This document shows, piece after piece, positions 1 through 64,000 of a stretch of DNA of 64,000 nucleotides. The translations under genes and the position numbers were made by a program. The stretch covers positions 2,540 to 66,539 of the forward strand of contig JADLCI010000001.1 of the NCBI GenBank assembly GCA_020847275.1. Reading direction: 5' to 3'. This stretch comes from Candidatus Nomurabacteria bacterium. Lineage in GTDB: Bacteria > Patescibacteriota > Minisyncoccia > Phycocordibacterales > JACOZG01. Within the stretch, counting starts at the first letter, position 1. Each line of letters starts with the position of its first letter. Under the pieces are notes generated by a model. It was given only the letters and a program-made list of their open reading frames with translations, was not told where the DNA came from and did not search any database.

Positions 1-975
1 CATGGCAACCTCCCTGTGGGCAACGAGTAATTCACGCAGAATTTCGGGCAAGCGCTCTGCCCTCTCGTGTGTGGCTAGACTTCTAATTGTTTTCACTTCA
101 TCTGTGCTCAAGTTCTTCAGCCACTCTTCCTGATTATTTTTATCCAAGCGCACCAGCAAGGCGAGCCTAATCTGGCGCAAGAGTAACCTGATCAGAGTTT
201 TAACATCTTGATTTTTCAGGCTACTCGCTCGGACTTTCTCGAGTGCTCGTTCTAAATTCTGATCCAGAATCGCGCCGGCCAGATCCCGCACCAGATGCGC
301 TGGCGGAGCGCCAGTTACCAGCTCGGCTTCGGCGAGAGTAATCTTGTTATCTGCGGAGGCACTCATTGCCTTCTGCAGGAGACCAACAGCGTCACGGAAG
401 GAACCATCGCCGAGAAGCGCAATTAATTCCGCCGCTTCGGTTTCTAATTTGAACTTTTCTGACTTTGCAATCTGAAGCAACAAGGTCTGGATTTCATTCT
501 GACTGGGCTTGCTGAAGGTGAAAGTCTGACAACGAGAAATAATCGTTTCCGGTACTTTATTCAACTCCGTGGTCGCAAAAATGAAGACAACATGCGCCGG
601 CGGCTCTTCCAATGTTTTCAGAAGCGCGTTCCAAGCATCGCGCGTGAGCATATGAACCTCGTCAATCAGGTAAACTTTCCGCGGAGAACGAAAGGGCATC
701 GTGCTTACGCCCTCTCGCAACATGCGAACCTCGTCAATGCCACGATTGGAGGCCCCATCGATTTCGTATAGATCCTCTGGCATCACCTCGAGCTCACTGG
801 CCAATATTCGAGCAACAGAAGTTTTCCCCGTACCCCGAGAGCCGGCGAATAAGTAAGCGTGGGAAACATTATTAATCCGTAATGCTCCCTCCAGCACCCT
901 GATCACCGACTCCTGGCCAATAACTTCGGAAAATTTGCTTGGTCGATATTTACGATAAAGGGCAAGTTCGGACAT
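1..975 (-). CDS. dnaX: DNA polymerase III subunit gamma/tau, N-terminal part (extends beyond window start)
   Basis: Minus-strand translation begins MSELALYRKYRPSKF...HAYLFAGSRGTGKTS with Walker A, DEVHML and the clamp-loader box; ATG at 975 preceded by a GGGGG SD; the ORF runs off the 5' edge of the window. Confidence 0.9.
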   Translation of the reverse strand, partial: MSELALYRKYRPSKFSEVIGQESVIRVLEGALRINNVSHAYLFAGSRGTGKTSVARILASELEVMPEDLYEIDGASNRGIDEVRMLREGVSTMPFRSPRKVYLIDEVHMLTRDAWNALLKTLEEPPAHVVFIFATTELNKVPETIISRCQTFTFSKPSQNEIQTLLLQIAKSEKFKLETEAAELIALLGDGSFRDAVGLLQKAMSASADNKITLAEAELVTGAPPAHLVRDLAGAILDQNLERALEKVRASSLKNQDVKTLIRLLLRQIRLALLVRLDKNNQEEWLKNLSTDEVKTIRSLATHERAERLPEILRELLVAHREVAM

Positions 976-1011
976 TTGCCCCCATTATATAGAAAAACGA
1001 GTATAAAAGAA

Positions 1012-1317
1012 GCCCGCCCCACATTACGTGGAACGGGCTTTCTTGCAGAAACGGCGTAAGTCGAACTAGGTCAAACCACACCCCTTTCTTTAGTTTGTGG
1101 CTACGAACCGTTCGTGGCCAGTGGTCGCCGTGGCTGATCAACCAGCGATCAGCTCGCCGTGCGCGCCGAGGTCAGCGATGATTGGTCTCAAAAAAAGAAT
1201 GAATCTCAGGCTCAAAACAACCACCATAATGAGTCTTCATAAACGACTCCTTCCTGGTTCCCAAAGAACCAAGTGAAAAGAACTGCCCCCAGTGGCTCTG
1301 TCGAACCCTCGACAAAC
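1012..1317 (-). ncRNA. Unassigned ~290-nt transcription unit between dusB and dnaX; candidate small RNA (possibly SRP RNA/ffs) or structured dnaX leader
   Basis: Near-consensus sigma70 promoter on the minus strand (TTGACA-16-TATACT) at 1324-1351. Intrinsic terminator hairpin at 1019-1049 followed by a U-tract. No long ORF, only a 22-codon ORF with an AGGAAGGAG SD. ffs commonly sits upstream of dnaX, but I could not find a clean domain IV GGAA/AGCAG motif. Confidence 0.3.
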
Positions 1318-1323
1318 AAGCCA

Positions 1324-1351
1324 AACTGCGACCAGTATAGCAAGCCTCCAG
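1324..1351 (-). promoter_or_regulatory. sigma70-type promoter (TTGACA-16-TATACT) driving the ncRNA candidate
   Basis: Reverse complement of 1346-1351 is TTGACA and of 1324-1329 is TATACT, with a 16-nt spacer. Confidence 0.45.
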
Positions 1352-1357
1352 AAATTG

Positions 1358-2311
1358 TCAAGCACCCCCCTCCTTCAGCCACGCCTCAATAATTGAGATC
1401 GCTTCCCCGGCAGTATTTGTATCCATCAGCCTTAGTCTAAGATCTTTATCTGAAACATAGGCCTTGAAATGCTTTTTCATCACCGCAAAGCTCTTAATCT
1501 GGCCAAGTAGTTCCCCGAAGAGTTCAATATGCCACGCTAGAATCTTCAGTTTTTCTGAAGAGCTCGGTAAATCTCTATTCTTTGCAAAAAGAAACGGATT
1601 GCCAAAAATTGCCCGACCCAACATTCCCCCATCAGCCCCACTGGCATTCACCCTTTCTCGCGCATCAGCTAAATCACGTAGATCTCCATTACCAATGATC
1701 AGGGTCTCGCTTTTTAGCTCATTCCTAATTTCTACTGCCCGACCCACTTCTTCCCAGCGCGCGTCCACCTTCGACATCTCCTCCCTCGTTCGAGCATGAA
1801 TTGTCACAACCGTGGGTTTCTCCGCCAAGAGCTCTGGCAACCATTCTTCCAGTTGACTATCCTCATAACCCAAGCGCGTTTTCACTGAAACGGGTAAATC
1901 GCCCGCACCACGCTTGGCGGCCCTAATTAGTTCTCTGGCCAATTTTGGATTCTTGATTAGGGCAGCCCCAGCACCCTGCTTCTCTACACTACGATCTGGA
2001 CAACCCATGTTGATATCGAGACCGTCGAAACCAAGTTCAGCCACCAGTCTAGCGGCCTGCTCCATTTTCTCCGGTTTACTGGTAAAAATTTGGGCCACGA
2101 TTGGTCTTTCTGGCTCGGTAAATTTCAAATCATTCAGCAACACCTCCCGACCGGGACTACACAAACCATCGGCCGAGACAAACTCTGTCCACAAAACATC
2201 CGGCTTCCCACACTTCGCGATCACTCGGCGAAAAGCCGCATCCGTCACATCGGCAAGCGGGGCGAGGACGAAAAAGGGTCGAGGTAAGCTAAACCAAAAG
2301 TTCTTGGACAT
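1358..2311 (-). CDS. dus: tRNA-dihydrouridine synthase
   Basis: 317 aa; FFVLAPLADVTDAAFR, TEFVSADGL and DINMGCP motifs of the Dus TIM-barrel flavoenzyme family. Confidence 0.85.
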   Translation of the reverse strand: MSKNFWFSLPRPFFVLAPLADVTDAAFRRVIAKCGKPDVLWTEFVSADGLCSPGREVLLNDLKFTEPERPIVAQIFTSKPEKMEQAARLVAELGFDGLDINMGCPDRSVEKQGAGAALIKNPKLARELIRAAKRGAGDLPVSVKTRLGYEDSQLEEWLPELLAEKPTVVTIHARTREEMSKVDARWEEVGRAVEIRNELKSETLIIGNGDLRDLADARERVNASGADGGMLGRAIFGNPFLFAKNRDLPSSSEKLKILAWHIELFGELLGQIKSFAVMKKHFKAYVSDKDLRLRLMDTNTAGEAISIIEAWLKEGGA

Positions 2312-2312
2312 T

Positions 2313-3176
2313 CTAAGATTCTAGAAATTTATAAAAAACCTTGTCAGCAAATCGCGCATCTAGGTAGTCTAGCCGACGACCAGACTCGAGATTCTTTCGA
2401 TACTCTTTGACAAAGACCTCCGTACCGAGGGCCACTTTAAAATCGGCAAACAACTTTTCTGGATCAGAATTTAAGTTCAAGAAAACAACGGCATTGTTAG
2501 ACAGAAAGAATTTTAATTCCCCATCTAAACCCAGAGCAACCCGTTCTATTCCCAACCCCAAAACAGACTCAGCTAAAGCTTCCGCCAAGCCTGTTTTAAG
2601 ATCAATCAACTTTTTGAAATCCGTCTCAGCAAGTGGGCGACCACCAATCGGGGTTATCGGCAAAGCTCCCTCAATCACAAATAGTGGTCGACCCAAGAAT
2701 TCCGGTGCGGACGCAAAGGCAAGACCATGCTCATCTAAGAAAAAACAGTTGTCACCACCACCATCACACCAAAAATATTTAGCCTCCCGCTCACTGACAC
2801 TGATTGATAGGAGATTATCCTTCTGCGACACTTTTATCTCCTTAAGATCCGGCAGGGACTGCGACAGGGTGCTGATAATGGTCTCCCGCGGGTAAAAGAA
2901 AATGTTTTTTCGGGGGAGAAGACCAAAATAACTACCAGCCAGAATTTCAGCGGACAGATTTTCAATTTTCTCTGCCTTAGTTGGGCTTGCACCACTAATC
3001 CGAACCTCTTGCAACAGAAATTTGTCCCAATGAGCCAGCCAGAGTATCTCTCCGACAAAGACAAGGAGGAGTGTCAGACGAAAAATAAGTTTAAGTCGAT
3101 AGCGTCGTTTACGTTGAGCTTGCGCCTGCTTCAAAATCCCCGACCGACCAGTGATAATCTGTCGTGACATTGCCAT
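2313..3176 (-). CDS. FtsQ/DivIB-like cell-division protein (N-terminal TM plus POTRA-like region), tentative
   Basis: 287 aa; basic N-terminus, a single TM helix and a periplasmic domain of FtsQ-like size and composition. Confidence 0.4.
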   Translation of the reverse strand: MAMSRQIITGRSGILKQAQAQRKRRYRLKLIFRLTLLLVFVGEILWLAHWDKFLLQEVRISGASPTKAEKIENLSAEILAGSYFGLLPRKNIFFYPRETIISTLSQSLPDLKEIKVSQKDNLLSISVSEREAKYFWCDGGGDNCFFLDEHGLAFASAPEFLGRPLFVIEGALPITPIGGRPLAETDFKKLIDLKTGLAEALAESVLGLGIERVALGLDGELKFFLSNNAVVFLNLNSDPEKLFADFKVALGTEVFVKEYRKNLESGRRLDYLDARFADKVFYKFLES

Positions 3177-3177
3177 T

Positions 3178-5574
3178 CTATAAAATAATCAACTTGCCAC
3201 CCAAGAACTCGATCCGCGTCCCCGCTCCAACCTCACCACTAATTATTCTATCCGCAACAGCCTGCTCAACCTTATCCTGAATAAAGCGGGCCAATGGCCG
3301 AGCACCAAAAACTCGATTGGTTCCGGCGTCGGCCACACGATTAATCAGATCATCATTGAGTTGCAGCTCGATGCCCTGAGTCCTCAATCGGGCAACTAAG
3401 CGATTAAGAAGTAGACGAGCAACCTGAAATAGTTCCGCCCCGACCAGTGGATGGAAGATCACAATCTCATCGAAACGGTTGAGCAACTCCGGCCGGAAAA
3501 GTGACCGTTTGATAAGGTGGTTCACCAACTCATCCCGCGCGGTGCTTGGGTCACGCCCCGCCTCTACCATCTCCCAGATCATCTCGGCGGCGGCATTAGA
3601 GGTCGCGATAAAGATGATATTACGCGTATTGACTCGACGACCAAATGCATCAGAGAAAAACCCTTCGTCCAGAATCTGAAGAAACAAGTTAAGCACCTGC
3701 TGACTGGTCTTCTCAAACTCATCCAAAAGTAGAACCCCGTAAGGGTTCTGCCGTAGAAGATTAGCGAGTATCCCCTGTTTATTTTCGGCAAAAGAGCCAA
3801 TCAGACGATTCAAGGCATCATCTGATTGATATTCCGACATATCTAGCCGCAAAAGCGCCTCCTCGCGCCCGAAAAGTGTCCGCGCTAACGCCTTTGCTGT
3901 TTCCGTCTTACCGACGCCAGTTGGCCCCAAAAAAAGAAAACTGCCGATCGGGCGCCCGCGGTTCGCCGTACCCGCACGACTCCGACGAAGCGCCTGACTA
4001 ATTGCTCGTAAAGCCACCTCCTGGCCGATCACTTGATGTTGTAAATTTTGTTCCAAACTCAATAAAGATTCCCGTTCTAAAACAGAAACCGAACCAGCGG
4101 GGATCTTCGTTTTCTGACTGACAAAGGCCAAGACCTCTTCTCGCCCGATAATCTTCTCCCCACTACTCACCGCCCAAGGCACTAACTCCACCAATAAATC
4201 AAGGGCTCGGTCACTGATTGAATCTGTCTGGAAATATCGTCCAGCACTTTCAACCAAAGAAACAAGGGATTGGTAGGTAAAAAAGATTCCCAGCTTCTTT
4301 TCAAAATTTACCGCCACTTCCTCGAGAAAAATGATTAAACGCGACTGGTCGATTTCTGTCGCACGAATAACCTCGAAACGACGGGCTAATTCGGGCACAC
4401 CAGCAATTGACTGTTGATAGGAATCCGTGTCGACAAGAGCAATAATCGGTAAAATTGCCGCCCCAAGATACGGATCGAGAAGCGAGGTTAATTCGCTGCC
4501 AAGTCTCCGCGCGCCAGCAAGCAAAACAGCGAGATCATCAATTACCAAAATCGTATTACCCGACTTGGCGGCCTCATTCATGATCTGCAAAACTGTCTGC
4601 TCAAAAGTGCCGCGCTCTCGATGGTCAGCAATCAGCAGGGCGGCGTGGAGAAGAACCGGGCGGCGGTGTTCTAGGGCCGGCACTACGAAACCACTCTTAA
4701 TTTCATTCGCCAATTGCCAAATTATATCCATCTTTGACTCCCCTGCGGGCCCAACAATAAGCGCATTTGATTCTTGGCTACGCAGGAGGACATTCTCCAA
4801 CTGTCGAACCTCGTCGCGACGCACCGTGGCGGTCTGCCGAAAGCCACTTGATTGTGGTGCCAGCAATAAATCTTCACTGTAACGATCGAGGACAAAGGTC
4901 TGTCCGAAAGACCAATCCTTAGCCAAACCAGGAATTCTTCCCAAACTCTCACGACTCCACCAGCGCTCGGCAAGAGCCTTGCGCTCAATCTCACTCACCA
5001 CCCAAGCAACCGCGCCAACCAATTCCGGCTGATTGATCTCGTGGCGGAAAAGGAATTTGGCAAAATCTTCATTGTTGGAATAAATCCAGTCCGCCAACTT
5101 GGCCAAGGTTAGCGGTTCAGCGCCCGCGAGAGAGAGGGTGGGCAGATTCTTTTTCTGTGGTCGTGTCTGAAGAAAAGATCGGATCTCCGTATCCATCACC
5201 CCAAGACGTCTTAAAACCAAATTTCCCGTCTTGGATAACATAAAAGCCGTCAGAACATCCTCATCTTTATTTCTCAATCGATACAAAATACGCCCAACCG
5301 TAAAGGTGAAGAGATCCTCACGCCGATAACGATTAGTAATGATGCTAGAAAAATAATAAGAACGGAAAAAAACCTCAAGGAGGTGAAGCATCAGAATTGC
5401 CGTCGCGAGAATAAGCACCAATCCCAACCATCGAGAAGTCTGATCGAGAGACAAGAGCAATGCGAGTGTCATCACCTCCACTACCCAACGAAGAAATCGT
5501 CGGTCGCGACGGGAAATCAGGTTCTCCAAAACAAGAACTGGGTAAAGTCGACTAGATTTTATTCTTTCAAACAT
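3178..5574 (-). CDS. Membrane-anchored Clp/Hsp100-family AAA+ ATPase with degenerate first nucleotide-binding domain
   Basis: 798 aa; two N-terminal TM helices. The D2 domain is intact ([15 protein letters not shown]...LLRLDMSEYQ, sensor-2 region). The D1 Walker A is replaced by GPAGESKM. Confidence 0.7.
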   Translation of the reverse strand: MFERIKSSRLYPVLVLENLISRRDRRFLRWVVEVMTLALLLSLDQTSRWLGLVLILATAILMLHLLEVFFRSYYFSSIITNRYRREDLFTFTVGRILYRLRNKDEDVLTAFMLSKTGNLVLRRLGVMDTEIRSFLQTRPQKKNLPTLSLAGAEPLTLAKLADWIYSNNEDFAKFLFRHEINQPELVGAVAWVVSEIERKALAERWWSRESLGRIPGLAKDWSFGQTFVLDRYSEDLLLAPQSSGFRQTATVRRDEVRQLENVLLRSQESNALIVGPAGESKMDIIWQLANEIKSGFVVPALEHRRPVLLHAALLIADHRERGTFEQTVLQIMNEAAKSGNTILVIDDLAVLLAGARRLGSELTSLLDPYLGAAILPIIALVDTDSYQQSIAGVPELARRFEVIRATEIDQSRLIIFLEEVAVNFEKKLGIFFTYQSLVSLVESAGRYFQTDSISDRALDLLVELVPWAVSSGEKIIGREEVLAFVSQKTKIPAGSVSVLERESLLSLEQNLQHQVIGQEVALRAISQALRRSRAGTANRGRPIGSFLFLGPTGVGKTETAKALARTLFGREEALLRLDMSEYQSDDALNRLIGSFAENKQGILANLLRQNPYGVLLLDEFEKTSQQVLNLFLQILDEGFFSDAFGRRVNTRNIIFIATSNAAAEMIWEMVEAGRDPSTARDELVNHLIKRSLFRPELLNRFDEIVIFHPLVGAELFQVARLLLNRLVARLRTQGIELQLNDDLINRVADAGTNRVFGARPLARFIQDKVEQAVADRIISGEVGAGTRIEFLGGKLIIL

Positions 5575-5580
5575 GGTGCA

Positions 5581-5967
5581 TTATAATAAAAGCTTTATTC
5601 CCAAAAGAAGGCTCGCGACAACGATAAACGGCAAAGCAAACCAAACAATAAAAACAGCAAATCCTATCAACATTGAGATAAACAAAACAAATGTCCCGAA
5701 AACGACCAACAGAAAACGGATCAGGAAACCAATGAGACGCATAAATGTATTGATGAAGAAGCTTGCGAAAATTTCTGACAGATTAAAGCGACCAGGATAA
5801 GCCTCCCCCAGCCGTCTCCATGGAGAAAATAAAGTTTTCAGTAGTACGGGCAGAGAAAAGAAGTGGTAAATAAACCAGAGAAAGTCGCGGTAAATCCGGG
5901 AGAGGTCTCCCCAGGCAACCGTGTAATGCCAAACGAGATAATTAAATGGCAGAACCAAAATTGGCAT
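5581..5967 (-). CDS. hypothetical polytopic membrane protein
   Basis: 128 aa, highly hydrophobic with about 4 TM segments; no recognisable motif. Confidence 0.4.
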   Translation of the reverse strand: MPILVLPFNYLVWHYTVAWGDLSRIYRDFLWFIYHFFSLPVLLKTLFSPWRRLGEAYPGRFNLSEIFASFFINTFMRLIGFLIRFLLVVFGTFVLFISMLIGFAVFIVWFALPFIVVASLLLGIKLLL

Positions 5968-7201
5968 ATTGCTCTAGAACTGTTGGCAATTTAACCTTGC
6001 CATCAGCTTGCTGATAATTTTCCACCAAAGCGGCGATAATTCGTGGTGTTGCCATCGCCGTACAGTTGAGCGAGTGAGCAAAGTGAATCTTGCCATCGGT
6101 TCCACGATAGCGAATATTGAAACGTCTTGTCTGGAAATCGTGATAATAGGACGCACTAGACCCCTCGCGATAAGTTTTCTGACTTGGAAACCAGATCTCC
6201 GTGTCATACTGTTTTACCTTACTCAGTCCAAGATCACCGCCACAAATAAGAAGCCTTCGATAAGGCAACCCGAGTGACTCTAGAAATTCCTCATAATTAC
6301 GATTTAGCTCTTCGTGTATCCGGGCTGACTCAGTGTGATCAGCTTTGCATAAGATGAGTTGCTCTAGTTTAAAAAACTCATGGACCCGAATTAGACCCTT
6401 CACGTCCTTACCGTGACTCCCGGCCTCACGACGATAACACGGTGAGAAAGCAAGATAACGCTTCGGTAAATCTAACTCATCTAAAATTTCATCCCCATGA
6501 TAAGCCATCATGGGTACTTCGGCTGTCCCAGAGAGATAATCATCGTCCTGGGTCTTAAACAAATCTTCAGACTCTCTTGGAAGATGGCCCGTACCATAGA
6601 AATATTCTTTTTTTACAATTGCCGGAGCAATAAATGGCTGATAATCTTTCTGGCCAAAAAAAGCTCGCGCGGAGTTCCATAGCGCCCAAGAAAGTTCGGC
6701 CCCATCTCCACAAAGAAAGTAGCCCCGAAATCCGTGAACTTTTGTCCCCCTCTCGAAATCAACCCAGCCCAAATTCTGCATTAACTCAATGTGATCCTTA
6801 GGGGTGAAATCAAATTTAGGCTTCTCCCCCCAAGTGGCCACCTCCACATTCTCGCTTTCATCTTTCCCGTCTGGAACCGAAACATCTGGAACATTCGGCA
6901 CCTGAAGCATCAGTCTCTGCCAATCGATCACAATCTCCTTCAGATCCGCTTCGTCTGTTTTGAGCTTAGTCTTTAAATCACGTAACTTGGTTAGAATCTC
7001 TGCTTGACCAGAAATATCTGTCTTCGCCACCTCTTCTCCCAGTTTATTCTGTTCAGCCCGCTTAGACTCTACCTCCGCCAACAACTTCAAGCGTTTCTCG
7101 TCTAAGACCAACAATTCTTCCACATTAAAGTCCAGGTGCTTTTTCATCACCGCGCTTTTGACTAATTCCGCATTCTCTCGAATAAACTTGATGTCCAACA
7201 T
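5942..7201 (-). CDS. serS: seryl-tRNA synthetase
   Basis: 419 aa; N-terminal coiled-coil arm (MLDIKFIRENAELV...) and class II aaRS core motifs. Confidence 0.93.
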   Translation of the reverse strand: MLDIKFIRENAELVKSAVMKKHLDFNVEELLVLDEKRLKLLAEVESKRAEQNKLGEEVAKTDISGQAEILTKLRDLKTKLKTDEADLKEIVIDWQRLMLQVPNVPDVSVPDGKDESENVEVATWGEKPKFDFTPKDHIELMQNLGWVDFERGTKVHGFRGYFLCGDGAELSWALWNSARAFFGQKDYQPFIAPAIVKKEYFYGTGHLPRESEDLFKTQDDDYLSGTAEVPMMAYHGDEILDELDLPKRYLAFSPCYRREAGSHGKDVKGLIRVHEFFKLEQLILCKADHTESARIHEELNRNYEEFLESLGLPYRRLLICGGDLGLSKVKQYDTEIWFPSQKTYREGSSASYYHDFQTRRFNIRYRGTDGKIHFAHSLNCTAMATPRIIAALVENYQQADGKVKLPTVLEQYANFGSAI

Positions 7202-7216
7202 ATGGCGGAATTATAA

Positions 7217-7246
7217 CAAAAAAAGCCCCGCGCGACAACGCGGGGC
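7217..7246 (-). terminator. intrinsic terminator after the 138-aa gene
   Basis: GCCCCGCG-CGACAA-CGCGGGGC hairpin followed on the minus strand by TTTTTTTG. Confidence 0.55.
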
Positions 7247-7258
7247 TTGAGTCTCAAA

Positions 7259-7675
7259 TCAACCTTTTCTCTTCTTTCTTTTCTTTTTCTTGGGTCGGAC
7301 TTGATCACGGCGGAAATCCCGGAGAAACTGCTCAAGTCTTGCAAATTCTTCTTCCGAGAGAGCGTCGACAAAAACATCCTTGGTCCGCCTGGCACCAAGA
7401 ATCCGATCGTCAGGCCAACGCAAAATCGCAAACGTATCAACCCAACCATCCGGACAATTCCGGGCGAGACAACGGAGGTTCACGGCCAACAGACCCAAGG
7501 ATAACCCCATAGACTCCGCTCCATCGCCCGATTCCCCGTTCAGATTAAAACGATAGTATCTAACCCCATCACTTCCGACCCCAACGAACATAACGATTCT
7601 CGCCTGAACCCGCTCTGCCGTGTCCGATGAACCTCGAACGAATGAATCCATACCTATCTCCTTTGTAAAAGACAA
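7259..7675 (-). CDS. hypothetical protein with poly-Lys/Arg C-terminal tail
   Basis: 138 aa; the C-terminus is RPKKKKRKKRKG; no family recognised. Confidence 0.4.
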   Translation of the reverse strand: MSFTKEIGMDSFVRGSSDTAERVQARIVMFVGVGSDGVRYYRFNLNGESGDGAESMGLSLGLLAVNLRCLARNCPDGWVDTFAILRWPDDRILGARRTKDVFVDALSEEEFARLEQFLRDFRRDQVRPKKKKRKKRKG

Positions 7676-7710
7676 GAAACTATCCAGGCTAATGATACAA
7701 TGTTGTTACC

Positions 7711-8577
7711 ATGTCTGCAATTAATCGTCTATCCCCAGACACTTTCCCGCCCCAACTCCGAGAAATACCCGAACCACCAAAAGAATTATACCTTGAGGGC
7801 GCTTGGCCAAGCCCAGAAAGCGTTCTTGTGACGATTGTCGGTTCACGCAAGTATTCCAATTATGGTCGAGAAGCCTGCGAAAAAATCATTAGCGAACTAT
7901 CTGGATATCCAATCGCCATTGTCTCTGGTCTGGCGATTGGCATTGATACAATTGCGCACAAGGCAGCGCTGGCGGCAAAACTCTATACACTCGCTGTTCC
8001 AGGTTCTGGCCTCGAACGCCGCGTGCTCCACCCGGCCTCCAACCGCCAGTTGGCTGACCAGATCCTAGAATCCGGTGGAGCACTCTTATCAGAATTTCCA
8101 CCGGAATACCCAGCCGGACTTCATACTTTTCCCCGACGCAATCGAATCATGGCTGGACTCGCCAATGCCGTTTTAATAATAGAGGCTGGTGAAAAGTCAG
8201 GCACACTTATCACCGCGCGACTGGCAACTGATTATAATCGTGATGTCTACGCTGTTCCTGGCTCTATTTTCTCTGCCGGTTCCGTTGGTACAAATAACCT
8301 AATCCGACAGGGCGCGACACCAATCATGAGCGGTGGTGACCTGCTTACAGCACTTGGATTTGAATTACCAAATGAGTCTGCGCAACAAAAACTAAACCTC
8401 GATGAACTCTCCGAACCGGAGAAGAAGATTTACGAAATCTTAAGCGTGGAATCAATGCACCGCGACGAGCTCATCCGTATTCTAGAATTACCAACCAGTG
8501 AAGCCAACTCTCTTCTCGGTATTATGGAAATTAAGGGAATTATCAAGGAAACGATGGGTGAGATTAGATTAAATTAA
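7711..8577 (+). CDS. dprA: DNA processing protein A (Smf)
   Basis: 288 aa; Rossmann-like DprA core (TIVGSRKYS...IVSGLAIGIDTIAHKAAL...GTLITARLA). Confidence 0.9.
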   Translation: MSAINRLSPDTFPPQLREIPEPPKELYLEGAWPSPESVLVTIVGSRKYSNYGREACEKIISELSGYPIAIVSGLAIGIDTIAHKAALAAKLYTLAVPGSGLERRVLHPASNRQLADQILESGGALLSEFPPEYPAGLHTFPRRNRIMAGLANAVLIIEAGEKSGTLITARLATDYNRDVYAVPGSIFSAGSVGTNNLIRQGATPIMSGGDLLTALGFELPNESAQQKLNLDELSEPEKKIYEILSVESMHRDELIRILELPTSEANSLLGIMEIKGIIKETMGEIRLN

Positions 8578-8787
8578 AAAACGGCTCAGGAAAGGAGGTC
8601 CTGAGCCGTGGTGCCGCGAACAAGTGCGTCAGCAATCGTGTCTTGGCCATCGCGGGGGTATCTAATCCCCGGAATCTACCTGTGACACGGCGCCACACAA
8701 ATTCAACGAACGACACCAATACCAGTCTAACACAAGTAAGACAAATTTGCAAAATATGAGCATCCATAGTACTAATTAGCGAAACTT

Positions 8788-10968
8788 ATGAAATTGCTCA
8801 TTGTTGAATCGCCAGCAAAAGCGAAAACGATTTCAAAATACCTGGACGGTGAATATACCGTGCGGGCAAGTGTTGGGCATATTCGTGATTTACCAAAATC
8901 AAACAAGAATGCGATTAATATTGCAGATGGTTTCGTACCGCATTATGAAATCTCACCAGGAAAGGAGAAGGTGGTGAAAGAGTTAAAGAGTTTAGCAAAG
9001 CGGTCAGAGAAAACCTTGCTCGCAACAGACCCCGACCGCGAGGGTGAGGCAATTGCTTGGCACATTAAGGAAGCAATCGGGCTGAAGAAACCAGAACGCG
9101 TCGTTTTCCACGAAATCACAAAGGAGGCGGTACAAGAAGCCATGAAACATCCCCGCCAGATTGATGAAAATCTTCGCTCCGCCCAAGAAGCACGGCGAGT
9201 GCTGGACAGATTGTTTGGCTACGATCTTTCTGGATTGATTTGGCAGAAATTACGCTACGGCCTATCGGCCGGAAGAGTTCAATCTCCGGCCCTACGAATC
9301 CTTGTGGAACGTGAACGAGAGATTAAGGCCTTTGTTCCAGAAAAATTTTGGGTGATAGAAGCGCTCCTTACCACAAAGGATGAAACCGAAATCAAGTTCA
9401 CCTGTACGGTTGAGCCGAAAACGGGCGAAGAGGCGGCGAAAATCGTAGATCTGAGTCAGAAAAGTGATTGGCAAATAGATACCGTTAAACAAAGTGAGGC
9501 CAAGCGAACAGCCCGAGCACCATTTACCACCTCCACACTTCAACAAGCTGCTAGTTCGCGACTAGGCTATTCACCATCAATCACCATGCGGCTCGCCCAG
9601 AAACTTTACGAGGCGGGGCATATTACTTACATGAGAACGGACAGCACCAATCTGTCGCAACAGACGCTTGGTGAGATTGCCACGGTGGTGAAGGATCGGT
9701 TTGGTGATAAATATTACACTCGCCAGACCTATGCGACAAAAAGCAAGAACGCCCAGGAGGCCCACGAGGCCATCAGACCAACTCATCCCAATACCACAAA
9801 GGTTGGAAACTCCGCACAAGAAGAAAACCTATACCGTCTAATCTGGGCCCGAACAATTGCCAGCCAGATGAGCGCCGCTGAAATTCTAAAAACAGAAATT
9901 ATTGCCCGGCCACAAAATCCAGAAATTCCTGACTTCAAGACCACGGGTTCGGTAATCACTTTTGCCGGTTGGTTGGAAGCTGACCCAGATGCCCGTGGTG
10001 AAGATCTGGAATTACCAGAAATCGAGAGTGGAGAAAAACTAAGATTGAAAAATATCGAGTCGCTTGGCAAAGAGACCCAGCCACCAAGACGATATTCCGA
10101 AGCTGGTTTGGTAAAAGAATTGGAAAAGCGTGGCATTGGTCGACCGTCAACCTATGCCCCAACGATTAAAACAATCATCGATCGTGGCTATGTTGAGAAG
10201 GAAGCCCGAAGCTTAAAGCCGACAGAAACCGGAGAAGTTGTAAGCACTTTCCTGGAACAATATTTTGCGTCCTATATTAGTGATGACTTCACTCGCGAGA
10301 TGGAGGACAATCTCGACCAAATTGCCAGCGGCGAGCGTGAGTATGTAAAGACGTTAAAGGACTTCTATGGCCCCTTCAAGAAAGCGGTGGCTGAGAAAAA
10401 AGACATTCCCAAGATTACAAACCTTGGTGCTGCCCCAGAAGAGACGCGGTGTCCCCTTTGTGTCGGACCAATGATTATCAAACTGGGTCGCTCGGGCAAG
10501 TTTTATTCCTGTGCCAAATTTCCCGACTGTACTGGCGCCCGCAAACTTACTGGTGAAGAAATGTCGGGACCAAAGGAGACTGGTGAATCATGCCCGGAAT
10601 GTAAGGACGGGAAGCTGGTAGAACGAGACGGAAAATTTGGCAAATTCATCGCCTGTGCCAACTATCCGAAATGTAAGTTTATAAAAAAAGACCCCGAACA
10701 GGAGGCGAAAAACGACACCGGAATCCAGTGTCCGAAATGTAAAAAGGGAACAATGGGAGAACGGCGTGGGCGCTTCGGCATCTTCTATGGCTGTTCCAAT
10801 TATCCGGCCTGTAAAAATATCATCAAAACCAAACCAACTGGTAAACTCTGTGATATTTGTGGCGCCCTGATGATGACCGGGACCAAAACCATCCCTGATC
10901 GTTGTTCAGACAAAACCTGCGTTAATCACAATCCACACAAAGTTGAGAAGGCTAGCACGAAGAAGTAG
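8788..10968 (+). CDS. topA: DNA topoisomerase I with C-terminal C4 zinc ribbons
   Basis: 726 aa; Toprim domain (MKLLIVESPAKAKTI), the active-site region, and four CxxC...CxxC zinc-ribbon repeats at the C-terminus. The dprA-topA adjacency is conserved. Confidence 0.95.
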   Translation: MKLLIVESPAKAKTISKYLDGEYTVRASVGHIRDLPKSNKNAINIADGFVPHYEISPGKEKVVKELKSLAKRSEKTLLATDPDREGEAIAWHIKEAIGLKKPERVVFHEITKEAVQEAMKHPRQIDENLRSAQEARRVLDRLFGYDLSGLIWQKLRYGLSAGRVQSPALRILVEREREIKAFVPEKFWVIEALLTTKDETEIKFTCTVEPKTGEEAAKIVDLSQKSDWQIDTVKQSEAKRTARAPFTTSTLQQAASSRLGYSPSITMRLAQKLYEAGHITYMRTDSTNLSQQTLGEIATVVKDRFGDKYYTRQTYATKSKNAQEAHEAIRPTHPNTTKVGNSAQEENLYRLIWARTIASQMSAAEILKTEIIARPQNPEIPDFKTTGSVITFAGWLEADPDARGEDLELPEIESGEKLRLKNIESLGKETQPPRRYSEAGLVKELEKRGIGRPSTYAPTIKTIIDRGYVEKEARSLKPTETGEVVSTFLEQYFASYISDDFTREMEDNLDQIASGEREYVKTLKDFYGPFKKAVAEKKDIPKITNLGAAPEETRCPLCVGPMIIKLGRSGKFYSCAKFPDCTGARKLTGEEMSGPKETGESCPECKDGKLVERDGKFGKFIACANYPKCKFIKKDPEQEAKNDTGIQCPKCKKGTMGERRGRFGIFYGCSNYPACKNIIKTKPTGKLCDICGALMMTGTKTIPDRCSDKTCVNHNPHKVEKASTKK

Positions 10969-10974
10969 AATTTT

Positions 10975-11934
10975 CTACAGTGAAAAATTCTTGAGATTAT
11001 AAAGCTCGCTCTCCGGATCATCGGGAATGGTATCGTCAGCGGGTGCTTCGGCCATCTCACCCTCCGGGGCAACAAGATTCTCCTCTACCACTTTCTCCTT
11101 ATCGCCGTTCAATAGTTCCAAAATCTGCGCCAAGTCATTGTTATCAAAGAAGTCAATCGTAACCTTCCCGCCCACCTCCTTACGATCCACCCGTACTCGT
11201 GTGCCAAGCTTTTCTGTTAGCTTTTGCTCCAACTCAACAATCTCCGGATCAACGAGATATGTTTTGTTGCGCACTTTCTCAAAAGCGATGCGTCGAGCAA
11301 TTGATTCTGTCTCCCGTACAGTAAGTCGCTTCTGTATAATTTCCTGGAAAAGTGTCCTCTGTTCTTCTGGTCGATCAATTAACATTAGAATTGGTCGTGA
11401 GTGGCCCTCGGTAATCTTCCCGGCTGTCAGTGCCTCAATCATCTCCTCTGGCATCCCCAACAAACGAATTGAATTGGAGACATACTCTCGACTCTTCCCC
11501 ACCCTCTTGGCCACATCAGCGTGGGTGAGCGTGAAATCATTCACCAACTGATGGAAGGCTCGAGCCCGGTCAACCGGATTCAAATCCTCACGCTGGAGAT
11601 TCTCAATAATGGCCATCTCCAATTTCATCTTATCTGTCTCAATACCATCCTTAATTAGAGCGGGCACGGCACTAATACCCGCGATCTTTGACGCTCTCCA
11701 CCGGCGTTCGCCAGCAATTAGCTCGTACTCCACTGCCAATCCACCATCTTCACGTTCCACCTCCTTCCGAGTGACGACTAACGGCTGAAGCACTCCGTAC
11801 TGACGAATGGAATCCGCCAGAGCGCGTAGTTTATCCTCGTCAAACTCATGTCGTGGCTGAAACGGATTAGGTTTAATCTTGTCCACGCCAATCCAGAAAA
11901 TTGCACTGTTGTAGGTTTCACTCATTTGCTTCAT
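10975..11934 (-). CDS. parB: chromosome partitioning protein ParB (Spo0J)
   Basis: ParB N-terminal box (LQPLVVTR...ELIAGERRWRASKIAG) and HTH. The longest ORF starts at 12027 and would overlap tRNA-Leu, so I trimmed the start to the ATG at 11934 (MKQMSETYNS). Confidence 0.85.
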   Translation of the reverse strand: MKQMSETYNSAIFWIGVDKIKPNPFQPRHEFDEDKLRALADSIRQYGVLQPLVVTRKEVEREDGGLAVEYELIAGERRWRASKIAGISAVPALIKDGIETDKMKLEMAIIENLQREDLNPVDRARAFHQLVNDFTLTHADVAKRVGKSREYVSNSIRLLGMPEEMIEALTAGKITEGHSRPILMLIDRPEEQRTLFQEIIQKRLTVRETESIARRIAFEKVRNKTYLVDPEIVELEQKLTEKLGTRVRVDRKEVGGKVTIDFFDNNDLAQILELLNGDKEKVVEENLVAPEGEMAEAPADDTIPDDPESELYNLKNFSL

Positions 11935-11975
11935 TTTAACACAAAGCAACTTTTGTGCTAAGCTCAATTCCGATA

Positions 11976-12058
11976 GCCGGAGTGGCGGAATGGCATACGC
12001 ATACGACTCAAAATCGTACGGCCGCAAGGCCTTGTGGGTTCAAGTCCCACCTCCGGCA
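11976..12058 (+). tRNA. tRNA-Leu (anticodon CAA)
   Basis: Cloverleaf with acceptor GCCGGAG/CTCCGGC, anticodon loop CTCAAAA, long variable arm and a GTGGG-TTCAAGT-CCCAC T-arm. Confidence 0.85.
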
Positions 12059-12065
12059 CATCGTT

Positions 12066-12137
12066 GTCCCCGTAGTCTAATGGATAGAACACGGGCCTCC
12101 GAAGCTCGAGATACAGGTTCGATTCCTGTCGGGGACA
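12066..12137 (+). tRNA. tRNA-Arg (anticodon CCG)
   Basis: Acceptor GTCCCCG/CGGGGAC, anticodon loop CTCCGAA, T-arm ACAGG-TTCGATT-CCTGT; 72 nt. Confidence 0.8.
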
Positions 12138-12172
12138 CCGCGCTGAAACAAAAGAGATTCTCGATTCCGTTT

Positions 12173-12201
12173 TTGACTTGACATAATAGACCAGATATGC
12201 T
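12173..12201 (+). promoter_or_regulatory. candidate sigma70 promoter (TTGACT-17-TATGCT) for the high-GC gene
   Basis: Hexamers at 12173-12178 and 12196-12201 with a 17-nt spacer, about 190 nt upstream of the start codon. Confidence 0.4.
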
Positions 12202-12394
12202 AGCCTCTGTTCATAATTTGGGGTGGTGAATTACCCTTCAAATTACGGTAGCTCTTTGATAAGACGGGAGGAAAAATCGAGAATTCTCCATCTAAGCAGT
12301 GAGTAGCGCATTGGACACCTAAATTAGGTATCTAGTGCACTACTCATTGTGGGTAGGCGAAATCAAACAAACTCAAACCAAAAGGAGAATTATC

Positions 12395-13051
12395 ATGAAA
12401 GTCCTAGTTTTCGACGACAACGAGACCCATCGCGCCGCCGCTCATGCCCAACTCAAAGACCACGACCTCACGGTCGTCGGTACCTACGACGAGGCACAGA
12501 AGCTGCTCACGCCACAGTTCGACTACGAGAAGGCCTCGGCCACTCTCAAGGGTCAGTTCGGCGACTTCAACCCCTATCGTTCCGACGATGAGGCGAAGAA
12601 GGCCGAATACTTTGCGGCCGAGAAGGTGGCGAACGAGCAGGCGACGACCTACCCCAACTTCGATGTTGTTCTGTCCGACCTCCTCGTGCCCGCTTCGCGG
12701 CAGGCGCAGGGTTCGATGGAACTCGTCGGCAAGGAGATGCCCGTCGGCATCTTCATCGGGCTACTGGCCGCGGTCAAAGCTCGTGCGAAGTATGTCGCCG
12801 TCTTCACGGATAGCGACCATCACTCGCATCCTGCCTCCGCCTGCTTCGACACCTTCAACGATGGCGAGACTGCCCCCACGCCGTTCATGATCGAGGGCAG
12901 CAAGGTCCTCCTCTCCAACACGAGGAACTGGGTTAACAAGTACGATCCGCAGGACCTCTCGAGGGCGCTGGGGTACGAGGAGTACAGCAAGCGGTCCGAC
13001 ACGGTCCGCGCCAAGAACTGGTCTGCGCTCCTCTCATACCTCACCGCCTAA
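12395..13051 (+). CDS. receiver (REC/CheY)-like domain protein, horizontally acquired (high GC, GC3-rich)
   Basis: 218 aa from the ATG at 12395, preceded by AAAGGAGAAT. MKVLVFDDNE...FDVVLSDLLVP resembles the receiver beta1/beta3 acidic pocket. GC is about 62% with GC3 about 80%, against about 46% in flanking genes. It has its own promoter and terminator. Confidence 0.6.
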   Translation: MKVLVFDDNETHRAAAHAQLKDHDLTVVGTYDEAQKLLTPQFDYEKASATLKGQFGDFNPYRSDDEAKKAEYFAAEKVANEQATTYPNFDVVLSDLLVPASRQAQGSMELVGKEMPVGIFIGLLAAVKARAKYVAVFTDSDHHSHPASACFDTFNDGETAPTPFMIEGSKVLLSNTRNWVNKYDPQDLSRALGYEEYSKRSDTVRAKNWSALLSYLTA

Positions 13052-13071
13052 CCCGCCTCCCACCAACCCAA

Positions 13072-13109
13072 CGCGCCATGTCTTCGGACCTCTGGCGCGT
13101 TTTCTTTTT
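13072..13109 (+). terminator. intrinsic terminator
   Basis: CGCGCCA-(14 nt)-TGGCGCG hairpin followed by TTTTCTTTTT. Confidence 0.7.
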
Positions 13110-13205
13110 CATAATTCAAAGAACAAAGGATTTGCCGCTAAGACTGAAGTCCGTTAGAATCTCAGTAAATCCGAATTCTGCCAAAGAGAAAACTGAAATC
13201 GTCAC

Positions 13206-14121
13206 ATGAGCAAGCAAGTCTTAGTAATTGTCGGCCCCACAGCCAGTGGTAAAAGTGCCTTGGCGGTTCAGCTGGCCAAGAAGTTTGATGGTGAAATTAT
13301 TTCGGCAGATTCAAGACAGGTTTATCGTGGCTTAGATATCGGGAGCGGAAAGATTACCGAGAAAGAGAAGCGTGGTATTCCCCACCACCTCCTAGACATC
13401 GCTTCACCCAAACGCATCTTTACTGTGGCGCGATATCAAAAATTAGCAAAACAAAAGATCGCCGAGATCATTGGTCGAGGAAAGTTACCAATCATCTGTG
13501 GCGGCACAGGCTTCTATATCCAAGCGATTGTCGACGACCTGGCTTTACCGAAAGTGAAACCGGATTCTCGTCTCCGGAAAAGTCTCGCCCAGAAAACTGT
13601 GCCCGAATTATTTAAAATGCTTCAGAAACTAGACAGCAACCGGGCGAGAAAAATTGACAGAAATAATCCCCGGCGACTAATCCGCGCGATAGAGATTGCC
13701 AAACATGGGCCAAAAAAGTGACTACCAGTTTATTATAATCGGCCTCAATCCCGGGCCCGAAAAGTTGAAACGGCTAATCAGAGTCCGGCTAGAAAAACGC
13801 CTAAAAAATGGACTAATTGATGAGGTCAGAGACTTGAGAAGGGGCGGCTTGAGCTGGCGAAGATTGGAAAGTCTTGGTCTGGAATATAGGTTCGTCTCTC
13901 TTTACTTGCAGAAAAAACCAGACAGAAAAGAGCTGGTGGAGAAATTGAATATCGCCATCTGGCATTATGCTAAGCGACAAATGACTTGGTGGAAACGCGA
14001 CGAGCGAATACAGTGGCTAGAACAAAAATCAGCGTTGAAGTTAAAGCTGAAACCAAACAGTACTGACACCAAGAACCTATTACAAACCCCTGCAAATAGA
14101 CGAAGACAAGCGAGGCGATGA
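13206..14121 (+). pseudogene. miaA: tRNA dimethylallyltransferase split by a +1 frameshift in an A6 run (or homopolymer sequencing error)
   Basis: ORF 13206-13721 carries the P-loop GPTASGKS, DSRQVYRGLDIGSGK and the RRLIRAIEI motif. ORF 13696-14121, in the +1 frame, carries the MiaA C-terminal half (QFIIIGLNP...YAKRQMTWWK). Both reading frames cover AAAAAA at 13712-13717, and deleting one A restores a continuous 300-aa MiaA. Confidence 0.8.
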
Positions 14122-14440
14122 AAGCCAGGAGCGACAGAAACCAAAGCGTATTCACCACCCACTTTCTCTGCTCCTGTAAATAAAACAGAACCAAGACAAA
14201 GACAGCGAGATAAAACAGCGACCCAAGTAGCGCCACTGGAATACCGGCAACGGTGGAATAAATACTACTAGTGACAGTATCGCAACCATCAAGGAAAGAA
14301 CAAGGGATGGGAGCCCCGGTGTAATGTTTAATCGCCAGAAAAGTGGCGTCGGCAAAACCGAGAAAACTAAGCCCCAAGATTGTCAGTAATAAGTTTCTTG
14401 AATTCTTCATAACTCTGTGGGTTATTAATTCTTTTCCCAT
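13970..14440 (-). CDS. vitamin K epoxide reductase (VKOR)-family membrane thiol oxidoreductase
   Basis: 156 aa, about 4 TM helices, loop cysteines CSFLDGC and an active-site CQYC in the last helix. The 3' end overlaps the miaA 3' end convergently by about 150 nt. Confidence 0.7.
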   Translation of the reverse strand: MGKELITHRVMKNSRNLLLTILGLSFLGFADATFLAIKHYTGAPIPCSFLDGCDTVTSSIYSTVAGIPVALLGSLFYLAVFVLVLFYLQEQRKWVVNTLWFLSLLAFIASLVFVYLQGFVIGSWCQYCLVSALTSTLIFVLATVFARRVSTKSFVA

Positions 14441-15122
14441 TCAGAAAAAAGCTTGGTGTTGAATCAACACCAGAACTTACGCCACTCTGGAGATCTTGTT
14501 CTACCGCCTTCTTCACCATTGCGCTATCAATATCCTGCTCCAGTTTAGAAAGATTGAGACCAAGCGGTTGAAGCAACTTTACCAGCGTTTGACGGGCTAA
14601 AATTTGCTCGGACCAGAGTTTCTGGTTGTCAAAAATGATATCCGCCGCCAGCCAGAACTTACCCTGCAAACCGGCCGCCTCAACGACCTGAGAAGAAATC
14701 TGGGCATTAGCATGAATGGTCCGAAGTGGGAAATGGCGATAGACCACTACTAATTGTTCGTCGGCAAATTCGTCACGCAATTGCTTGATCCACGGAGCAT
14801 AAAAAGCGCAAGCTGGACACTGGAAATCACTATATTCAACTAACTGAACCTTGGCATCAAGGTTACCGTCGAGCCAATCAGCCTCCGTTACCGGAATCGA
14901 AAGCGCCCCATCGCTAGGTACACCGCCGGGCGGAGTGACTGTCGCTAGTTTATATAGACCAAAAACGGTACCCCCAAGAATCAAAATAGCCAGAATCCAG
15001 GGCCAAATGCCCCGTCCTGACCCAGAAGCAACTGGCCGTACACCCGCACCACCGCGCTCGGCACGCTTCAATTTCTGCTCCTGTTCGTATTGCTCCTTAG
15101 GACTTAATTGATTTTCTGCCAT
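14367..15122 (-). CDS. DsbA-family thiol:disulfide oxidoreductase (membrane-anchored)
   Basis: 251 aa; N-terminal TM, thioredoxin fold with a CPAC active site (SDFQCPACAFY) and a cis-Pro region. Confidence 0.8.
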   Translation of the reverse strand: MAENQLSPKEQYEQEQKLKRAERGGAGVRPVASGSGRGIWPWILAILILGGTVFGLYKLATVTPPGGVPSDGALSIPVTEADWLDGNLDAKVQLVEYSDFQCPACAFYAPWIKQLRDEFADEQLVVVYRHFPLRTIHANAQISSQVVEAAGLQGKFWLAADIIFDNQKLWSEQILARQTLVKLLQPLGLNLSKLEQDIDSAMVKKAVEQDLQSGVSSGVDSTPSFFLNGKRINNPQSYEEFKKLITDNLGA

Positions 15123-15145
15123 ATTTTCTATATCCTAACAGATAC

Positions 15146-15217
15146 GGGCCTGTAGTTTCAATGGTAAAACATCGGTCTCCAAAACCGAGGTTCCGCGTTC
15201 GAGTCGCGGCGGGCCCG
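15146..15217 (+). tRNA. tRNA-Trp (anticodon CCA)
   Basis: Acceptor GGGCCTG/CGGGCCC, anticodon stem TCGGT/ACCGA with loop CTCCAAA, T-arm CCGCG-TTCGAGT-CGCGG. Confidence 0.85.
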
Positions 15218-15219
15218 CC

Positions 15220-15378
15220 CTATTTCTTCGCTTCCTTATGACCCGTGTGCTTGCGACACCAGCGGCAGTGCTTCTTAATCTCAATCTTGCGTTCCACCAG
15301 CTTGCGATTCTTCCGACTCCAGTAATTAACCCGTTTGCAGGTTTGGCAAGCCAGCTTGATTAGTTGATCCTGTGACAT
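15220..15378 (-). CDS. rpmG: 50S ribosomal protein L33
   Basis: 52-aa minus-strand ORF missed by the ORF track: MSQDQLIKLACQTCKRVNYWSRKNRKLVERKIEIKKHCRWCRKHTGHKEAKK, with the L33 zinc-ribbon CxxC...CxxC pattern and the conserved KHT.HKE ending. Confidence 0.8.
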   Translation of the reverse strand: MSQDQLIKLACQTCKRVNYWSRKNRKLVERKIEIKKHCRWCRKHTGHKEAKK

Positions 15379-15518
15379 AGGTTAATAAGGCTAATATATT
15401 TAGGAGGAAAAGGCAAATTTAATTTTTTAGCAGAAATAAAGGTAAGACAACTTGGTACGCACCACGAAACGAGACGAAACTATTTTGAGCCTTGCTTTGG
15501 GGTGGTATATTGTAGCCT

Positions 15519-16250
15519 ATGTATTTTGCTGGTGATCTGACAAAATCAAGCAAATGGGAACTTCTTCACCTAAAAGAAGTGTCCTACTGGCATCGGGCCG
15601 GCAGTGGTATCCAAGAGGTATTTAACAGAATGCGGGCGTCCGGTAAGAAGCATCTAAGTGAGATGGACACTGAAACTATCGAGGTCTGGGTCACCACCAT
15701 GCTTGCTCTGGCAATGCAGCACAGAGAGAAAAAGATTTTTTGGCTTGGAAAACCAAAAAACGATCCACCTGACATGGCAGTTATGACCGTTACGGAAACG
15801 GGTTATTTTCATGCGCGAGAAATCGAGGTCACAAGATGTATGCACCCAAACGAGAACCTGATCAAAAATATTTTGAAAAAAGACCGAGAAAATAAATTAT
15901 CAGAAAAATATATTCTATGTGGTTTTATGGAGATTCATGGTCATTACAATTTAGTCTCTATCGGCAATTACCTTCAAACTAAATTGGAGAATATTAAAAA
16001 TGTGGTCTTGGTTTTTAATGGGGGGATGATTTTTAATACAGATGAAATTGCGACAAGAAATTTGTGGACTGTGGCTCAAATATCACCAGTCTTTGACGCT
16101 ATTACTGTGAACATATCGTCCGAATACAATAACTGGTTAAACGACCCAGACAAGCTCCGTTATACAAAAAATGGCCAAATATATTTTGGTAAGAAAACAC
16201 TAGACGAGACTTATCCTACAATTTTACCTAATACTCCAATCTCTTTTTGA
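15519..16250 (+). CDS. hypothetical protein (orphan; AT-rich 3' half)
   Basis: 243 aa, no recognisable motif. GC falls to about 33% in the second half. Candidate promoter TTGAGC-17-TATATT lies just upstream. Confidence 0.5.
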   Translation: MYFAGDLTKSSKWELLHLKEVSYWHRAGSGIQEVFNRMRASGKKHLSEMDTETIEVWVTTMLALAMQHREKKIFWLGKPKNDPPDMAVMTVTETGYFHAREIEVTRCMHPNENLIKNILKKDRENKLSEKYILCGFMEIHGHYNLVSIGNYLQTKLENIKNVVLVFNGGMIFNTDEIATRNLWTVAQISPVFDAITVNISSEYNNWLNDPDKLRYTKNGQIYFGKKTLDETYPTILPNTPISF

Positions 16251-16286
16251 AATAACCCGGGTGAGAGAGTCTCATCACTAATCGCC

Positions 16287-16529
16287 CTAGAAAGGCTTTA
16301 TAAGTTCTTTGCCACGACACAGTGCATGCAGTCTCGTGTGCGCACTGCGTGTCATAAGCCACAGGTTGTTCTTGCGGAAATTTCGCTTATTACCGTCTAC
16401 GTGATGCACAACGTATCCATGGAAAATAACACCCCCAACCTTATTGGCGGCCACAGTTCTGTGAACCAAGGTTTTGCTGTCTTTCCATCTAGGGTAGCCC
16501 TTTTTGTCTATGTAGAAATTTTGCACCAC
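16287..16529 (-). CDS. HNH endonuclease
   Basis: 80 aa; HHVDGNKRNFRKNNLWLM...H matches the HNH beta-beta-alpha motif (His-His...Asn...His). Confidence 0.7.
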   Translation of the reverse strand: MVQNFYIDKKGYPRWKDSKTLVHRTVAANKVGGVIFHGYVVHHVDGNKRNFRKNNLWLMTRSAHTRLHALCRGKELIKPF

Positions 16530-16562
16530 AACAGACTACCATACTAAAATAGCATTGTCAAG

Positions 16563-16584
16563 TTTGTGCGCCGGGCAGGATTCG
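16563..16584. repeat. 22-bp direct repeat duplicating the 3' end of tRNA-Tyr (att-like scar), distal copy
   Basis: TTGTGCGCCGGGCAGGATTCGA at 16563-16584 matches 16737-16758 (the tRNA-Tyr T-loop through its 3' end) at 21/22 positions; the 153-bp segment between them is 63% GC. Confidence 0.7.
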
Positions 16585-16736
16585 ACTACAACTCTCGGCT
16601 TGCCGTCGCTCGCCTCGGTCGCAGTCCCAGCTCGCGGCCTCGCGTACTCGCTCGGCATCGCTCCGCTCTTCGAATCCTTCAGCAGGGGCAGTATAGCGCA
16701 CAATAAAACCGAGCAAAAGCCCGGTTCTATTGGCGC

Positions 16737-16758
16737 TGTGCGCCGGGCAGGATTCGAA
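16737..16758. repeat. proximal copy of the 22-bp repeat (part of intact tRNA-Tyr)
   Basis: TGTGCGCCGGGCAGGATTCGA lies within the tRNA-Tyr 3' half; see the partner at 16563-16584. Confidence 0.7.
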
Positions 16759-16821
16759 CCTGCGTAGCCCAAAGGGCGACAGATTTACAGTCTGTTGTAA
16801 TTGACCACTCTACCACCGACG
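16738..16821 (-). tRNA. tRNA-Tyr (anticodon GTA)
   Basis: On the minus strand: acceptor GCGTCGG/CCGGCGC, anticodon stem ACAGA/TCTGT with loop CTGTAAA, long variable arm, T-arm GCAGG-TTCGAAT-CCTGC. A terminator-like hairpin follows the 3' end. Confidence 0.85.
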
Positions 16822-16842
16822 CGCGACCTTACTATATATATT

Positions 16843-19521
16843 TTAGGCCGTAGACACAAGCCGTTTACCATTCGTTCGTAGTGTCCGTTTCTTCAATTCA
16901 ATTACCGGCTCACCATTCTTCATTTCTACCACGAGAACTCCCCCACTCTCGATTTTCCTCCCAATAATAAACTCCGCGACTTGATTAAGAATTTTATTTT
17001 GAATTAAACGCTTGAGCGGACGCACGCCATATTCAGAACTATAACCCTCGCGAGCGAGATAGGCCATTGTCTCCGTTGAGACTTCCAATTTGATCTGCTT
17101 GTGTGCTAAACGCCCCCTCACCAGCTGAAGCTGGATATCCACAATCTCCTTAATCGTCTCGGCCGGTAGCGGGTTGAAGATAATGATGTCATCCAGGCGG
17201 TTCAAGAATTCCGGGCGGAAGTGATTCTTAAGACTTTCCATGATGCGCTGTTTAGTTTCATTGTAATCAGTCTTCGCCGTGCCGTCACCACTAGAGAAAC
17301 CAATCTTTTGAAGTCGTTGGATATACTCACTGCCAATATTGGACGTGAGAATAATAATTGTGTTCTTGAAATTGACGACGCGACCCTTGCCGTCCGTAAG
17401 ACGGCCATTATCCAGGACCTGAAGTAAGATGTTGAAAACTTCCGGATTCGCTTTCTCAATTTCATCGAAAAGTAAAACGGCATAGGGCCGATGACGCACC
17501 GTTTCGGTCAATGACCCGCCCTCTTCGTAACCCACATAACCTGGTGGTGAACCGATAAGTTTGGAGATAGAATATTTCTCCATATATTCACTCATATCAA
17601 TCCGCACCAACGCCTTCTCATCGTCAAACATAAAGTGAGCAAGAGTACGAGCTAATTCGGTCTTACCAACACCGGTTGGGCCAAGCAAAATAAAGGAGCC
17701 AATTGGTCGATCTGGATCACCCACACCCGCGCGTGAACGCTTGACCGCCTCGGCGATTTTCTTAATTGCCTCATCTTGTCCACGAACCCGTTTGCGCAAC
17801 TCATCTTCAATCCGCGTCAGTCTCTGTGATTCTCCCTCCAACATTTTCGTCACCGGAATATGAGTCCAGCGCGCCACCACTTTGGCAATTTCTTCATCCG
17901 TTACTTCTTCCTTCAGAATCCGCCTGGAACTCTGCAGTTTCTTAAGCTTTAATTCCTTGACCTTCAAATCCTTCTCCAGCTGAGGGATTTTGCCATAACG
18001 AATCTCGGCCGCATGAGAGAGGTCGGCCCGCCATTCCGACTGTTCAGCCTCCAGGCGCGCCGTCTCTAAATCACGCTTCACCACTTTGATTTCGGAAATT
18101 ACCTCTTTCTCATTTTTCCACTTTAACTCCAATTCACGGACCTCTTCGCGGAGATCACTAACCTCTTTCTCAATCTTCTTAATCCTGGCCCTAGTTTGTT
18201 TATCATCCTTGAGAGATAGCTCTTTTTTCAATGCCTCCTTCTCAACCTCCAAACGCATAATCTTAGTATCCGTTTCCCCCAAGAGTTCTGGTTTGTTTTC
18301 TAGTTGTAAGCGAAGGGCTGAAGCCGCTTCATCAACCAGATCAATTGCCTTATCGGGCAGAAAGCGATCACTGATGTAGCGGGCAGAGAGCTGGGCCGCG
18401 GCAACAATTGCGCTATCGGTAATATGAACACCATGATGTGACTCGTAACGCTCCTTCAATCCGCGCAAGATCGTAATTGCGTCATCAACTGAAGGTTCTT
18501 CCACATGAACAGGCTGGAAACGACGAGTAAGTGCTTGATCCTTCTCAATATATTTCTGGTATTCCTTAATCGTTGTCGCCCCAATCGCCCGCAACTCACC
18601 TCGCGCCAATGCCGGCTTGAGCATGTTGGAAGCATCAATTGCCCCCTCAGCCGCACCAGCTCCCACAATCGTATGAATCTCGTCGATAAAGAGAATAAAC
18701 TTGTTACCAGAACGTTCTAGTTCTTTCAAAACCCCCTTCAATCGTTCCTCGAATTCACCACGATATTTTGTACCAGCGACAATCAAACCGAGGTCAAGTG
18801 AGACTAGCTCTTTATCTCGTAAAGATTCAGGTACATCATTTTTTGCAATCTTGATTGCTAAACCCTCCGCAATTGCCGTCTTTCCCGTTCCCGCTTCGCC
18901 AATCAGAATCGGGTTATTTTTTGTCCTTCGAGAAAGAATCTCCATCAAGCGTTGAATTTCCTCCTCTCTCCCAATGACCGGATCAAGCTTATCCGCCTTC
19001 GCTAATTCCGTTAGATTTTTTGTAAATTTTTCGATATTACGAAACTTCTTTGACTGGTCTACTTCATGTGTCTGGCTCATCCGCAACTCCTGCAAAACCT
19101 TCAACACCCTTTCCTTTGTCACACGGAAACGGGCCAGAATCTCGTGGGCTTGATTTGGTGTCTCGAGAAGACCAAGCAGAAGATGCTCCGTGGAAACAAA
19201 CTCGTCTTGCAAATTAGCGGCAATTTTTCCGGATGTATCAAAAACTTTCACCAATTCTGGTGTTAGATAAATCTGGTAAGCCGCCGAGAGTACCCCTGTC
19301 TGCTCACTACCCTCAAGACTTTCCACGACATAGTCTGTCAGCATTGCCGTGTCCACCTCAATTTTATCCAAAATGGAAACAAACATACTTTCCTCCTGCA
19401 GAAGAAGAGCGGCCAAGAGATGAACCGGGCCGACCTGATTCTGACCCCGCTCAATAGCGAGTTCATGCGTCTTCCGAATTACCTCTTTCGCTTTCGCTGT
19501 GAAGTTAGAAAATGGTGGCAT
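16843..19521 (-). CDS. clpB: ATP-dependent chaperone ClpB
   Basis: 892 aa; N-domain, D1 ([15 protein letters not shown]), long coiled-coil M-domain, D2 ([15 protein letters not shown]) and the C-terminal sensor. Confidence 0.95.
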
Positions 19522-19529
19522 ATAAAATT

Positions 19530-20348
19530 TTATTTTAGAATACTATTGTTTGTCGCTCCAATCATTGCCGCTGTCACCGCTACCCCCGCATCACGTGAGA
19601 GACCAATCACCTTACCCTTGGTATTCAGAAGCGGTCCACCAATGTTATTTAAATTTGAGGCACTTGTATTGATGAAAGAGGTGCCGGAAACCGTATCCTT
19701 AAATAGTCCGGAAACAATACCGCCAGAAACATTGATTGGGCCATTATCTGGTACACCGAGCGCTACGACAGTTTGACCGGGCAAAACTTCCGTCTCAACT
19801 AAATCCAGTTTTACTAATGGTGCCTTAGAGGCATCTTTCCCATCACCATCTCTCAAACTAGCCAGAACGAGTTGAAGCAGAACCACACTTTTCTTTGCGT
19901 CGGTTCTAATTAATCTTGCGTCACCATGACGACCATCACCCAAGAAAATTTGATAGGAATCATTGATTGTCGGGCCAGTAAGAAAAACCTTATCGACTGT
20001 CGCAATCCGACCATCGTCCGAAATAATAAAACCCGTACCAAGAGCCACACCCGATCTATCTGTAATACGCACCGTTGCGGGCGAGGCAGAGTTAATCACA
20101 TCCACAATCAGCTGTTCTTCGGTCACAATTACCGGCACCTCTTTTATTACAGTTGTCGTCTTGGTTTCTCCAGGGACAGTTTTCTCAATCGTCCGCTCTA
20201 CCACTCGATTAATTGTTTGCGTCACGCCCGGTGGCGCCTGCTGAAGTAGTGTCACCGTTACGATACCTGTAGCGATAGAGGTGACGAAGCTAACGAGTAG
20301 AACCAACAAAACAACCTGATTTTTATTTAATTCCTCCATTTTGTGCAA
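19530..20348 (-). CDS. trypsin-like (S1C/HtrA-like) protease homolog without PDZ, possibly catalytically inactive
   Basis: 272 aa; N-terminal TM, chymotrypsin-fold motifs (GTGFIISDDGRIATV, GGPLLNTKGKVIGL). The expected His (TNAHV) and Ser (GDSGGP) positions read ATVDK and NNIGGP. Confidence 0.55.
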   Translation of the reverse strand: MHKMEELNKNQVVLLVLLVSFVTSIATGIVTVTLLQQAPPGVTQTINRVVERTIEKTVPGETKTTTVIKEVPVIVTEEQLIVDVINSASPATVRITDRSGVALGTGFIISDDGRIATVDKVFLTGPTINDSYQIFLGDGRHGDARLIRTDAKKSVVLLQLVLASLRDGDGKDASKAPLVKLDLVETEVLPGQTVVALGVPDNGPINVSGGIVSGLFKDTVSGTSFINTSASNLNNIGGPLLNTKGKVIGLSRDAGVAVTAAMIGATNNSILK

Positions 20349-20895
20349 TATACCATACTTTTTCCCAATTCACAATATTCCAAAAAGCATCAACGTATTC
20401 GGCCCTGCGGTTTTGATACCTTAGATAGTAGGCGTGCTCCCACACATCTAATCCAAGTAACACTGTCCCCTCCGGCACATCCTGATTCGCCGTACTCGTT
20501 ATCTCCATTTTACCAGCGCTTCCTAATGTGAGCCAGACCCAACCAGAACCAAACCGCCCCAAAGCGGCCTCCTTAAATAACTTCTGAAAATTTCCAAAAT
20601 TTTCGAAACTCTCATCAATTTTTTCCTTGATTGATTTGCTCTCCTTTGATCCCAGAATCCCCCAGAAAAAAGTGTGATTCCAGTGTCCTCCGGCATTATT
20701 TTTCACCGCCGGTATTTCGCTTGCGCACAGATCGTCCAAACTTTTATTTTTCAAGTCTGGATTCTTTTCCAATTCGGCGTTTAGTTTATCAATATAGACT
20801 TGATGGTGCTTGGTGTGGTGGATACGCATTGTCTGTTCATCGATCCACGGTTCCAACGCATTGTATTCGTAATCTAATTTAGGAAGTGTGTACAT
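20323..20895 (-). CDS. sodA: Fe/Mn superoxide dismutase
   Basis: 190 aa; LPKLDYEYNALEP, HHTKHHQ.Y and the DVWEHAYY metal-ligand motifs. Confidence 0.9.
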   Translation of the reverse strand: MYTLPKLDYEYNALEPWIDEQTMRIHHTKHHQVYIDKLNAELEKNPDLKNKSLDDLCASEIPAVKNNAGGHWNHTFFWGILGSKESKSIKEKIDESFENFGNFQKLFKEAALGRFGSGWVWLTLGSAGKMEITSTANQDVPEGTVLLGLDVWEHAYYLRYQNRRAEYVDAFWNIVNWEKVWYIAQNGGIK

Positions 20896-20898
20896 CGT

Positions 20899-21945
20899 TT
20901 ACAAAATTATTTTATTTAAAACCCTCACTCTTTCTAATTTTTCTAAAATTCTTGGCAGGACTTTCAAAACATAATCTAAATCCTTCTTTCTTGTCTCTGT
21001 TGCCAATGAGAATCGTACTGAATTTATTATAACATGGGAATTATTTCGTGCAGAAATAGAACAAGCAGAACCAGTAGAAACAGCCACCCCCTTCGCATCC
21101 AACTCCAGCGCAATTTGTTCACCAAGCAGGCCGTCAAAACTGACATTCACATTGTTTGCCAGTCTCCACTCTCCTTCCGGACCGTTCAATTTTACACCGG
21201 GCAATTTTAGTAGTTCAGAGATGAAATAATCCCGCAACTTGGCCACTCTTTTGCTTTCCCGATTCCTATTTTTGCTTGCCAGTTCTAACGCTCTTGCAAA
21301 CCTGGTAATCCCTTCCACATTTTCTGTCCCCGATCTTAAACCTTTCTCTTGTCCACCACCAAGAAAAACTGGGCTTAGACTAACGCCACGCCGCACAAAG
21401 AGGCAGCCAACTCCCGGCACACCCAGCTTACTGCCGTTTAGGGTCATTAAATCTACGCCTAATTTCTGAACATTCAGATCTAGATATCGTGGTGCTTGGC
21501 AGGCGTCGATATGCAAATATGGCTGGTGTGTTTTATTTTTCTGGCGAAACTTTCTAACAGACTTCGCCACCTCTCTAATTGGCAGGATCACGCCAGTTTC
21601 ATTGTGGGCATAGATAATTGAGACTAGATCTGTTTCACGGCGCAAAGACTCTTTTAAACTAGAAATATCCTTCAAAAAAGTGGCGTTAAGGGTCGCAGCA
21701 GGTTCCAGAACCGAAGCATGTTCTAACTCGGTGACAATAAGATGCCTGGGACGAAGGCCAAAAATTGCTAAATTATTGCCCTCTGTCCCGCCCGAAGTGA
21801 AAATAATCTCGTCTGGTTGAGAAAACAGGACACGCGCCACCTTGTCTCTGGCTTTTTCCAGTTTTATTTTGGCCACCACCCCGCTGGCATGTAAGCTAGA
21901 TGGATTCCGTGGTCCAGCCGCTGCGTCTAGAAAAATTTGCTTCAT
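20899..21945 (-). CDS. cysteine desulfurase / class V aminotransferase (NifS/IscS-like)
   Basis: 348 aa; PLP-fold motifs (IIFTSGGTEGNN, HNETG, LNGSKLGVPGVGCL). Confidence 0.8.
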   Translation of the reverse strand: MKQIFLDAAAGPRNPSSLHASGVVAKIKLEKARDKVARVLFSQPDEIIFTSGGTEGNNLAIFGLRPRHLIVTELEHASVLEPAATLNATFLKDISSLKESLRRETDLVSIIYAHNETGVILPIREVAKSVRKFRQKNKTHQPYLHIDACQAPRYLDLNVQKLGVDLMTLNGSKLGVPGVGCLFVRRGVSLSPVFLGGGQEKGLRSGTENVEGITRFARALELASKNRNRESKRVAKLRDYFISELLKLPGVKLNGPEGEWRLANNVNVSFDGLLGEQIALELDAKGVAVSTGSACSISARNNSHVIINSVRFSLATETRKKDLDYVLKVLPRILEKLERVRVLNKIIL

Positions 21946-21975
21946 TATCGCGATTCTAGTATAATTTCTCCCACG

Positions 21976-22422
21976 ATGCCAGACCTTAGCTTTTTTGACC
22001 CTTTCTATCTACTGGTTGGAGCCTGCGTCCTCCTGCTTGCTTGGTCTGTTTACCTAGAGTGGCGTCTACGCCGCTTTACGCTCGGCAAAAATGGTAACAG
22101 TCTAGAAGATTCATTCCACTCCCTTGCAGACAGTGTCAAACAAACGGATAAGGTCAATCAGGAAATAAAAGAACACCTAATCAAGATGGAAGAGCGCCTA
22201 CAGAAAAGCGTCCAACAAGTAAAGACGGTTCGTTTCAATCCCTTTGCTGTTCAGGGTGGAAATTACAGTTTCGCCACGAGCTTCTTGGACGAACACGGTG
22301 ATGGCGTTGTAATCTCTACTCTCTATTCGCGAGAGAAGACAAGTGTCTTCGCTAAGCCAATCAAGAACCGCGCTTCAGAATTCGAGCTCTCCGACGAGGA
22401 GCGCCGCGCCATCGCGCTTTAA
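21976..22422 (+). CDS. hypothetical membrane-anchored protein
   Basis: ORF 21937-22422, trimmed to MPDLSFF (21976) to avoid overlapping the divergent desulfurase start; one TM followed by a coiled-coil-like region. Confidence 0.4.
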   Translation: MPDLSFFDPFYLLVGACVLLLAWSVYLEWRLRRFTLGKNGNSLEDSFHSLADSVKQTDKVNQEIKEHLIKMEERLQKSVQQVKTVRFNPFAVQGGNYSFATSFLDEHGDGVVISTLYSREKTSVFAKPIKNRASEFELSDEERRAIAL

Positions 22423-22431
22423 CTCAAAATT

Positions 22432-23907
22432 ATGTCTAACCAAACAAGACCACCAATCGTTGTGGTGATGGGCCACATTGACCACGGTAAATCAACTCTT
22501 CTTGACTACATCCGCAAGACAAATGTCGTCGACGGAGAAACGGGTGGAATCACCCAAGCAATCAGCGCCTACCAAACTGAAAAAATCACTTTCTTAGACA
22601 CTCCGGGACACGCGGCCTTCACCGGAATGCGCGAGCGTGGTGTAAACATTGCTGACTTGGCGATCCTTGTCGTTTCCGCAGAAGAGGGCGTGAAGACACA
22701 AACACTGGAAGCACTAGACGATATCCTTGACGCCAAACTTCCCTTCATCGTCGCCATCAACAAAATTGACCGCCCAAACTCCAACCCAGAATTAATTAAG
22801 CAACAGTTGGCAGAAAAAAATGTCTTACTTGAAGGTTATGGCGGCACCATTCCTGTGATGGAACTTTCGGCAAAAACGGGTGCCAATGTTCCAGAACTTC
22901 TAGAACTACTATCGCTCCTCGCCGAAATTCAGGATCTCTCGGCTGATCCCACCGCCCCGGCCACTGGTTTTGTGCTGGAAGCCAACCTCGACCAACGAGT
23001 TGGTGTTTCTGCTACTCTAATTATCAAAAACGGGACTCTTAACACTGGGGATTTACTAGTTATCGCTGGCGTCGTAAGTAAGGTAAAGAGACTTAACAAT
23101 TTTGCCGGTGTCATGGTAAAAACCTTACCTCCATCATCCCCCGCCCAAGTAGTTAGTCTTACCGAATTACCACCAGTTGGTGCCACCTTTCAAGCATTCT
23201 CAGACAAAAGGGCGGCGGAACAATTCGCAACCGAAGAACGGGCCAACCGAGAAAAGATTAAACCAGAGGCCACCAAACCAACGAGCGCAACGCCAGAAAA
23301 CGCAATCGAAATTTCCCTCATATTGAAAGCTGACGTGGCCGGTAGCCTAGAGGCGCTGGAGAAGGAAATCAACAAACTGAGTAATGAGCAGACAAGAATC
23401 AAAATAGTTAGTACTGGGGTCGGTAGAATTGGCGATAACGATATTAAGCTGGCGGGGGCTACGAGAGGTGCAATTGTTCTCGGTTTCAAAACTAGCTTGG
23501 AAAAAAATACGACTGATTTGGTAGAAAAACTGAAAGTAGAAGTAGCCACATTTGATATCATTTATAAGTTGTCGGAATGGCTTGAGGAAAAAATCAAATC
23601 AAAACAACCTAAACGCGAAGAGATTACCGTTATTGGTCGAGCCAAACTGCTCAAGGTTTTCGGTAGCGACAAAGACCGCCAAGTCATCGGTGGTGTGGTC
23701 ACGAGCGGTAGAATGGTGTTAGGAAAAACTGTCAAAGTAATCCGCCGCGATAATGAAGTCGCTCGTGGTAAAATTTTAGAATTACAACAGCAGAAATTAC
23801 CGACCAAAGAAGTAGCCCAAGATCATCAGTTTGGTTCCCTAATCGAAACGAAGTTACCACTGGCTTCGGGGGACACGCTAGAAATTTTAGAAATTACCGA
23901 GCATTAA
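22432..23907 (+). CDS. infB: translation initiation factor IF-2 (short form lacking the N-terminal extension)
   Basis: 491 aa; starts directly at the G-domain (VVVMGHIDHGKSTLLD, DTPGHAAF, NKID) followed by the beta-barrel domains; infB-rbfA synteny. Confidence 0.9.
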   Translation: MSNQTRPPIVVVMGHIDHGKSTLLDYIRKTNVVDGETGGITQAISAYQTEKITFLDTPGHAAFTGMRERGVNIADLAILVVSAEEGVKTQTLEALDDILDAKLPFIVAINKIDRPNSNPELIKQQLAEKNVLLEGYGGTIPVMELSAKTGANVPELLELLSLLAEIQDLSADPTAPATGFVLEANLDQRVGVSATLIIKNGTLNTGDLLVIAGVVSKVKRLNNFAGVMVKTLPPSSPAQVVSLTELPPVGATFQAFSDKRAAEQFATEERANREKIKPEATKPTSATPENAIEISLILKADVAGSLEALEKEINKLSNEQTRIKIVSTGVGRIGDNDIKLAGATRGAIVLGFKTSLEKNTTDLVEKLKVEVATFDIIYKLSEWLEEKIKSKQPKREEITVIGRAKLLKVFGSDKDRQVIGGVVTSGRMVLGKTVKVIRRDNEVARGKILELQQQKLPTKEVAQDHQFGSLIETKLPLASGDTLEILEITEH

Positions 23908-23908
23908 G

Positions 23909-24226
23909 ATGTCACGACGAGAAGATCGACTGGTAGCAGAACTCCAGCGGCTAGCCGCAGAGTTTCTCGGTCTTCACGCTGGACCACGATCACTGATAAC
24001 GGTTACCGACTGCATTCTCTCCAACAATAGCCAGCGCTTACAAATTCTAATCTCGGTTCTCCCCGAAACCGAAGAACGGGCGGCCCTCGCCTTTGTCCGC
24101 CGGCAGTTGAGCGAGTTCATCCTTTTCGTCCACAAACATTTACGCGCTGGGTACTTACCTCAAATCAGCTTCGCGTTGGACGCGGGCGAGAAACATCGCC
24201 AAAAGATTGATAAACTGTTACAGTAA
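23909..24226 (+). CDS. rbfA: ribosome-binding factor A
   Basis: 105 aa; KH-like RbfA fold, RLAAEF...LITVTDC...D signature; start codon overlaps the infB stop. Confidence 0.85.
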   Translation: MSRREDRLVAELQRLAAEFLGLHAGPRSLITVTDCILSNNSQRLQILISVLPETEERAALAFVRRQLSEFILFVHKHLRAGYLPQISFALDAGEKHRQKIDKLLQ

Positions 24227-24234
24227 TCCAGAGC

Positions 24235-24307
24235 TGGCCTAGTCGCCAAGTGGTAAGGCAAGAGTCTGCAAAACTCTTACGCGGCGGTTCGATTCCGCCC
24301 TAGGCCT
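24235..24307 (+). tRNA. tRNA-Cys (anticodon GCA)
   Basis: Acceptor GGCCTAG/CTAGGCC, anticodon stem AGAGT/ACTCT with loop CTGCAAA, T-arm GGCGG-TTCGATT-CCGCC; CCA is encoded. Confidence 0.85.
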
Positions 24308-24310
24308 CCA

Positions 24311-24394
24311 GCCCGGGTGACGTAATTGGTAGCCGTAACAGACTTAAAATCTGTTGCTCGAAAGGGCGTGTGGGTTCGAGTCCCACCCCGGGCA
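24311..24394 (+). tRNA. tRNA-Leu (anticodon TAA)
   Basis: Acceptor GCCCGGG/CCCGGGC, anticodon loop CTTAAAA, long variable arm, T-arm GTGGG-TTCGAGT-CCCAC. Confidence 0.85.
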
Positions 24395-24415
24395 CCTTGT
24401 TTCATTGAAATTCAG

Positions 24416-24487
24416 GCCCTGTTAGCTCAGTTGGTAGAGCAGTCGCCTCTTAAGCGAACGGTCGGGGGTTCGAATCCCTCACAGGGC
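24416..24487 (+). tRNA. tRNA-Lys (anticodon CTT)
   Basis: Acceptor GCCCTGT/ACAGGGC, D-arm GCTCAGTTGGTAGAGC, anticodon loop CTCTTAA. Confidence 0.8.
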
Positions 24488-24500
24488 ACAGTTTTTACAA

Positions 24501-24584
24501 GCCGAGGTGGCGAAATTGGCAGACGCACCAGCCTTAGGAGCTGGCGGGGGCAACCCCATGGAGGTTCAAGTCCTCTCCTCGGCA
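24501..24584 (+). tRNA. tRNA-Leu (anticodon TAG)
   Basis: Acceptor GCCGAGG/CCTCGGC, anticodon stem CCAGC/GCTGG with loop CTTAGGA, long variable arm. Confidence 0.85.
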
Positions 24585-24588
24585 CTAC

Positions 24589-24618
24589 TTGACAAGAATA
24601 GTTCTATGGGTGTATAAT
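24589..24618 (+). promoter_or_regulatory. sigma70 promoter (TTGACA-18-TATAAT with an upstream TG) for the SPFH gene
   Basis: cTTGACAagaatagttctatgggtgTATAATaag lies immediately after the tRNA cluster, about 95 nt upstream of the ATG at 24714. Confidence 0.5.
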
Positions 24619-24713
24619 AAGGGTCGGATGATTATAGAGGTCGTGTGACCCCTTTCATCAAGTTTGATCCTTGAAAACGGGCTTTCAAACCCCATATACA
24701 GAAGGAGAATGAC

Positions 24714-25823
24714 ATGTTTGAGGTAAACTGGGCAAATATCTGGTCAACAACCACTCCATTCCTTTGGTGGTTCGGAATTCCTCTCATCACGGTTTTCCTG
24801 ATACTTCTGGTTAATCTGATGGCAAGGAACGATTTCATCATTGGGTTCGTCCCAGAGGGTCAAATCAAGGCGGTCTTAGCTGGTGATTCGTTACACAAAC
24901 TACTGGTAAATATCGGTGGTTATGATTACGATCGCGAGCTCAGAGAAATTACACCCAGCAGTAAGAAAAAACCATGGAGACCCTTTGGAATTTACTGGAT
25001 TGGCCTACCGCCATTCAAAAGTGTCCTACGTTATCCTTTCTCATGGGTAAAGTGGGATAAGCCGGAAGACTCAGCCCACTTTGCGCTGATTCCGCGGAAT
25101 CGAGAGATTGTCAGTTCCCTTTTCTTCCGGTATCCGTATGGCGTACAGGTCAGGGGCATCAGACTAAAAGGAAACATTGAGGTTGAAATCACACTTGTAG
25201 TCACACTCGAAATAGTTAGACCAGAAACAACCCTATTTCGGATCCAACCAACTGGTAATTGGCTCGGACTCGTTATAGCCAAAGTCGAAGAGGCTACTCG
25301 TGGTTGGGCTGGTGAAAAGGGAAACGAAGGGGAGGAGTTTGATGTTGAAAAACTTCGTTCCTTGGCCGCGAGAGAAGAAGGTGCCGCAGATGACCTGCGA
25401 ACACGAATTATGGAAATGAACGGGCATCCACCCACAGAGGGGTTGCCAGAATCAGCAGACGGCACCAGAAGACTTTGCGGTGTAGACATCATCTCTGTTG
25501 ATTTCCAGGGTTGGAAATTCGTCGACCCGGACGCTGAAAAAGCTTACCAGAGTGAGGAGATTGAGAATCGAGTGGCCGATGGCGTAAGAGCCAAAGCAGA
25601 CGGTGAAGCGGCCCGAATCGGAAAAGTTGGTGACGCCGAAGCAAGGGTCATCGCCGCCAAACTTAACGCCGCAGGTGGTAACCACACCCTGGCCGCGAGC
25701 CTGGCACAAGCAACAGCTCTGCAAGAAACCAATGTCAGAGTCCTGTCTCTTGCTGGTGGGACACCACCAATCAACACCATTCCGGTTGATGGACCAACAG
25801 CAGATGACACAAGGGAAGACTGA
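24714..25823 (+). CDS. SPFH/band-7 (flotillin/YqiK-like) membrane protein
   Basis: 369 aa; SD AGAAGGAGAAT; N-terminal TM, an SPFH beta/alpha core, and a C-terminal Ala/Glu-rich helical region (AEKAYQSEEIENRVADGVRAKADGEAARIG...). Confidence 0.55.
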   Translation: MFEVNWANIWSTTTPFLWWFGIPLITVFLILLVNLMARNDFIIGFVPEGQIKAVLAGDSLHKLLVNIGGYDYDRELREITPSSKKKPWRPFGIYWIGLPPFKSVLRYPFSWVKWDKPEDSAHFALIPRNREIVSSLFFRYPYGVQVRGIRLKGNIEVEITLVVTLEIVRPETTLFRIQPTGNWLGLVIAKVEEATRGWAGEKGNEGEEFDVEKLRSLAAREEGAADDLRTRIMEMNGHPPTEGLPESADGTRRLCGVDIISVDFQGWKFVDPDAEKAYQSEEIENRVADGVRAKADGEAARIGKVGDAEARVIAAKLNAAGGNHTLAASLAQATALQETNVRVLSLAGGTPPINTIPVDGPTADDTRED

Positions 25824-25840
25824 ATTTCGTTACAGAACAA

Positions 25841-25879
25841 GGCCGTTTGGGGTTAGCAACCCAAACGGCCTTTTTATTT
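25841..25879 (+). terminator. intrinsic terminator after the SPFH gene
   Basis: GGCCGTTTGGG-GTTAGCAA-CCCAAACGGCC followed by TTTTTATTT. Confidence 0.75.
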
Positions 25880-25882
25880 CGC

Positions 25883-25910
25883 TTGACAAAAAAGTTGCTT
25901 GTGATATAAT
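25883..25910 (+). promoter_or_regulatory. strong sigma70 promoter (TTGACA-16-TATAAT)
   Basis: Consensus -35 and -10 hexamers immediately downstream of the terminator; drives the two-gene membrane-protein operon. Confidence 0.6.
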
Positions 25911-25972
25911 AGAAACAGTTGATTGTTCCCTGACAAAACGTGTTGTCTAGATACAGAAGGAGTAAGGTCGCC

Positions 25973-26146
25973 ATGTTTGAAAGTGTTGGGATTGTGTCCA
26001 TTGTGAGTGTTGTCTCAATACTCTATGGAGTATTGGGAATCCTCTGGTGTTTCCGGCGAGAAATCAAAACCACACTGCGTTTTCTACACAAATTATGGAA
26101 GGCTCGCAAAGAACTCTGGCAAAAAGCCAAGGAGGAAAACAAATGA
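25973..26146 (+). CDS. small membrane protein (57 aa), first gene of a two-gene operon
   Basis: SD AGAAGGAG; MFESVGIVSIVSVVSILYGVLGILWCF is one TM followed by a basic amphipathic tail; its stop overlaps the next start (ATGA). Confidence 0.45.
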   Translation: MFESVGIVSIVSVVSILYGVLGILWCFRREIKTTLRFLHKLWKARKELWQKAKEENK

Positions 26147-26817
26147 CGAGAAAGATTCTTTTACTTTCGTCTGTCGTGGCGATAATGATGGGTAGTTTTT
26201 TTCTTTTCTCAAATGGCACAAGAAAAGCTGTTGTCCCGTCACCACCGGCCATAGAAACTAACAACCCCTTAAACCTGGCAGAGAAACTTGTCACCATATC
26301 TCTAATTGGGCTTCTAGTGGCAATCGGACTTCTGGCGATCTACAGAATGTGGAAAATAACCAGAGGTAACCATGACAAACAGGATAAAGACAAAAATGGG
26401 GAGGACAGAAAATCGACACCGATCAACTGGAAGTGGGTCGGGAAAACAGCGGGAAGTTTTGTCTTACTCATTCTGCTTGTTCTTGGTGGTTACTGGCTAT
26501 ACACCAGCGATCAATCAATCACCGGTCGGTGGGCACGGCCACAACAAACGAACCGAGGCCGTGTTGGCACCCTTGGCTGGGACGAACTGATCGCAACAAG
26601 CGATGCGTGGTCCAGACCAACGAAACCGATCCCCGGTGATTGTGACTTCCAGATCCACGAGGACGGAGACGGCTGGATCAAGTTTCCCAACGGGGAAATC
26701 CATGAGATTGGACCAATGGTTCTGGTTAATTGGCCAGATATCCCAAGGGGAAGTTTCCAGTTCAAAGCCAAGGAAGGGTCAATCAAGGTTAAGGTCGTCT
26801 GGCAACCGAGGCGCTAG
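26143..26817 (+). CDS. hypothetical membrane protein (3 predicted TM helices plus a C-terminal soluble domain)
   Basis: 224 aa from the ATG at 26143 (SD AAGGAGGAAAA); TM helices at about 10-30, 75-97 and 130-150; the C-terminal 70 aa are hydrophilic. Confidence 0.5.
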   Translation: MTRKILLLSSVVAIMMGSFFLFSNGTRKAVVPSPPAIETNNPLNLAEKLVTISLIGLLVAIGLLAIYRMWKITRGNHDKQDKDKNGEDRKSTPINWKWVGKTAGSFVLLILLVLGGYWLYTSDQSITGRWARPQQTNRGRVGTLGWDELIATSDAWSRPTKPIPGDCDFQIHEDGDGWIKFPNGEIHEIGPMVLVNWPDIPRGSFQFKAKEGSIKVKVVWQPRR

Positions 26818-26823
26818 AGACCA

Positions 26824-26877
26824 AAACCCCCCAGTCATTGTTGCGCGATGCAACGATGACGGGGGGTTTTATTTTTT
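26824..26877 (+). terminator. long GC hairpin terminator between convergent genes
   Basis: CCCCCC...GGGGGG stem of about 18 bp followed by TTTTATTTTTT. Confidence 0.65.
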
Positions 26878-26886
26878 CCAGAATAT

Positions 26887-27159
26887 TTATCTCGTAACCG
26901 TAATATAAATTAGACTGAGAATACCTTTAACCGAGAAAATGATGAAGAGACCGATCACCCCGTAGAGAACATGCTGTTGACCCTTCTTCCGTTCTTCTTC
27001 ATTCGCCGCCCCCATCACCATCTCGTAAACCCCATAGAGGAACATCCCGAGAGAGGCGGCGGCCAGCAACAAGATTAGCGGATCGACAATTGCTTTATTA
27101 ATCCGATCCAGAATCGGCAAATTGGTAGCCGCAGAAGCAGTCTTAACCAACCAATTCAT
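26887..27159 (-). CDS. VirB2/TrbC-like pilin-family small membrane protein (paralog 5)
   Basis: 90 aa; two hydrophobic helices separated by a charged loop (EEERKKGQQ). Confidence 0.5.
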   Translation of the reverse strand: MNWLVKTASAATNLPILDRINKAIVDPLILLLAAASLGMFLYGVYEMVMGAANEEERKKGQQHVLYGVIGLFIIFSVKGILSLIYITVTR

Positions 27160-27534
27160 TTAGAAGCCCTGAGGTGGAGGAACTGTAGGAATCTGGGTTG
27201 GACGATTGGCCCCGCCGAAGTTAAACGTCCCACCAAGCACATTGACCAAACCCCAGACCGAGACCATCACGAAGAGAGCGATAACACCGTAGATCATTGT
27301 GGAACGGCCAGCCGCCTTTTTCTCATCGTCACCACCAGCGGTAACATACTGAAGAACACCCCAAAGGAAATACACGACCCCCAGACCAATTATCAGCGGG
27401 ATGATGTAGTTATTGATTAAGCGAATAATCGTAGCAAAACCACCTTCAAGACTAGTCACACTCTGAGCCAGAGCAAACACCGGAAGAGCAAGGGTTAGAC
27501 CAGAAACAGAAACTTGCTTGAAAAACTTGTTCAT
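27160..27534 (-). CDS. VirB2/TrbC-like pilin-family protein (paralog 4, with signal peptide)
   Basis: 124 aa; signal peptide ...ALA-QS, TM1, loop GGDDEKKAAGRS, TM2 MIYGVIALFVMVSVWGLVNVLGGTFN. Confidence 0.55.
   Translation of the reverse strand: MNKFFKQVSVSGLTLALPVFALAQSVTSLEGGFATIIRLINNYIIPLIIGLGVVYFLWGVLQYVTAGGDDEKKAAGRSTMIYGVIALFVMVSVWGLVNVLGGTFNFGGANRPTQIPTVPPPQGF
27221..27298. repeat. gene-conversion tract shared by pilin paralogs 3 and 4 (copy 1)
   Basis: 61 bp identical to 27604-27664 (TTAAACGTCCCACCAAGCACATTGACCAAACCCCAGACCGAGACCATCACGAAGAGAGCGA), with partial identity continuing. Confidence 0.8.
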
Positions 27535-27557
27535 TTATTTTTATTAAACTATTAATA

Positions 27558-27842
27558 CTATCTGTCGGAAAGCGACGGCACGGGGAGAGAATTATTGTCG
27601 AGATTAAACGTCCCACCAAGCACATTGACCAAACCCCAGACCGAGACCATCACGAAGAGAGCGACAATTCCATAGATCATCATCTTCCTCCCCTCTTCTC
27701 GGTCGTCATCACTACCCGATTGCCTAACATATTTTAGCACGCCCATCAAAAAGTACGCAACCGCAACCGCCAAGAACAAGTAGGAAAGCGGATTAAGGAC
27801 CTTCGTAATCAATGTATTCACCAAATAAGCGAAATCTTTCAT
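27558..27842 (-). CDS. VirB2/TrbC-like pilin-family protein (paralog 3)
   Basis: 94 aa; same two-helix topology; TM2 is identical to paralog 4 over about 26 aa. Confidence 0.55.
   Translation of the reverse strand: MKDFAYLVNTLITKVLNPLSYLFLAVAVAYFLMGVLKYVRQSGSDDDREEGRKMMIYGIVALFVMVSVWGLVNVLGGTFNLDNNSLPVPSLSDR
27604..27680. repeat. gene-conversion tract (copy 2)
   Basis: See 27221-27298. Confidence 0.8.
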
Positions 27843-27850
27843 AAATTATT

Positions 27851-28186
27851 TTATCGTCCGACCTCTAAACTAGTAATCGTATTCTCAATAACACTGGAAA
27901 TCACGAACGCCCCAAGCACAATTGCTGCGCCAATCACAACCGTTAGAAGAGCGTTCTTGGCCTTCTTCAGACCATCCTCACTGCCACGAGCAGAGACAAA
28001 CAGGAAGCCGACGTAAACCACGGCTAGGACCAAAATTGGCATCCCCACCTGGATAATAATCTCCAGGATCTTATTCACCAAATCACTCAAACTGTTAACG
28101 TTAATCGGGTTGCTTATTAGACCGCCGGATCCAGTATTCCCTGTTTGCTGCTGTGCGTGAGCAACGAGTAATTTCCAAGTAGACAT
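27851..28186 (-). CDS. VirB2/TrbC-like pilin-family protein (paralog 2)
   Basis: 111 aa; two TM helices separated by the loop ARGSEDGLKKAKN. Confidence 0.5.
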   Translation of the reverse strand: MSTWKLLVAHAQQQTGNTGSGGLISNPINVNSLSDLVNKILEIIIQVGMPILVLAVVYVGFLFVSARGSEDGLKKAKNALLTVVIGAAIVLGAFVISSVIENTITSLEVGR

Positions 28187-28204
28187 TAGTTTAATCCTAA
28201 CATT

Positions 28205-28609
28205 TTAATTACCAAGTGGCACCACTCGTTCGATACTACTACGAAATTCAGGCTTAATTAAAGATTTCACGATTGTGGTAACAATCAACCAGGCCCCAAT
28301 GACTAAAACGAGCCCAATGACCGCCGCTTCAATAATCTCCTTACCTTCAGTCCGTTTCCCTTCTTTACCTGGATTACTGGCCATAATAATACCAGCGTAA
28401 ACAATTGCGATGGTGGCCACCGGCACAGCCAATGTAAAAACGAAATACTTAATAATCTTGTCGAGAAGAATGAAGAAATCTGCCGCACCACAATCGTCAC
28501 CAGCACAAGTGGGAACCAGCGGCGCTTGAGCGTATGCAAGAGTCGCCACTCCCAAGAAGCCAACTAGACAAAGGGAAACGACAAGGACTTTAATTGCTGA
28601 TGTTCTCAT
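28205..28609 (-). CDS. VirB2/TrbC-like pilin-family protein (paralog 1, with signal peptide)
   Basis: 134 aa; signal peptide ...LAYA-QA, TM1, loop NPGKEGKRTEGKE, TM2. Confidence 0.55.
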   Translation of the reverse strand: MRTSAIKVLVVSLCLVGFLGVATLAYAQAPLVPTCAGDDCGAADFFILLDKIIKYFVFTLAVPVATIAIVYAGIIMASNPGKEGKRTEGKEIIEAAVIGLVLVIGAWLIVTTIVKSLIKPEFRSSIERVVPLGN

Positions 28610-29924
28610 CTCGGCGTGGTAACAAATTTTCTAATTCTATATCGGCATTACTAATTGCCCGATCGGCATCGACCTGGCCAAGTGCAATTGACTCTGCTAG
28701 ACGACGAAAAATTGCCTGCGTCTTGCTTGGATCTGGATCTAGCCAGTCACGAGCAAGAATTGCGGCCTGATAGAGCACGGCCAGATTGGGATCCGACGGT
28801 GCTTTGGTAAGCAAATCATTGCGCGCTGGTGGTAAGCCAACCGCACCCGCAATCATCGCGCCAAACTTACTGCCGGCGAGTATGGTGGAAACAAGATAGG
28901 CCGTCGTCGGATTCTTAGCGCCAAGGGGAATACCGAGAAAATAAAACCGCCCGAGCGTAACTTGCTTTGCGCCCACGTCACGCTGCGGCGGCAGTGTTAG
29001 ATAAAAATTGAGTTGCGGATTCTGTACCGCCAGGCGTGAAAGCTCGCTTCCGAAACCAAAGTAGAGAGCAAGGCGACCGCGAAGAAATGCCTCGAGTGCT
29101 TCCGGCTGGGAGCTATTCCAAGCATAAAGGGTATTAGTCGGATCAGTAAAACGAAGAAAAAAGGCAACCGCTTCGCCGGCCGGCGCCTTATTGAAACCAA
29201 GCGAATCTTTTAGCGTTACGGTCGGGAAACCATTGCTACGGGCGACGATTGGATTGCCGGCTTGGATGAAAAGTAGCGAGAGCAATTCCTTGGCATGTGT
29301 AATATTACTAAAAGAACCTATCGCCATCGCTGCCTGATTAATATTTCCCCGACCATCAGCTTGTGTGAGTAATTTAATCGCCGGTGCTAAATCCTTCCAT
29401 AAACGAGGGACCAGTGGCAGCTTAGCGTTAGTCAGCAAATCTTGATTATAATAGAGAACCAGTGGGTCAACATAAATCGGTAGACCGATCACGCCGTTTG
29501 ATCCAAACATGAGTTCCCAATCTTTCAAACTAGTCCCCAATACAAAAGTGTCTTTAAAAGATTGTCGAGAAATTGAGGCATAGGGAATCGGCTGAAGTTT
29601 TGCTTCCTGTCGTAAAAGTTGATCCGAGGCAAGGGTAACCAAGTCTGGTCCGCGACCGAGGGCTAGAGCCTCCACCAAATCGTTCTCAATAGTTTCGGGA
29701 TTTTTCTCAACATATTGTAGGGTGAAATCACCGTCATGTTCACGACTAATCTGATTCAACATCTCCCCCAAACTATCTTCAGGAATTGTCCCCCACCACA
29801 CAACTAACCCCCCTGTTCCTCCTTCCGGCGCACGAAAACCCGGCAAAACACCAGCAAAGACAAGCACGCCAACAATGAGCGCGACGATAAAAGCTCCGAC
29901 AATTGTCATCTGAAAGCCGTTCAT
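28590..29924 (-). CDS. membrane-anchored extracellular solute-binding protein (ABC-type, family 1-like)
   Basis: 444 aa; N-terminal TM anchor and a periplasmic-binding-protein-like bilobed domain typical of sugar-type SBPs. Confidence 0.55.
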   Translation of the reverse strand: MNGFQMTIVGAFIVALIVGVLVFAGVLPGFRAPEGGTGGLVVWWGTIPEDSLGEMLNQISREHDGDFTLQYVEKNPETIENDLVEALALGRGPDLVTLASDQLLRQEAKLQPIPYASISRQSFKDTFVLGTSLKDWELMFGSNGVIGLPIYVDPLVLYYNQDLLTNAKLPLVPRLWKDLAPAIKLLTQADGRGNINQAAMAIGSFSNITHAKELLSLLFIQAGNPIVARSNGFPTVTLKDSLGFNKAPAGEAVAFFLRFTDPTNTLYAWNSSQPEALEAFLRGRLALYFGFGSELSRLAVQNPQLNFYLTLPPQRDVGAKQVTLGRFYFLGIPLGAKNPTTAYLVSTILAGSKFGAMIAGAVGLPPARNDLLTKAPSDPNLAVLYQAAILARDWLDPDPSKTQAIFRRLAESIALGQVDADRAISNADIELENLLPRRDENISN

Positions 29925-30487
29925 GGTTGTCTAGAATTTTTCTGGAACATTAGACCATAATGATGCTCCCCGGCCGGAAAATCGTTTAGAAAAGTCATTT
30001 CTGCTTGTGCGCCAATCTCCTTAACCTCTTCTGGGTGAACTACTCTATCCTCCGCGGGACCGAGATTCCCAAAGGAGCCTGACCACTCTACCACAGCTAG
30101 ACGACCCCCAGCTCTCAAGACCCGTTTCGCCTCTAATATCATCGTATATTTTGCATCAGACTGAAAGAGGATGTTGGCCAGTAGAACAAGATCGGCAACG
30201 CCGTCGCGAAGACCCGTACCGCCAATCTTATCGACATCGCCATGAACAATCTTGAGGTTGTTGATTCGCTGAGTCTTGACCTCCCTAGCTAACCGTTCAA
30301 GCAAAACCTGCTGAACTTCCACAGCATAAACCAACCCCGTAACACCAACCTGACGAGCCATTGCCAAACTATAAGCCCCAGACCCAGACCCAAAGTCCAC
30401 GGCCCGATTACCCTCTACTAAACCAAGTCTCTTCACATTCTCAATTGGATCGGAGAACATGGAGAAATTATAACACAGACTAATCAC
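29921..30487 (-). CDS. class I SAM-dependent methyltransferase
   Basis: 188 aa (possible internal start at 30460); motif I VDFGSGSGAYS, acidic motif II and LVLLANIL. Confidence 0.7.
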   Translation of the reverse strand: MISLCYNFSMFSDPIENVKRLGLVEGNRAVDFGSGSGAYSLAMARQVGVTGLVYAVEVQQVLLERLAREVKTQRINNLKIVHGDVDKIGGTGLRDGVADLVLLANILFQSDAKYTMILEAKRVLRAGGRLAVVEWSGSFGNLGPAEDRVVHPEEVKEIGAQAEMTFLNDFPAGEHHYGLMFQKNSRQP

Positions 30488-30494
30488 GAAAACC

Positions 30495-32936
30495 CTACAA
30501 AAACGCCAGCGAAGCTAAATGATCCTTCTCTCGAAGTTTCATAATGCGCACTCCTTGTGTTTGACGGCCAAGTGTCGAGATCTCCCCGAGCGCTGTACGA
30601 ATTACTTGCCCTTGTTTACTCATTGCCACAATTTCGCTTTCTTCTGGATAGATTACTTTTCCCGCCACAAGTTTACCTGTTTTCGCTGTTAACTGGGCTG
30701 TTTTGATACCAGAACCTCCACGCCTTTGAGTTTTATATTCAGATAGTTTTGTTTTTTTGCCATAACCATTTTCGGTCATCACGAGAAAGGTGCTATCGCG
30801 ATGTGAAGACTTAATCACACTTGCGCCAACAACCTCATCATTCTTTTTCAGTTTAATCCCCCTCACACCGCCAGCCGCCCGGCCCATCTCGCGAATATCT
30901 TTCTCAGTAAAACGAATCGACTGCCCAGCGGAGGAAGCCACGATCACCTCATCACCAGTTTCCACCAACAGGACGGAGAGCAATGCGTCTCCTGGACTTA
31001 GCTTGATGGCCATAATACCACTGCGTCGCACATCCGAGAAACTCTCACCGGAAACCTTTTTTGCCACGCCATTCTTGGTCAGCATTATTAAACCCGCCTT
31101 CTTCCCCTTCTGTCCCTTGGGAATAGACAGAACGGAAGTAATCTTCTCGTCATCAGCGAGTGGCAAGAAATTCATCACCGACTTACCACGAGTCGCCCTT
31201 TTACCTTCTGGTAAATCATACATTTTCAATTGATAGGCCTTGCCACGATTGGTAAAGAAAAGCATGTCGCTATGGGTATTGGCAGAAAGTAAAATTGTCA
31301 CAAAATCCTCCTCCTTCACATTCAGATCTACAACTCCCACTCCACCACGTCGCTGGGCCCGGTATTCGGAAGGATCGGTTCTTTTAATATAGCCGCCGGC
31401 CGTAACCACCAAAACATTTTCTTTCTCTGGCACAAGATCCTCGGTGTTAATCTCCCCCGCCGCATGTTTAATTACTTTAGTTTTGCGAGGTTTACCATAT
31501 TTCTGGATAATCTCAGTAAACTCTTGTTTAATCACCCCACGAATCTTCTCGTCACTAGCAAGAAGGGCCTTCAGTTCTTTGATCAACGCTTGCTTCTCCT
31601 TCAATTCTTCCAAAATTTTCTTAATTTCTAAACCAGCCAATCGCTGCAACTTCATCTCCAAGATAGCCACAGCCTGCCTGTCAGAGAACTTAAACTTACT
31701 TATCAAGTTCGTCTTTGCCACATCAGCGTCAGTCGACTTCTTGATTGTTGCAATAATCTCGTCAATGATATCAATGGCTTTCTTCAGGCCGAGCAGGATG
31801 TGTTCGCGCTCTTCAGCACGAATGAGATCAAACTTCGTCCGACGAGTTATAATCTCCCGCCGATGTTTGATAAACTCTTCTGCCACATCACGAAGCGAGA
31901 GCAAGCGCGGGACACCATCTACTAACGCCAACTGATTGTAGTGAAAAACTGTTTCTAACTCCGTGTTTTTATATAAAGCATTTACAATTTTCTGTGGGAA
32001 AGCACCGTTCTTCAAATCGATTACGATGCGCATATTATCAAGAGTAGTGGATTCATCGCGCATATCTCTAATCCCCTCAAGCTTCTTCTCCCGCACCAGA
32101 TCAGCAATCTTTACAATAAGATCCGCCTTGTTGACCTGATAAGGAATAGAGGTGATTACAATCTGAAAAGAGCCTGATTTGTGCTCGACGATCTCTGTCT
32201 CACCGCGCACCAGAACACCGCCACGACCAGTGGCGCTCGCATGAGCAATATCTTTTTCGTTGAAAATAAGTCCGCCCGTTGGAAAATCCGGACCCTTCAC
32301 AAATTTTAACAAGTCGTCAGTGGTCGCCTCGGGGTCATCTACCAAATGGGTGAGCGCCGACATAACCTCAACCAAATTGTGTGGCAAAATTTTGGTTGCC
32401 ATACCAACAGCAATCCCGACGGTACCGTTGATTAATAAATTAGGAATGACTGAGGGCATTACTGTCGGCTCAGTTCTTGTGCCATCGTAATTAGGCGCAA
32501 AGGTAACGGTGTCCTTATCGATGTCACGCAGTATTTCTGCTGTAAGCGGTGCCATTTTGATCTCGGTATAACGCATCGCCGCCGGTGGGTCGCCATCAAT
32601 GGAGCCGAAGTTACCCTGACCAACGGCCAGAGGATGGAGCATTGAAAAATCTTGAGCTAAACGAACCAGCGCATCGTAACAAGCGGTATCGCCGTGAGGA
32701 TGGTATTTGCCGAGCACATCGCCGACAACCAAAGCCGACTTGCGAAATTTCGCCGCTGCACCTAGACCCAGCTCGTTCATCGAATGGAGAATCCGTCGGT
32801 GAACTGGTTTCAGTCCATCACGCACATCGGGAAGCGCGCGCGCGACAATTACACTCATCGCGTAATCAATGTACGAATCTTTCATCTCGCGGACAATGTC
32901 CACGCCGACTATTTTGTTAGTATCAGAGTTTTCCAT
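30495..32936 (-). CDS. gyrA: DNA gyrase subunit A
   Basis: 813 aa; catalytic-Tyr region (AAAMRYTE), the GyrA box and a C-terminal beta-pinwheel. Confidence 0.95.
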
Positions 32937-33154
32937 CCCGTTATTATTTTCAATTTAGCATCTGCCAGCCAATTTGTCTCGCTCGCCGGTTCCAACACCG
33001 GTGAGAATACCGGCCGAGCAGACAGGCGCCAGGCAAGCAACCAGAGTAGGATGATGAGGATTGTGAGCAGACTGGTACTCCACCATAGAATCCTCTTCCG
33101 TTTTGCCTCTGGCTCACGCCTCAACCCTTCTAGTTTCTGCCACCAATTTGTCAT
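32909..33154 (-). CDS. small hypothetical membrane protein
   Basis: 81 aa; basic N-terminus and one TM helix ([14 protein letters not shown]). Confidence 0.35.
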
Positions 33155-33156
33155 TT

Positions 33157-33765
33157 TCAGAAAGACTTAATGACAACGACTTCGCCTTCCTTATCCACCA
33201 AATCTTTCCTCTTCATCGTCCAACTATCAATCGGCTCGACCGTTTCACCCATATCCTTAAGGAAGGCCGCTAAACCTTTTGCGTCAAAGTTAACCGGAAC
33301 AACCACCCGTGGTTCAAGCAGGGTGGCAAGCTTGTTGGCTCCTTTTGGACCCAGCAGGTCATCACTAATGGGAAGAAAAATAACATCAATCTTGCCGAGT
33401 GTTTCCACAACCGAATCTGGAAGTTCGGGCTTCGCAAGCGCCCCAAGATGTGCGAGACGGACACCATCGAGAACAAGGAGATAGGCTACATTAATCTTCT
33501 CACTTGGACCAGAAGTGGAAAAACCTTGAACAAAGTCACCGGCAATCTCATATTCACCCGGACTATCGATGACAAACGGCACCCGGTCACCACGCGAAAC
33601 TTGCTCTACACCGTTATAAGCCGAGTCACGCAATGAGACAAGTGCTAAATCCGCACCAAATTTTGTAGGTTCAATGTCAGCTCCTTTACCAATGGGATTG
33701 AAAACAATCACCCGATCACCGAGCTGAACCTTCACCATCCCTAAGCCGAAATGACTAATAACCAT
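33157..33765 (-). CDS. MBL-fold metal-dependent hydrolase family protein
   Basis: 202 aa; beta-lactamase-like fold signature (AYLLVLDGVRLAHLG, DVIFLPIS). Confidence 0.55.
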   Translation of the reverse strand: MVISHFGLGMVKVQLGDRVIVFNPIGKGADIEPTKFGADLALVSLRDSAYNGVEQVSRGDRVPFVIDSPGEYEIAGDFVQGFSTSGPSEKINVAYLLVLDGVRLAHLGALAKPELPDSVVETLGKIDVIFLPISDDLLGPKGANKLATLLEPRVVVPVNFDAKGLAAFLKDMGETVEPIDSWTMKRKDLVDKEGEVVVIKSF

Positions 33766-33781
33766 GGCATTTAATTATAGC

Positions 33782-33810
33782 AAAAAACTGGCTTGAAAGC
33801 CAGTTTTTTA
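33782..33810. terminator. bidirectional intrinsic terminator
   Basis: AAAAAA-CTGGCTTGAAAGCCAG-TTTTTTT. Confidence 0.7.
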
Positions 33811-33830
33811 GTCGAGTAAATCAGCTAAAC

Positions 33831-34283
33831 TTAAATGTGGATGCAAGTGCCAAAGAAGCCGAAGGAATGGGCCAAACCGATGGTCATGTAAGTATAACCA
33901 GCTGGACAATTTGGCAAACTTACACCCTGACAATCCATCACGCCAGATAAAGCACCGGAGAAACCACACCACTCACCGCGAAGATTAGTCTTACAGTTAC
34001 CAGCATCTTCACCCACACAGAGACGGCTCACGGCATGGAGCGTGCCATCAACACGAACATCTCCTCGAACAACCTGAGCATTTGCGCCCGAACCACCAGT
34101 GGTCAAACTAAGCGAAGGCGTTGTCGCGGGAGTGCCGACAGTGGCACCGTTAGGAGTGTTAATTTCATCAATAACATCCTTCGCGATACCGGACAAACTC
34201 TTAGGCACCAGAGCATCTGCGACCATAATACTCGAGAGAACAAGTGTTATAGCGGCCATGACTACTGCAAAATATTTAAACAT
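33831..34283 (-). CDS. hypothetical secreted cysteine-containing protein
   Basis: 150 aa; signal peptide, a Thr/Gly-rich linker, and a C-terminal domain with 6 Cys. Confidence 0.45.
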   Translation of the reverse strand: MFKYFAVVMAAITLVLSSIMVADALVPKSLSGIAKDVIDEINTPNGATVGTPATTPSLSLTTGGSGANAQVVRGDVRVDGTLHAVSRLCVGEDAGNCKTNLRGEWCGFSGALSGVMDCQGVSLPNCPAGYTYMTIGLAHSFGFFGTCIHI

Positions 34284-34371
34284 AGAAAATTAGCTAATTG
34301 GTTAATAATCTTTTTCTGCTAACCATTATACAGCTAGGACTTGATAAATAAAAGTAAATCTATATAATGCT

Positions 34372-35472
34372 GTGGATATGTTAAAGGAAGAGAAAAAGGA
34401 AGCAGTCATCCTAACAGTGATGGATGAGATCTTGCGCGACACCATCGAGAAGCCTCGCGAGCAGTCTATTGTGACCGGAACGGTTATCGGTAAGGCAAAA
34501 ATGGCCGTCTATGTGGATATTCCACCCTTTGGAACAGGGCTAATCTTCGGACGGGAATACTTAAATGCTAGGGATCTGCTGAAAGAAATCAGTATCGGGG
34601 ACACGATCAGCGCCAAGGTTGTGACGTCAGAAGGTGAGGACGGCTACATGGAGCTGTCGCTGAAAGAAGCCAAGCAAGCATTGATCTGGGCCGAGGCCAA
34701 ACGGGCGATTGAAGAAAATACGCTCTTTGAGGTGCTCGTTAAGAATGCCAACAAAGGTGGTTTAACCCTAGCTTGGCAAGGATTGGATGGTTTCATCCCC
34801 GCCTCCCAACTAAAACCAGAACATTACCCGAAAGTGGTTGACGGAGATAAAAACAAAATAATGGAAGAACTGAAAAAGCTCGTCGGAGAGAAGCTCCCAG
34901 TCTATCTGATCGGAGCAGACCCGAAAGAGGGCAAGCTCATTTTTTCAGAAAAAGCTGTTTCTAGTAAGAGCCGTCGCGACATTGTCTCGAAATATAGCCT
35001 CGGCGATGTGGTTTCCGGTGAAGTAACCGGCGTAGTAGACTTCGGTATCTTCGTGAAGATTGAGGAAGGCTTCGAAGGTTTGGTACACATTTCAGAATTA
35101 GATTGGTCGCTAGTAGAAAATCCTCGTGACCACTTCAAGGTTGGCGATAAGCTGAAGGCAAAAATCATTGAGATAAAAGATGATAAAATTTCACTTTCCA
35201 TCAAAGCGCTGAAACCAAATCCCTGGCAAGCGGCAGAGAAAAAATACAACAAAGAGGAGCGGGTAACCGGGGTCGTAATCAAACACAATAAACACGGCGC
35301 GCTTGTTTCCATCGAGGAAGGTGTAGCTGGCCTGGTTCATATCTCCGAATTTGCGAATGAAGATGACCTAAAAAAGAAGCTGGAGCTTGGCAAGACCTAT
35401 CCTTTCACCATCAACGTTTTCGAACCCAAAAACCACAAGATGACACTCTCGTTCGGACACAAGGAAAAGTAA
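34372..35472 (+). CDS. rpsA: 30S ribosomal protein S1-like (four S1 domains)
   Basis: 366 aa; repeated S1 OB-fold motifs (G.V.G.V..I...G.FV...). Confidence 0.8.
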   Translation: MDMLKEEKKEAVILTVMDEILRDTIEKPREQSIVTGTVIGKAKMAVYVDIPPFGTGLIFGREYLNARDLLKEISIGDTISAKVVTSEGEDGYMELSLKEAKQALIWAEAKRAIEENTLFEVLVKNANKGGLTLAWQGLDGFIPASQLKPEHYPKVVDGDKNKIMEELKKLVGEKLPVYLIGADPKEGKLIFSEKAVSSKSRRDIVSKYSLGDVVSGEVTGVVDFGIFVKIEEGFEGLVHISELDWSLVENPRDHFKVGDKLKAKIIEIKDDKISLSIKALKPNPWQAAEKKYNKEERVTGVVIKHNKHGALVSIEEGVAGLVHISEFANEDDLKKKLELGKTYPFTINVFEPKNHKMTLSFGHKEK

Positions 35473-35504
35473 GAGAAACTGGGGAGAAAAAAGTTGGTCA
35501 GAGA

Positions 35505-35535
35505 GAAACCCCCCAAGTAAAACTTGGGGGGTTTA
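35505..35535. terminator. intrinsic terminator
   Basis: AAACCCCCCAAG-TAAAA-CTTGGGGGGTTT. Confidence 0.6.
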
Positions 35536-35557
35536 ATGGCCGACCACTGCGACTAAT

Positions 35558-35782
35558 TCAACACGGGGGAAGGAAAAGTGGTCCCGAAGATTCGCCATCC
35601 ATGTGTTTAGAAACAGGACAGGCCAACAGGGAAATGGCCACTACCAAGAGATCCAGAACAAATAAGATCGCGTACCAGAGGGTCCAGGAACCCCCATTAA
35701 CATTCCTTAGTATCGCAAAAACACTCAGGAACCAACAAACTAGGCTGATAGCACACATCTGCTTACAGGTAGGCATCTTCAT
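35558..35782 (-). CDS. small hypothetical membrane protein
   Basis: 74 aa; SD GAGGAGAG 6 nt upstream of the ATG; two TM helices. Confidence 0.4.
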   Translation of the reverse strand: MKMPTCKQMCAISLVCWFLSVFAILRNVNGGSWTLWYAILFVLDLLVVAISLLACPVSKHMDGESSGPLFLPPC

Positions 35783-35885
35783 TTTCTCTCCTCAAAAGAA
35801 CTAGATCCAGTATCATTTCAGAAGCTACCACAATTATGACAAAGTCAACGCACAGATGTCAACATCAACGAAAAAACGGTTAGTT

Positions 35886-36431
35886 TTAGTTGAAAAGTGT
35901 CATTGCTTTTTCCTTCCCCTCTTCAACAATCAATTCAATTGCCGCCGCAACCTTTTTGCCTAAACCTTGGACTGTTTTGAGCTCCGCTGGTTTGAAGTTA
36001 CCAAGAATGTGCTTAAGAATTGGTTGTTTTTTACCAATTCCCAATCGAATTCTGACAAACTCCCTTGTCTTGATTTGTTTAATAATAGAATCTAAACCAC
36101 GATGACCCCCAGAACCACGATTCCAACTAATTCTAAGAATGCCCGTCGGCAAATCTAGATCGTCATGAACAACAATCAGTTTTGCCGCCGATTTTTTGTT
36201 TTTTATCAAACCCACCAAACTTTTTCCAGAATTATTCATCATTGTTTCTGGCAACAGAAAGAGTAAACTTTTATCGCCAGATTTAAGAGCCTTCCATTTT
36301 TTATCCGTCTTCCAATCAGCCAATTCTAATATCTGTCGAACTCTTTCTAGCACGATTCGACCGGCATTATGTCGCGTGTTTTTATACTCCTCTCCTGGAT
36401 TACCCAGACCAACAATTAAGTGGGGCATCAT
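35886..36431 (-). CDS. pth: peptidyl-tRNA hydrolase
   Basis: 181 aa; LIVGLGNPG...Y..TRHN.G...D. Confidence 0.9.
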   Translation of the reverse strand: MMPHLIVGLGNPGEEYKNTRHNAGRIVLERVRQILELADWKTDKKWKALKSGDKSLLFLLPETMMNNSGKSLVGLIKNKKSAAKLIVVHDDLDLPTGILRISWNRGSGGHRGLDSIIKQIKTREFVRIRLGIGKKQPILKHILGNFKPAELKTVQGLGKKVAAAIELIVEEGKEKAMTLFN

Positions 36432-36483
36432 TGAATATTAACACAGTTGCAAGGACATTAAAAAGAGAGTAAAATAGCGCGAT

Positions 36484-37017
36484 ATGTGGCAGAAAATTCG
36501 GTCTGGAATCTGGGAAACAGTGAAGTTTATCTTCATCACCCTTGTTATTGTCATACCGATTCGTGCCTATGTGGCCCAACCATTCATTGTCAGTGGAGCC
36601 TCCATGGATCCAACCTTCCACAACAATGAATATCTGATTGTGGACGAACTATCTTACCATCTTCGCGAGCCAGTGCGTGGTGAAGTTGTTGTCTTCCAAT
36701 ATCCGAAAGCGCCACAGACTCATTTCATTAAAAGGATAATCGGTCTACCGGGAGAAACAATCGCCATTCATGGAAACGAAGTAACGATTAACGGCGTCAA
36801 GCTGAATGAAGATTATATTAAAAAGCCATTTGATTCGGAATTACCACCGACAAAACTTTTTGATAATGAATATTTTGTAATGGGCGACAACCGATCGGTA
36901 AGTCTCGATTCACGCGCCTGGGGAACAGTAGAAAAACACTTTATGACCGGAAGAGCTTTTCTACGTCTATTCCCGTTGACGAAAATTTCCCTCCTCCCCG
37001 GTCAACAGAATTTCTAA
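36484..37017 (+). CDS. lepB: signal peptidase I
   Basis: 177 aa; TM, SGASMDPT (Ser box), the KRIIGLPGE Lys box, and GDNRSVSLDSR. Confidence 0.9.
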   Translation: MWQKIRSGIWETVKFIFITLVIVIPIRAYVAQPFIVSGASMDPTFHNNEYLIVDELSYHLREPVRGEVVVFQYPKAPQTHFIKRIIGLPGETIAIHGNEVTINGVKLNEDYIKKPFDSELPPTKLFDNEYFVMGDNRSVSLDSRAWGTVEKHFMTGRAFLRLFPLTKISLLPGQQNF

Positions 37018-37025
37018 AAAGGAAA

Positions 37026-38363
37026 ATGAAAAAGACCAAAACCACCAAATCAGTAAAAGCTCCTAAGAAAAAGAACTTGGGTGAAGCTTCGATTCAAATA
37101 CCAAAAGGGATGCGCGACTTCTTCGACTCAGAATCTTATCACCTGCAGGGTTTTGCTGAGAAAGCGGCAGAAATTGCTACCTACTATGGCTTCCGCCCAA
37201 TTGAAACCCCAATTATGGAGCAGACCAACCTCTTCACTCGGGCGGTGGGAGAAGCCACCGACATTGTTGAAAAAGAAATATACACCCTGCGCACGAAAGG
37301 TGGTGACCAACTTGCCCTTCGACCAGAATTAACCGCACCAATCATGCGAGCCTATTTTGAGCTCGGTCTACAATCTGAACCACAACCAATCCTTCTCTAT
37401 TCTTATGGCCCCGTTTTCCGTCACGACAAACCTCAACGCGGACGTTATCGTGAATTCCGTCAATTCGACATGGAAGCAATCGGGACAAGCAAGGCGGTGG
37501 CCGATGCGATGATTATTAAGGTGACGATGCTCATATTAAACGAGGCGGGCTTCGAAAATTTACGCCTAGAACTCAACAGCCTCGGCGACAAAGATTGCCG
37601 TCAAAATTACCGCCGAGAACTAATTAATTACTACAAAAAACACCTACGCGATGTTTGTACCGACTGCCGAGAACGATTCAAAACTAACCCACTTCGTCTA
37701 CTCGATTGTAAAAACCCAGAATGTCAACCAATCAAGTCTGGCGCACCATCTTCCATCAGTTTTCTTTGCCACGACTGCCAAAAACATTTTCAAGAAGTTT
37801 TGGAATACCTAGAAATGATGGGCCTTGCTTACGAGATAAACAATAACCTAGTACGCGGATTAGACTATTACTCGCGGACTGTTTTTGAAATAACAGAAGC
37901 AGCGCCGCCCGACAATCCCGACAACTCCCCTATTCTCACGCTAGCCGCTGGTGGTCGCTATGATTATCTCGCGCGCGCGATTGGGAACAAGAAAGATGTG
38001 CCGGCCGTGGGCGTAGCAATCGGCGTAGATCGTTTATCGGTCTCCCCCAACTACAAGCCGCTTAACCCACGGATAATCAAGAAGCCAAAAATCTTTTTTA
38101 TTCAACTTTCTTTTGACGCCAAGTTAAAAAGTTTTGCGGTAATTGAGACCTTAAGAAAGGCAAAGATTCCGGTCGCGCAATCACTCTCTAAAGATTCCTT
38201 GGGCGCCCAATTGGCCATAGCTGAACGCCTCGCCGTTCCCCTCACCATCATCCTGGGGCAAAAGGAGGCAATGGAAGGTACCGTCATTGTTAGAAATATG
38301 CAAAATCGCTCCCAAGAAACAGTTAAAATTGCCGACCTTGCAGAACACATTAAGTCGTGTTAG
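37026..38363 (+). CDS. hisS: histidyl-tRNA synthetase
   Basis: 445 aa; class II motifs, the HisA/HisB regions and a C-terminal anticodon-binding domain. Confidence 0.9.
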   Translation: MKKTKTTKSVKAPKKKNLGEASIQIPKGMRDFFDSESYHLQGFAEKAAEIATYYGFRPIETPIMEQTNLFTRAVGEATDIVEKEIYTLRTKGGDQLALRPELTAPIMRAYFELGLQSEPQPILLYSYGPVFRHDKPQRGRYREFRQFDMEAIGTSKAVADAMIIKVTMLILNEAGFENLRLELNSLGDKDCRQNYRRELINYYKKHLRDVCTDCRERFKTNPLRLLDCKNPECQPIKSGAPSSISFLCHDCQKHFQEVLEYLEMMGLAYEINNNLVRGLDYYSRTVFEITEAAPPDNPDNSPILTLAAGGRYDYLARAIGNKKDVPAVGVAIGVDRLSVSPNYKPLNPRIIKKPKIFFIQLSFDAKLKSFAVIETLRKAKIPVAQSLSKDSLGAQLAIAERLAVPLTIILGQKEAMEGTVIVRNMQNRSQETVKIADLAEHIKSC

Positions 38364-38375
38364 GTTTAAGTACCC

Positions 38376-38597
38376 ATGGTTACGGTAATTGAGGTAACAC
38401 GCGAGGGAAACGAGTCTAACTCAAGCGTTATGCGACGTTTTTCGAAGCGCGTCCAAACCTCCGGTGTTATTCGTCGAGTGAAAAGCTTGAAGGCCGCCGA
38501 GCGACCACAATCTCACTACAAACGCAAGAAATCAGCCCTCAAGCGTCTAAAGCGCCGTACAGAGTATGAACGGCTTAAGAAACTGGGAAAAAATTAA
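38376..38597 (+). CDS. rpsU: 30S ribosomal protein S21
   Basis: 73 aa; basic S21 signature (RRFSKRV...GVIRRVKSL...KRKKSALKRLKRR). Confidence 0.85.
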   Translation: MVTVIEVTREGNESNSSVMRRFSKRVQTSGVIRRVKSLKAAERPQSHYKRKKSALKRLKRRTEYERLKKLGKN

Positions 38598-38877
38598 ATG
38601 CGAAGTCCTGGGCGACGCTTACGACCTAAGCGTCGCTTTCGTAACCGACCGTAAGTCAACTCATAATGTTTTAAGCTATCCGCTTAGTTCTGAGTCGGGT
38701 GAAATTTTGATTAATAAAAAAAGGGCAAAAAAAGATGGTTACACTCCGCTAGAGCTTTTTATCCACGGACTTCTTCATTTGAAAGGCATGCGTCATGGTA
38801 GTAGAATGGAAAGTGAGGAAAAGAAATTAATTAAACTCTTCACTTCTAATGGCCCGTCACATCGTCGCCGGACTTGA
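38566..38877 (+). CDS. ybeY: rRNA maturation endoribonuclease YbeY (short)
   Basis: 103 aa; DLSVAFVTD...VLSYPL and the metal site HGLLHLKGMRHG (H3xH5xH); overlaps the rpsU 3' end. Confidence 0.6.
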   Translation: MNGLRNWEKIKCEVLGDAYDLSVAFVTDRKSTHNVLSYPLSSESGEILINKKRAKKDGYTPLELFIHGLLHLKGMRHGSRMESEEKKLIKLFTSNGPSHRRRT

Positions 38878-40018
38878 TATCGGAACCGCGAGTATTCGTC
38901 TCGTTGTCAGTGAAGTGGTGCCCGAATCAAGTTCTCCGCGCGTACTCTGTCAGGTCAAAAAAGATTCACGCGGTTTGAGGCGCGGTTACATCATCAACCC
39001 CGACGAAACACTAGAAAATCTCAAAGACGCGGTGAAAGAAGCAGAACGTCAGACCAAAATTAAATTAAAGAGCGTTTTACTTTCCATCGGTGGCATAACC
39101 CTAGACGCTAAAGTTGCAAGTGGCCAGGTAACAATCTCCCGGGCGGATCAAGAAGTAAGCGACGCTGACCAGAAACGTGCCTTGGAGACCGCCCGTGCTT
39201 CTCTTGGAGATTTCCCCAACCGCCAGGTTATCCATCAAATTCCACTTAGCTTTAAGCTAGACGGGGAGAAGGTGCTCGGTCAGCCAGTGGGTCTTCGCGG
39301 CAATAAGCTGGAAGTAAAAGTACTTTTTATCCACTCGCTATCTCAACACCTAAATGATCTCATTCGTGTCGTTGGTCTAGCGGGGCTTAGCGTAGACGAT
39401 GTCGTCGCGGCGCCACTGGCGGGCAGTTTCTCTACCCTTTCAACCACCCAGAAAATGGCAGGTGTCGCCTTGGTGAATATCGGCTCGCAAACTACCTCAA
39501 TTATTACTTTTGAAGAAGGGATCCCCCTATCTCTCCAGGTTTTTCCCTTTGGTTCCAATGATGTCACCAATGACATTGCGCTCGGCCTGAAAGTTTCACT
39601 TGAGGAAGCCGAACAGTTAAAGCTTGGTGGTAACCAGAATCAGGCGGTGGGTCTGAAGAAAAAACTAGACGAGATAATAGAGGCCCGTCTTACTGACATT
39701 TTCGAGTCTGTGGAAGCACATTTGAAAAAGATCGGTCGCAACAGTCTTCTCCCGGCCGGCATTATTATTGTGGGTGATGGTGGTAATTTAGAAAACATTG
39801 AACGACTTGCCAAAACCTCACTACGCTTACCGGCCCGCTTATTCGACCCGCTTCAGGCACCACAGCTCAAAACCCAAATTAGAGATGCCTCATGGGTCGT
39901 GGCCTATGGCCTTTGTCTCTTCGGCTTTGGACTTGTTTCCGAGGAACCACTTGGAACAACGTTGGTTCAGACAACTAAATCATCTTTCGTTCGTTGGATC
40001 AAAGAATTTTGGCCGTAA
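38849..40018 (+). CDS. ftsA: cell division protein FtsA
   Basis: 389 aa; actin-fold phosphate-1 GLDIGTASIRLVV, VNIGSQTTSIITFEEG and GIIIVGDGGNL. Confidence 0.85.
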   Translation: MARHIVAGLDIGTASIRLVVSEVVPESSSPRVLCQVKKDSRGLRRGYIINPDETLENLKDAVKEAERQTKIKLKSVLLSIGGITLDAKVASGQVTISRADQEVSDADQKRALETARASLGDFPNRQVIHQIPLSFKLDGEKVLGQPVGLRGNKLEVKVLFIHSLSQHLNDLIRVVGLAGLSVDDVVAAPLAGSFSTLSTTQKMAGVALVNIGSQTTSIITFEEGIPLSLQVFPFGSNDVTNDIALGLKVSLEEAEQLKLGGNQNQAVGLKKKLDEIIEARLTDIFESVEAHLKKIGRNSLLPAGIIIVGDGGNLENIERLAKTSLRLPARLFDPLQAPQLKTQIRDASWVVAYGLCLFGFGLVSEEPLGTTLVQTTKSSFVRWIKEFWP

Positions 40019-40030
40019 AAGTTTTGAGAA

Positions 40031-41221
40031 TTAGGTGTTTTTGTAGTGTCGTAAAAAATCTAATTTATACTCCTCAAAGTTGTTGTCCAGAATTGACTGA
40101 CGAATTTTTTTAACTAAGTTGACCGAGAAATAAAGGTTGTGAATAGAGGCGAGTGTTGCCCCAAGCATTTCTCTAGCACGGAAGAGATGCGCAAGATAGG
40201 CCCTGGAATATTTTTTACAGGTATAACATAGACAGCCATCCTCAACGGGAGTAAGATCATCACGATATCTAGCATTGAGAATATTTAGACGGCCAACTCT
40301 CGTTTGTAATGTCCCGTTGCGCGCCATTCGTGTGGGTGCAACGCAGTCGAAAGTATCAGCGCCATTTTCGACACCGACAAAAAAATCTAGGGGCTCACCA
40401 ATGCCCAAGAGATGCCTCGGTTTCTCTTCGGGTAAAATATTATTGACCCAAACCAAAACCTCGTTGACCTCCTCTTTTGTATAAGAACCACCAATACCGA
40501 ACCCCTCGAACCCTAGTTCGCTGATTTTTCTGGCACTCTCCTCTCGCAAATCCTGGAAACGGCCGCCCTGTACAATTCCCCACAGACTTTGCTCGCCACT
40601 TTTGTCTAATTTCTGATGTTTTAGCAAACTACGTTCTGCCCAAGAGTGAGTCCGTGCTAGTGATTTGTCATGATATTCATGGTCGTGTAGAGGCGAGGTG
40701 CACTCATCGAAAGTAAAAATGATGTCTGCGCCCAACTGATATTGGATTTCCATCGAACTTTCTGGGGTAAATCGGTGTTCCGCACCATCTAGAGGTGAGC
40801 GGAAGTTTACTCCATCATCATCTACTCTTGCCGGTCGAGCAGAAGAATTCTCTATTTTCTTGTAATTTTCTACCTCATCACGATTTACAAATTTGGTGAG
40901 CGAGCTATCAAATCCAGCCCCAAGTGAGAATACCTGGAAACCACCAGAATCTGTAAAGGTCGGCCCGCTCCAATTCATAAATCTCCCTAGTCCGCCAGAT
41001 TTAGCAACTAAGTCTGGACCAGGCTCAAGAAAGAGATGGTAAGTATTGGCCAAAACCGCTTCCGCGCCAATGGAAGTAACCTGCTCTGGGGTCAAAGACT
41101 TTACCGTGGCCTTAGTGCCAACCACAATAAAAGCTGGGGTGTTAATCTCCCCATGCGGAGTAGAAATTGTCCCTGCGCGACCTAAACCTCGCGCTAATTT
41201 TTTCTCGATTTTAAATTTCAT
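40031..41221 (-). CDS. tgt: queuine tRNA-ribosyltransferase
   Basis: 396 aa; TIM barrel with GGFQVFSLG, the catalytic Asp regions and a Zn site CLCYTCKKYSRAYLAH. Confidence 0.9.
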   Translation of the reverse strand: MKFKIEKKLARGLGRAGTISTPHGEINTPAFIVVGTKATVKSLTPEQVTSIGAEAVLANTYHLFLEPGPDLVAKSGGLGRFMNWSGPTFTDSGGFQVFSLGAGFDSSLTKFVNRDEVENYKKIENSSARPARVDDDGVNFRSPLDGAEHRFTPESSMEIQYQLGADIIFTFDECTSPLHDHEYHDKSLARTHSWAERSLLKHQKLDKSGEQSLWGIVQGGRFQDLREESARKISELGFEGFGIGGSYTKEEVNEVLVWVNNILPEEKPRHLLGIGEPLDFFVGVENGADTFDCVAPTRMARNGTLQTRVGRLNILNARYRDDLTPVEDGCLCYTCKKYSRAYLAHLFRAREMLGATLASIHNLYFSVNLVKKIRQSILDNNFEEYKLDFLRHYKNT

Positions 41222-43206
41222 CAGTAAACTGGATTACAAGACTTACAGACACCAAGTTCTTCTAGCTTATCTAAGTAAAGGACGAGAGTATTCACAAATT
41301 CCGCATGACTCCAAACCAGCGGGGTTGCCGAGAGTGGTCCGCCAGTTTCCGGGTTTAATTGTTCAGACAGAATCCCCGCTTCACTTGCGTGTTTGGCAAC
41401 CCAGTCTAACGTGTCTTTCACGCTAGCCAAATCTTCTTCGTTCTTTGCCTGTCTAATCTCATACTGGGCCAACCAGAGTGTCGTGATAAACCAGGGATTA
41501 CCAGGCACCGCCGCACCGGTGTGTCCATAACCGTCATTCTGGTAACGAGCAAAGCCCCCAACCGAGGTATGCACCGCGAGCGTATCGCGGGCAACCACAC
41601 TAGCCCGTACCAGTCGCGGATCACTCGGCGGTAAAATACCGAAAAATGATATTCCATGAACACTTGAGAGATCAATGATTTCGTCACGAGCGGCACCACC
41701 AGCCGCGTCAATCAGCTGACCAAAAAAGAATCCGGTCTTTTCGTCATATAAATCCCGTAGAATTGCGTCCCTAACCTCAGAGGCGGCTTGTTGGTAGAGA
41801 ACTGAACCCTCTTCCTTCCCGAGCAATTTTGCAAAGCGTGACGCGGCCTCCAGTGCGCCAAAGACGGCGCTGGCGGTAAAGACACTCACACCAAACTTCT
41901 CCTCCCAAAGATTATAAGATGGTCGCGGTAATCCCGTCTTGAGATCGCGATAAATCACCATAAAATCCGCGGTGGCCTTAATCAATGAATTATAAATTTC
42001 TTCGATAAACTCGATATCCTTAGAAATCTGGTAATACTGCCAAAGAGAAGAAAGCACAAGGGCCGTTTCATCCTCCTGAATTGGCAACTCTGGCCGCCCA
42101 TCACGCATCCACGGATGCCAAGAACTACCGAGAGATTTGTCTGGACTATACTTATGCATCAAGTATTCGCCTCCATCCAGAATGTCGTTACAAAACATGA
42201 AAAACCGCCGGGCAACATTAAGATCGCCAGCGCGCGCCAGTGCCAGCGCAGCGAAAGCAGCGTCACGCGGCCAAACATAGTTGTAGGTGTCTCTCCCCCC
42301 CTGTTGGAAAATTTGAAAATCCGTCGAAGCGACAATGCCGCCAGCCGAATCGGCGTGAGCACGAATTATGAAAAGTGACTTTTGAAATAGAGAAATCACA
42401 TCCTTCGATAAACCGTGGAAACTCCAGTTTTGTCTGCTAACCCAGGCCCGCCAGAAGTCACGCGTTGTCTCAACCAAGTGACTAGGGCTGTTCTGAACTA
42501 CATAGTAGTTGAGACGCAGAACTTCGGTGATTGAGCGCCCCACAGTGAGCCAATAATAAAGGGTTTTTTCCTCCCCCGATTGATACTTCGCCGACAAACC
42601 AATGACCGAATCAGCTCGTCCATGTTCAATCGGATTCTGAGACAAGATCCCGTCAAAGGCATCAGTGTGCGTCCCCTCTTTACCTTCTGTCTCAAAAATG
42701 CCGGTGGAATAATCATCAAAATCTTTACCTTCTAACCTGGCATTGACCAAGAAAGCGCGCTGATTGCGATAATGAATAACGGCATGGTGATTGGGGTCAA
42801 AATAGGCCGTGTGAGCCGCATGTGACTCATATAATTCAAACTGTTGTGCAAAAAATATCTTTATATCTCGTTCATGTTGCGCCATGTTCTTAACGATAAG
42901 TTTCCTGACAAAAATATTCTTCTCATTGTAAACCAGATCATTAAACATAATCGAAACCTCAAACCTTTCATTAACGGCTGAAATATTGCTCGCAAAAGTG
43001 CCATCCTCATAATCAATCTTTATCTTCCAGGTATCATCACTGGTCCAGGATAATCTACCGTCAACAAAGACCCCAACACGGTGAACATAGTGACCACCGA
43101 GTTGATTCTCCAGACCAACGTGAGGAAAGTAAAAATCCCGAACCTGCCCAGCGGTATCTAGGTTGACAAGAATCTGGCCATTCCCCAAAACTAACGCTCT
43201 AGACAT
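41221..43206 (-). CDS. glycoside hydrolase family 15 (glucoamylase/glucodextranase-like)
   Basis: 661 aa; (alpha/alpha)6 barrel motifs YNYVWPRDAAF, LWEE and PLVWSHAEF. Confidence 0.8.
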   Translation of the reverse strand: MSRALVLGNGQILVNLDTAGQVRDFYFPHVGLENQLGGHYVHRVGVFVDGRLSWTSDDTWKIKIDYEDGTFASNISAVNERFEVSIMFNDLVYNEKNIFVRKLIVKNMAQHERDIKIFFAQQFELYESHAAHTAYFDPNHHAVIHYRNQRAFLVNARLEGKDFDDYSTGIFETEGKEGTHTDAFDGILSQNPIEHGRADSVIGLSAKYQSGEEKTLYYWLTVGRSITEVLRLNYYVVQNSPSHLVETTRDFWRAWVSRQNWSFHGLSKDVISLFQKSLFIIRAHADSAGGIVASTDFQIFQQGGRDTYNYVWPRDAAFAALALARAGDLNVARRFFMFCNDILDGGEYLMHKYSPDKSLGSSWHPWMRDGRPELPIQEDETALVLSSLWQYYQISKDIEFIEEIYNSLIKATADFMVIYRDLKTGLPRPSYNLWEEKFGVSVFTASAVFGALEAASRFAKLLGKEEGSVLYQQAASEVRDAILRDLYDEKTGFFFGQLIDAAGGAARDEIIDLSSVHGISFFGILPPSDPRLVRASVVARDTLAVHTSVGGFARYQNDGYGHTGAAVPGNPWFITTLWLAQYEIRQAKNEEDLASVKDTLDWVAKHASEAGILSEQLNPETGGPLSATPLVWSHAEFVNTLVLYLDKLEELGVCKSCNPVY

Positions 43207-44404
43207 TTACTTTTTCTCTGGTTCTTAATTCTAAATCGGTTACAACATTCATAAAGGAAATAAACGCGTCATATGGTGATTCATACGGTGAGAAATATTT
43301 ATGAACATCTCCATCGTTCCACCACTTAGTACACATGTAGTATAAATGATCGGATGTTAGCAATCTACGCCAACTTTCGATTAGGGCTTCATTTTTAGTG
43401 CGCAAAATCGGCTTCTCTAAAGCGTAAACCTTCCGTGCCGCATCTTGCTGCATCGGATTCCCAAGCCACGCAGAAAGATCGCGCTCAGTGTCGGCCCAAG
43501 AATAGAAATGGGGCGCATCAATTTCCCCCTTCGACTCAAATCGACGAAGCGCCTCAGAAACAGTAACAAAACTATTATCTCTATGTTGCAAAATTTCCGT
43601 CGGAAGTGAGCGCAAGAAATCAAAAATACCCGTATCCGCCCATTGGTGTTCACCAAAAGTTTCATAATCCATAAACAAATTTACTACTTCGCCGGAACCA
43701 TTTAAGGCTGAAACCCACGAAGCAAACTTAGGAGCGGACAGTGGCCACTCACTCCAATCACGAGAAGAAAAACGGAAAGCGATATCGTCGGATAGTTTGT
43801 AATTTTTTAATAGCAACTTCAAACCGCTAGTCCCCGACGGGGAATAGACGAAATTGGGGCTACGCCAACCAAGAATGTGGTCAGCGCCTTCGGCCAAAAT
43901 ACCACGAAAACCGAGTTCAGAAATTTCTCGCGCTAAATCGTTGTTATAAACTAGTTCCGTGTGACGAAAAACCTCTGGCTCGTAATTAAACAAATCAATA
44001 ATCTTCCGCCGATGTAGGCGTACTTGCTTGCGGAATTCTGTCGGCGAATAAAGATAGGCAAGCGAATGATGATAGGTTTCATTCAAAAGTTCCACCCTCC
44101 CTGTCTTCACCAGGTTCTGAAACGACACAAGAGCATCGGGCGCGTACTCTTCCATTTGCTCTAAGGCCACCCCAGAAATAGAAAAGGAAACTTTAAACTC
44201 TGGATGTCGTTCTAACAATTCTCCAATTACTTGATTGGTCGGTAAATAGCATTTCTCGGCGACCTTACGCATAATCTTCCGATTATTCGTATCGGCCTCA
44301 CTAGAGTCATTGAAATAATGTTCATCGTGCCCAATGTCAAACACCCGATACTTCTTGATTCGGCGTGGTTGGTGAACCTGAAAATAGAAACAAACTGCGG
44401 GCAT
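43199..44404 (-). CDS. glycoside hydrolase family 57 (alpha-amylase/branching-enzyme type)
   Basis: 401 aa; N-terminal FYFQVHQPRR (the GH57 HQP motif) and a following (beta/alpha)7 region. Confidence 0.7.
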   Translation of the reverse strand: MPAVCFYFQVHQPRRIKKYRVFDIGHDEHYFNDSSEADTNNRKIMRKVAEKCYLPTNQVIGELLERHPEFKVSFSISGVALEQMEEYAPDALVSFQNLVKTGRVELLNETYHHSLAYLYSPTEFRKQVRLHRRKIIDLFNYEPEVFRHTELVYNNDLAREISELGFRGILAEGADHILGWRSPNFVYSPSGTSGLKLLLKNYKLSDDIAFRFSSRDWSEWPLSAPKFASWVSALNGSGEVVNLFMDYETFGEHQWADTGIFDFLRSLPTEILQHRDNSFVTVSEALRRFESKGEIDAPHFYSWADTERDLSAWLGNPMQQDAARKVYALEKPILRTKNEALIESWRRLLTSDHLYYMCTKWWNDGDVHKYFSPYESPYDAFISFMNVVTDLELRTREKVNV

Positions 44405-44415
44405 AGACCCTCATT

Positions 44416-45594
44416 TTAACATAACTCTCGGTAAATCCTGATACATTTTTCGGCGGCCGCATCCCAAGTCACCCGCCTGACTTCCTCTTGCCCACTCCTA
44501 GCTAATGTTTGCTGTAAACTACCATGCTCAAGGACAGACAGAATCTGATTGGTCATCTCATCAATATCCCAAAAATCAACCTTGAGTGCATGCCTAAGTA
44601 CCTCAGAGACACCAGATTGCCTAGAGACAAGCACCGGCGTCCCTGCGGCAAGAGATTCGAGGGGTGTAATTCCAAATGGTTCAGAAACTGAAGGTAAAAT
44701 ATATAAATCAGCCGCCTGATAGAGACGCGTCAACTCTTCACCCCGAAGGAAACCGGGGAAAAAGATGCGGTCCGAGAGACCAAGTTGGGCGGTTAAATCC
44801 ATCATCTTCGGCGCCATATCACCAGCTCCAGCCATTACAAAATAAGTATTGGGTGCAAACTTTAGTACTCTACGGGCAACAAGGATGAAGTAATCAGGGC
44901 CTTTTTGCAAAGTAATCCGACCGACGAAAAGTACAATTTTGTTCCCGCGAGCACGGAGTGCAGTAAGCGCCTCTGGTAAATTGATATTACTTTCAACACG
45001 AACACCGTTGTGAACCACCTCAATCTTCTCAGGAGCGATACCATAATGTCGCACGATCAACTGCTTCGTCCAATCAGATACGGCGATAACTTTTACCGCC
45101 TGCTCCATGCCCATTTTTTCAATCTGGTAAACATCCTGGTTGATACTATTACCACCACCGCGGTCAAACTCGGTAGCGTGCACGTGGACAACGAGCGGTT
45201 TACCGCTGACCTTTCTCGCCGCCAACCCAGCCGGGAAAGAAAGCCAATCGTGAGCATGAATGATGTCGAAATTTTCTCTCCTGGCAAGTCGCTCTGCCCG
45301 ACGAGCATAGAGTTTCACCTCGTCCATCAAGCTCAGACCACTCGCATCATGGCTTTCCTCATCGCCTTTTGCATAAGCGGAAAACATCACCCGCTCTAGT
45401 CCCCGCGCTGGAGTTGGTCCAGCAAAAATTAAACGAAATTTACTAGAATCAATCGGCAGTTTTTGGGGTAACACAAAAATTATCTCGACTGATTTTTCAG
45501 TAAGAGCGTCGACAAGACCTTCACAAGCAGTACCAAGACCACCACTATTGTGGGGCGGAAGCTCCCACCCGAACATCAAGACCCGGGGTGACAT
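44416..45594 (-). CDS. glycogen/alpha-glucan synthase-like glycosyltransferase (GT-B, GT4/GT5)
   Basis: 392 aa; N-terminal FGWELPPHNSGGLGT, a C-terminal GT-B domain with an E..E motif (PSVSEPFGITPLESLAAGTPV). Confidence 0.7.
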   Translation of the reverse strand: MSPRVLMFGWELPPHNSGGLGTACEGLVDALTEKSVEIIFVLPQKLPIDSSKFRLIFAGPTPARGLERVMFSAYAKGDEESHDASGLSLMDEVKLYARRAERLARRENFDIIHAHDWLSFPAGLAARKVSGKPLVVHVHATEFDRGGGNSINQDVYQIEKMGMEQAVKVIAVSDWTKQLIVRHYGIAPEKIEVVHNGVRVESNINLPEALTALRARGNKIVLFVGRITLQKGPDYFILVARRVLKFAPNTYFVMAGAGDMAPKMMDLTAQLGLSDRIFFPGFLRGEELTRLYQAADLYILPSVSEPFGITPLESLAAGTPVLVSRQSGVSEVLRHALKVDFWDIDEMTNQILSVLEHGSLQQTLARSGQEEVRRVTWDAAAEKCIRIYRELC

Positions 45595-45617
45595 AAGCTA
45601 CCATATTATACAACAAA

Positions 45618-46544
45618 CTATTGCGAGAGCGGTGCTTCGATTTGTAGATAACTCGTTTGAAGTTTACTGACAAAGAATTCTTTGTTTACAAGAAGAACAC
45701 CAAAAAGTACGAGGATTAGAAGCAACCCGTTCACGATGATATGCGGGTGCTGAATTTTAATTCTGATAAAAAAGTTAAGAAGGAAGGCAACAATGGCCAG
45801 AGCAAGAAGGGAATAATAGACCTTACTGGAGACGGTATGTAGACGCGTGGCTAGAATCTGCCAATAACTTAGCTTCGTTGCCGCTACCGCCGCACCAAGC
45901 ACCTGATTAAGGCGTGGCGAATCATCAGGCGATTCACTAATGTTAATACTGGCGAGGGTCTGCGTGGTGGCAATAGCGGGTTTACCAAAAAACTGGACGA
46001 CAAAGAGAGTATTGCGACCTTGATAATTCCCAGCCGCCACGCCGATACCAATTTCGCTAAAAACTGGCCGAATCAGGTTAGCCTCGTGGGTCGGTGAACG
46101 CCGCCACGCTTCTGCAACATCACGAGAATCAAAGAAGTTGACGGCCAGGTTCTCACCAGCATAACTAAACTTGTATCCCACTTTATCCAGCCAAGTCCAC
46201 GGCTCCTCTCCCTCGGGACTTTGGTGTGAGAAGTAGCCACGGGTCGCCATGTCCTCAGCTTTCAATTGCGCCGCCCGCGTTAGCAAGGAGTTGGTTTCTA
46301 AGTCAGGTAAAGAAGTCGCCTGTCTTGTCTCGTTGGTGAGAGCCACCAGAGCTTCCGGTAGAACCGCAGCAAGGAAGCCATTACGTGGCAAAACAAAGAA
46401 AGAAGGAATCACTACGGCCGCCTCAATCAGCACCACCAACACCAGCAGGGCAACCACACTCCCCTCGCGCAAAAAATGCGGTTGGTGAGTATTGTCATCA
46501 TGTGGGATGAAATACTTCTTGAATCGTTCTAGCCAGCGATTCAT
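45618..46544 (-). CDS. CAP (SCP/PR-1/YkwD-like) domain membrane protein
   Basis: 308 aa; TM, a CAP motif (GYFSHQSPEGE...YAGENLA...AWRRSPTHEANL), and C-terminal TM helices. Confidence 0.6.
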   Translation of the reverse strand: MNRWLERFKKYFIPHDDNTHQPHFLREGSVVALLVLVVLIEAAVVIPSFFVLPRNGFLAAVLPEALVALTNETRQATSLPDLETNSLLTRAAQLKAEDMATRGYFSHQSPEGEEPWTWLDKVGYKFSYAGENLAVNFFDSRDVAEAWRRSPTHEANLIRPVFSEIGIGVAAGNYQGRNTLFVVQFFGKPAIATTQTLASINISESPDDSPRLNQVLGAAVAATKLSYWQILATRLHTVSSKVYYSLLALAIVAFLLNFFIRIKIQHPHIIVNGLLLILVLFGVLLVNKEFFVSKLQTSYLQIEAPLSQ

Positions 46545-46559
46545 TTACTTAACTAAGAA

Positions 46560-47813
46560 TTAACGAGAACGATTAAGGATTGTGGTAAGTTGCTGAAGAG
46601 TGTTGAGAAGTTGCAGGTTGGGTGTAAAAGCACCACGAACTTGAGCAATAGCGGGGCGAGACGAACGATTGCGCAGGGCAATCAAGAGTTTGGCAAACAA
46701 TTCACCAAGATCAACATCGCCAGTAAAGGCACCCAAGACTTGCCCCGTTACCGGAGGAACAGGTTGCCCAACGAAGCCACCACCGCCACGAGTACCACCC
46801 CCACCACCGCCACCGGAAGTAGAAGTTGGAGGAGTTACCACGGGAGGAATCTCCGGTTCTGGAGTGTCATCTACCGGTTCAGATAAAACTACCTCAATGC
46901 TATCGCTGACCGGTTCGGAAATATTGTTGTAAACATCCCTGCAACGATATTCTGCAGTGTAAGTTCCCTCCTCAAGCGGACCGAAAATGTACTCTGTGTC
47001 CATTGGATCCAACGTTCCATTGTCTCCCCAATCTTGGGTAGATAAACGAATTTCGCAGTACTGAATCTCCGTGTCATCCGTTCCGGACGAGAAGTTTGCC
47101 ATCACTAATCCTGTATTGTTTTGAGCTGCGCCACCATCCAACTCTAGACTTAGTCCAGTTGGTGGCATTGTATCAGTCGGTTCAACTGGAACTGATACTT
47201 CTATAGATTCTTCCGCGCTAGAGTAATTCCCGGCATTGTCGTAACAAATAAGAAATGTTGGGTACAAACCGTCTCCAGGAAATGAGTGAACAACTGGGCC
47301 ATCTGCAAGAATTTCCTCTTCAGGAGTTCCATCTGCCCAGTCCATCACACAGGTATTAAGTCCTGAACCATCGTCAGTCCCCCGAGTAAGTACCACAGAA
47401 ACATCGGTTGAATTTGAAATTGGGCCACCTACAAAATCAATATCTGTACCCGCTGGCGCAACAGTATCAACAGTGATTTCGGTTTCGATTGAATTGGCAA
47501 GCGATTCTCCGTTAAAGCAAACGAGGGATACGGTGTAGGTGCCATCGTTTGAATATCCGTGGTTGACTAAGCCTGGTGTGACCTCTTCAGCGCTTCCGTC
47601 GGCCCAGTCGATCTCACAAACGATTATCCCCGATTCTGGATCAGTTGCTTCAACAACCGCACTGACGGTTCCGGTATTGTTGTATTGGGCACCGCCGTCT
47701 AGTGTAAGCGAAACTTCAGGAGGGGTTGCGTCGGCCACTCCCGCTGAAGCTTGACCGGCAAGAAAGACTGATAAAATGAGAGCGGTAACCAAAAAAGCCT
47801 TATTTTTAAACAT
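46560..47813 (-). CDS. secreted repeat protein (three Ig/PKD-like repeats, Gly-run, amphipathic C-terminal tail)
   Basis: 417 aa; signal peptide, three repeats each about 100 aa (DxTPP...LDGGA.NNTG...C...DWADG), then GGGGGGGTRGGGG. Confidence 0.5.
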   Translation of the reverse strand: MFKNKAFLVTALILSVFLAGQASAGVADATPPEVSLTLDGGAQYNNTGTVSAVVEATDPESGIIVCEIDWADGSAEEVTPGLVNHGYSNDGTYTVSLVCFNGESLANSIETEITVDTVAPAGTDIDFVGGPISNSTDVSVVLTRGTDDGSGLNTCVMDWADGTPEEEILADGPVVHSFPGDGLYPTFLICYDNAGNYSSAEESIEVSVPVEPTDTMPPTGLSLELDGGAAQNNTGLVMANFSSGTDDTEIQYCEIRLSTQDWGDNGTLDPMDTEYIFGPLEEGTYTAEYRCRDVYNNISEPVSDSIEVVLSEPVDDTPEPEIPPVVTPPTSTSGGGGGGGTRGGGGFVGQPVPPVTGQVLGAFTGDVDLGELFAKLLIALRNRSSRPAIAQVRGAFTPNLQLLNTLQQLTTILNRSR

Positions 47814-47927
47814 ATTTTTATTGCTAACTAATAATCCTGTTTGAACCCCGATTATATATCAAGCCGTATCAAATTGTCAAGCCCAAGATCTTTTGCGCTA
47901 CTATTCAACAGCATATCATCATTCCGG

Positions 47928-47999
47928 TGCCGCTGGCAGGAATTGAACCCACATTTATCCCTTAGGACGGGATTGTTCTATCCGTTGAACTACAGCGGC
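47928..47999 (-). tRNA. tRNA-Arg (anticodon CCT)
   Basis: On the minus strand: acceptor GCCGCTG/CAGCGGC, anticodon stem ATCCC/GGGAT with loop GTCCTAA, T-arm GTGGG-TTCAATT-CCTGC. Confidence 0.75.
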
Positions 48000-48018
48000 A
48001 GGGAGAAAATGGGATAAA

Positions 48019-48267
48019 CTAGACGCCAAGTGCCGCTCCAAGCGAACGCTTGTCGAAACCTACAATCCTCTGCTCTTCGCCATTTTCGTCTGTGATTACA
48101 ATCACTGGCACACCCATCTGACCACTCTTATCAATCATCTCCTGACGCCTAGCGGCATCCGTGCCCACATTATACTCCTCATAAGCCACCCCCTTCTCCT
48201 GAAAAAATGCCTTCGCCATCCGGCAATAGGAGCAAGTCGCAGTTGTATAAATTTCTACTTTTTTCAT
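48019..48267 (-). CDS. glutaredoxin/NrdH-like redoxin
   Basis: 82 aa; thioredoxin fold with CSYC near the N-terminus and a GVPVIV cis-Pro region. Confidence 0.75.
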   Translation of the reverse strand: MKKVEIYTTATCSYCRMAKAFFQEKGVAYEEYNVGTDAARRQEMIDKSGQMGVPVIVITDENGEEQRIVGFDKRSLGAALGV

Positions 48268-48276
48268 GAAAAATTA

Positions 48277-48540
48277 TTAAGCGATTAAGACATCCAGTTT
48301 ATCACCCCTATCCAATTTATTCCACTTCTCATGCCCACATTTCTCACAATGATGTAACACATCGTAACCACCGGAGACTGCCCGGTAATCCACGGGGGCC
48401 ATCATCCCGCCACACCGAGCCAACCGATCGCCAGGATGGTTATCCACATGGCGACTCCACAAACAATCTGGGCAATGGTTGGTATAACCATTGCCACGGA
48501 CAGCTAGTCCGCAATGACCACAGACAAAATCCTCAATTTT
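48277..48540 (-). CDS. double zinc-ribbon protein (start codon uncertain; probably non-canonical)
   Basis: The ORF track calls 61 aa from a TTG start. The in-frame upstream sequence, with no ATG/GTG/TTG, encodes ...EDFVCGHCGLAVRGNGYTNHCPDC..., adding two more CxxC pairs to ARCGG...HHCEKCGH. The stop-free frame runs to 48570. Confidence 0.45.
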   Translation of the reverse strand, partial: KIEDFVCGHCGLAVRGNGYTNHCPDCLWSRHVDNHPGDRLARCGGMMAPVDYRAVSGGYDVLHHCEKCGHEKWNKLDRGDKLDVLIA

Positions 48541-48578
48541 TTTCTGAAAAGTGGTTGTCAGAATTAATTCTCAAACCA

Positions 48579-48833
48579 CTATGAAAGGTGGTTGGAGACC
48601 AGCTTTGTCATCTCAAACATCGAGACAGTCTTCTTGCCGCCAAAAACGGCCAGGAGATTGTCGTCGGCGTTGATATTGCGCTTATTCTGGGGATCCTGCA
48701 AATCGTTCTTCTTGATATAAACCCAGAGTGCTTTGACCACCTCAGAGCGAGGCATTGGACCCTTTCCCACAACGAGAGCCAGTTCTGGACTGATCGTCAT
48801 CGGTTTCATGAATGCGGAATTCGATTTTGCCAT
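48579..48833 (-). CDS. SWIB/MDM2-domain protein
   Basis: 84 aa; ISPELALVVGKGPMPRSEVVKALWVYIKKNDLQDPQNKRNINADDNLLAVFGGKKTVSMFEMTKLVSNHL is a canonical SWIB domain. Confidence 0.75.
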   Translation of the reverse strand: MAKSNSAFMKPMTISPELALVVGKGPMPRSEVVKALWVYIKKNDLQDPQNKRNINADDNLLAVFGGKKTVSMFEMTKLVSNHLS

Positions 48834-48973
48834 AATTGTTTAGCTATTTACTTAATAACATTTAATAACCAGACTATCATAGCATGAAAGTACCCCGCTA
48901 GCGACTACCACGGTAGAGACAAACAATGATTAAACCCTTTCGGTCTAATCATTGTCGTTATATAATATGCAAC

Positions 48974-50374
48974 ATGAAATCACTTCTACTTCTAACTGTT
49001 CTCGTTTTTGGATTTTTTATCCCCCTTGCAAATGCCTCCGTCGTTCCCACATTTTCCGTTTCCAGTAACGGTTACAATGCGCTAGCCACCGTCCACGGCG
49101 ACCCAAACACCGCCGTAGAACTTCACTACGGCAATTCTGCCGAAAACATAAACACTATCGGCACCACAGACTCAAACGGTAATTTTTCTACCCCACTAAG
49201 TGTCTCAAGCTACCAATTCGGTTGTGGAAAAACGGCCTATGTGAGAGTTGGCACTTATCAATCTGCCACTATCCCTTGGTCACTCAATAATAGCTCCTGC
49301 CAAAGCCTCGCCCTTAGTCAAACTAATGTTTCTCTCAATCCCGGACAAAGCACCATCATTACCGCCACGATTAGCGGTGGTCTGTATGTCTCCAGTAACT
49401 CCAACCCGAGTGTGGCCGGCGCTAGCGTGAGTGGCAACCAGATTACCATCACCGCCGCCAGCTACGGCACAAGCAATCTTACCGTCTGCACCACCAATGA
49501 AATGTGCGGAGTTATAAACATCACCACCAATGCTCCTGGCGCCAACGCCGGTAGCAACCTCTCCTTTAGCCAAACTAATGTTGAGGTCAATGTGGGACAG
49601 AGCAGTGTTGTCACCATTTATGGTTCGGGCAACAATTACACTATTCCAACCAACTCCAACCCCGCCACCGTCTCTACCTCTCTAAGTGGGAATGTCCTCA
49701 CTCTCACGGGCCTTGCTTTCGGAGGCTCTAATGTCACGATCTGTCAGAATAATAATCAGTGTGGGGTGGTCTATGTCATTGTGGTTAATAATCCAGCCTT
49801 GACCGGTACTTATACCAACAACGCCGAGCCCACAATTACCTCTCTCAATATTAGCTCCGACAATGTTGGCGGAGAATTCATTAAGGCTGGCAATCGCCTG
49901 ACCATTACCTTCAATACCAATAAACCAATAAGTAACCCGCTGATGCTCGTTGGTCTTACTCGAGTTAACCTAACAGGAAGCGGCTCTGGTCCTTACCTCG
50001 GCACATACTCCGTCACAAGCAATAATCCACTGCCTCTCATTATCACTTTCAGCGATTCCTCAGGTCGAAGCGGTCGAGCAACCCTCACTTTGGGAGATTG
50101 GTCAGCCCCATCAAATATCTCGAACAGCCCGATCACCACACCAACTCCCGGGCCCCGCTACACCTTCTCAACCTTCTTAGGCGTTGGTGATAACGGCAAA
50201 ACGGTGACTGAATTACAAAAACGCCTGACCGAACTAGGTTTCTACCACGGTCCCACCAACGGCAACTTTGGACCCCTAACTGAAGCGGGGGTAACGGCGT
50301 TACAGAGGGCCAACGGGATAAAATCCGTTGGGTATGTCGGCCCAGCCACACGGGCCATCTTGAACCAGTATTGA
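48974..50374 (+). CDS. secreted protein with Ig-like repeats and a C-terminal peptidoglycan-binding (PG_binding_1) domain
   Basis: Start trimmed to MKSLLLLTVLVF (signal peptide; -10 TATAAT just upstream). The C-terminus KTVTELQKRLTELGFYHGPTNGNFGPLTEAGVTALQRANG matches the PGBD helical-repeat motif. Confidence 0.6.
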   Translation: MKSLLLLTVLVFGFFIPLANASVVPTFSVSSNGYNALATVHGDPNTAVELHYGNSAENINTIGTTDSNGNFSTPLSVSSYQFGCGKTAYVRVGTYQSATIPWSLNNSSCQSLALSQTNVSLNPGQSTIITATISGGLYVSSNSNPSVAGASVSGNQITITAASYGTSNLTVCTTNEMCGVINITTNAPGANAGSNLSFSQTNVEVNVGQSSVVTIYGSGNNYTIPTNSNPATVSTSLSGNVLTLTGLAFGGSNVTICQNNNQCGVVYVIVVNNPALTGTYTNNAEPTITSLNISSDNVGGEFIKAGNRLTITFNTNKPISNPLMLVGLTRVNLTGSGSGPYLGTYSVTSNNPLPLIITFSDSSGRSGRATLTLGDWSAPSNISNSPITTPTPGPRYTFSTFLGVGDNGKTVTELQKRLTELGFYHGPTNGNFGPLTEAGVTALQRANGIKSVGYVGPATRAILNQY

Positions 50375-50423
50375 CCACTGGTGTATAATGAGAGCAGATT
50401 ATAAGCATTAATAATTTTTCTCT

Positions 50424-50549
50424 ATGAATCCAGAAGAATGTGGCTGTGGTGAACACAGTACCTGCAAAATGGGCGATGCTACTTGCACCGCCTGCAACAA
50501 GAAGTGCCCAGCAGCTCCATCTGCTCCAGAAGGTGGGATGGGAATGTAA
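50424..50549 (+). CDS. 41-aa cysteine-rich peptide (8 Cys; metallothionein-like or RiPP-precursor-like), unannotated in the ORF track
   Basis: MNPEECGCGEHSTCKMGDATCTACNKKCPAAPSAPEGGMGM. An extended -10 TGTATAAT lies at 50381-50388 and an intrinsic terminator at 50578-50609. No obvious SD. Confidence 0.35.
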   Translation: MNPEECGCGEHSTCKMGDATCTACNKKCPAAPSAPEGGMGM

Positions 50550-50577
50550 GAAGACCCGGCAATCTTGTTCTCCCAAA

Positions 50578-50609
50578 ACAAACCGCCCATTGGAGCGGTT
50601 TGTTTTTTG
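50578..50609 (+). terminator. intrinsic terminator
   Basis: ACAAACCGC-CCATTGGA-GCGGTTTGT followed by TTTTTTG. Confidence 0.7.
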
Positions 50610-50689
50610 TTGGCGAGACCATGGAATTGATTACATCCTTGCTTATGGAAATTGAATTATGGGTTGGAAGAGTATAAACTTTAAATAAC

Positions 50690-51718
50690 ATGAAAAAGAT
50701 AACGAAACTAGTATTAACTGGATTACTTGTCACACTAGTCATTCCTCAAATCGCACTAGCCGCTTGGTGGAACCCAATTAGTTGGTTAAATAACTGGAAC
50801 CTTTTTAAACCAGCAACTCCTGAGGAAACCAAAACCCAAGTCCTAGAAAATCGAATAAAGGAGCTTGAGAAGAAATTGGAAAAAAGTGTAGATATTTCAA
50901 ATAATCCTAGCACCACAACCCTAGGAACTAAAAAAGAAGCGCTTAAACAAACGGTGAGGACAAACGATGTTACGCCGATAGAGTCACCAACACTTACCAA
51001 GCCTAAGCCAATAGTTACCCAACCCACCATAGTGACACCGCCCCTGGTGAAATCAATCCAGCCAGCACAAGTAGTTGATATTTATCAAGCCAAAGATAAT
51101 CTGATGTCAAAGCTAAATAATTTAAAGTCTCAAGTAGAAAACATTATATCTGATCGAGGGTATACTCAACCCGATAAATTAAGCGGCCGCGACTATGTCG
51201 AGGCTACAAACTTAACTCAAATCGTGCAGAAGCTAGGATCTAGTTTATATGATTTGAAATCAACCAACCCATCTCAAAAAAGCATTGATTATCACACGAG
51301 CCAATACAGCAGTTTAGAAACTTCTTTCAATAGCCTAGGCTTCAACGAGTCTGACTGGTCTCCACGAAAAACAGAAAAACTAGACAAGGGAGAAAACCCC
51401 CTTCTAGTGCAAATGAGAATGGTGCAGTCTGAGATTGATAAATATAAAAGATTCCTTTTAGAAATTAACGCTGGCCATTACAGTTGTGTCCGCAACGACA
51501 CTAATACTTGTCCAGATGTTTACACACCACAAAACCCAATCCCGCAGGAAATCATCGATATAATATTTCGTGCGTCATTTTCAGCCACCGATGGTGGAGA
51601 TGCTAAGATTCTCACAAAAGGCACTTCTCTAGCTAGGTACGTCGAACAACAAATTGAGTTTATACTTTTCGACTTAGAAGCCAAACTTAGGCAATTAAGA
51701 TTAACCGTTCAATACTGA
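50690..51718 (+). CDS. hypothetical secreted protein (AT-rich, lineage-specific)
   Basis: 342 aa; signal peptide (IALA-AWW), coiled-coil and Thr/Pro-rich segments, 2 Cys near the C-terminus. Confidence 0.5.
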   Translation: MKKITKLVLTGLLVTLVIPQIALAAWWNPISWLNNWNLFKPATPEETKTQVLENRIKELEKKLEKSVDISNNPSTTTLGTKKEALKQTVRTNDVTPIESPTLTKPKPIVTQPTIVTPPLVKSIQPAQVVDIYQAKDNLMSKLNNLKSQVENIISDRGYTQPDKLSGRDYVEATNLTQIVQKLGSSLYDLKSTNPSQKSIDYHTSQYSSLETSFNSLGFNESDWSPRKTEKLDKGENPLLVQMRMVQSEIDKYKRFLLEINAGHYSCVRNDTNTCPDVYTPQNPIPQEIIDIIFRASFSATDGGDAKILTKGTSLARYVEQQIEFILFDLEAKLRQLRLTVQY

Positions 51719-51748
51719 TCCTTACCAAAAAAACGCGAAGATACTAAC

Positions 51749-52121
51749 TGGTGGAGATGGCGGGAATCGAACCCGCGTGCAAAAGGTTGACCTAAATTGT
51801 TCTACATACTTATCTCACTTTAAATTTTCGCCAACGCGACTCGAAATGAGCCAAACATCGCGCCAGTTAGCATCTTAGTTTTGAATTCGTGCCGATGCGA
51901 TCATGAATTCTAGCTCGCGAGTATAACACCCCTAGCCAGTCAGCAAGCGAGACCGGTAGAGACGCCGAGTTAAGCTAAAGCGAAACTCGGAACAGCGAAG
52001 TACGGTGAAACCGTACCGCCCTGCTTAGCCGTAGTTTTGGCAAGTAGATTTTACCTTTTGATTAACGAGAGTAAGGCGCTCTCGGTATGCCCAAAATGAG
52101 GACCGTCCAATTGTCTAGGCC
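51749..52121 (-). ncRNA. ssrA: tmRNA (SsrA)
   Basis: The 5' end is GGGGAUGAUCGGCCUAGACAAUUGGACGG and the 3' end is GCGGGUUCGAUUCCCGCCAUCUCCACCA (tRNA-Ala-like acceptor with a G3:U70 pair and encoded CCA). An internal tag-like reading frame ends ...AVPSFALA-UAA. It begins 14 nt downstream of the smpB stop. Confidence 0.8.
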
Positions 52122-52134
52122 GATCATCCCCGTT

Positions 52135-52593
52135 TTAAAAGCGACTTTTCAAAGTCCGATCAAGGTCTCGTTTATTCTCCCGTTTTTTAATCTTCTCACG
52201 CTTATCATACTTTTTCTTCCCCCGTGCAAGCGCAAGACCAAGCTTCAAACGACCGCCTTTATTATATACTGATAATGGAATGATTGTCAATCCCCGCTCA
52301 CCAATTCTGGCCGCCAAATCGCTAATTTCTTTTTTCGTCAGCAGAAGTTTCAGGGCTCGCCCTTTCTCGTAGTCTGGTGGCAAATTCGCCGCCTGATAAG
52401 GACTAATTTCTGCACCCACCAGGAAGGCCTCCCCTCCGCGAACCAAGACTCGTCCACCCTCTAGCTTACCTCGTCCCAGTTTGAGTGCCTTTACCTCAAA
52501 TCCGGATAATTCTAAGCCAGCCTCTAGTTTTTCTAAGAGTTCGTAGTCGTAGTGCGCTTTCGGGTTATTCACAAGATTAGACATTGTCCCCAT
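52135..52593 (-). CDS. smpB: SsrA-binding protein
   Basis: 152 aa from the ATG at 52593 (MGTMSNLVNNPKAHYDYELLEK...GFEVKALKLGRGKLEGG...ISPY...KLLLTKKEI...GLTIIPLSVY). The ORF-track N-terminal extension to 53085 is not SmpB-like. Confidence 0.85.
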   Translation of the reverse strand: MGTMSNLVNNPKAHYDYELLEKLEAGLELSGFEVKALKLGRGKLEGGRVLVRGGEAFLVGAEISPYQAANLPPDYEKGRALKLLLTKKEISDLAARIGERGLTIIPLSVYNKGGRLKLGLALARGKKKYDKREKIKKRENKRDLDRTLKSRF

Positions 52594-52638
52594 TGTAGCA
52601 TTGCGCTTACAGCGTCTTCTAGTATATACTACTGTCCT

Positions 52639-52878
52639 ATGACTAAAAATAAAAAGAAAGGGTTTGGTCTTGGTAGTTTGATTGTTATCATCGCTTTGGT
52701 GCTCATTGTTGGCGCCTACATGTACTACCGCGGCGATAATGCCGTTCCAGTCAGCGAGACAACAGTCGAGACTACCTACCCGCCCACCGCTTCTGATATT
52801 CCTGCCGGTCAGATGGAGCAGGGAGATGAAGCTGTGGTAACCGAACCTACGGGCACCACCACGCCGGTTAAGAATTAA
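52639..52878 (+). CDS. small membrane-anchored hypothetical protein
   Basis: 79 aa from MTKNKKKGFGLGSLIVIIALVLIVGAY (one TM), followed by an acidic, Thr-rich tail. Confidence 0.35.
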   Translation: MTKNKKKGFGLGSLIVIIALVLIVGAYMYYRGDNAVPVSETTVETTYPPTASDIPAGQMEQGDEAVVTEPTGTTTPVKN

Positions 52879-52882
52879 GCCT

Positions 52883-53419
52883 TTGTTGACTTCTCGTCCC
52901 CAATCGGTTAGGATAAACCACCAGATTAGAGTTGCCGAGTTGCGTGTAATCGATGAACAAGGCGTTAATCTGGGTGTCCTAAGCCTAGCAGCAGCTCTTA
53001 GTGAGGCCGAGTCCCGTGGCGTAGATCTGATTGAAATCTCACCGCTTGCCGTTCCACCAGTTGCAAAATTGATGGATTTTGGCAAGTATCAGTACCTCGA
53101 GAATAAGAAGCAGAAGCTATCGCGCGGTAAGACTCAAGTAACGGAGACGAAATCAATTCAGGTAAAGATTGGTACTGGCGATCACGATCTGGCCATCAAG
53201 GCGGCTAAGGTATCAGAATTTCTTAATGAGGGTCACCGAGTGAAAATTGACCTCTTTCTCCCCGGACGCGCTAAGTACCTAGACAAGAATTTCCTACAAG
53301 AACGACTGGAGCGCCTACTCAAACTGGTCACTGTGGGATACCGTATCGCCGACAGTATTAAGAAAGGACCAAAAGGTTTGAACTTAGTTGTAGAACGAGA
53401 CAGACCCGCTGGCAAATAA
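52883..53419 (+). CDS. infC: translation initiation factor IF-3 (non-ATG start)
   Basis: 178 aa; RINHQIRVAELRVID...GVDLIEISP...KIG.GDHDL; infC-rpmI-rplT operon order. Confidence 0.85.
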   Translation: MLTSRPQSVRINHQIRVAELRVIDEQGVNLGVLSLAAALSEAESRGVDLIEISPLAVPPVAKLMDFGKYQYLENKKQKLSRGKTQVTETKSIQVKIGTGDHDLAIKAAKVSEFLNEGHRVKIDLFLPGRAKYLDKNFLQERLERLLKLVTVGYRIADSIKKGPKGLNLVVERDRPAGK

Positions 53420-53423
53420 TCTA

Positions 53424-53621
53424 ATGGCAACTAAAACAAATAAATCTTTCACGAAACGTCTCCGCGTCACCCGACGGGGCAAGATTCTAGCGCGCCGTGG
53501 CGGTCGAAACCATTTCAATGCTAAAGAGGGCCGTGGCTCTCAACTCGCCTCACGTCGAAACTTTGATTTCCCAATGAGCAACAAGGATGCCGGACGCTTT
53601 TTACCAAATTTAGTTAAATAA
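53424..53621 (+). CDS. rpmI: 50S ribosomal protein L35
   Basis: 65 aa; basic, with KTNKSFTKRLRVTRRGKILARRGG. Confidence 0.85.
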   Translation: MATKTNKSFTKRLRVTRRGKILARRGGRNHFNAKEGRGSQLASRRNFDFPMSNKDAGRFLPNLVK

Positions 53622-53627
53622 ACCCCC

Positions 53628-53969
53628 ATGCCACGAGTTAAGAAAGGAACAATCGCTCTCAAACGTCGCCGTAAGGTACTGAAAGCCGCTAAAGGTTTCC
53701 GTTTCGGTCGCAGCTCGAAGGAACGCGAAGCTCGCACCGCCCTCCTTCATGCCGGTGTCCACGCTTTTGCCCATCGACGCGACAAGAAGAACGACTTCCG
53801 CCGCCTGTGGAATATCCAGATCGGAGCCGCCTCGCGACCCCTCGGCCTCTCTTACAGTCAATTAATTGGCAAGCTAAAGAAGAGCAAGATTGAGCTAGAC
53901 CGCAAAGTACTGGCAACACTCGGCGCAGAACACCCTGAAGTCCTTGCCCGTCTCCTTAAGCAGTTATAG
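53628..53969 (+). CDS. rplT: 50S ribosomal protein L20
   Basis: 113 aa; MPRVKKG...KRRRKVLKAAKGFRFGRS...R. Confidence 0.9.
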   Translation: MPRVKKGTIALKRRRKVLKAAKGFRFGRSSKEREARTALLHAGVHAFAHRRDKKNDFRRLWNIQIGAASRPLGLSYSQLIGKLKKSKIELDRKVLATLGAEHPEVLARLLKQL

Positions 53970-54581
53970 AATCGGCTCCCCCGGATTCCGATAGGTTTTG
54001 TACTCCTTCACTTCCTTTTTCTCTTTTTGTAAAATATCGACAATGTGGGAAACCAGCTTCGCTGGTTCTTTTTCAAAAATAACACGGTCCGAGTGGCGAT
54101 TACCCTTGTCCATAATATCGCGAATAACTTGCCCTGTTGGCCAATCTCCGTCCAAGACACCAAGCAACTTCCCATCTTCGAAAGCAATGGAAAACTCATT
54201 GATTGTTCCGACCCGCCCACAACCCACCAAGACAGCATCGGAACAACGCGTCAGCATTAGGTTCCGCCCAGAATAGCCGAACCCGGTATAGATGATCAAA
54301 TCTAGGTAGTCGAGAGGTAGACCGTAAACTTCGACATGCTCTCGTTCACTGGTCGCCGGTGAGAGGCCGACAGAATAACCTCCCGCTTCCTTCGCACCAA
54401 TCGCCGCCCAGAGTGGGAAGCCAGTTGTCGCTCCCGTGACCAGAACGCCTCCTTGCTTCACAATTTGCCGACCAAGCTCCTTTCCCTCCTCCATCGCATT
54501 CGGACCACAATGCCCTGTCTCCGCCGCGCCAGAAACGCAAATCTTAAATTGCTGATGAGGATGTTTGAGTATGGTTTCCAT
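53964..54581 (-). CDS. LOG/TIGR00725-family (SLOG) Rossmann-fold protein
   Basis: 205 aa; ICVSGAAETGHC...GGVLVTGATTG...PGGYGTLEE-like pattern of LOG-family nucleotide-binding proteins. Confidence 0.55.
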   Translation of the reverse strand: METILKHPHQQFKICVSGAAETGHCGPNAMEEGKELGRQIVKQGGVLVTGATTGFPLWAAIGAKEAGGYSVGLSPATSEREHVEVYGLPLDYLDLIIYTGFGYSGRNLMLTRCSDAVLVGCGRVGTINEFSIAFEDGKLLGVLDGDWPTGQVIRDIMDKGNRHSDRVIFEKEPAKLVSHIVDILQKEKKEVKEYKTYRNPGEPIL

Positions 54582-54583
54582 AA

Positions 54584-55723
54584 TTATTCTTCCAGTTTCA
54601 CAAACTGACCGTTTTTGATTGTTTTAATAAAGATATCCTTAACCGCATCACCATTATCGTCAATACTAAATACTCCACTTGCTCCAGCAAAATTACTTGT
54701 ATTATATAGACATTTCTTCACCTCTTCTACGTCGTTACCATTTTTCTCAAGACAGTCACTTAATAGATAGACCGCATCATAAGAATTGGCAGCTAGCGTA
54801 TCTGGCTCGCCCATAAACCTTGCCACATACCTATTGTAAAAAGATCTTACACTTTCTTCTCCACCATGACTATCGTAAGAATAGGGGTATAGAAGTCCTT
54901 CAGCCAAAGAACCAGCAACATTAACTATGTCTGGTCCTTCGACACCAATGTTGTAAAACTGAGCCCTTATCCCTAGTTCGTGTGCTTGTTTAAGAATTAA
55001 CCCGACCATCTTAGGTGAAGCAATTAAGAAAACATCAGATGGATTTTGTGCCTTAATCTTGGTAAGTTCGGTTTTGAAGTCTATCGTCTTTTGATCAAAT
55101 CTTTCTATCAAACCAATTTTTCTGCCGGTAGACTCAAATACAGGTATAAAAGTCTTTAGATAAGGATCAGTAATTGCTGTATTTATAACAAGAAAATGTA
55201 ATGTGTCATTCTTTATTTTTTCCGCCACGAACCTAGCAAAAATCGGGGCCTCCTGTGCGCTATTATGAATAATCCTAAACACATAGTCCCCAAGTAGGGA
55301 TATCTCGTCTGACTGAGCGCCAGTTACAATCAGAATCGCTTTTGACTCTTCCGTTATGGGCCCAACAGCCATTACTTCTGATGAACCGTAAGGACCAATA
55401 AGGTAGCGCACCCCGTCCAGATTTAACAATTTACGTACCGCACTTACTGCTACCTGCGCTTCGTACCTGCTGTCCTCATAAAGAAGATCAATCTTGTGTT
55501 TCCTATTAGGATCAGTATTGATCTCTTCTACTGCCAAGTTCAGTCCGTTCTGACTAAATTCACCTGCGTCTGCCCTCACACCAGATAAAGGCAAAATCAC
55601 CCCAATCTTAACCACCTCATTACTCTCCGGAGTGACTGACTCTTTCTTGTTTAAACTAAACAAACCCCAAACCACGAGCGCAATTACCACTAGCCAAGCG
55701 AGTATCTTTGTCTGTTTATCCAT
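54584..55723 (-). CDS. ABC transporter substrate-binding protein, branched-chain amino acid (LivJ/Peripla_BP_6) type
   Basis: 379 aa; N-terminal TM anchor; KIGVILPLSGVRADAGEFSQNGLNLAVEEIN...LIGPYGSS. Confidence 0.7.
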   Translation of the reverse strand: MDKQTKILAWLVVIALVVWGLFSLNKKESVTPESNEVVKIGVILPLSGVRADAGEFSQNGLNLAVEEINTDPNRKHKIDLLYEDSRYEAQVAVSAVRKLLNLDGVRYLIGPYGSSEVMAVGPITEESKAILIVTGAQSDEISLLGDYVFRIIHNSAQEAPIFARFVAEKIKNDTLHFLVINTAITDPYLKTFIPVFESTGRKIGLIERFDQKTIDFKTELTKIKAQNPSDVFLIASPKMVGLILKQAHELGIRAQFYNIGVEGPDIVNVAGSLAEGLLYPYSYDSHGGEESVRSFYNRYVARFMGEPDTLAANSYDAVYLLSDCLEKNGNDVEEVKKCLYNTSNFAGASGVFSIDDNGDAVKDIFIKTIKNGQFVKLEE

Positions 55724-55731
55724 TTTCTGTA

Positions 55732-57060
55732 TTATAACTCCAATTCCACCCTCTCGCCAGCATTCGGTGCTGTGGCCATAAGACCAAGATAATCACGAAT
55801 CTTCTGCACTAAATAAAGTGACGATTTCGGTTCCCCCATAACGACAAAAACCTGTTTAACAGTATCAGAGGTGTGTGCAACAAACTCTAATAAATCATCA
55901 GAACCCTTGTGCCCAGAATAGCCGCTGACAGAAACAATTTTCGCCCGTACCGACACCTCCTCGCCCAGAATTTTAACTTGCTTCATCCCATCTTCTAGTT
56001 GGCGACCCAATGATCCGGCGGCTTGATAGCCGGCAAGAAGTAGGGCACTAGCTGGGTCAGGCAGGTAACGTTTCTCGTGATGAATAATCCGCCCGCCATT
56101 ACTCATACCAGACCCCGCCAACAAAATTTTCCTTCTCGGCGCGGCAGTAATCGCTCTCGATTGCTCGGTTGTTAAGGTTCTCTCAAGTTGAGAAAAGTCA
56201 AAAAGTTTACCAACATACTTCTCGTAAACACCCGTCACCTTAATTGCCAGCGGTGAATCAAGAAAGACGGGCACTGGCGGAATCCGTCCAGCCTCCATCA
56301 TTTTTTTAATCTCAAAGATCATTTCCTGTGTTCGTTCAATCGAGAAAACTGGAACCATGAGCGTGCCACCGGCTTTCATTGTTTCCTCAATCACATCTTC
56401 CAGCTCCTCGCGACTACGCTCCCGATTATCATGATTACGATCACCATAAACTGATTCCATTATCAAGTAATCGGCGTCTGTGATAGATTCCGTATCGGCG
56501 AGGAGTAAACTTGGTGAATTTCCCAGATCACCGGTGAAAACGATTTTCCGACCATTCACCTTAATCTCAAACATTGCCGAACCAAGAATATGCCCAGCGT
56601 CTCGCATTGTCACCTCCAAATTTTCCCCCAATTTGAATGTTTGTTTATAATCATGCGTTTCCCACATCCGCAAGGCCTGTTCTACGTCTGCTTCATTATA
56701 GATCGGGGGTAAATTGGAACCACGGGCCTCTTTCTCCAGCACGCCCATGCTATCAATCAAACTTAACTCAGAAACTGCCCGTGTGGCCGGAGTGGAATAA
56801 ATCTTTCCCTTAAAGCCGTCCCGCACTAGCTTGGGGATCCGGCCGATGTGATCAAGATGCGCATGAGTCACCAGTAGAAAATTGATACTCGCTGGATTGT
56901 AAGCAAAGCTCTCCCGATTCTTGTCATCGGCAACTTTTGACCCCTGAAAAAAACCACAATCAACTAGAATCTTAGTATCTCCAGCCTCCAACAAAAAATT
57001 CGCGCCCGTAACGCTTCCCGCTCCGCCATAGAATGTAACCACTGCTTTATTATCCGCCAT
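55732..57060 (-). CDS. MBL-fold beta-CASP RNA-metabolising hydrolase (RNase J/CPSF-like)
   Basis: 442 aa; metallo-beta-lactamase motifs (HAHLDH, DAGH), beta-CASP motifs A-C, and a C-terminal RNA-specificity domain. Confidence 0.75.
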   Translation of the reverse strand: MADNKAVVTFYGGAGSVTGANFLLEAGDTKILVDCGFFQGSKVADDKNRESFAYNPASINFLLVTHAHLDHIGRIPKLVRDGFKGKIYSTPATRAVSELSLIDSMGVLEKEARGSNLPPIYNEADVEQALRMWETHDYKQTFKLGENLEVTMRDAGHILGSAMFEIKVNGRKIVFTGDLGNSPSLLLADTESITDADYLIMESVYGDRNHDNRERSREELEDVIEETMKAGGTLMVPVFSIERTQEMIFEIKKMMEAGRIPPVPVFLDSPLAIKVTGVYEKYVGKLFDFSQLERTLTTEQSRAITAAPRRKILLAGSGMSNGGRIIHHEKRYLPDPASALLLAGYQAAGSLGRQLEDGMKQVKILGEEVSVRAKIVSVSGYSGHKGSDDLLEFVAHTSDTVKQVFVVMGEPKSSLYLVQKIRDYLGLMATAPNAGERVELEL

Positions 57061-57102
57061 CTAGTTCTCTTATTATAAGCGATTCATCCCTTCCAGACAA
57101 CC

Positions 57103-57131
57103 AAAAAATCTCCGAAAATTGGAGATTTTTT
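57103..57131. terminator. bidirectional intrinsic terminator
   Basis: AAAAAA-TCTCC-GAAAATT-GGAGA-TTTTTT. Confidence 0.6.
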
Positions 57132-57266
57132 GGTGAGGCCTCTGGCTGTTGCCTAGATTGAATCTAGGTGGGTGTCCGCAAGACGCAACCAAGATCACGC
57201 CCGTATAAGACTCCCTGAAAATGTTATCTAGTCAAATTCACCAAAGACCTCACCCCCATTCTCTTC

Positions 57267-57878
57267 TTATTCCAAAAGACCGTCAATATTTACATCATAC
57301 AGAATCTGTTCTTGAACAAGTCTGTAATCAATCAGCTCCTCTGGTTTAAACCAATGCTTAATCTCCAACTCCGCTTCGGGAACAGTGCCAGAAGCGTGAA
57401 TCAAATTACGGACCGAACGACCATCGCCATCGCTCATAACATAAGAATCCAAGACAAAATCGCCACGAATCGTGCCAATATCAGAAGTAAGCGGTTCGGT
57501 ACCACCAGTAATTTTCCGCACAATGGGGACGGCATGACCGCCCTGCCAAACCATCGCGATCACTGGGCCACTTGTCATATATTTCTTCAGATTCTCCAGA
57601 ATCCGCCCGGTAATCTCCAGTGGGTCCATTGACGGTGGTTTAAGTCCCTTTTTTTCATAGCTCGCAATAGTCTTCTCGCCAGTAATTCGCCGCCAATTTG
57701 GGTCAAGAGTGTAGTGCTTCTCCACCATATCAGCTGTTGGTACAAGCATTTTGACACCAACCAACTTCAAACCGGTACGCTCATAGCGCTTTATTATCTC
57801 ACCGATGAGAGTGCGCTGAATACCGTCCGGCTTAATCAACACCAGTGTTCGCTCAATTTTGGGGTGATTCTGATTCAT
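57267..57878 (-). CDS. ndk: nucleoside diphosphate kinase (long form with insertion)
   Basis: 203 aa; ERTLVLIKPDGIQR, the NLIHASG active-site His region and YMTSGPV. Confidence 0.8.
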   Translation of the reverse strand: MNQNHPKIERTLVLIKPDGIQRTLIGEIIKRYERTGLKLVGVKMLVPTADMVEKHYTLDPNWRRITGEKTIASYEKKGLKPPSMDPLEITGRILENLKKYMTSGPVIAMVWQGGHAVPIVRKITGGTEPLTSDIGTIRGDFVLDSYVMSDGDGRSVRNLIHASGTVPEAELEIKHWFKPEELIDYRLVQEQILYDVNIDGLLE

Positions 57879-57896
57879 TGTTTGTTTAATCTAACA

Positions 57897-57926
57897 CAAA
57901 AGACCCCTGTCTCCAAGGGTCTTTTG
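57897..57926 (-). terminator. intrinsic terminator after the DUF378 gene
   Basis: AAAGACCCTTGGAGACAGGGGTCTTTT on the minus strand, followed by GTGTT. Confidence 0.6.
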
Positions 57927-57944
57927 TTAAAAACAAAGACTGAA

Positions 57945-58169
57945 TTACATCGCTGCTCCAGAACCACCGTTGCCGCAGGACTTGCAACCCTTCTTGTGGG
58001 TAACAAGTTCGTAAATCGCCGACAAGCCCACCAAAACAAAGATGATATTGCTAAGGGTCATCCCGAGCATACCAACCACATTCCAGTCACTGCCAGCGAA
58101 ACCACCAATACCAACGAGGCCCCAATTGAGACCACCGATGATAAGCAGAATCCAAGAAAGCATGTGCAT
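57945..58169 (-). CDS. DUF378-family small membrane protein
   Basis: 74 aa; LLIIGGLNWGLVGIGGF...VLVGLSAIYELV matches the DUF378 two-helix signature; Gly/Cys-rich tail. Confidence 0.6.
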   Translation of the reverse strand: MHMLSWILLIIGGLNWGLVGIGGFAGSDWNVVGMLGMTLSNIIFVLVGLSAIYELVTHKKGCKSCGNGGSGAAM

Positions 58170-58220
58170 AAAGATTTTTCTTTATTAACTAATAATAAAA
58201 ACGCCTCTCTAATTATAGCA

Positions 58221-58982
58221 TTAACGGGTCAACACTTCAGCTCCATTTCTGTTGATAACGACTGTGTGTTCAAAATGGGCTGAAAGCGAACCGTCTGCCG
58301 TCTTAACGGTATAGCCGTCAGGTAAGAACTTGACTCCCCAACCACCAAGATTAAGCATCGGCTCAATCGCCAAAACAAGGCCCTCTTCAAGCACCAAACC
58401 GCTCCCGCCAGGGCCAAAATTGGCAATCATTGGCTCCTCATGAACCTTATACCCCACGCCATGGCCACCCAAATCGCGAACTAATCCAAGGCCATTCTTT
58501 TTAGAAACTTTCTCGATTGCCGCACCAATATCGCTCAGATGGGCACCGGGTACAGCCGCCTCTATTCCCCGATCTAGTGCCTCTCTCGTTGCGGTGATTA
58601 ATTTATCTACTTCTGGCAATGTGTCCCCAATAGCAATAGTAATAGCTGAGTCAGTGAAAAGACCACCGTGTTTCAAGCCAAGATCCAAACTAACCACGTC
58701 ACCATCTTGCAAAGCACGACTACCAGGAATACCGTGAACGACTTCATCGTTTATAGAAACACAAAGTGCGGCTGGGAATGGTGCTGGAGCGCCAGCAGGT
58801 TGATAGTTGAGGAAAGCCGGCTCGTCACCATTCTTGGCAATTAAATCACGCGCAAGTTGATCCAGTTCACCAGTTGTTACACCAACCTTCGAGATTTGGG
58901 CCAGCTCACGTAAGATTTCCCCCAATCTCTTGCCCCCGACACGCAAAATGGCAATCTCATCGTCACTCTTTTTTTTAATCAT
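58221..58982 (-). CDS. map: methionine aminopeptidase type I
   Basis: 253 aa; pita-bread fold with metal ligands (D..D, H, E, E) in conserved spacing; HGVGYKVHEEP. Confidence 0.9.
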   Translation of the reverse strand: MIKKKSDDEIAILRVGGKRLGEILRELAQISKVGVTTGELDQLARDLIAKNGDEPAFLNYQPAGAPAPFPAALCVSINDEVVHGIPGSRALQDGDVVSLDLGLKHGGLFTDSAITIAIGDTLPEVDKLITATREALDRGIEAAVPGAHLSDIGAAIEKVSKKNGLGLVRDLGGHGVGYKVHEEPMIANFGPGGSGLVLEEGLVLAIEPMLNLGGWGVKFLPDGYTVKTADGSLSAHFEHTVVINRNGAEVLTR

Positions 58983-59593
58983 AAACCAATTTTCCCTATG
59001 ATTTCTTGGTGCACTTCCGGAATAGTCTGCAAACCATTAATATCGAGAAAGGTATGCCCCGAGTGGGTACGATAATAATCTACGACCGGAGCCACATCGG
59101 TCATAAACCAACTTAGGCGCTTCTTTATCCCAGCCTCTGTGTCATCTGCCCGACCAGTTTCTTGTGCCCGCTTTAATAATTTCTCTACCGACCAATCATC
59201 GTGAACATCCAGATGGATGATTGTCGACTTACTTGCACCATAAAAACGGAATGCGGTATCAAGGGCCTCCGCCTCAATCACCGTACGTGGGGTACCATCG
59301 ATTACAACCCGTTCCCCGCCCTTTAAATTGTTAATAAAAAAATTAGCCCAGTTGTAGATGGCCAGAAAAGCAAGGGTCAAACCACCGCCGCCATTATCTA
59401 TTACCTCCTGAGTCAAGCGAGAAGTATAATTGTCGCGCGACTTAAACTCACGGAGGAGAGCACCTGTCTCCATGTAGTAAACAGGCCGAGACGAGTCGCC
59501 CCGCTTCAGATAATCAATAAGAAGTGCTGCCTGCGTTCCCTTTCCTGCTCCTGGTCGACCCAAGAAAACATAAGGCTCAATCGGCTGATTCAT
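58979..59593 (-). CDS. adk: adenylate kinase-like nucleoside monophosphate kinase
   Basis: 204 aa; P-loop GRPGAGKGTQA, an NMP-binding region and a LID-like segment; secY-adk-map order. Confidence 0.75.
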   Translation of the reverse strand: MNQPIEPYVFLGRPGAGKGTQAALLIDYLKRGDSSRPVYYMETGALLREFKSRDNYTSRLTQEVIDNGGGGLTLAFLAIYNWANFFINNLKGGERVVIDGTPRTVIEAEALDTAFRFYGASKSTIIHLDVHDDWSVEKLLKRAQETGRADDTEAGIKKRLSWFMTDVAPVVDYYRTHSGHTFLDINGLQTIPEVHQEIIGKIGL

Positions 59594-59626
59594 TCGGACA
59601 GTATAACAAAAAACTCGGTGATAGTT

Positions 59627-60898
59627 CTAGTACTCCCGCATTGAAAGCTGTGCCCCAACCTGCTTCATAAATTCAAGTGCCACCGATACAACGATAAGTA
59701 GTCCCGTGCCACCAATTGCGAGTGATGTTAGTCCAGTCAGTGACTGCATGGCGAGTGGCAAAATAGCGATTAGCGCAAGGAAAACTGCCCCAACAAAGGT
59801 CAAGCGGTAGAGCACGAAAGCAACATGTTCCGCCGTTGGTCGTCCGGGGCGAATTCCAGGAATGAAAGCACCGTTTTTCTGCAAATTAGTGGCCACTGAT
59901 TCCGGGTCAAACGTAATCGCTGAATAGAAATAGGTAAAAATAAAAATAAGGAAAAAGTAGGCCACGCCATAGAACCAAGCATTATTCAGCGCGGCGGTAA
60001 CCCAGCCAGACAGGTTCTTGATCCAGAAAATATCCACCCGTGTCAAAAAGCCGGCAATCATCTGTGGGAATAGAAGAACGGAGAGAGCAAAGATAATTGG
60101 CATCACTCCAGCCTGATTTAGACGGAGAGGTAGGTAGGTAGAGGCGCCGCCATAGACCTTGTTTCCGCGGACACGCTTGGCATAAGTCACGGGAATCGGT
60201 CTCTCCGCCTCGGTCACCACGACAACACCAGCTGTCACAATTAGGGCAACGGCAAGAAAAACGAGGTAAAGTGGAACCTGGCTAGCTTCAAAATTGACAG
60301 CCAATTGACTAACCGTAGAGGGAATGCCTGCCAAAATACCGGCAAAGATTATCAAAGATACACCGTTGCCAATTCCATATTCGCTAATCAGTTCACCAAT
60401 CCACATGAGAAGCACTGAACCGGCCACAATGGTGACCACGTTGATCAGTTTAGAACCCAAACTTAAGTGGAGAAGGACCCCCTGATTCTCGAGCAAGGCA
60501 AGAAGTGCATACCCTTGGATAATCGCAAGTGGCACCGTGAGCAAGCGAGAATACTGAGTAAACTTTCGCCTACCGGCCTCGCCCTCTTCGCTATAAAGAC
60601 GCTTAATGGCTGGAAACATAATCGTGAGGAGTTGCATGATAATCGAGCCAGTGATAAATGGACCGACCCCAAGCATGAAAATGGAGAGGTTAGAAAGTCC
60701 GCCACCAGAAAAGACGTTTAAAAGACCCAAGAATTGGTTCCCAGAGAAAAACCGTGCCAGTGCTTCACTATTCACACCCGGAACTGGTATGGTTGTACCT
60801 AGGCGAAAGAGGACCAAAGCACCGAGTACAAAGAGTAGGCGTCCGCGAAGGGTGCTGTCGGAGAGAATAAGTTTAATTTTGCTACCGAAACTATTCAT
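59627..60898 (-). CDS. secY: preprotein translocase subunit SecY
   Basis: 423 aa; 10 TM helices and the plug region; follows rplO. Confidence 0.95.
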   Translation of the reverse strand: MNSFGSKIKLILSDSTLRGRLLFVLGALVLFRLGTTIPVPGVNSEALARFFSGNQFLGLLNVFSGGGLSNLSIFMLGVGPFITGSIIMQLLTIMFPAIKRLYSEEGEAGRRKFTQYSRLLTVPLAIIQGYALLALLENQGVLLHLSLGSKLINVVTIVAGSVLLMWIGELISEYGIGNGVSLIIFAGILAGIPSTVSQLAVNFEASQVPLYLVFLAVALIVTAGVVVVTEAERPIPVTYAKRVRGNKVYGGASTYLPLRLNQAGVMPIIFALSVLLFPQMIAGFLTRVDIFWIKNLSGWVTAALNNAWFYGVAYFFLIFIFTYFYSAITFDPESVATNLQKNGAFIPGIRPGRPTAEHVAFVLYRLTFVGAVFLALIAILPLAMQSLTGLTSLAIGGTGLLIVVSVALEFMKQVGAQLSMREY

Positions 60899-60909
60899 AT
60901 TTTTATTTA

Positions 60910-61359
60910 CTAAGAAATCTTACCACCCGCTTTTTCAATCTGGACACGCGCCGAGGCGGAAACGAGACAATCAGTAAACTGGAAAGTCTTTGAAAGCGCC
61001 CCGCCAGCAAGAATCTTCACCTTTGGTAATTTGCCAGACTCCCTTCGAATCAATTTCTGTTCAAAAAGTGCCGCTGGATTAATCGTTGCGCCAGAAGCGA
61101 AGACTTTGTTAATTGAACCAAGTTGCACCACTTTTGCCTTCACAACCCCGTCATTCACGGTCAACCCACGATTACGACCGTACCCACGACGCTTGGGGAT
61201 CTTTTTGATTATGTCGCGCAATTCGGGACGAAGCTTACGGCCAGAGCGAGCGAGTTGTCCCTTGGTGCCACGTCCGGCTGTCTTACCACGCTTACCACCA
61301 CGACCAATTTGGCGAGATTTCTTTAGGGGATGTTCACGTTTTAATTGATGAATTTGCAT
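60910..61359 (-). CDS. rplO: 50S ribosomal protein L15
   Basis: 149 aa; KKSRQIGRGGKRGKTAGRGTKGQ. Confidence 0.9.
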   Translation of the reverse strand: MQIHQLKREHPLKKSRQIGRGGKRGKTAGRGTKGQLARSGRKLRPELRDIIKKIPKRRGYGRNRGLTVNDGVVKAKVVQLGSINKVFASGATINPAALFEQKLIRRESGKLPKVKILAGGALSKTFQFTDCLVSASARVQIEKAGGKIS

Positions 61360-61370
61360 AAATTTTAAAT

Positions 61371-61877
61371 TTACTGGGCAAAAGCTTTTAGCGCTTCCAT
61401 TGTGACACGCGAATTATTCAGTTTATTCTTGCTCTTGGAGAGAATCTTCGCACTTACATCACGGACGCCAGCTAGGTTAAGAATCACCCGAACAGCGCTC
61501 CCCGCCACCAAACCACGTCCAGGCGCAGGCTTAAGTAGAAGACGCGAGCTGGAATATTTGACCAAAACTTCGTGTGGCACAGAGCCGGTCTTGGTTAGGC
61601 GAAGAGTCATCATCTCCTTCTTGGCTTGATGAAAAGCTTTCTCAATCGCACTTGAAATATCTGAGGACTTGCCAACACCAAGACCAATCTTACCCTTGCG
61701 ATTTCCCGCCGCAAGAACGAGTGAAAAAGAGAAGCGACGTCCGCCGCGAACCACGCGAACCACGCGACGAATATTGACAATCGCTTGATCGAATTCTGAC
61801 TTTGGCTTCTCGGGTCGTCCTCCGCGACCACCTCGGCCACCGCCACCTCGTCGATCATTGGTATTGTTGTTGTTCAT
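61371..61877 (-). CDS. rpsE: 30S ribosomal protein S5
   Basis: 168 aa; RVVRVVRGGRRFSF...VGKSSD...AIEKA. It is directly adjacent to rplO, with no rpmD in between. Confidence 0.9.
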   Translation of the reverse strand: MNNNNTNDRRGGGGRGGRGGRPEKPKSEFDQAIVNIRRVVRVVRGGRRFSFSLVLAAGNRKGKIGLGVGKSSDISSAIEKAFHQAKKEMMTLRLTKTGSVPHEVLVKYSSSRLLLKPAPGRGLVAGSAVRVILNLAGVRDVSAKILSKSKNKLNNSRVTMEALKAFAQ

Positions 61878-61882
61878 AAAAT

Positions 61883-62224
61883 TTAGAAAATTAGGCCGCC
61901 AGAGCGAGCACCTTCGGCAACTTGTTTAACTCGACCAGCGTAGATGTAACCCCCACGGTCAAAGGCAACTGTCTTTATTTTTTTTGCCAAAGCCTCTTTA
62001 GCAATGAGCTCACCCACCCCCTTTGCGTCAGGTGTTGGCTTAACTTTCAAATCACTCGCGGCGGCAATAGTTCGTCCAGCCACATCGTCAATCAGCTGAG
62101 CATAGATGTGCTTCTCCGAACGAAACACTGCCAGTCGCGGACGCAAAGCCGTACCGCGCACTCGGGCACGGACACGCGCCCGCCGTCGAGCTCTCTGATT
62201 TTTTTTGATATTAGCTTTAATCAT
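61883..62224 (-). CDS. rplR: 50S ribosomal protein L18
   Basis: 113 aa; [19 protein letters not shown]...[13 protein letters not shown]. Confidence 0.9.
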
Positions 62225-62230
62225 AAATAT

Positions 62231-62767
62231 TTAGGCTGTTACTTTTTTACCAGCCTTACGCCGAACAGTTTCCGTTGAGTAACGAATTCCTTTTCCTTTG
62301 TATGGCTCCGGTGGCCGGTAATCACGAATCTTAGCGGCAAAGTGGCCGACCAATTCCTTATCAGTCCCGCTAATTGTCAAATTACCTTTATCGACCGCCA
62401 CCTTGATTCCTTCTGGAACCTTAAGCTCAATTGGGTGAGAGAAACCGAGAGCAAAAACCAACTTATCGCCAGTCAAAGTGGCACGATAACCAACCCCCTC
62501 AATCGTCAATTGTTTCTGGAAACCAGTCGTCACCCCAGTAACCATATTAATTAAGTGAGACGCATATGTACCCCACAAAGCATTTGTCTCCAAGTTAAGT
62601 TTAAGAGGCTTAACTTGCGCAACATTTCCTTCAACCGTCACGGCTAGGCGCGGATCAAATTGTCGTTCGCTCTTACCAAGTGGACCAGAAACGGTTACCA
62701 AACCATCCTTAACAACACAAGTTGTTTTTTCTGGAAGCGTAATCAATCTTTTGCCAATTCTAGACAT
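62231..62767 (-). CDS. rplF: 50S ribosomal protein L6
   Basis: 178 aa; two L6 alpha/beta repeats; MSRIGKRLITLP. Confidence 0.9.
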   Translation of the reverse strand: MSRIGKRLITLPEKTTCVVKDGLVTVSGPLGKSERQFDPRLAVTVEGNVAQVKPLKLNLETNALWGTYASHLINMVTGVTTGFQKQLTIEGVGYRATLTGDKLVFALGFSHPIELKVPEGIKVAVDKGNLTISGTDKELVGHFAAKIRDYRPPEPYKGKGIRYSTETVRRKAGKKVTA

Positions 62768-62770
62768 AAA

Positions 62771-63163
62771 TTACCAGATTTTAAATAAAAGTTCGCCACC
62801 AACCTTAGCCATCCGTGCTTCCTTATCCGTGAGAAGTCCCTGTGGCGTGGAATAAATTCCGACACCATGTCCCTGGCGGACAGAGCGGATCTGGGTTGCA
62901 CGATGATAAAGACGCTGAGATGGTCGCGATACCCGCAACACATCTTCAATTTTCGGCTTTCCATTCTGATAAAACAACTCCACCTCAATCGTTTTCTGCA
63001 CTTTCTTGCCGCGTTTGCTAACGCTTTTCAAATAGCCAACCTGTTTCAATTTCTCGGCAATTGCGAGTTTAAGATTGGACGCTGGAAAAGATGCCGTTGG
63101 ACGCTTGGCCATACCAGCATTCTTCAAACGAATAATCATATCGGAAATTGAATCAGTGAGCAT
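62771..63163 (-). CDS. rpsH: 30S ribosomal protein S8
   Basis: 130 aa; MLTDSISDMIIRLKNA...GVGIYSTPQGLLTDKEAR. Confidence 0.9.
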   Translation of the reverse strand: MLTDSISDMIIRLKNAGMAKRPTASFPASNLKLAIAEKLKQVGYLKSVSKRGKKVQKTIEVELFYQNGKPKIEDVLRVSRPSQRLYHRATQIRSVRQGHGVGIYSTPQGLLTDKEARMAKVGGELLFKIW

Positions 63164-63174
63164 AAAAATTTAGA

Positions 63175-63360
63175 TTACCAAGATGACTTTTTCACTCCAG
63201 GAATTTTGCCTTCATTCGCCAACTCGCGGAAACAAATCCGACAAAGAGAGAAATCGCGCATGAAGGCTCGCTTGCGACCACAACGAAAACAACGCCGCAC
63301 AATTCTGGTGCTAAATTTTGGGGTCTTTTCTGACCGAGCAATAACTGATGTTTTCGCCAT
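63175..63360 (-). CDS. rpsZ: 30S ribosomal protein S14 (type Z, zinc-binding)
   Basis: 61 aa; [25 protein letters not shown]. Confidence 0.9.
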
Positions 63361-63395
63361 AGCGAGTGTTTTATCTTAGCAAATAGGCCGTCTGT

Positions 63396-63427
63396 CGTCA
63401 AATGACGAAAAAACCGGCTCACATTCT
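63396..63427 (-). terminator. intrinsic terminator immediately upstream of the rpsZ promoter
   Basis: On the minus strand: GGCCCGGCTCACAGAATGTGAGCCGG followed by TTTTTTCG; then TTGACG-17-TAAGAT before the S14 ATG. Confidence 0.6.
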
Positions 63428-63472
63428 GTGAGCCGGGCCAGTCAAGCGCTTGTCTGGCAAGAGCGACCCGTC

Positions 63473-63988
63473 TCAGAACGGGCAAATAGACGAGAGGTAA
63501 TCACGAACCTCCGCTGTGTCCGGAGCCAAGTAAGACATCTCTTCCTCCCAACGAGAAAGATCAGAGATGCCAACGAAACGCAAGGTAATCAGATGGTCTT
63601 TCTTCAACTTCTGAAATTCGGTGAAGAAAGTGTGCAGGGCCGAAACTTCGAAAGCCCGTGATTCCAGCCCCGTAGCACTTGCCCCACCGCCACCAAGGGG
63701 CTTAAGGTGAATCAGAATCGTCCGTTTAAACGGCGATTGCTTCGGTGGCGTTTCGAGCACCCTCCATCTCTGTGGTTGCTCCTGCGACGCCCCCGTCATC
63801 AGAATCGCCCTGTCTCTGGCCTTCTGTCTCATGTCGACCGATACTGATTTCCCTTTTTCTTCTACAGGAGAATCCGGTGGGCGAATACCGATAACCACCG
63901 CTCCAGCAAAAGACAATACGACGAGCCAAACGAAGAACTCAAGAGCAGTCATACGACCCGATCGGTTCCAATTCCTTCTTCCAGCCAT
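63473..63988 (-). CDS. hypothetical membrane-anchored protein (GC-richer, occupies the expected rplE position)
   Basis: 171 aa; strong SD AAGGAG; one TM (ALEFFVWLVVLSFAGAVVIGI), then a soluble domain with GGGGASATG; GC is about 53-55% against a 46% background. Confidence 0.5.
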   Translation of the reverse strand: MAGRRNWNRSGRMTALEFFVWLVVLSFAGAVVIGIRPPDSPVEEKGKSVSVDMRQKARDRAILMTGASQEQPQRWRVLETPPKQSPFKRTILIHLKPLGGGGASATGLESRAFEVSALHTFFTEFQKLKKDHLITLRFVGISDLSRWEEEMSYLAPDTAEVRDYLSSICPF

Positions 63989-64000
63989 TTCAAACTCCTT

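Follow-up and report, generated by a model that had tools for sequence, protein, structure and literature searches.

A conserved six-cysteine mini-protein gene overlooked in groundwater Patescibacteria, with a putative metal-thiolate product

RESULTS

A short cysteine-rich gene lies upstream of convergent ssrA and smpB genes

The 64-kb window, i.e., the whole stretch of DNA analyzed here, stems from a 'Candidatus Nomurabacteria' MAG. Behind a gene for a 482-aa PG_binding_1 protein, whose stop codon occupies positions 50372 to 50374, we located a small open reading frame (ORF) with the following features around it:

50360..50365, plus strand: −35 hexamer TTGAAC, overlapping the final codons of the 482-aa PG_binding_1 gene located upstream (promoter scan)
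50384..50389, plus strand: −10 hexamer TATAAT with GGTG just before it, homologous to the family motif GGT(R)-TAnnAT
50397..50423, plus strand: predicted 5′ UTR of ~27 nt (upstream alignment; transcription start predicted)
50424..50549, plus strand: coding sequence of the 41-aa six-cysteine mini-protein MNPEECGCGEHSTCKMGDATCTACNKKCPAAPSAPEGGMGM, stop codon TAA (translation and homologues)
50575..50611, plus strand: predicted intrinsic terminator, AAAACAAACCGC / loop CCATTGGA / GCGGTTTGTTTT, then TTGTT (RNAfold)
51749..52131, minus strand: tmRNA (ssrA), convergent with the peptide gene (Rfam, 123.9 bits, and ARAGORN)
52135..52584, minus strand: smpB, 149 aa, MCC6290516, immediately upstream of ssrA (Pfam SmpB, 9e-44)

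MCC6290516 is an exact match to the NCBI protein named SsrA-binding protein SmpB. Translation of positions 50424 to 50549 on the plus strand gave exactly the peptide MNPEECGCGEHSTCKMGDATCTACNKKCPAAPSAPEGGMGM that had been described in an earlier sequence-only reading of this DNA. That reading had counted eight cysteines, whereas the translation contains six, at positions 6, 8, 14, 21, 24, and 28; the CGCG and C-x2-C spacings that it had named were both present (C6-G-C8-G and C21 to C24). Residues 6 to 29 form the core, which is followed by a tail rich in Ala, Pro, Gly, and Met. Cysteine makes up 6 of the 41 residues and 26% of a 23-residue core; there is one His, and Phe, Tyr, and Trp are absent. 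With its low mass, high cysteine content, C-x-C and C-x2-C motifs, and lack of aromatic residues, the peptide shows the traits by which metallothioneins are operationally recognized at the sequence level. Cysteine richness alone is not distinctive, as the window has two spurious ORFs of 57 aa with the same number of cysteines, and the decisive evidence for the reality of the ORF is its conservation.

Genes below ~50 codons are routinely missed by gene callers. The neighboring NCBI proteins carry the numbers MCC6290513, 515, 516, 517, 518, and 520; as this numbering leaves no number free for ORF 50424-50549, the ORF must have been missed by the annotation. In agreement with its description as unannotated, an exact-sequence look-up of the peptide returned no record in a collection of 15 billion proteins.

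The gene has a predicted promoter, leader, and terminator of its own

The promoter scan identified the arrangement TTGAAC-18 nt-TATAAT, which is sigma-70-like and matches the consensus at 10 of 12 positions; seven promoter-like sites were found in the region versus 1.3 expected. In the upstream alignment, TTGAAC of the window aligns with a TTTACA −35 sequence conserved in the homologous loci described below. The end of the −10 hexamer lies 34 nt from the ATG, and in most of the family promoters scoring at least 9/12 (25 of 50 loci) the −10 hexamer sits 24 to 36 nt from the ATG. A second promoter-like site, ATGAGA-16-AATAAT (50388-50415), would result in a leaderless start and was rejected because the family −10 hexamer is consistently located 24 to 36 nt before the ATG. 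The −10 hexamer had been proposed to be of the extended type, but the TG abuts TATAAT directly instead of forming TGnTATAAT ('TG_before_second: no' in the scanner output).

The predicted leader opens with the conserved ATTA box of the family at the predicted transcription start, about positions 50396 to 50398, and is A+U-rich and unstructured. As stated in the sequence-only reading, it is short and lacks a Shine-Dalgarno sequence. The leaders of the family are about 25 nt long with 73% A+T. The start region has a folding energy of −1.6 kcal/mol in the window and a mean of −3.1 kcal/mol in the family, compared to −7.0 kcal/mol for random 40-mers from the same loci, and it is unstructured in 95% of the family loci. 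Leaderless genes and genes without a Shine-Dalgarno sequence are common in this genome, and the window contains a gene for an S1 protein. Translation would probably be initiated independently of a Shine-Dalgarno sequence on the open, AU-rich leader, possibly with the aid of ribosomal protein S1.

Two potential regulatory elements in the leaders were considered and rejected. A conserved hairpin or palindromic operator at the ATTA box was not supported, as a palindrome occurs in some loci only, and a 7-1-7 motif resembling a Fur/Zur box (TGATTATTACTATCA), found in leaders of the clade with CRPNASKIEE tails, is of a kind that AT-rich sequence yields by chance. The palindromes themselves are ATTAGCGCTAAT in locus L003 and TAATTAG-N5-CTAATTA in locus L012.

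Downstream of the ORF, RNAfold predicted a hairpin at positions 50575 to 50606 followed by a T-run to about position 50611, with −27.6 kcal/mol over 81 nt and a z score of −3.0, in line with the intrinsic terminator that had been claimed. A separate hairpin scan reported a 12-bp stem with an 8-nt loop, followed by TTGTTGGC. The hairpin was missed by a simple terminator scanner, probably due to its 8-nt loop and a bulge. Based on the 5′ A-run and the 3′ T-run, the terminator is potentially bidirectional. Of 47 family loci, 30 have an equivalent hairpin with a T-run. Searches of the locus against Rfam, run with gathering as well as E-value thresholds, gave no family, with sub-threshold noise on the terminator only. 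Most family loci share one layout, namely a promoter, a ~25-nt AU-rich leader without a Shine-Dalgarno sequence, the ORF, and a terminator. By these predictions, the gene is laid out as a small transcription unit of ~215 nt of its own, comprising a putative sigma-70 promoter, the leader, 41 codons, and a putative intrinsic terminator.

The mini-protein belongs to a conserved family in Patescibacteria

Searching 1.84e9 proteins with phmmer revealed six small homologues with E values from 4e-11 to 5e-4. The top match, P0001 (1658 aa, 19 repeats), was dismissed as a false positive driven by its repeats, and P0007 was not accepted as an informative domain fusion, as its C-terminus is that of a P0008-like zinc-ribbon protein and the sequence looks chimeric. 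Scans at the DNA level detected 17 loci among MAGs of Patescibacteria and another 39 among metagenomes of groundwater. All of these ~56 homologous loci belong to Patescibacteria (Parcubacteria, Kaiserbacteria, Paceibacterota) from groundwater, and all 56 contain an intact ORF of 31 to 43 aa. Among the scanned GTDB species representatives, no more than 17 carry the family, and about ten members occur among ~15 billion predicted proteins, the sole named one being a hypothetical protein.

No match was obtained in Pfam for the window peptide and all 44 family members, or in NCBIfam for the window peptide, both at E ≤ 10. Sequence profile searches of the PDB gave no significant relative, a word-indexed search of proteins with this one peptide as query no match, and a search of viral contigs no homologue. 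Literature searches on cysteine-rich small proteins or metallothioneins of CPR bacteria yielded nothing relevant. These searches show a family that, as judged from sequence, is restricted to the Parcubacteria/Paceibacteria lineages of the Patescibacteria and new to Pfam and NCBIfam.

The members share the core C-x-C-G-x-H-S-T-C-K-P-G-D-x2-C-x-G-C-G-K-x-C-P. Across 42 distinct 23-residue cores, the six cysteines, G9, T13, K15, D18, and K26 are invariant. In a variant found at five loci (L047, L050, L053, L055, L056), G-E-G-G replaces G-D, so that the core reads G-E-G-G-T-C, and the CRPNASKIEE clade has C-R where the others have C-P. The tails differ by lineage: a large clade ends in NRSKIEE, the subgroup of the window has an Ala/Pro-rich tail, and the 31-aa members have none. 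A tandem variant with two modules occurs naturally (P0002, L007, L029).

For the 42 unique cores, dN/dS was about 0.10, with dS saturated in most pairs. The invariant Cys, Gly, Lys, Asp, and Thr residues are each encoded by several codons, cysteine by both TGT and TGC; the frame is thus kept with an excess of synonymous changes, as expected under purifying selection. The sequence-only reading had proposed an unannotated gene for a peptide, equipped with a promoter and a terminator of its own, to be abandoned if the frame was not conserved in related genomes or if the region was transcribed only as 3′ UTR of the preceding gene. The homologue search that it had suggested showed the contrary, with ~56 homologous loci sharing the frame, the layout, and purifying selection, and the region is more than a 3′ UTR. 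We therefore regard it as strongly supported by the sequence comparison that positions 50424 to 50549 represent a genuine protein-coding gene overlooked by annotation.

tmRNA and smpB are the recurrent neighbors

In 28 of 57 loci, a convergent tmRNA gene followed by smpB is located 50 nt to 4.5 kb downstream of the ORF. The remaining neighbors differ among the loci, the tag peptides encoded by the tmRNAs vary widely, and the CRPNASKIEE clade as a whole lacks the tmRNA linkage. A conserved gene for a maturase, a transporter, or a regulator was not found next to the ORF across the loci, nor was a metal transporter or metalloregulator found nearby in any locus. From 23.9 to 59.6 kb of the window, every gene with a Pfam annotation is a housekeeping gene. 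A genome scan for syntenic genomes with the upstream 482-aa neighbor found no relatives. The adjacency to ssrA-smpB is a conserved but unexplained genomic context, and a functional link is a candidate only. A glutaredoxin-like gene is located 2.2 kb upstream of the ORF in the window and is not conserved in other loci.

DISCUSSION

The product is best read as a metal-thiolate mini-protein

Our preferred explanation is that the locus carries a missed gene of a Patescibacteria family whose product would be a cytoplasmic metal-thiolate mini-protein with a metallothionein-like function in the buffering or sequestration of Zn or Cu, a proposal in which our confidence is evenly balanced. As for the type of protein, the best reading of the sequence is a zinc-knuckle-like or metallothionein-like product, and the family probably binds metal ions. 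This is suggested by the six invariant cysteines within 23 residues, the C-x-C-G and C-x2-C-G knuckle motifs, and an aromatic-free composition rich in Lys, Gly, Ser, and Thr. An AF2 model of the core (pLDDT 72 to 82) contained no regular secondary structure, in keeping with the folds of metal knuckles or metallothioneins. Profile matches in the PDB were insignificant, the best being the RPB12 zinc ribbon (E = 0.08) and a ferredoxin C-x2-C-x3-C-P motif. Since module duplication is typical of metallothioneins, the tandem two-module variant also argues for metal binding. The metallothionein-like candidate put forward in the sequence-only reading thus remains the best, although inferred, reading; a place in a known metallothionein family was not found for any of the 44 members.

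In the proposed mechanism, the product would stay in the cytoplasm, because no signal or leader peptide is present, and the ~24-residue module would fold around metal ions via its six invariant cysteines. Two pseudo-symmetric half-sites, C-x-C-G-x4-C and C-x2-C-G-x2-C, would flank the K-P-G-D turn and resemble two zinc knuckles with one extra thiolate each. Together with the nearly invariant His11 and Asp18, the cysteines may provide six to eight candidate ligands, which would be enough either to build a Zn(Cys)4 site alongside another site or to form a small bridged cluster, e.g., M2Cys6 or Cu4S6. The C-terminal tail would be dispensable and lineage-variable; as it differs between lineages (NRSKIEE versus Ala/Pro-rich), the cysteine core is presumably the functional unit. 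The most likely role would be that of a small, abundantly expressed metalloprotein buffering or sequestering Zn or Cu in the style of metallothioneins. The missing adjacent metalloregulator has a precedent in Pseudomonas, where metallothionein genes likewise lack an adjacent metal-responsive regulator (PMC7387436).

Alternative functions

The non-cysteine residues of the family are more conserved than those of typical metallothioneins, which fits a specific structural or partner-binding role equally well. That no metal transporter or metalloregulator was found near any of the loci also speaks against the preferred explanation. The product might be a zinc-ribbon-like structural micro-protein in which the metal stabilizes a fold that docks onto a partner such as SmpB-tmRNA, the ribosome, or RNA polymerase, an alternative that we consider rather unlikely. 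It is favored by the strong conservation of the non-ligand positions G9, H11, S12, T13, K15, P16, G17, D18, G23, G25, and K26 at a dN/dS of 0.1, by the conserved NRSKIEE tail of the large clade, by RPB12 as the top, albeit insignificant, PDB match, and by the presence of tmRNA and smpB downstream of about half of the loci (28 of 57) while other neighbors vary. However, the tail is swapped for an unrelated Ala/Pro-rich sequence in the window's subgroup and missing in the 31-aa members, and a tandem of two modules is hard to reconcile with docking through one surface. As the genes converge and are not co-transcribed, the linkage may reflect an inherited gene order that a shared bidirectional terminator holds together, and it is absent from the CRPNASKIEE-type clade. 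That the family was present in no more than 17 scanned GTDB species representatives argues against a core translation factor.

A redox function appears unlikely. The mini-protein might be a rubredoxin-like Fe(Cys)4 protein, an Fe-S carrier, or a Zn-thiolate switch or thiol buffer in anaerobic fermenters without glutathione. The segment D18-x2-C21-x2-C24-x3-C28-P29 mimics the ferredoxin motif C-x2-C-x2-C-x3-C-P, but Asp18 occupies the position of the first cysteine, and the weak PDB match on a 2x[4Fe-4S] subunit had E values of 0.11 to 2.5. Moreover, the spacing varies: the G-E-G-G-T-C variant shifts the distance between the acidic residue and the cysteine, and C-R replaces C-P in the CRPNASKIEE clade. 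C-x2-C-G knuckles are also the motif of rubredoxins, and in Hsp33 a CxC...CxxC zinc center works as a redox switch; a module of ~24 residues is, however, far smaller than natural ferredoxins or rubredoxins, and no Pfam match to Fe-S or rubredoxin families was found. The glutaredoxin-like gene of the window would suit a redox role but is not kept at other loci.

A metal-buffer role does not account for the recurrent tmRNA-smpB neighborhood. A 24-residue Cys6 metal-cluster micro-protein of a new class specific for Patescibacteria might be kept beside ssrA-smpB across deep divergence by acting with this rescue system or the ribosome, and might, for instance, modulate trans-translation in response to Zn or redox state instead of being a generic metal buffer; we judge this to be improbable.

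The sequence-only reading had also named a RiPP or bacteriocin-type precursor and suggested a search for nearby maturation enzymes. A small peptide rich in Cys, Ser, Thr, and Gly with its own promoter and terminator and six cysteines in ~40 residues is reminiscent of SCIFF, and the C-terminal NRSKIEE of many members could in principle be a follower peptide, with SCIFF/ranthipeptide-, lanthipeptide-, or azoline-type maturation by enzymes encoded elsewhere in the genome. SCIFF precursors likewise have six cysteines in ~40 to 45 residues and a tiny gene that is often missed; they are also known for an N-terminal leader of ~20 residues and a radical-SAM maturase that is always adjacent. The 41-aa peptide lacks both, and neither the SCIFF model nor any other NCBIfam or Pfam precursor family matched. 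In the family, the cysteine core starts at residues 4 to 7 (residue 6 in the window), leaving no N-terminal leader and no double-glycine signal. None of the 57 loci contributed to a recurrent radical-SAM, YcaO, LanM/BC, MNIO, protease, or ABC-transporter neighbor, no long ORF of the 64-kb window contains a CxxxCxxC motif, and the annotated surroundings are of a housekeeping nature. The whole core is also conserved far above what is usual for RiPP core peptides. As a leader peptide and a conserved maturase, transporter, or regulator neighbor are missing, we consider a RiPP precursor very improbable.

That the ORF encodes no functional protein, being either a chance ORF within the 3′ UTR of the preceding gene or a cysteine-rich attenuator leader peptide whose translation only controls the terminator, is already refuted by the sequence conservation and close to negligible: read-through transcripts probably cover the ORF, as no terminator lies between the upstream stop codon (50374) and the ORF, a terminator follows it as in classical attenuators, and its minus strand gave a sub-threshold Rfam Leu_leader hit (30.4 bits versus a gathering score of 50), but the frame is conserved with a dN/dS of 0.1 and invariant non-cysteine residues at ~56 loci with differing flanking genes, 25 nt separate the stop codon from the hairpin and no alternative antiterminator is evident, no Rfam family reached its threshold, and the downstream gene is not conserved, with the convergent tmRNA gene next in many loci leaving nothing to attenuate.

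Comparison with known cysteine-rich proteins

Bacterial metallothioneins such as SmtA/BmtA, including those of Pseudomonas, and mycobacterial MymT are likewise small, cysteine-rich, and poor in aromatic residues, are cytoplasmic, as the new family would be, and contain C-x-C and C-x2-C motifs with His among the candidate ligands; SmtA has a zinc-finger-like sub-structure. In contrast, no sequence relationship was detectable, and Metallothio_Pro and all other Pfam metallothionein models gave no match. Bacterial metallothioneins have nine cysteines plus one or two His in ~55 to 80 residues and bind three to four metal ions, whereas the new family has six cysteines in a ~24-residue module; the window peptide with six Cys and one His does not provide the Cys9His1-2 set of the Zn3-4 cluster of BmtA/SmtA. 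The new family also differs by much more conserved non-cysteine positions, its restriction to Patescibacteria, and the putative nature of metal binding. Fungal Cu-metallothioneins (Neurospora/Agaricus) and the N-terminus of the mammalian metallothionein beta-domain have the C-x-C-x5-C opening in common with the family, as well as an acidic MNPDEC/MDPNC-like N-terminus and a similar size (25 aa, 7 Cys). Beyond the third cysteine they continue differently (C-x-C-x3-C-x-C compared to x6-C-x2-C-x3-C in the family), and the resemblance is almost certainly convergent.

Zinc-ribbon and zinc-knuckle mini-proteins (RPB12/RpoP; small archaeal and bacterial zinc-finger micro-proteins) share with the family two Gly-ended cysteine knuckles and, between them, a short hairpin with a G-D turn, which is putative in the family. 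In the insignificant RPB12 alignment (E = 0.08), dCGehSTCKpGD.etCtgCg is paired with DCGQENTLKSGDvIQCRECG, the shared pattern being xCG..T.K.GD..C..CG. Gal4-type Zn2Cys6 domains, with two three-Cys halves and a Pro-containing six-residue linker, are arranged similarly, and the zinc center of Hsp33, built from C-x-C plus C-x2-C, is a precedent. Both are leads only, as their spacings differ, sequence similarity is absent, and their contexts (DNA binding and chaperone function, respectively) are different.

Patescibacteria (CPR) have very small genomes with a wealth of genes whose function is unknown. No new principle is claimed here, and we infer the function from sequence; what was recovered is a strongly conserved micro-protein family that is probably, by prediction, highly expressed. 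Provided that it binds metal, the module would rank with the smallest Cys6 metal-binding domains in nature and would be the first CPR-specific candidate for a protein of the metallothionein-like or zinc-knuckle type, with a bearing on Zn/Cu handling or redox sensing by symbiotic, metabolically minimal groundwater cells. The tight, unexplained linkage to tmRNA and smpB offers a concrete, testable hypothesis, and the ~25-residue module is small enough for chemical synthesis.

A six-cysteine gene in the window

The six-Cys gene is a 41-codon ORF lying in a 315-nt gap between genes for a PG_binding_1 protein and a hypothetical protein. Its surroundings are as follows.

48926-50374: gene for the PG_binding_1 protein, 482 aa, upstream neighbour
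50424-50549, + strand: six-Cys ORF, encoding MNPEECGCGEHSTCKMGDATCTACNKKCPAAPSAPEGGMGM
50690-51718: gene for a 342-aa hypothetical protein, MCC6290515 (IT398_00340), downstream neighbour
51749-52131, - strand: tmRNA (ssrA), 1.2 kb from the six-Cys gene
52135-52584, - strand: smpB

The peptide MNPEECGCGEHSTCKMGDATCTACNKKCPAAPSAPEGGMGM written out in an earlier reading made from the sequence alone (the sequence-only reading) is the exact translation of this ORF on the plus strand, and has six cysteines, at positions 6, 8, 14, 21, 24 and 28, instead of the eight counted there. By exact-sequence look-ups the window belongs to a 66.6-kb contig of a 'Candidatus Nomurabacteria bacterium' MAG. The description of the gene as unannotated is supported: NCBI proteins near the ORF (SWIB, MCC6290513; SmpB, 516; a 79-aa membrane protein, 517, IT398_00355; IF3, 518; L20, 520) are numbered consecutively with no slot free for a 41-aa ORF, and an exact-sequence look-up in a 15-billion-protein collection did not return the window peptide, though its neighbours are present. 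Public records thus carry no annotation of the six-Cys gene. Its motif is single-copy in the 64-kb window. Cysteine-richness by itself is within chance, and because two spurious 57-aa ORFs of the window equally contain six cysteines, the case for the gene depends on conservation.

Conservation of the six-Cys family

A word-indexed protein search with the window peptide returned nothing; phmmer, run exhaustively against 1.84 billion representatives, gave six small homologues of 39-115 aa (E = 4e-11 to 5e-4). One further phmmer match was a repeat protein and was rejected as a false positive. Back-translated pattern scans identified 17 loci in GTDB genomes, all of them Patescibacteria MAGs (Parcubacteria, Kaiserbacteria and Paceibacterota, some labelled Saccharibacteria), and 39 more in groundwater and aquifer metagenomes, including Rifle-type and Hainich contigs; viral contigs contained no homologue. 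Each locus has an intact ORF of 31-43 aa with the core C-x-C-G-x-H-[ST]-T-C-K-P-G-D-x-x-C-x-G-C-G-K-x-C-[PR]. Across 42 distinct cores all six cysteines, G9, T13, K15, D18 and K26 (window peptide numbering) are invariant, and the codons at these residues differ, with TGT and TGC at every cysteine and four glycine codons at G9. The pairwise dN/dS of these cores is ~0.10, dS being saturated in two-thirds of the pairs. The frame is thus conserved in related genomes, as the sequence-only reading would require. The nearest relative of the window peptide is locus L018 (MNPEECDCGEHTTCKVGDETCSACSKKCPASPPAEM, 76% identity). Only ~10 family members are present as predicted proteins, the sole named one as 'hypothetical protein', and no member matches a Pfam or NCBIfam model. 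We conclude that the six-Cys gene is real and unannotated and belongs to an uncharacterised, Patescibacteria-specific micro-protein family, a new sequence family, probably of the known general kind of small Cys-rich metalloproteins.

The subgroups differ in their tails, which are Ala/Pro/Gly-rich with Met often last in the window's subgroup, NRSKIEE(E) in one large clade and C-R-P-N-A-S-K-I-E-E in another. One five-locus variant (L047, L050, L053, L055, L056) has a G-E-G-G insertion, and one lineage (predicted protein P0002, loci L007 and L029) contains two complete modules in tandem. Taken with the interchangeable tails, this tandem variant suggests that the Cys module stands on its own as a unit and that its capacity could be multiplied, as in metallothioneins. 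In the Ala/Pro-tail subgroup the C-termini end in Met (GGMGM, AEM, ATM, GQM and GEM; window 50538-50546 and loci L018, L021, L006 and L013), and the window peptide itself contains M-x-M, with a further Met at position 16. Met-rich motifs serve as Cu(I) ligands in other proteins, and by this analogy the Met residues of the window's subgroup are a possible hint towards copper. The predicted protein P0007 combines the first 26 residues of the family with the C-terminal 36 residues of P0008, an unrelated 81-aa zinc-ribbon-like protein, joined at the common CAGCGKNFC; it probably arose by recombination or as a chimera of assembly.

Expression signals

The promoter scan identified TTGAAC-18-TATAAT at 50360-50389, matching at 10/12 positions, and seven promoter-like sites in the six-Cys region versus 1.3 expected. 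The promoter had been classed as extended -10; since the TG abuts the TATAAT hexamer, it does not have the canonical TGn form. Apart from this over-reading and the cysteine count, the original observation was essentially right. The window's TTGAAC/GGTG-TATAAT can be aligned with the family's upstream pattern, TTTACA(G) followed after ~16-18 nt by GGT(R)-TAnnAT, then by an ATTA box at the predicted transcription start and A+U-rich sequence onward to the ATG. A promoter with at least 9/12 matches is present at 25 of 50 distinct loci, in most of which 24-36 nt separate the end of the -10 from the ATG.

The ATTA(G/A)C-like box (window 50397-50402 and aligned family positions) is kept although synonymous sites are saturated. 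It lies within a palindrome at some loci (L003, ATTAGCGCTAAT; L012, TAATTAG-N5-CTAATTA), and in the CRPNASKIEE clade this site shows the Fur/Zur-box-like TGATTATTACTATCA. The box may serve as an operator or in initiation, or may just be AT-rich sequence. The -35/-10 spacer of the window also has an inverted repeat, ACCAGT-N7-ACTGGT (50364-50382), across the PG_binding_1 stop codon; reading through the upstream sequences of homologous loci showed no equivalent.

As for the terminator, described as clean, the plus-strand hairpin held up: at 50575-50606 a GC-cored hairpin of 12-14 bp precedes a T-run and folds well (-27.6 kcal/mol for 81 nt, z = -3.0). A simple terminator scanner did not pick up this hairpin, and Rfam showed no RNA family in this region. 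A hairpin with T-run occurs within ~100 nt of the stop codon at 30 of 47 loci. These signals would delimit a monocistronic transcript of ~215 nt; because no terminator separates the PG_binding_1 gene from the six-Cys gene, read-through from the former is possible.

Leaders in the family have an A+T content of 73%, and their genomes a G+C content of ~51%. The 40 nt at the start codon fold at -3.1 kcal/mol, versus -7.0 for random 40-mers from the same loci, and the start region is less structured than its own locus's average in 95% of loci. The missing Shine-Dalgarno sequence of the six-Cys gene is normal here, because most long genes of the window equally lack one and the window encodes an S1 protein. 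In many window genes a TATAAT-like box instead lies just 5-10 nt ahead of the ATG (for example those beginning at 5574, 7201, 7711, 15519, 20339, 21945, 33765, 34378, 44404, 45594, 55723, 57060 and 59593), and GGAG-type Shine-Dalgarno sequences are limited to a few (12395, 24714, 37026). This pattern suggests that leaderless mRNAs are widespread in this Nomurabacteria genome.

Linkage to tmRNA and smpB

An all-against-all comparison of flanking ORFs from 18 loci revealed no recurrent protein partner; flanking genes encode a membrane protein, threonine synthase, FtsH, a patatin-like protein, EF-Tu, Pol IV and others, and by Pfam annotation the window genes at ~23.9-59.6 kb have only housekeeping functions. 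No metalloregulator adjoins the six-Cys gene, and the same holds for Pseudomonas metallothioneins (PMC7387436). The sole recurrent neighbour is an RNA gene, an opposite-strand, convergent tmRNA downstream, found in 28 of 57 loci, i.e. the window and 27 others (50 nt to 4.5 kb away in the latter).

tmRNA-linked loci other than the window
L001-L005, L008-L010, L016, L019-L028
L032, L033, L035, L042, L046, L050, L053, L055

Wherever the adjacent ORF was examined, smpB came next, and at several loci the six-Cys gene and ssrA have one common back-to-back terminator. In the window, the 342-aa hypothetical gene is inserted between the two. Because tag peptides differ widely between linked loci, the adjacency has outlasted considerable divergence; it is absent in the CRPNASKIEE clade. 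It may reflect either function or inherited gene order, and the ssrA-smpB linkage, if functional, would make a find of moderate interest more interesting. At the metagenomic locus L048 alone, the six-Cys gene is preceded at ~450 nt by an opposite-strand FMN riboswitch (89 bits, 2396-2557, - strand).

Possible nature of the six-Cys protein

The window peptide has no signal peptide, leader or transmembrane segment, for which reason we infer a cytoplasmic product. Its six invariant cysteines, all within 23 residues, are arranged in two similar halves, C-x-C-G-x4-C and C-x2-C-G-x2-C, with a K-P-G-D turn in between and a Gly after each knuckle. This arrangement reads as a zinc-knuckle signature, and the Cys/Lys/Gly/Ser/Thr/Asp/Glu composition without aromatics appears metallothionein-like, making metal binding plausible. 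Our preferred reading is a small cytosolic metal-thiolate protein, which would buffer or sequester Zn or Cu. A structural zinc-finger adaptor, maybe tied to the translation or rescue machinery, is the foremost alternative; PDB-sequence profile searches matched the RPB12 zinc ribbon (DCGQENTLKSGDvIQCRECG) insignificantly (E = 0.08). A redox or Fe-binding mini-protein ranks behind it. The core can be read as ferredoxin-like D-x2-C-x2-C-x3-C-P, and the same searches gave an insignificant match to ferredoxin C-x2-C-x3-C-P, which like that to RPB12 is nonetheless suggestive; this reading is weakened by the G-E-G-G variant, where the spacing shifts, and by a clade with C-R for C-P. A RiPP precursor, as considered in the sequence-only reading, is unlikely, as there is no leader and no conserved adjacent maturase or transporter, and no long ORF of the 64-kb window has a radical-SAM-type CxxxCxxC motif. 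A non-functional ORF or attenuator leader peptide is ruled out by the conservation data.

In function, the metal-thiolate protein favoured here may resemble metallothioneins or zinc knuckles, yet it matches no described family. Membership tests for BmtA/SmtA, SCIFF and ferredoxins were all negative, and the peptide agrees with metallothioneins only in the operational features of size, Cys content, motifs and absence of aromatics. To our knowledge, SmtA (Zn) and MymT (Cu) are the only bacterial metallothioneins with studied function. We take as leads only the resemblances of the opening to the C-x-C-x5-C N-terminus of fungal and mammalian metallothioneins, and of the module to the Zn2Cys6 cluster of Gal4 and the zinc centre of Hsp33.

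Other features of the window

A 61-aa ORF at 48277-48462 (- strand), whose exact sequence is absent from the protein collection, aligns with the 90-position RNHCP domain at positions 30-89 alone; probably a non-canonical codon further upstream is its true start, or else the gene has been truncated. Three tandem paralogous genes at 27160-28609 (- strand) encode T4SS_pilin/TrbC-like small proteins of 124, 111 and 134 aa and adjoin a solute-binding protein gene. A glycogen/starch-type cluster at 41221-45594 (- strand), comprises GH15 glucoamylase-like, GH57 and GT4/GT5 glycosyltransferase genes; after it come genes whose secreted products have CAP and PKD domains.
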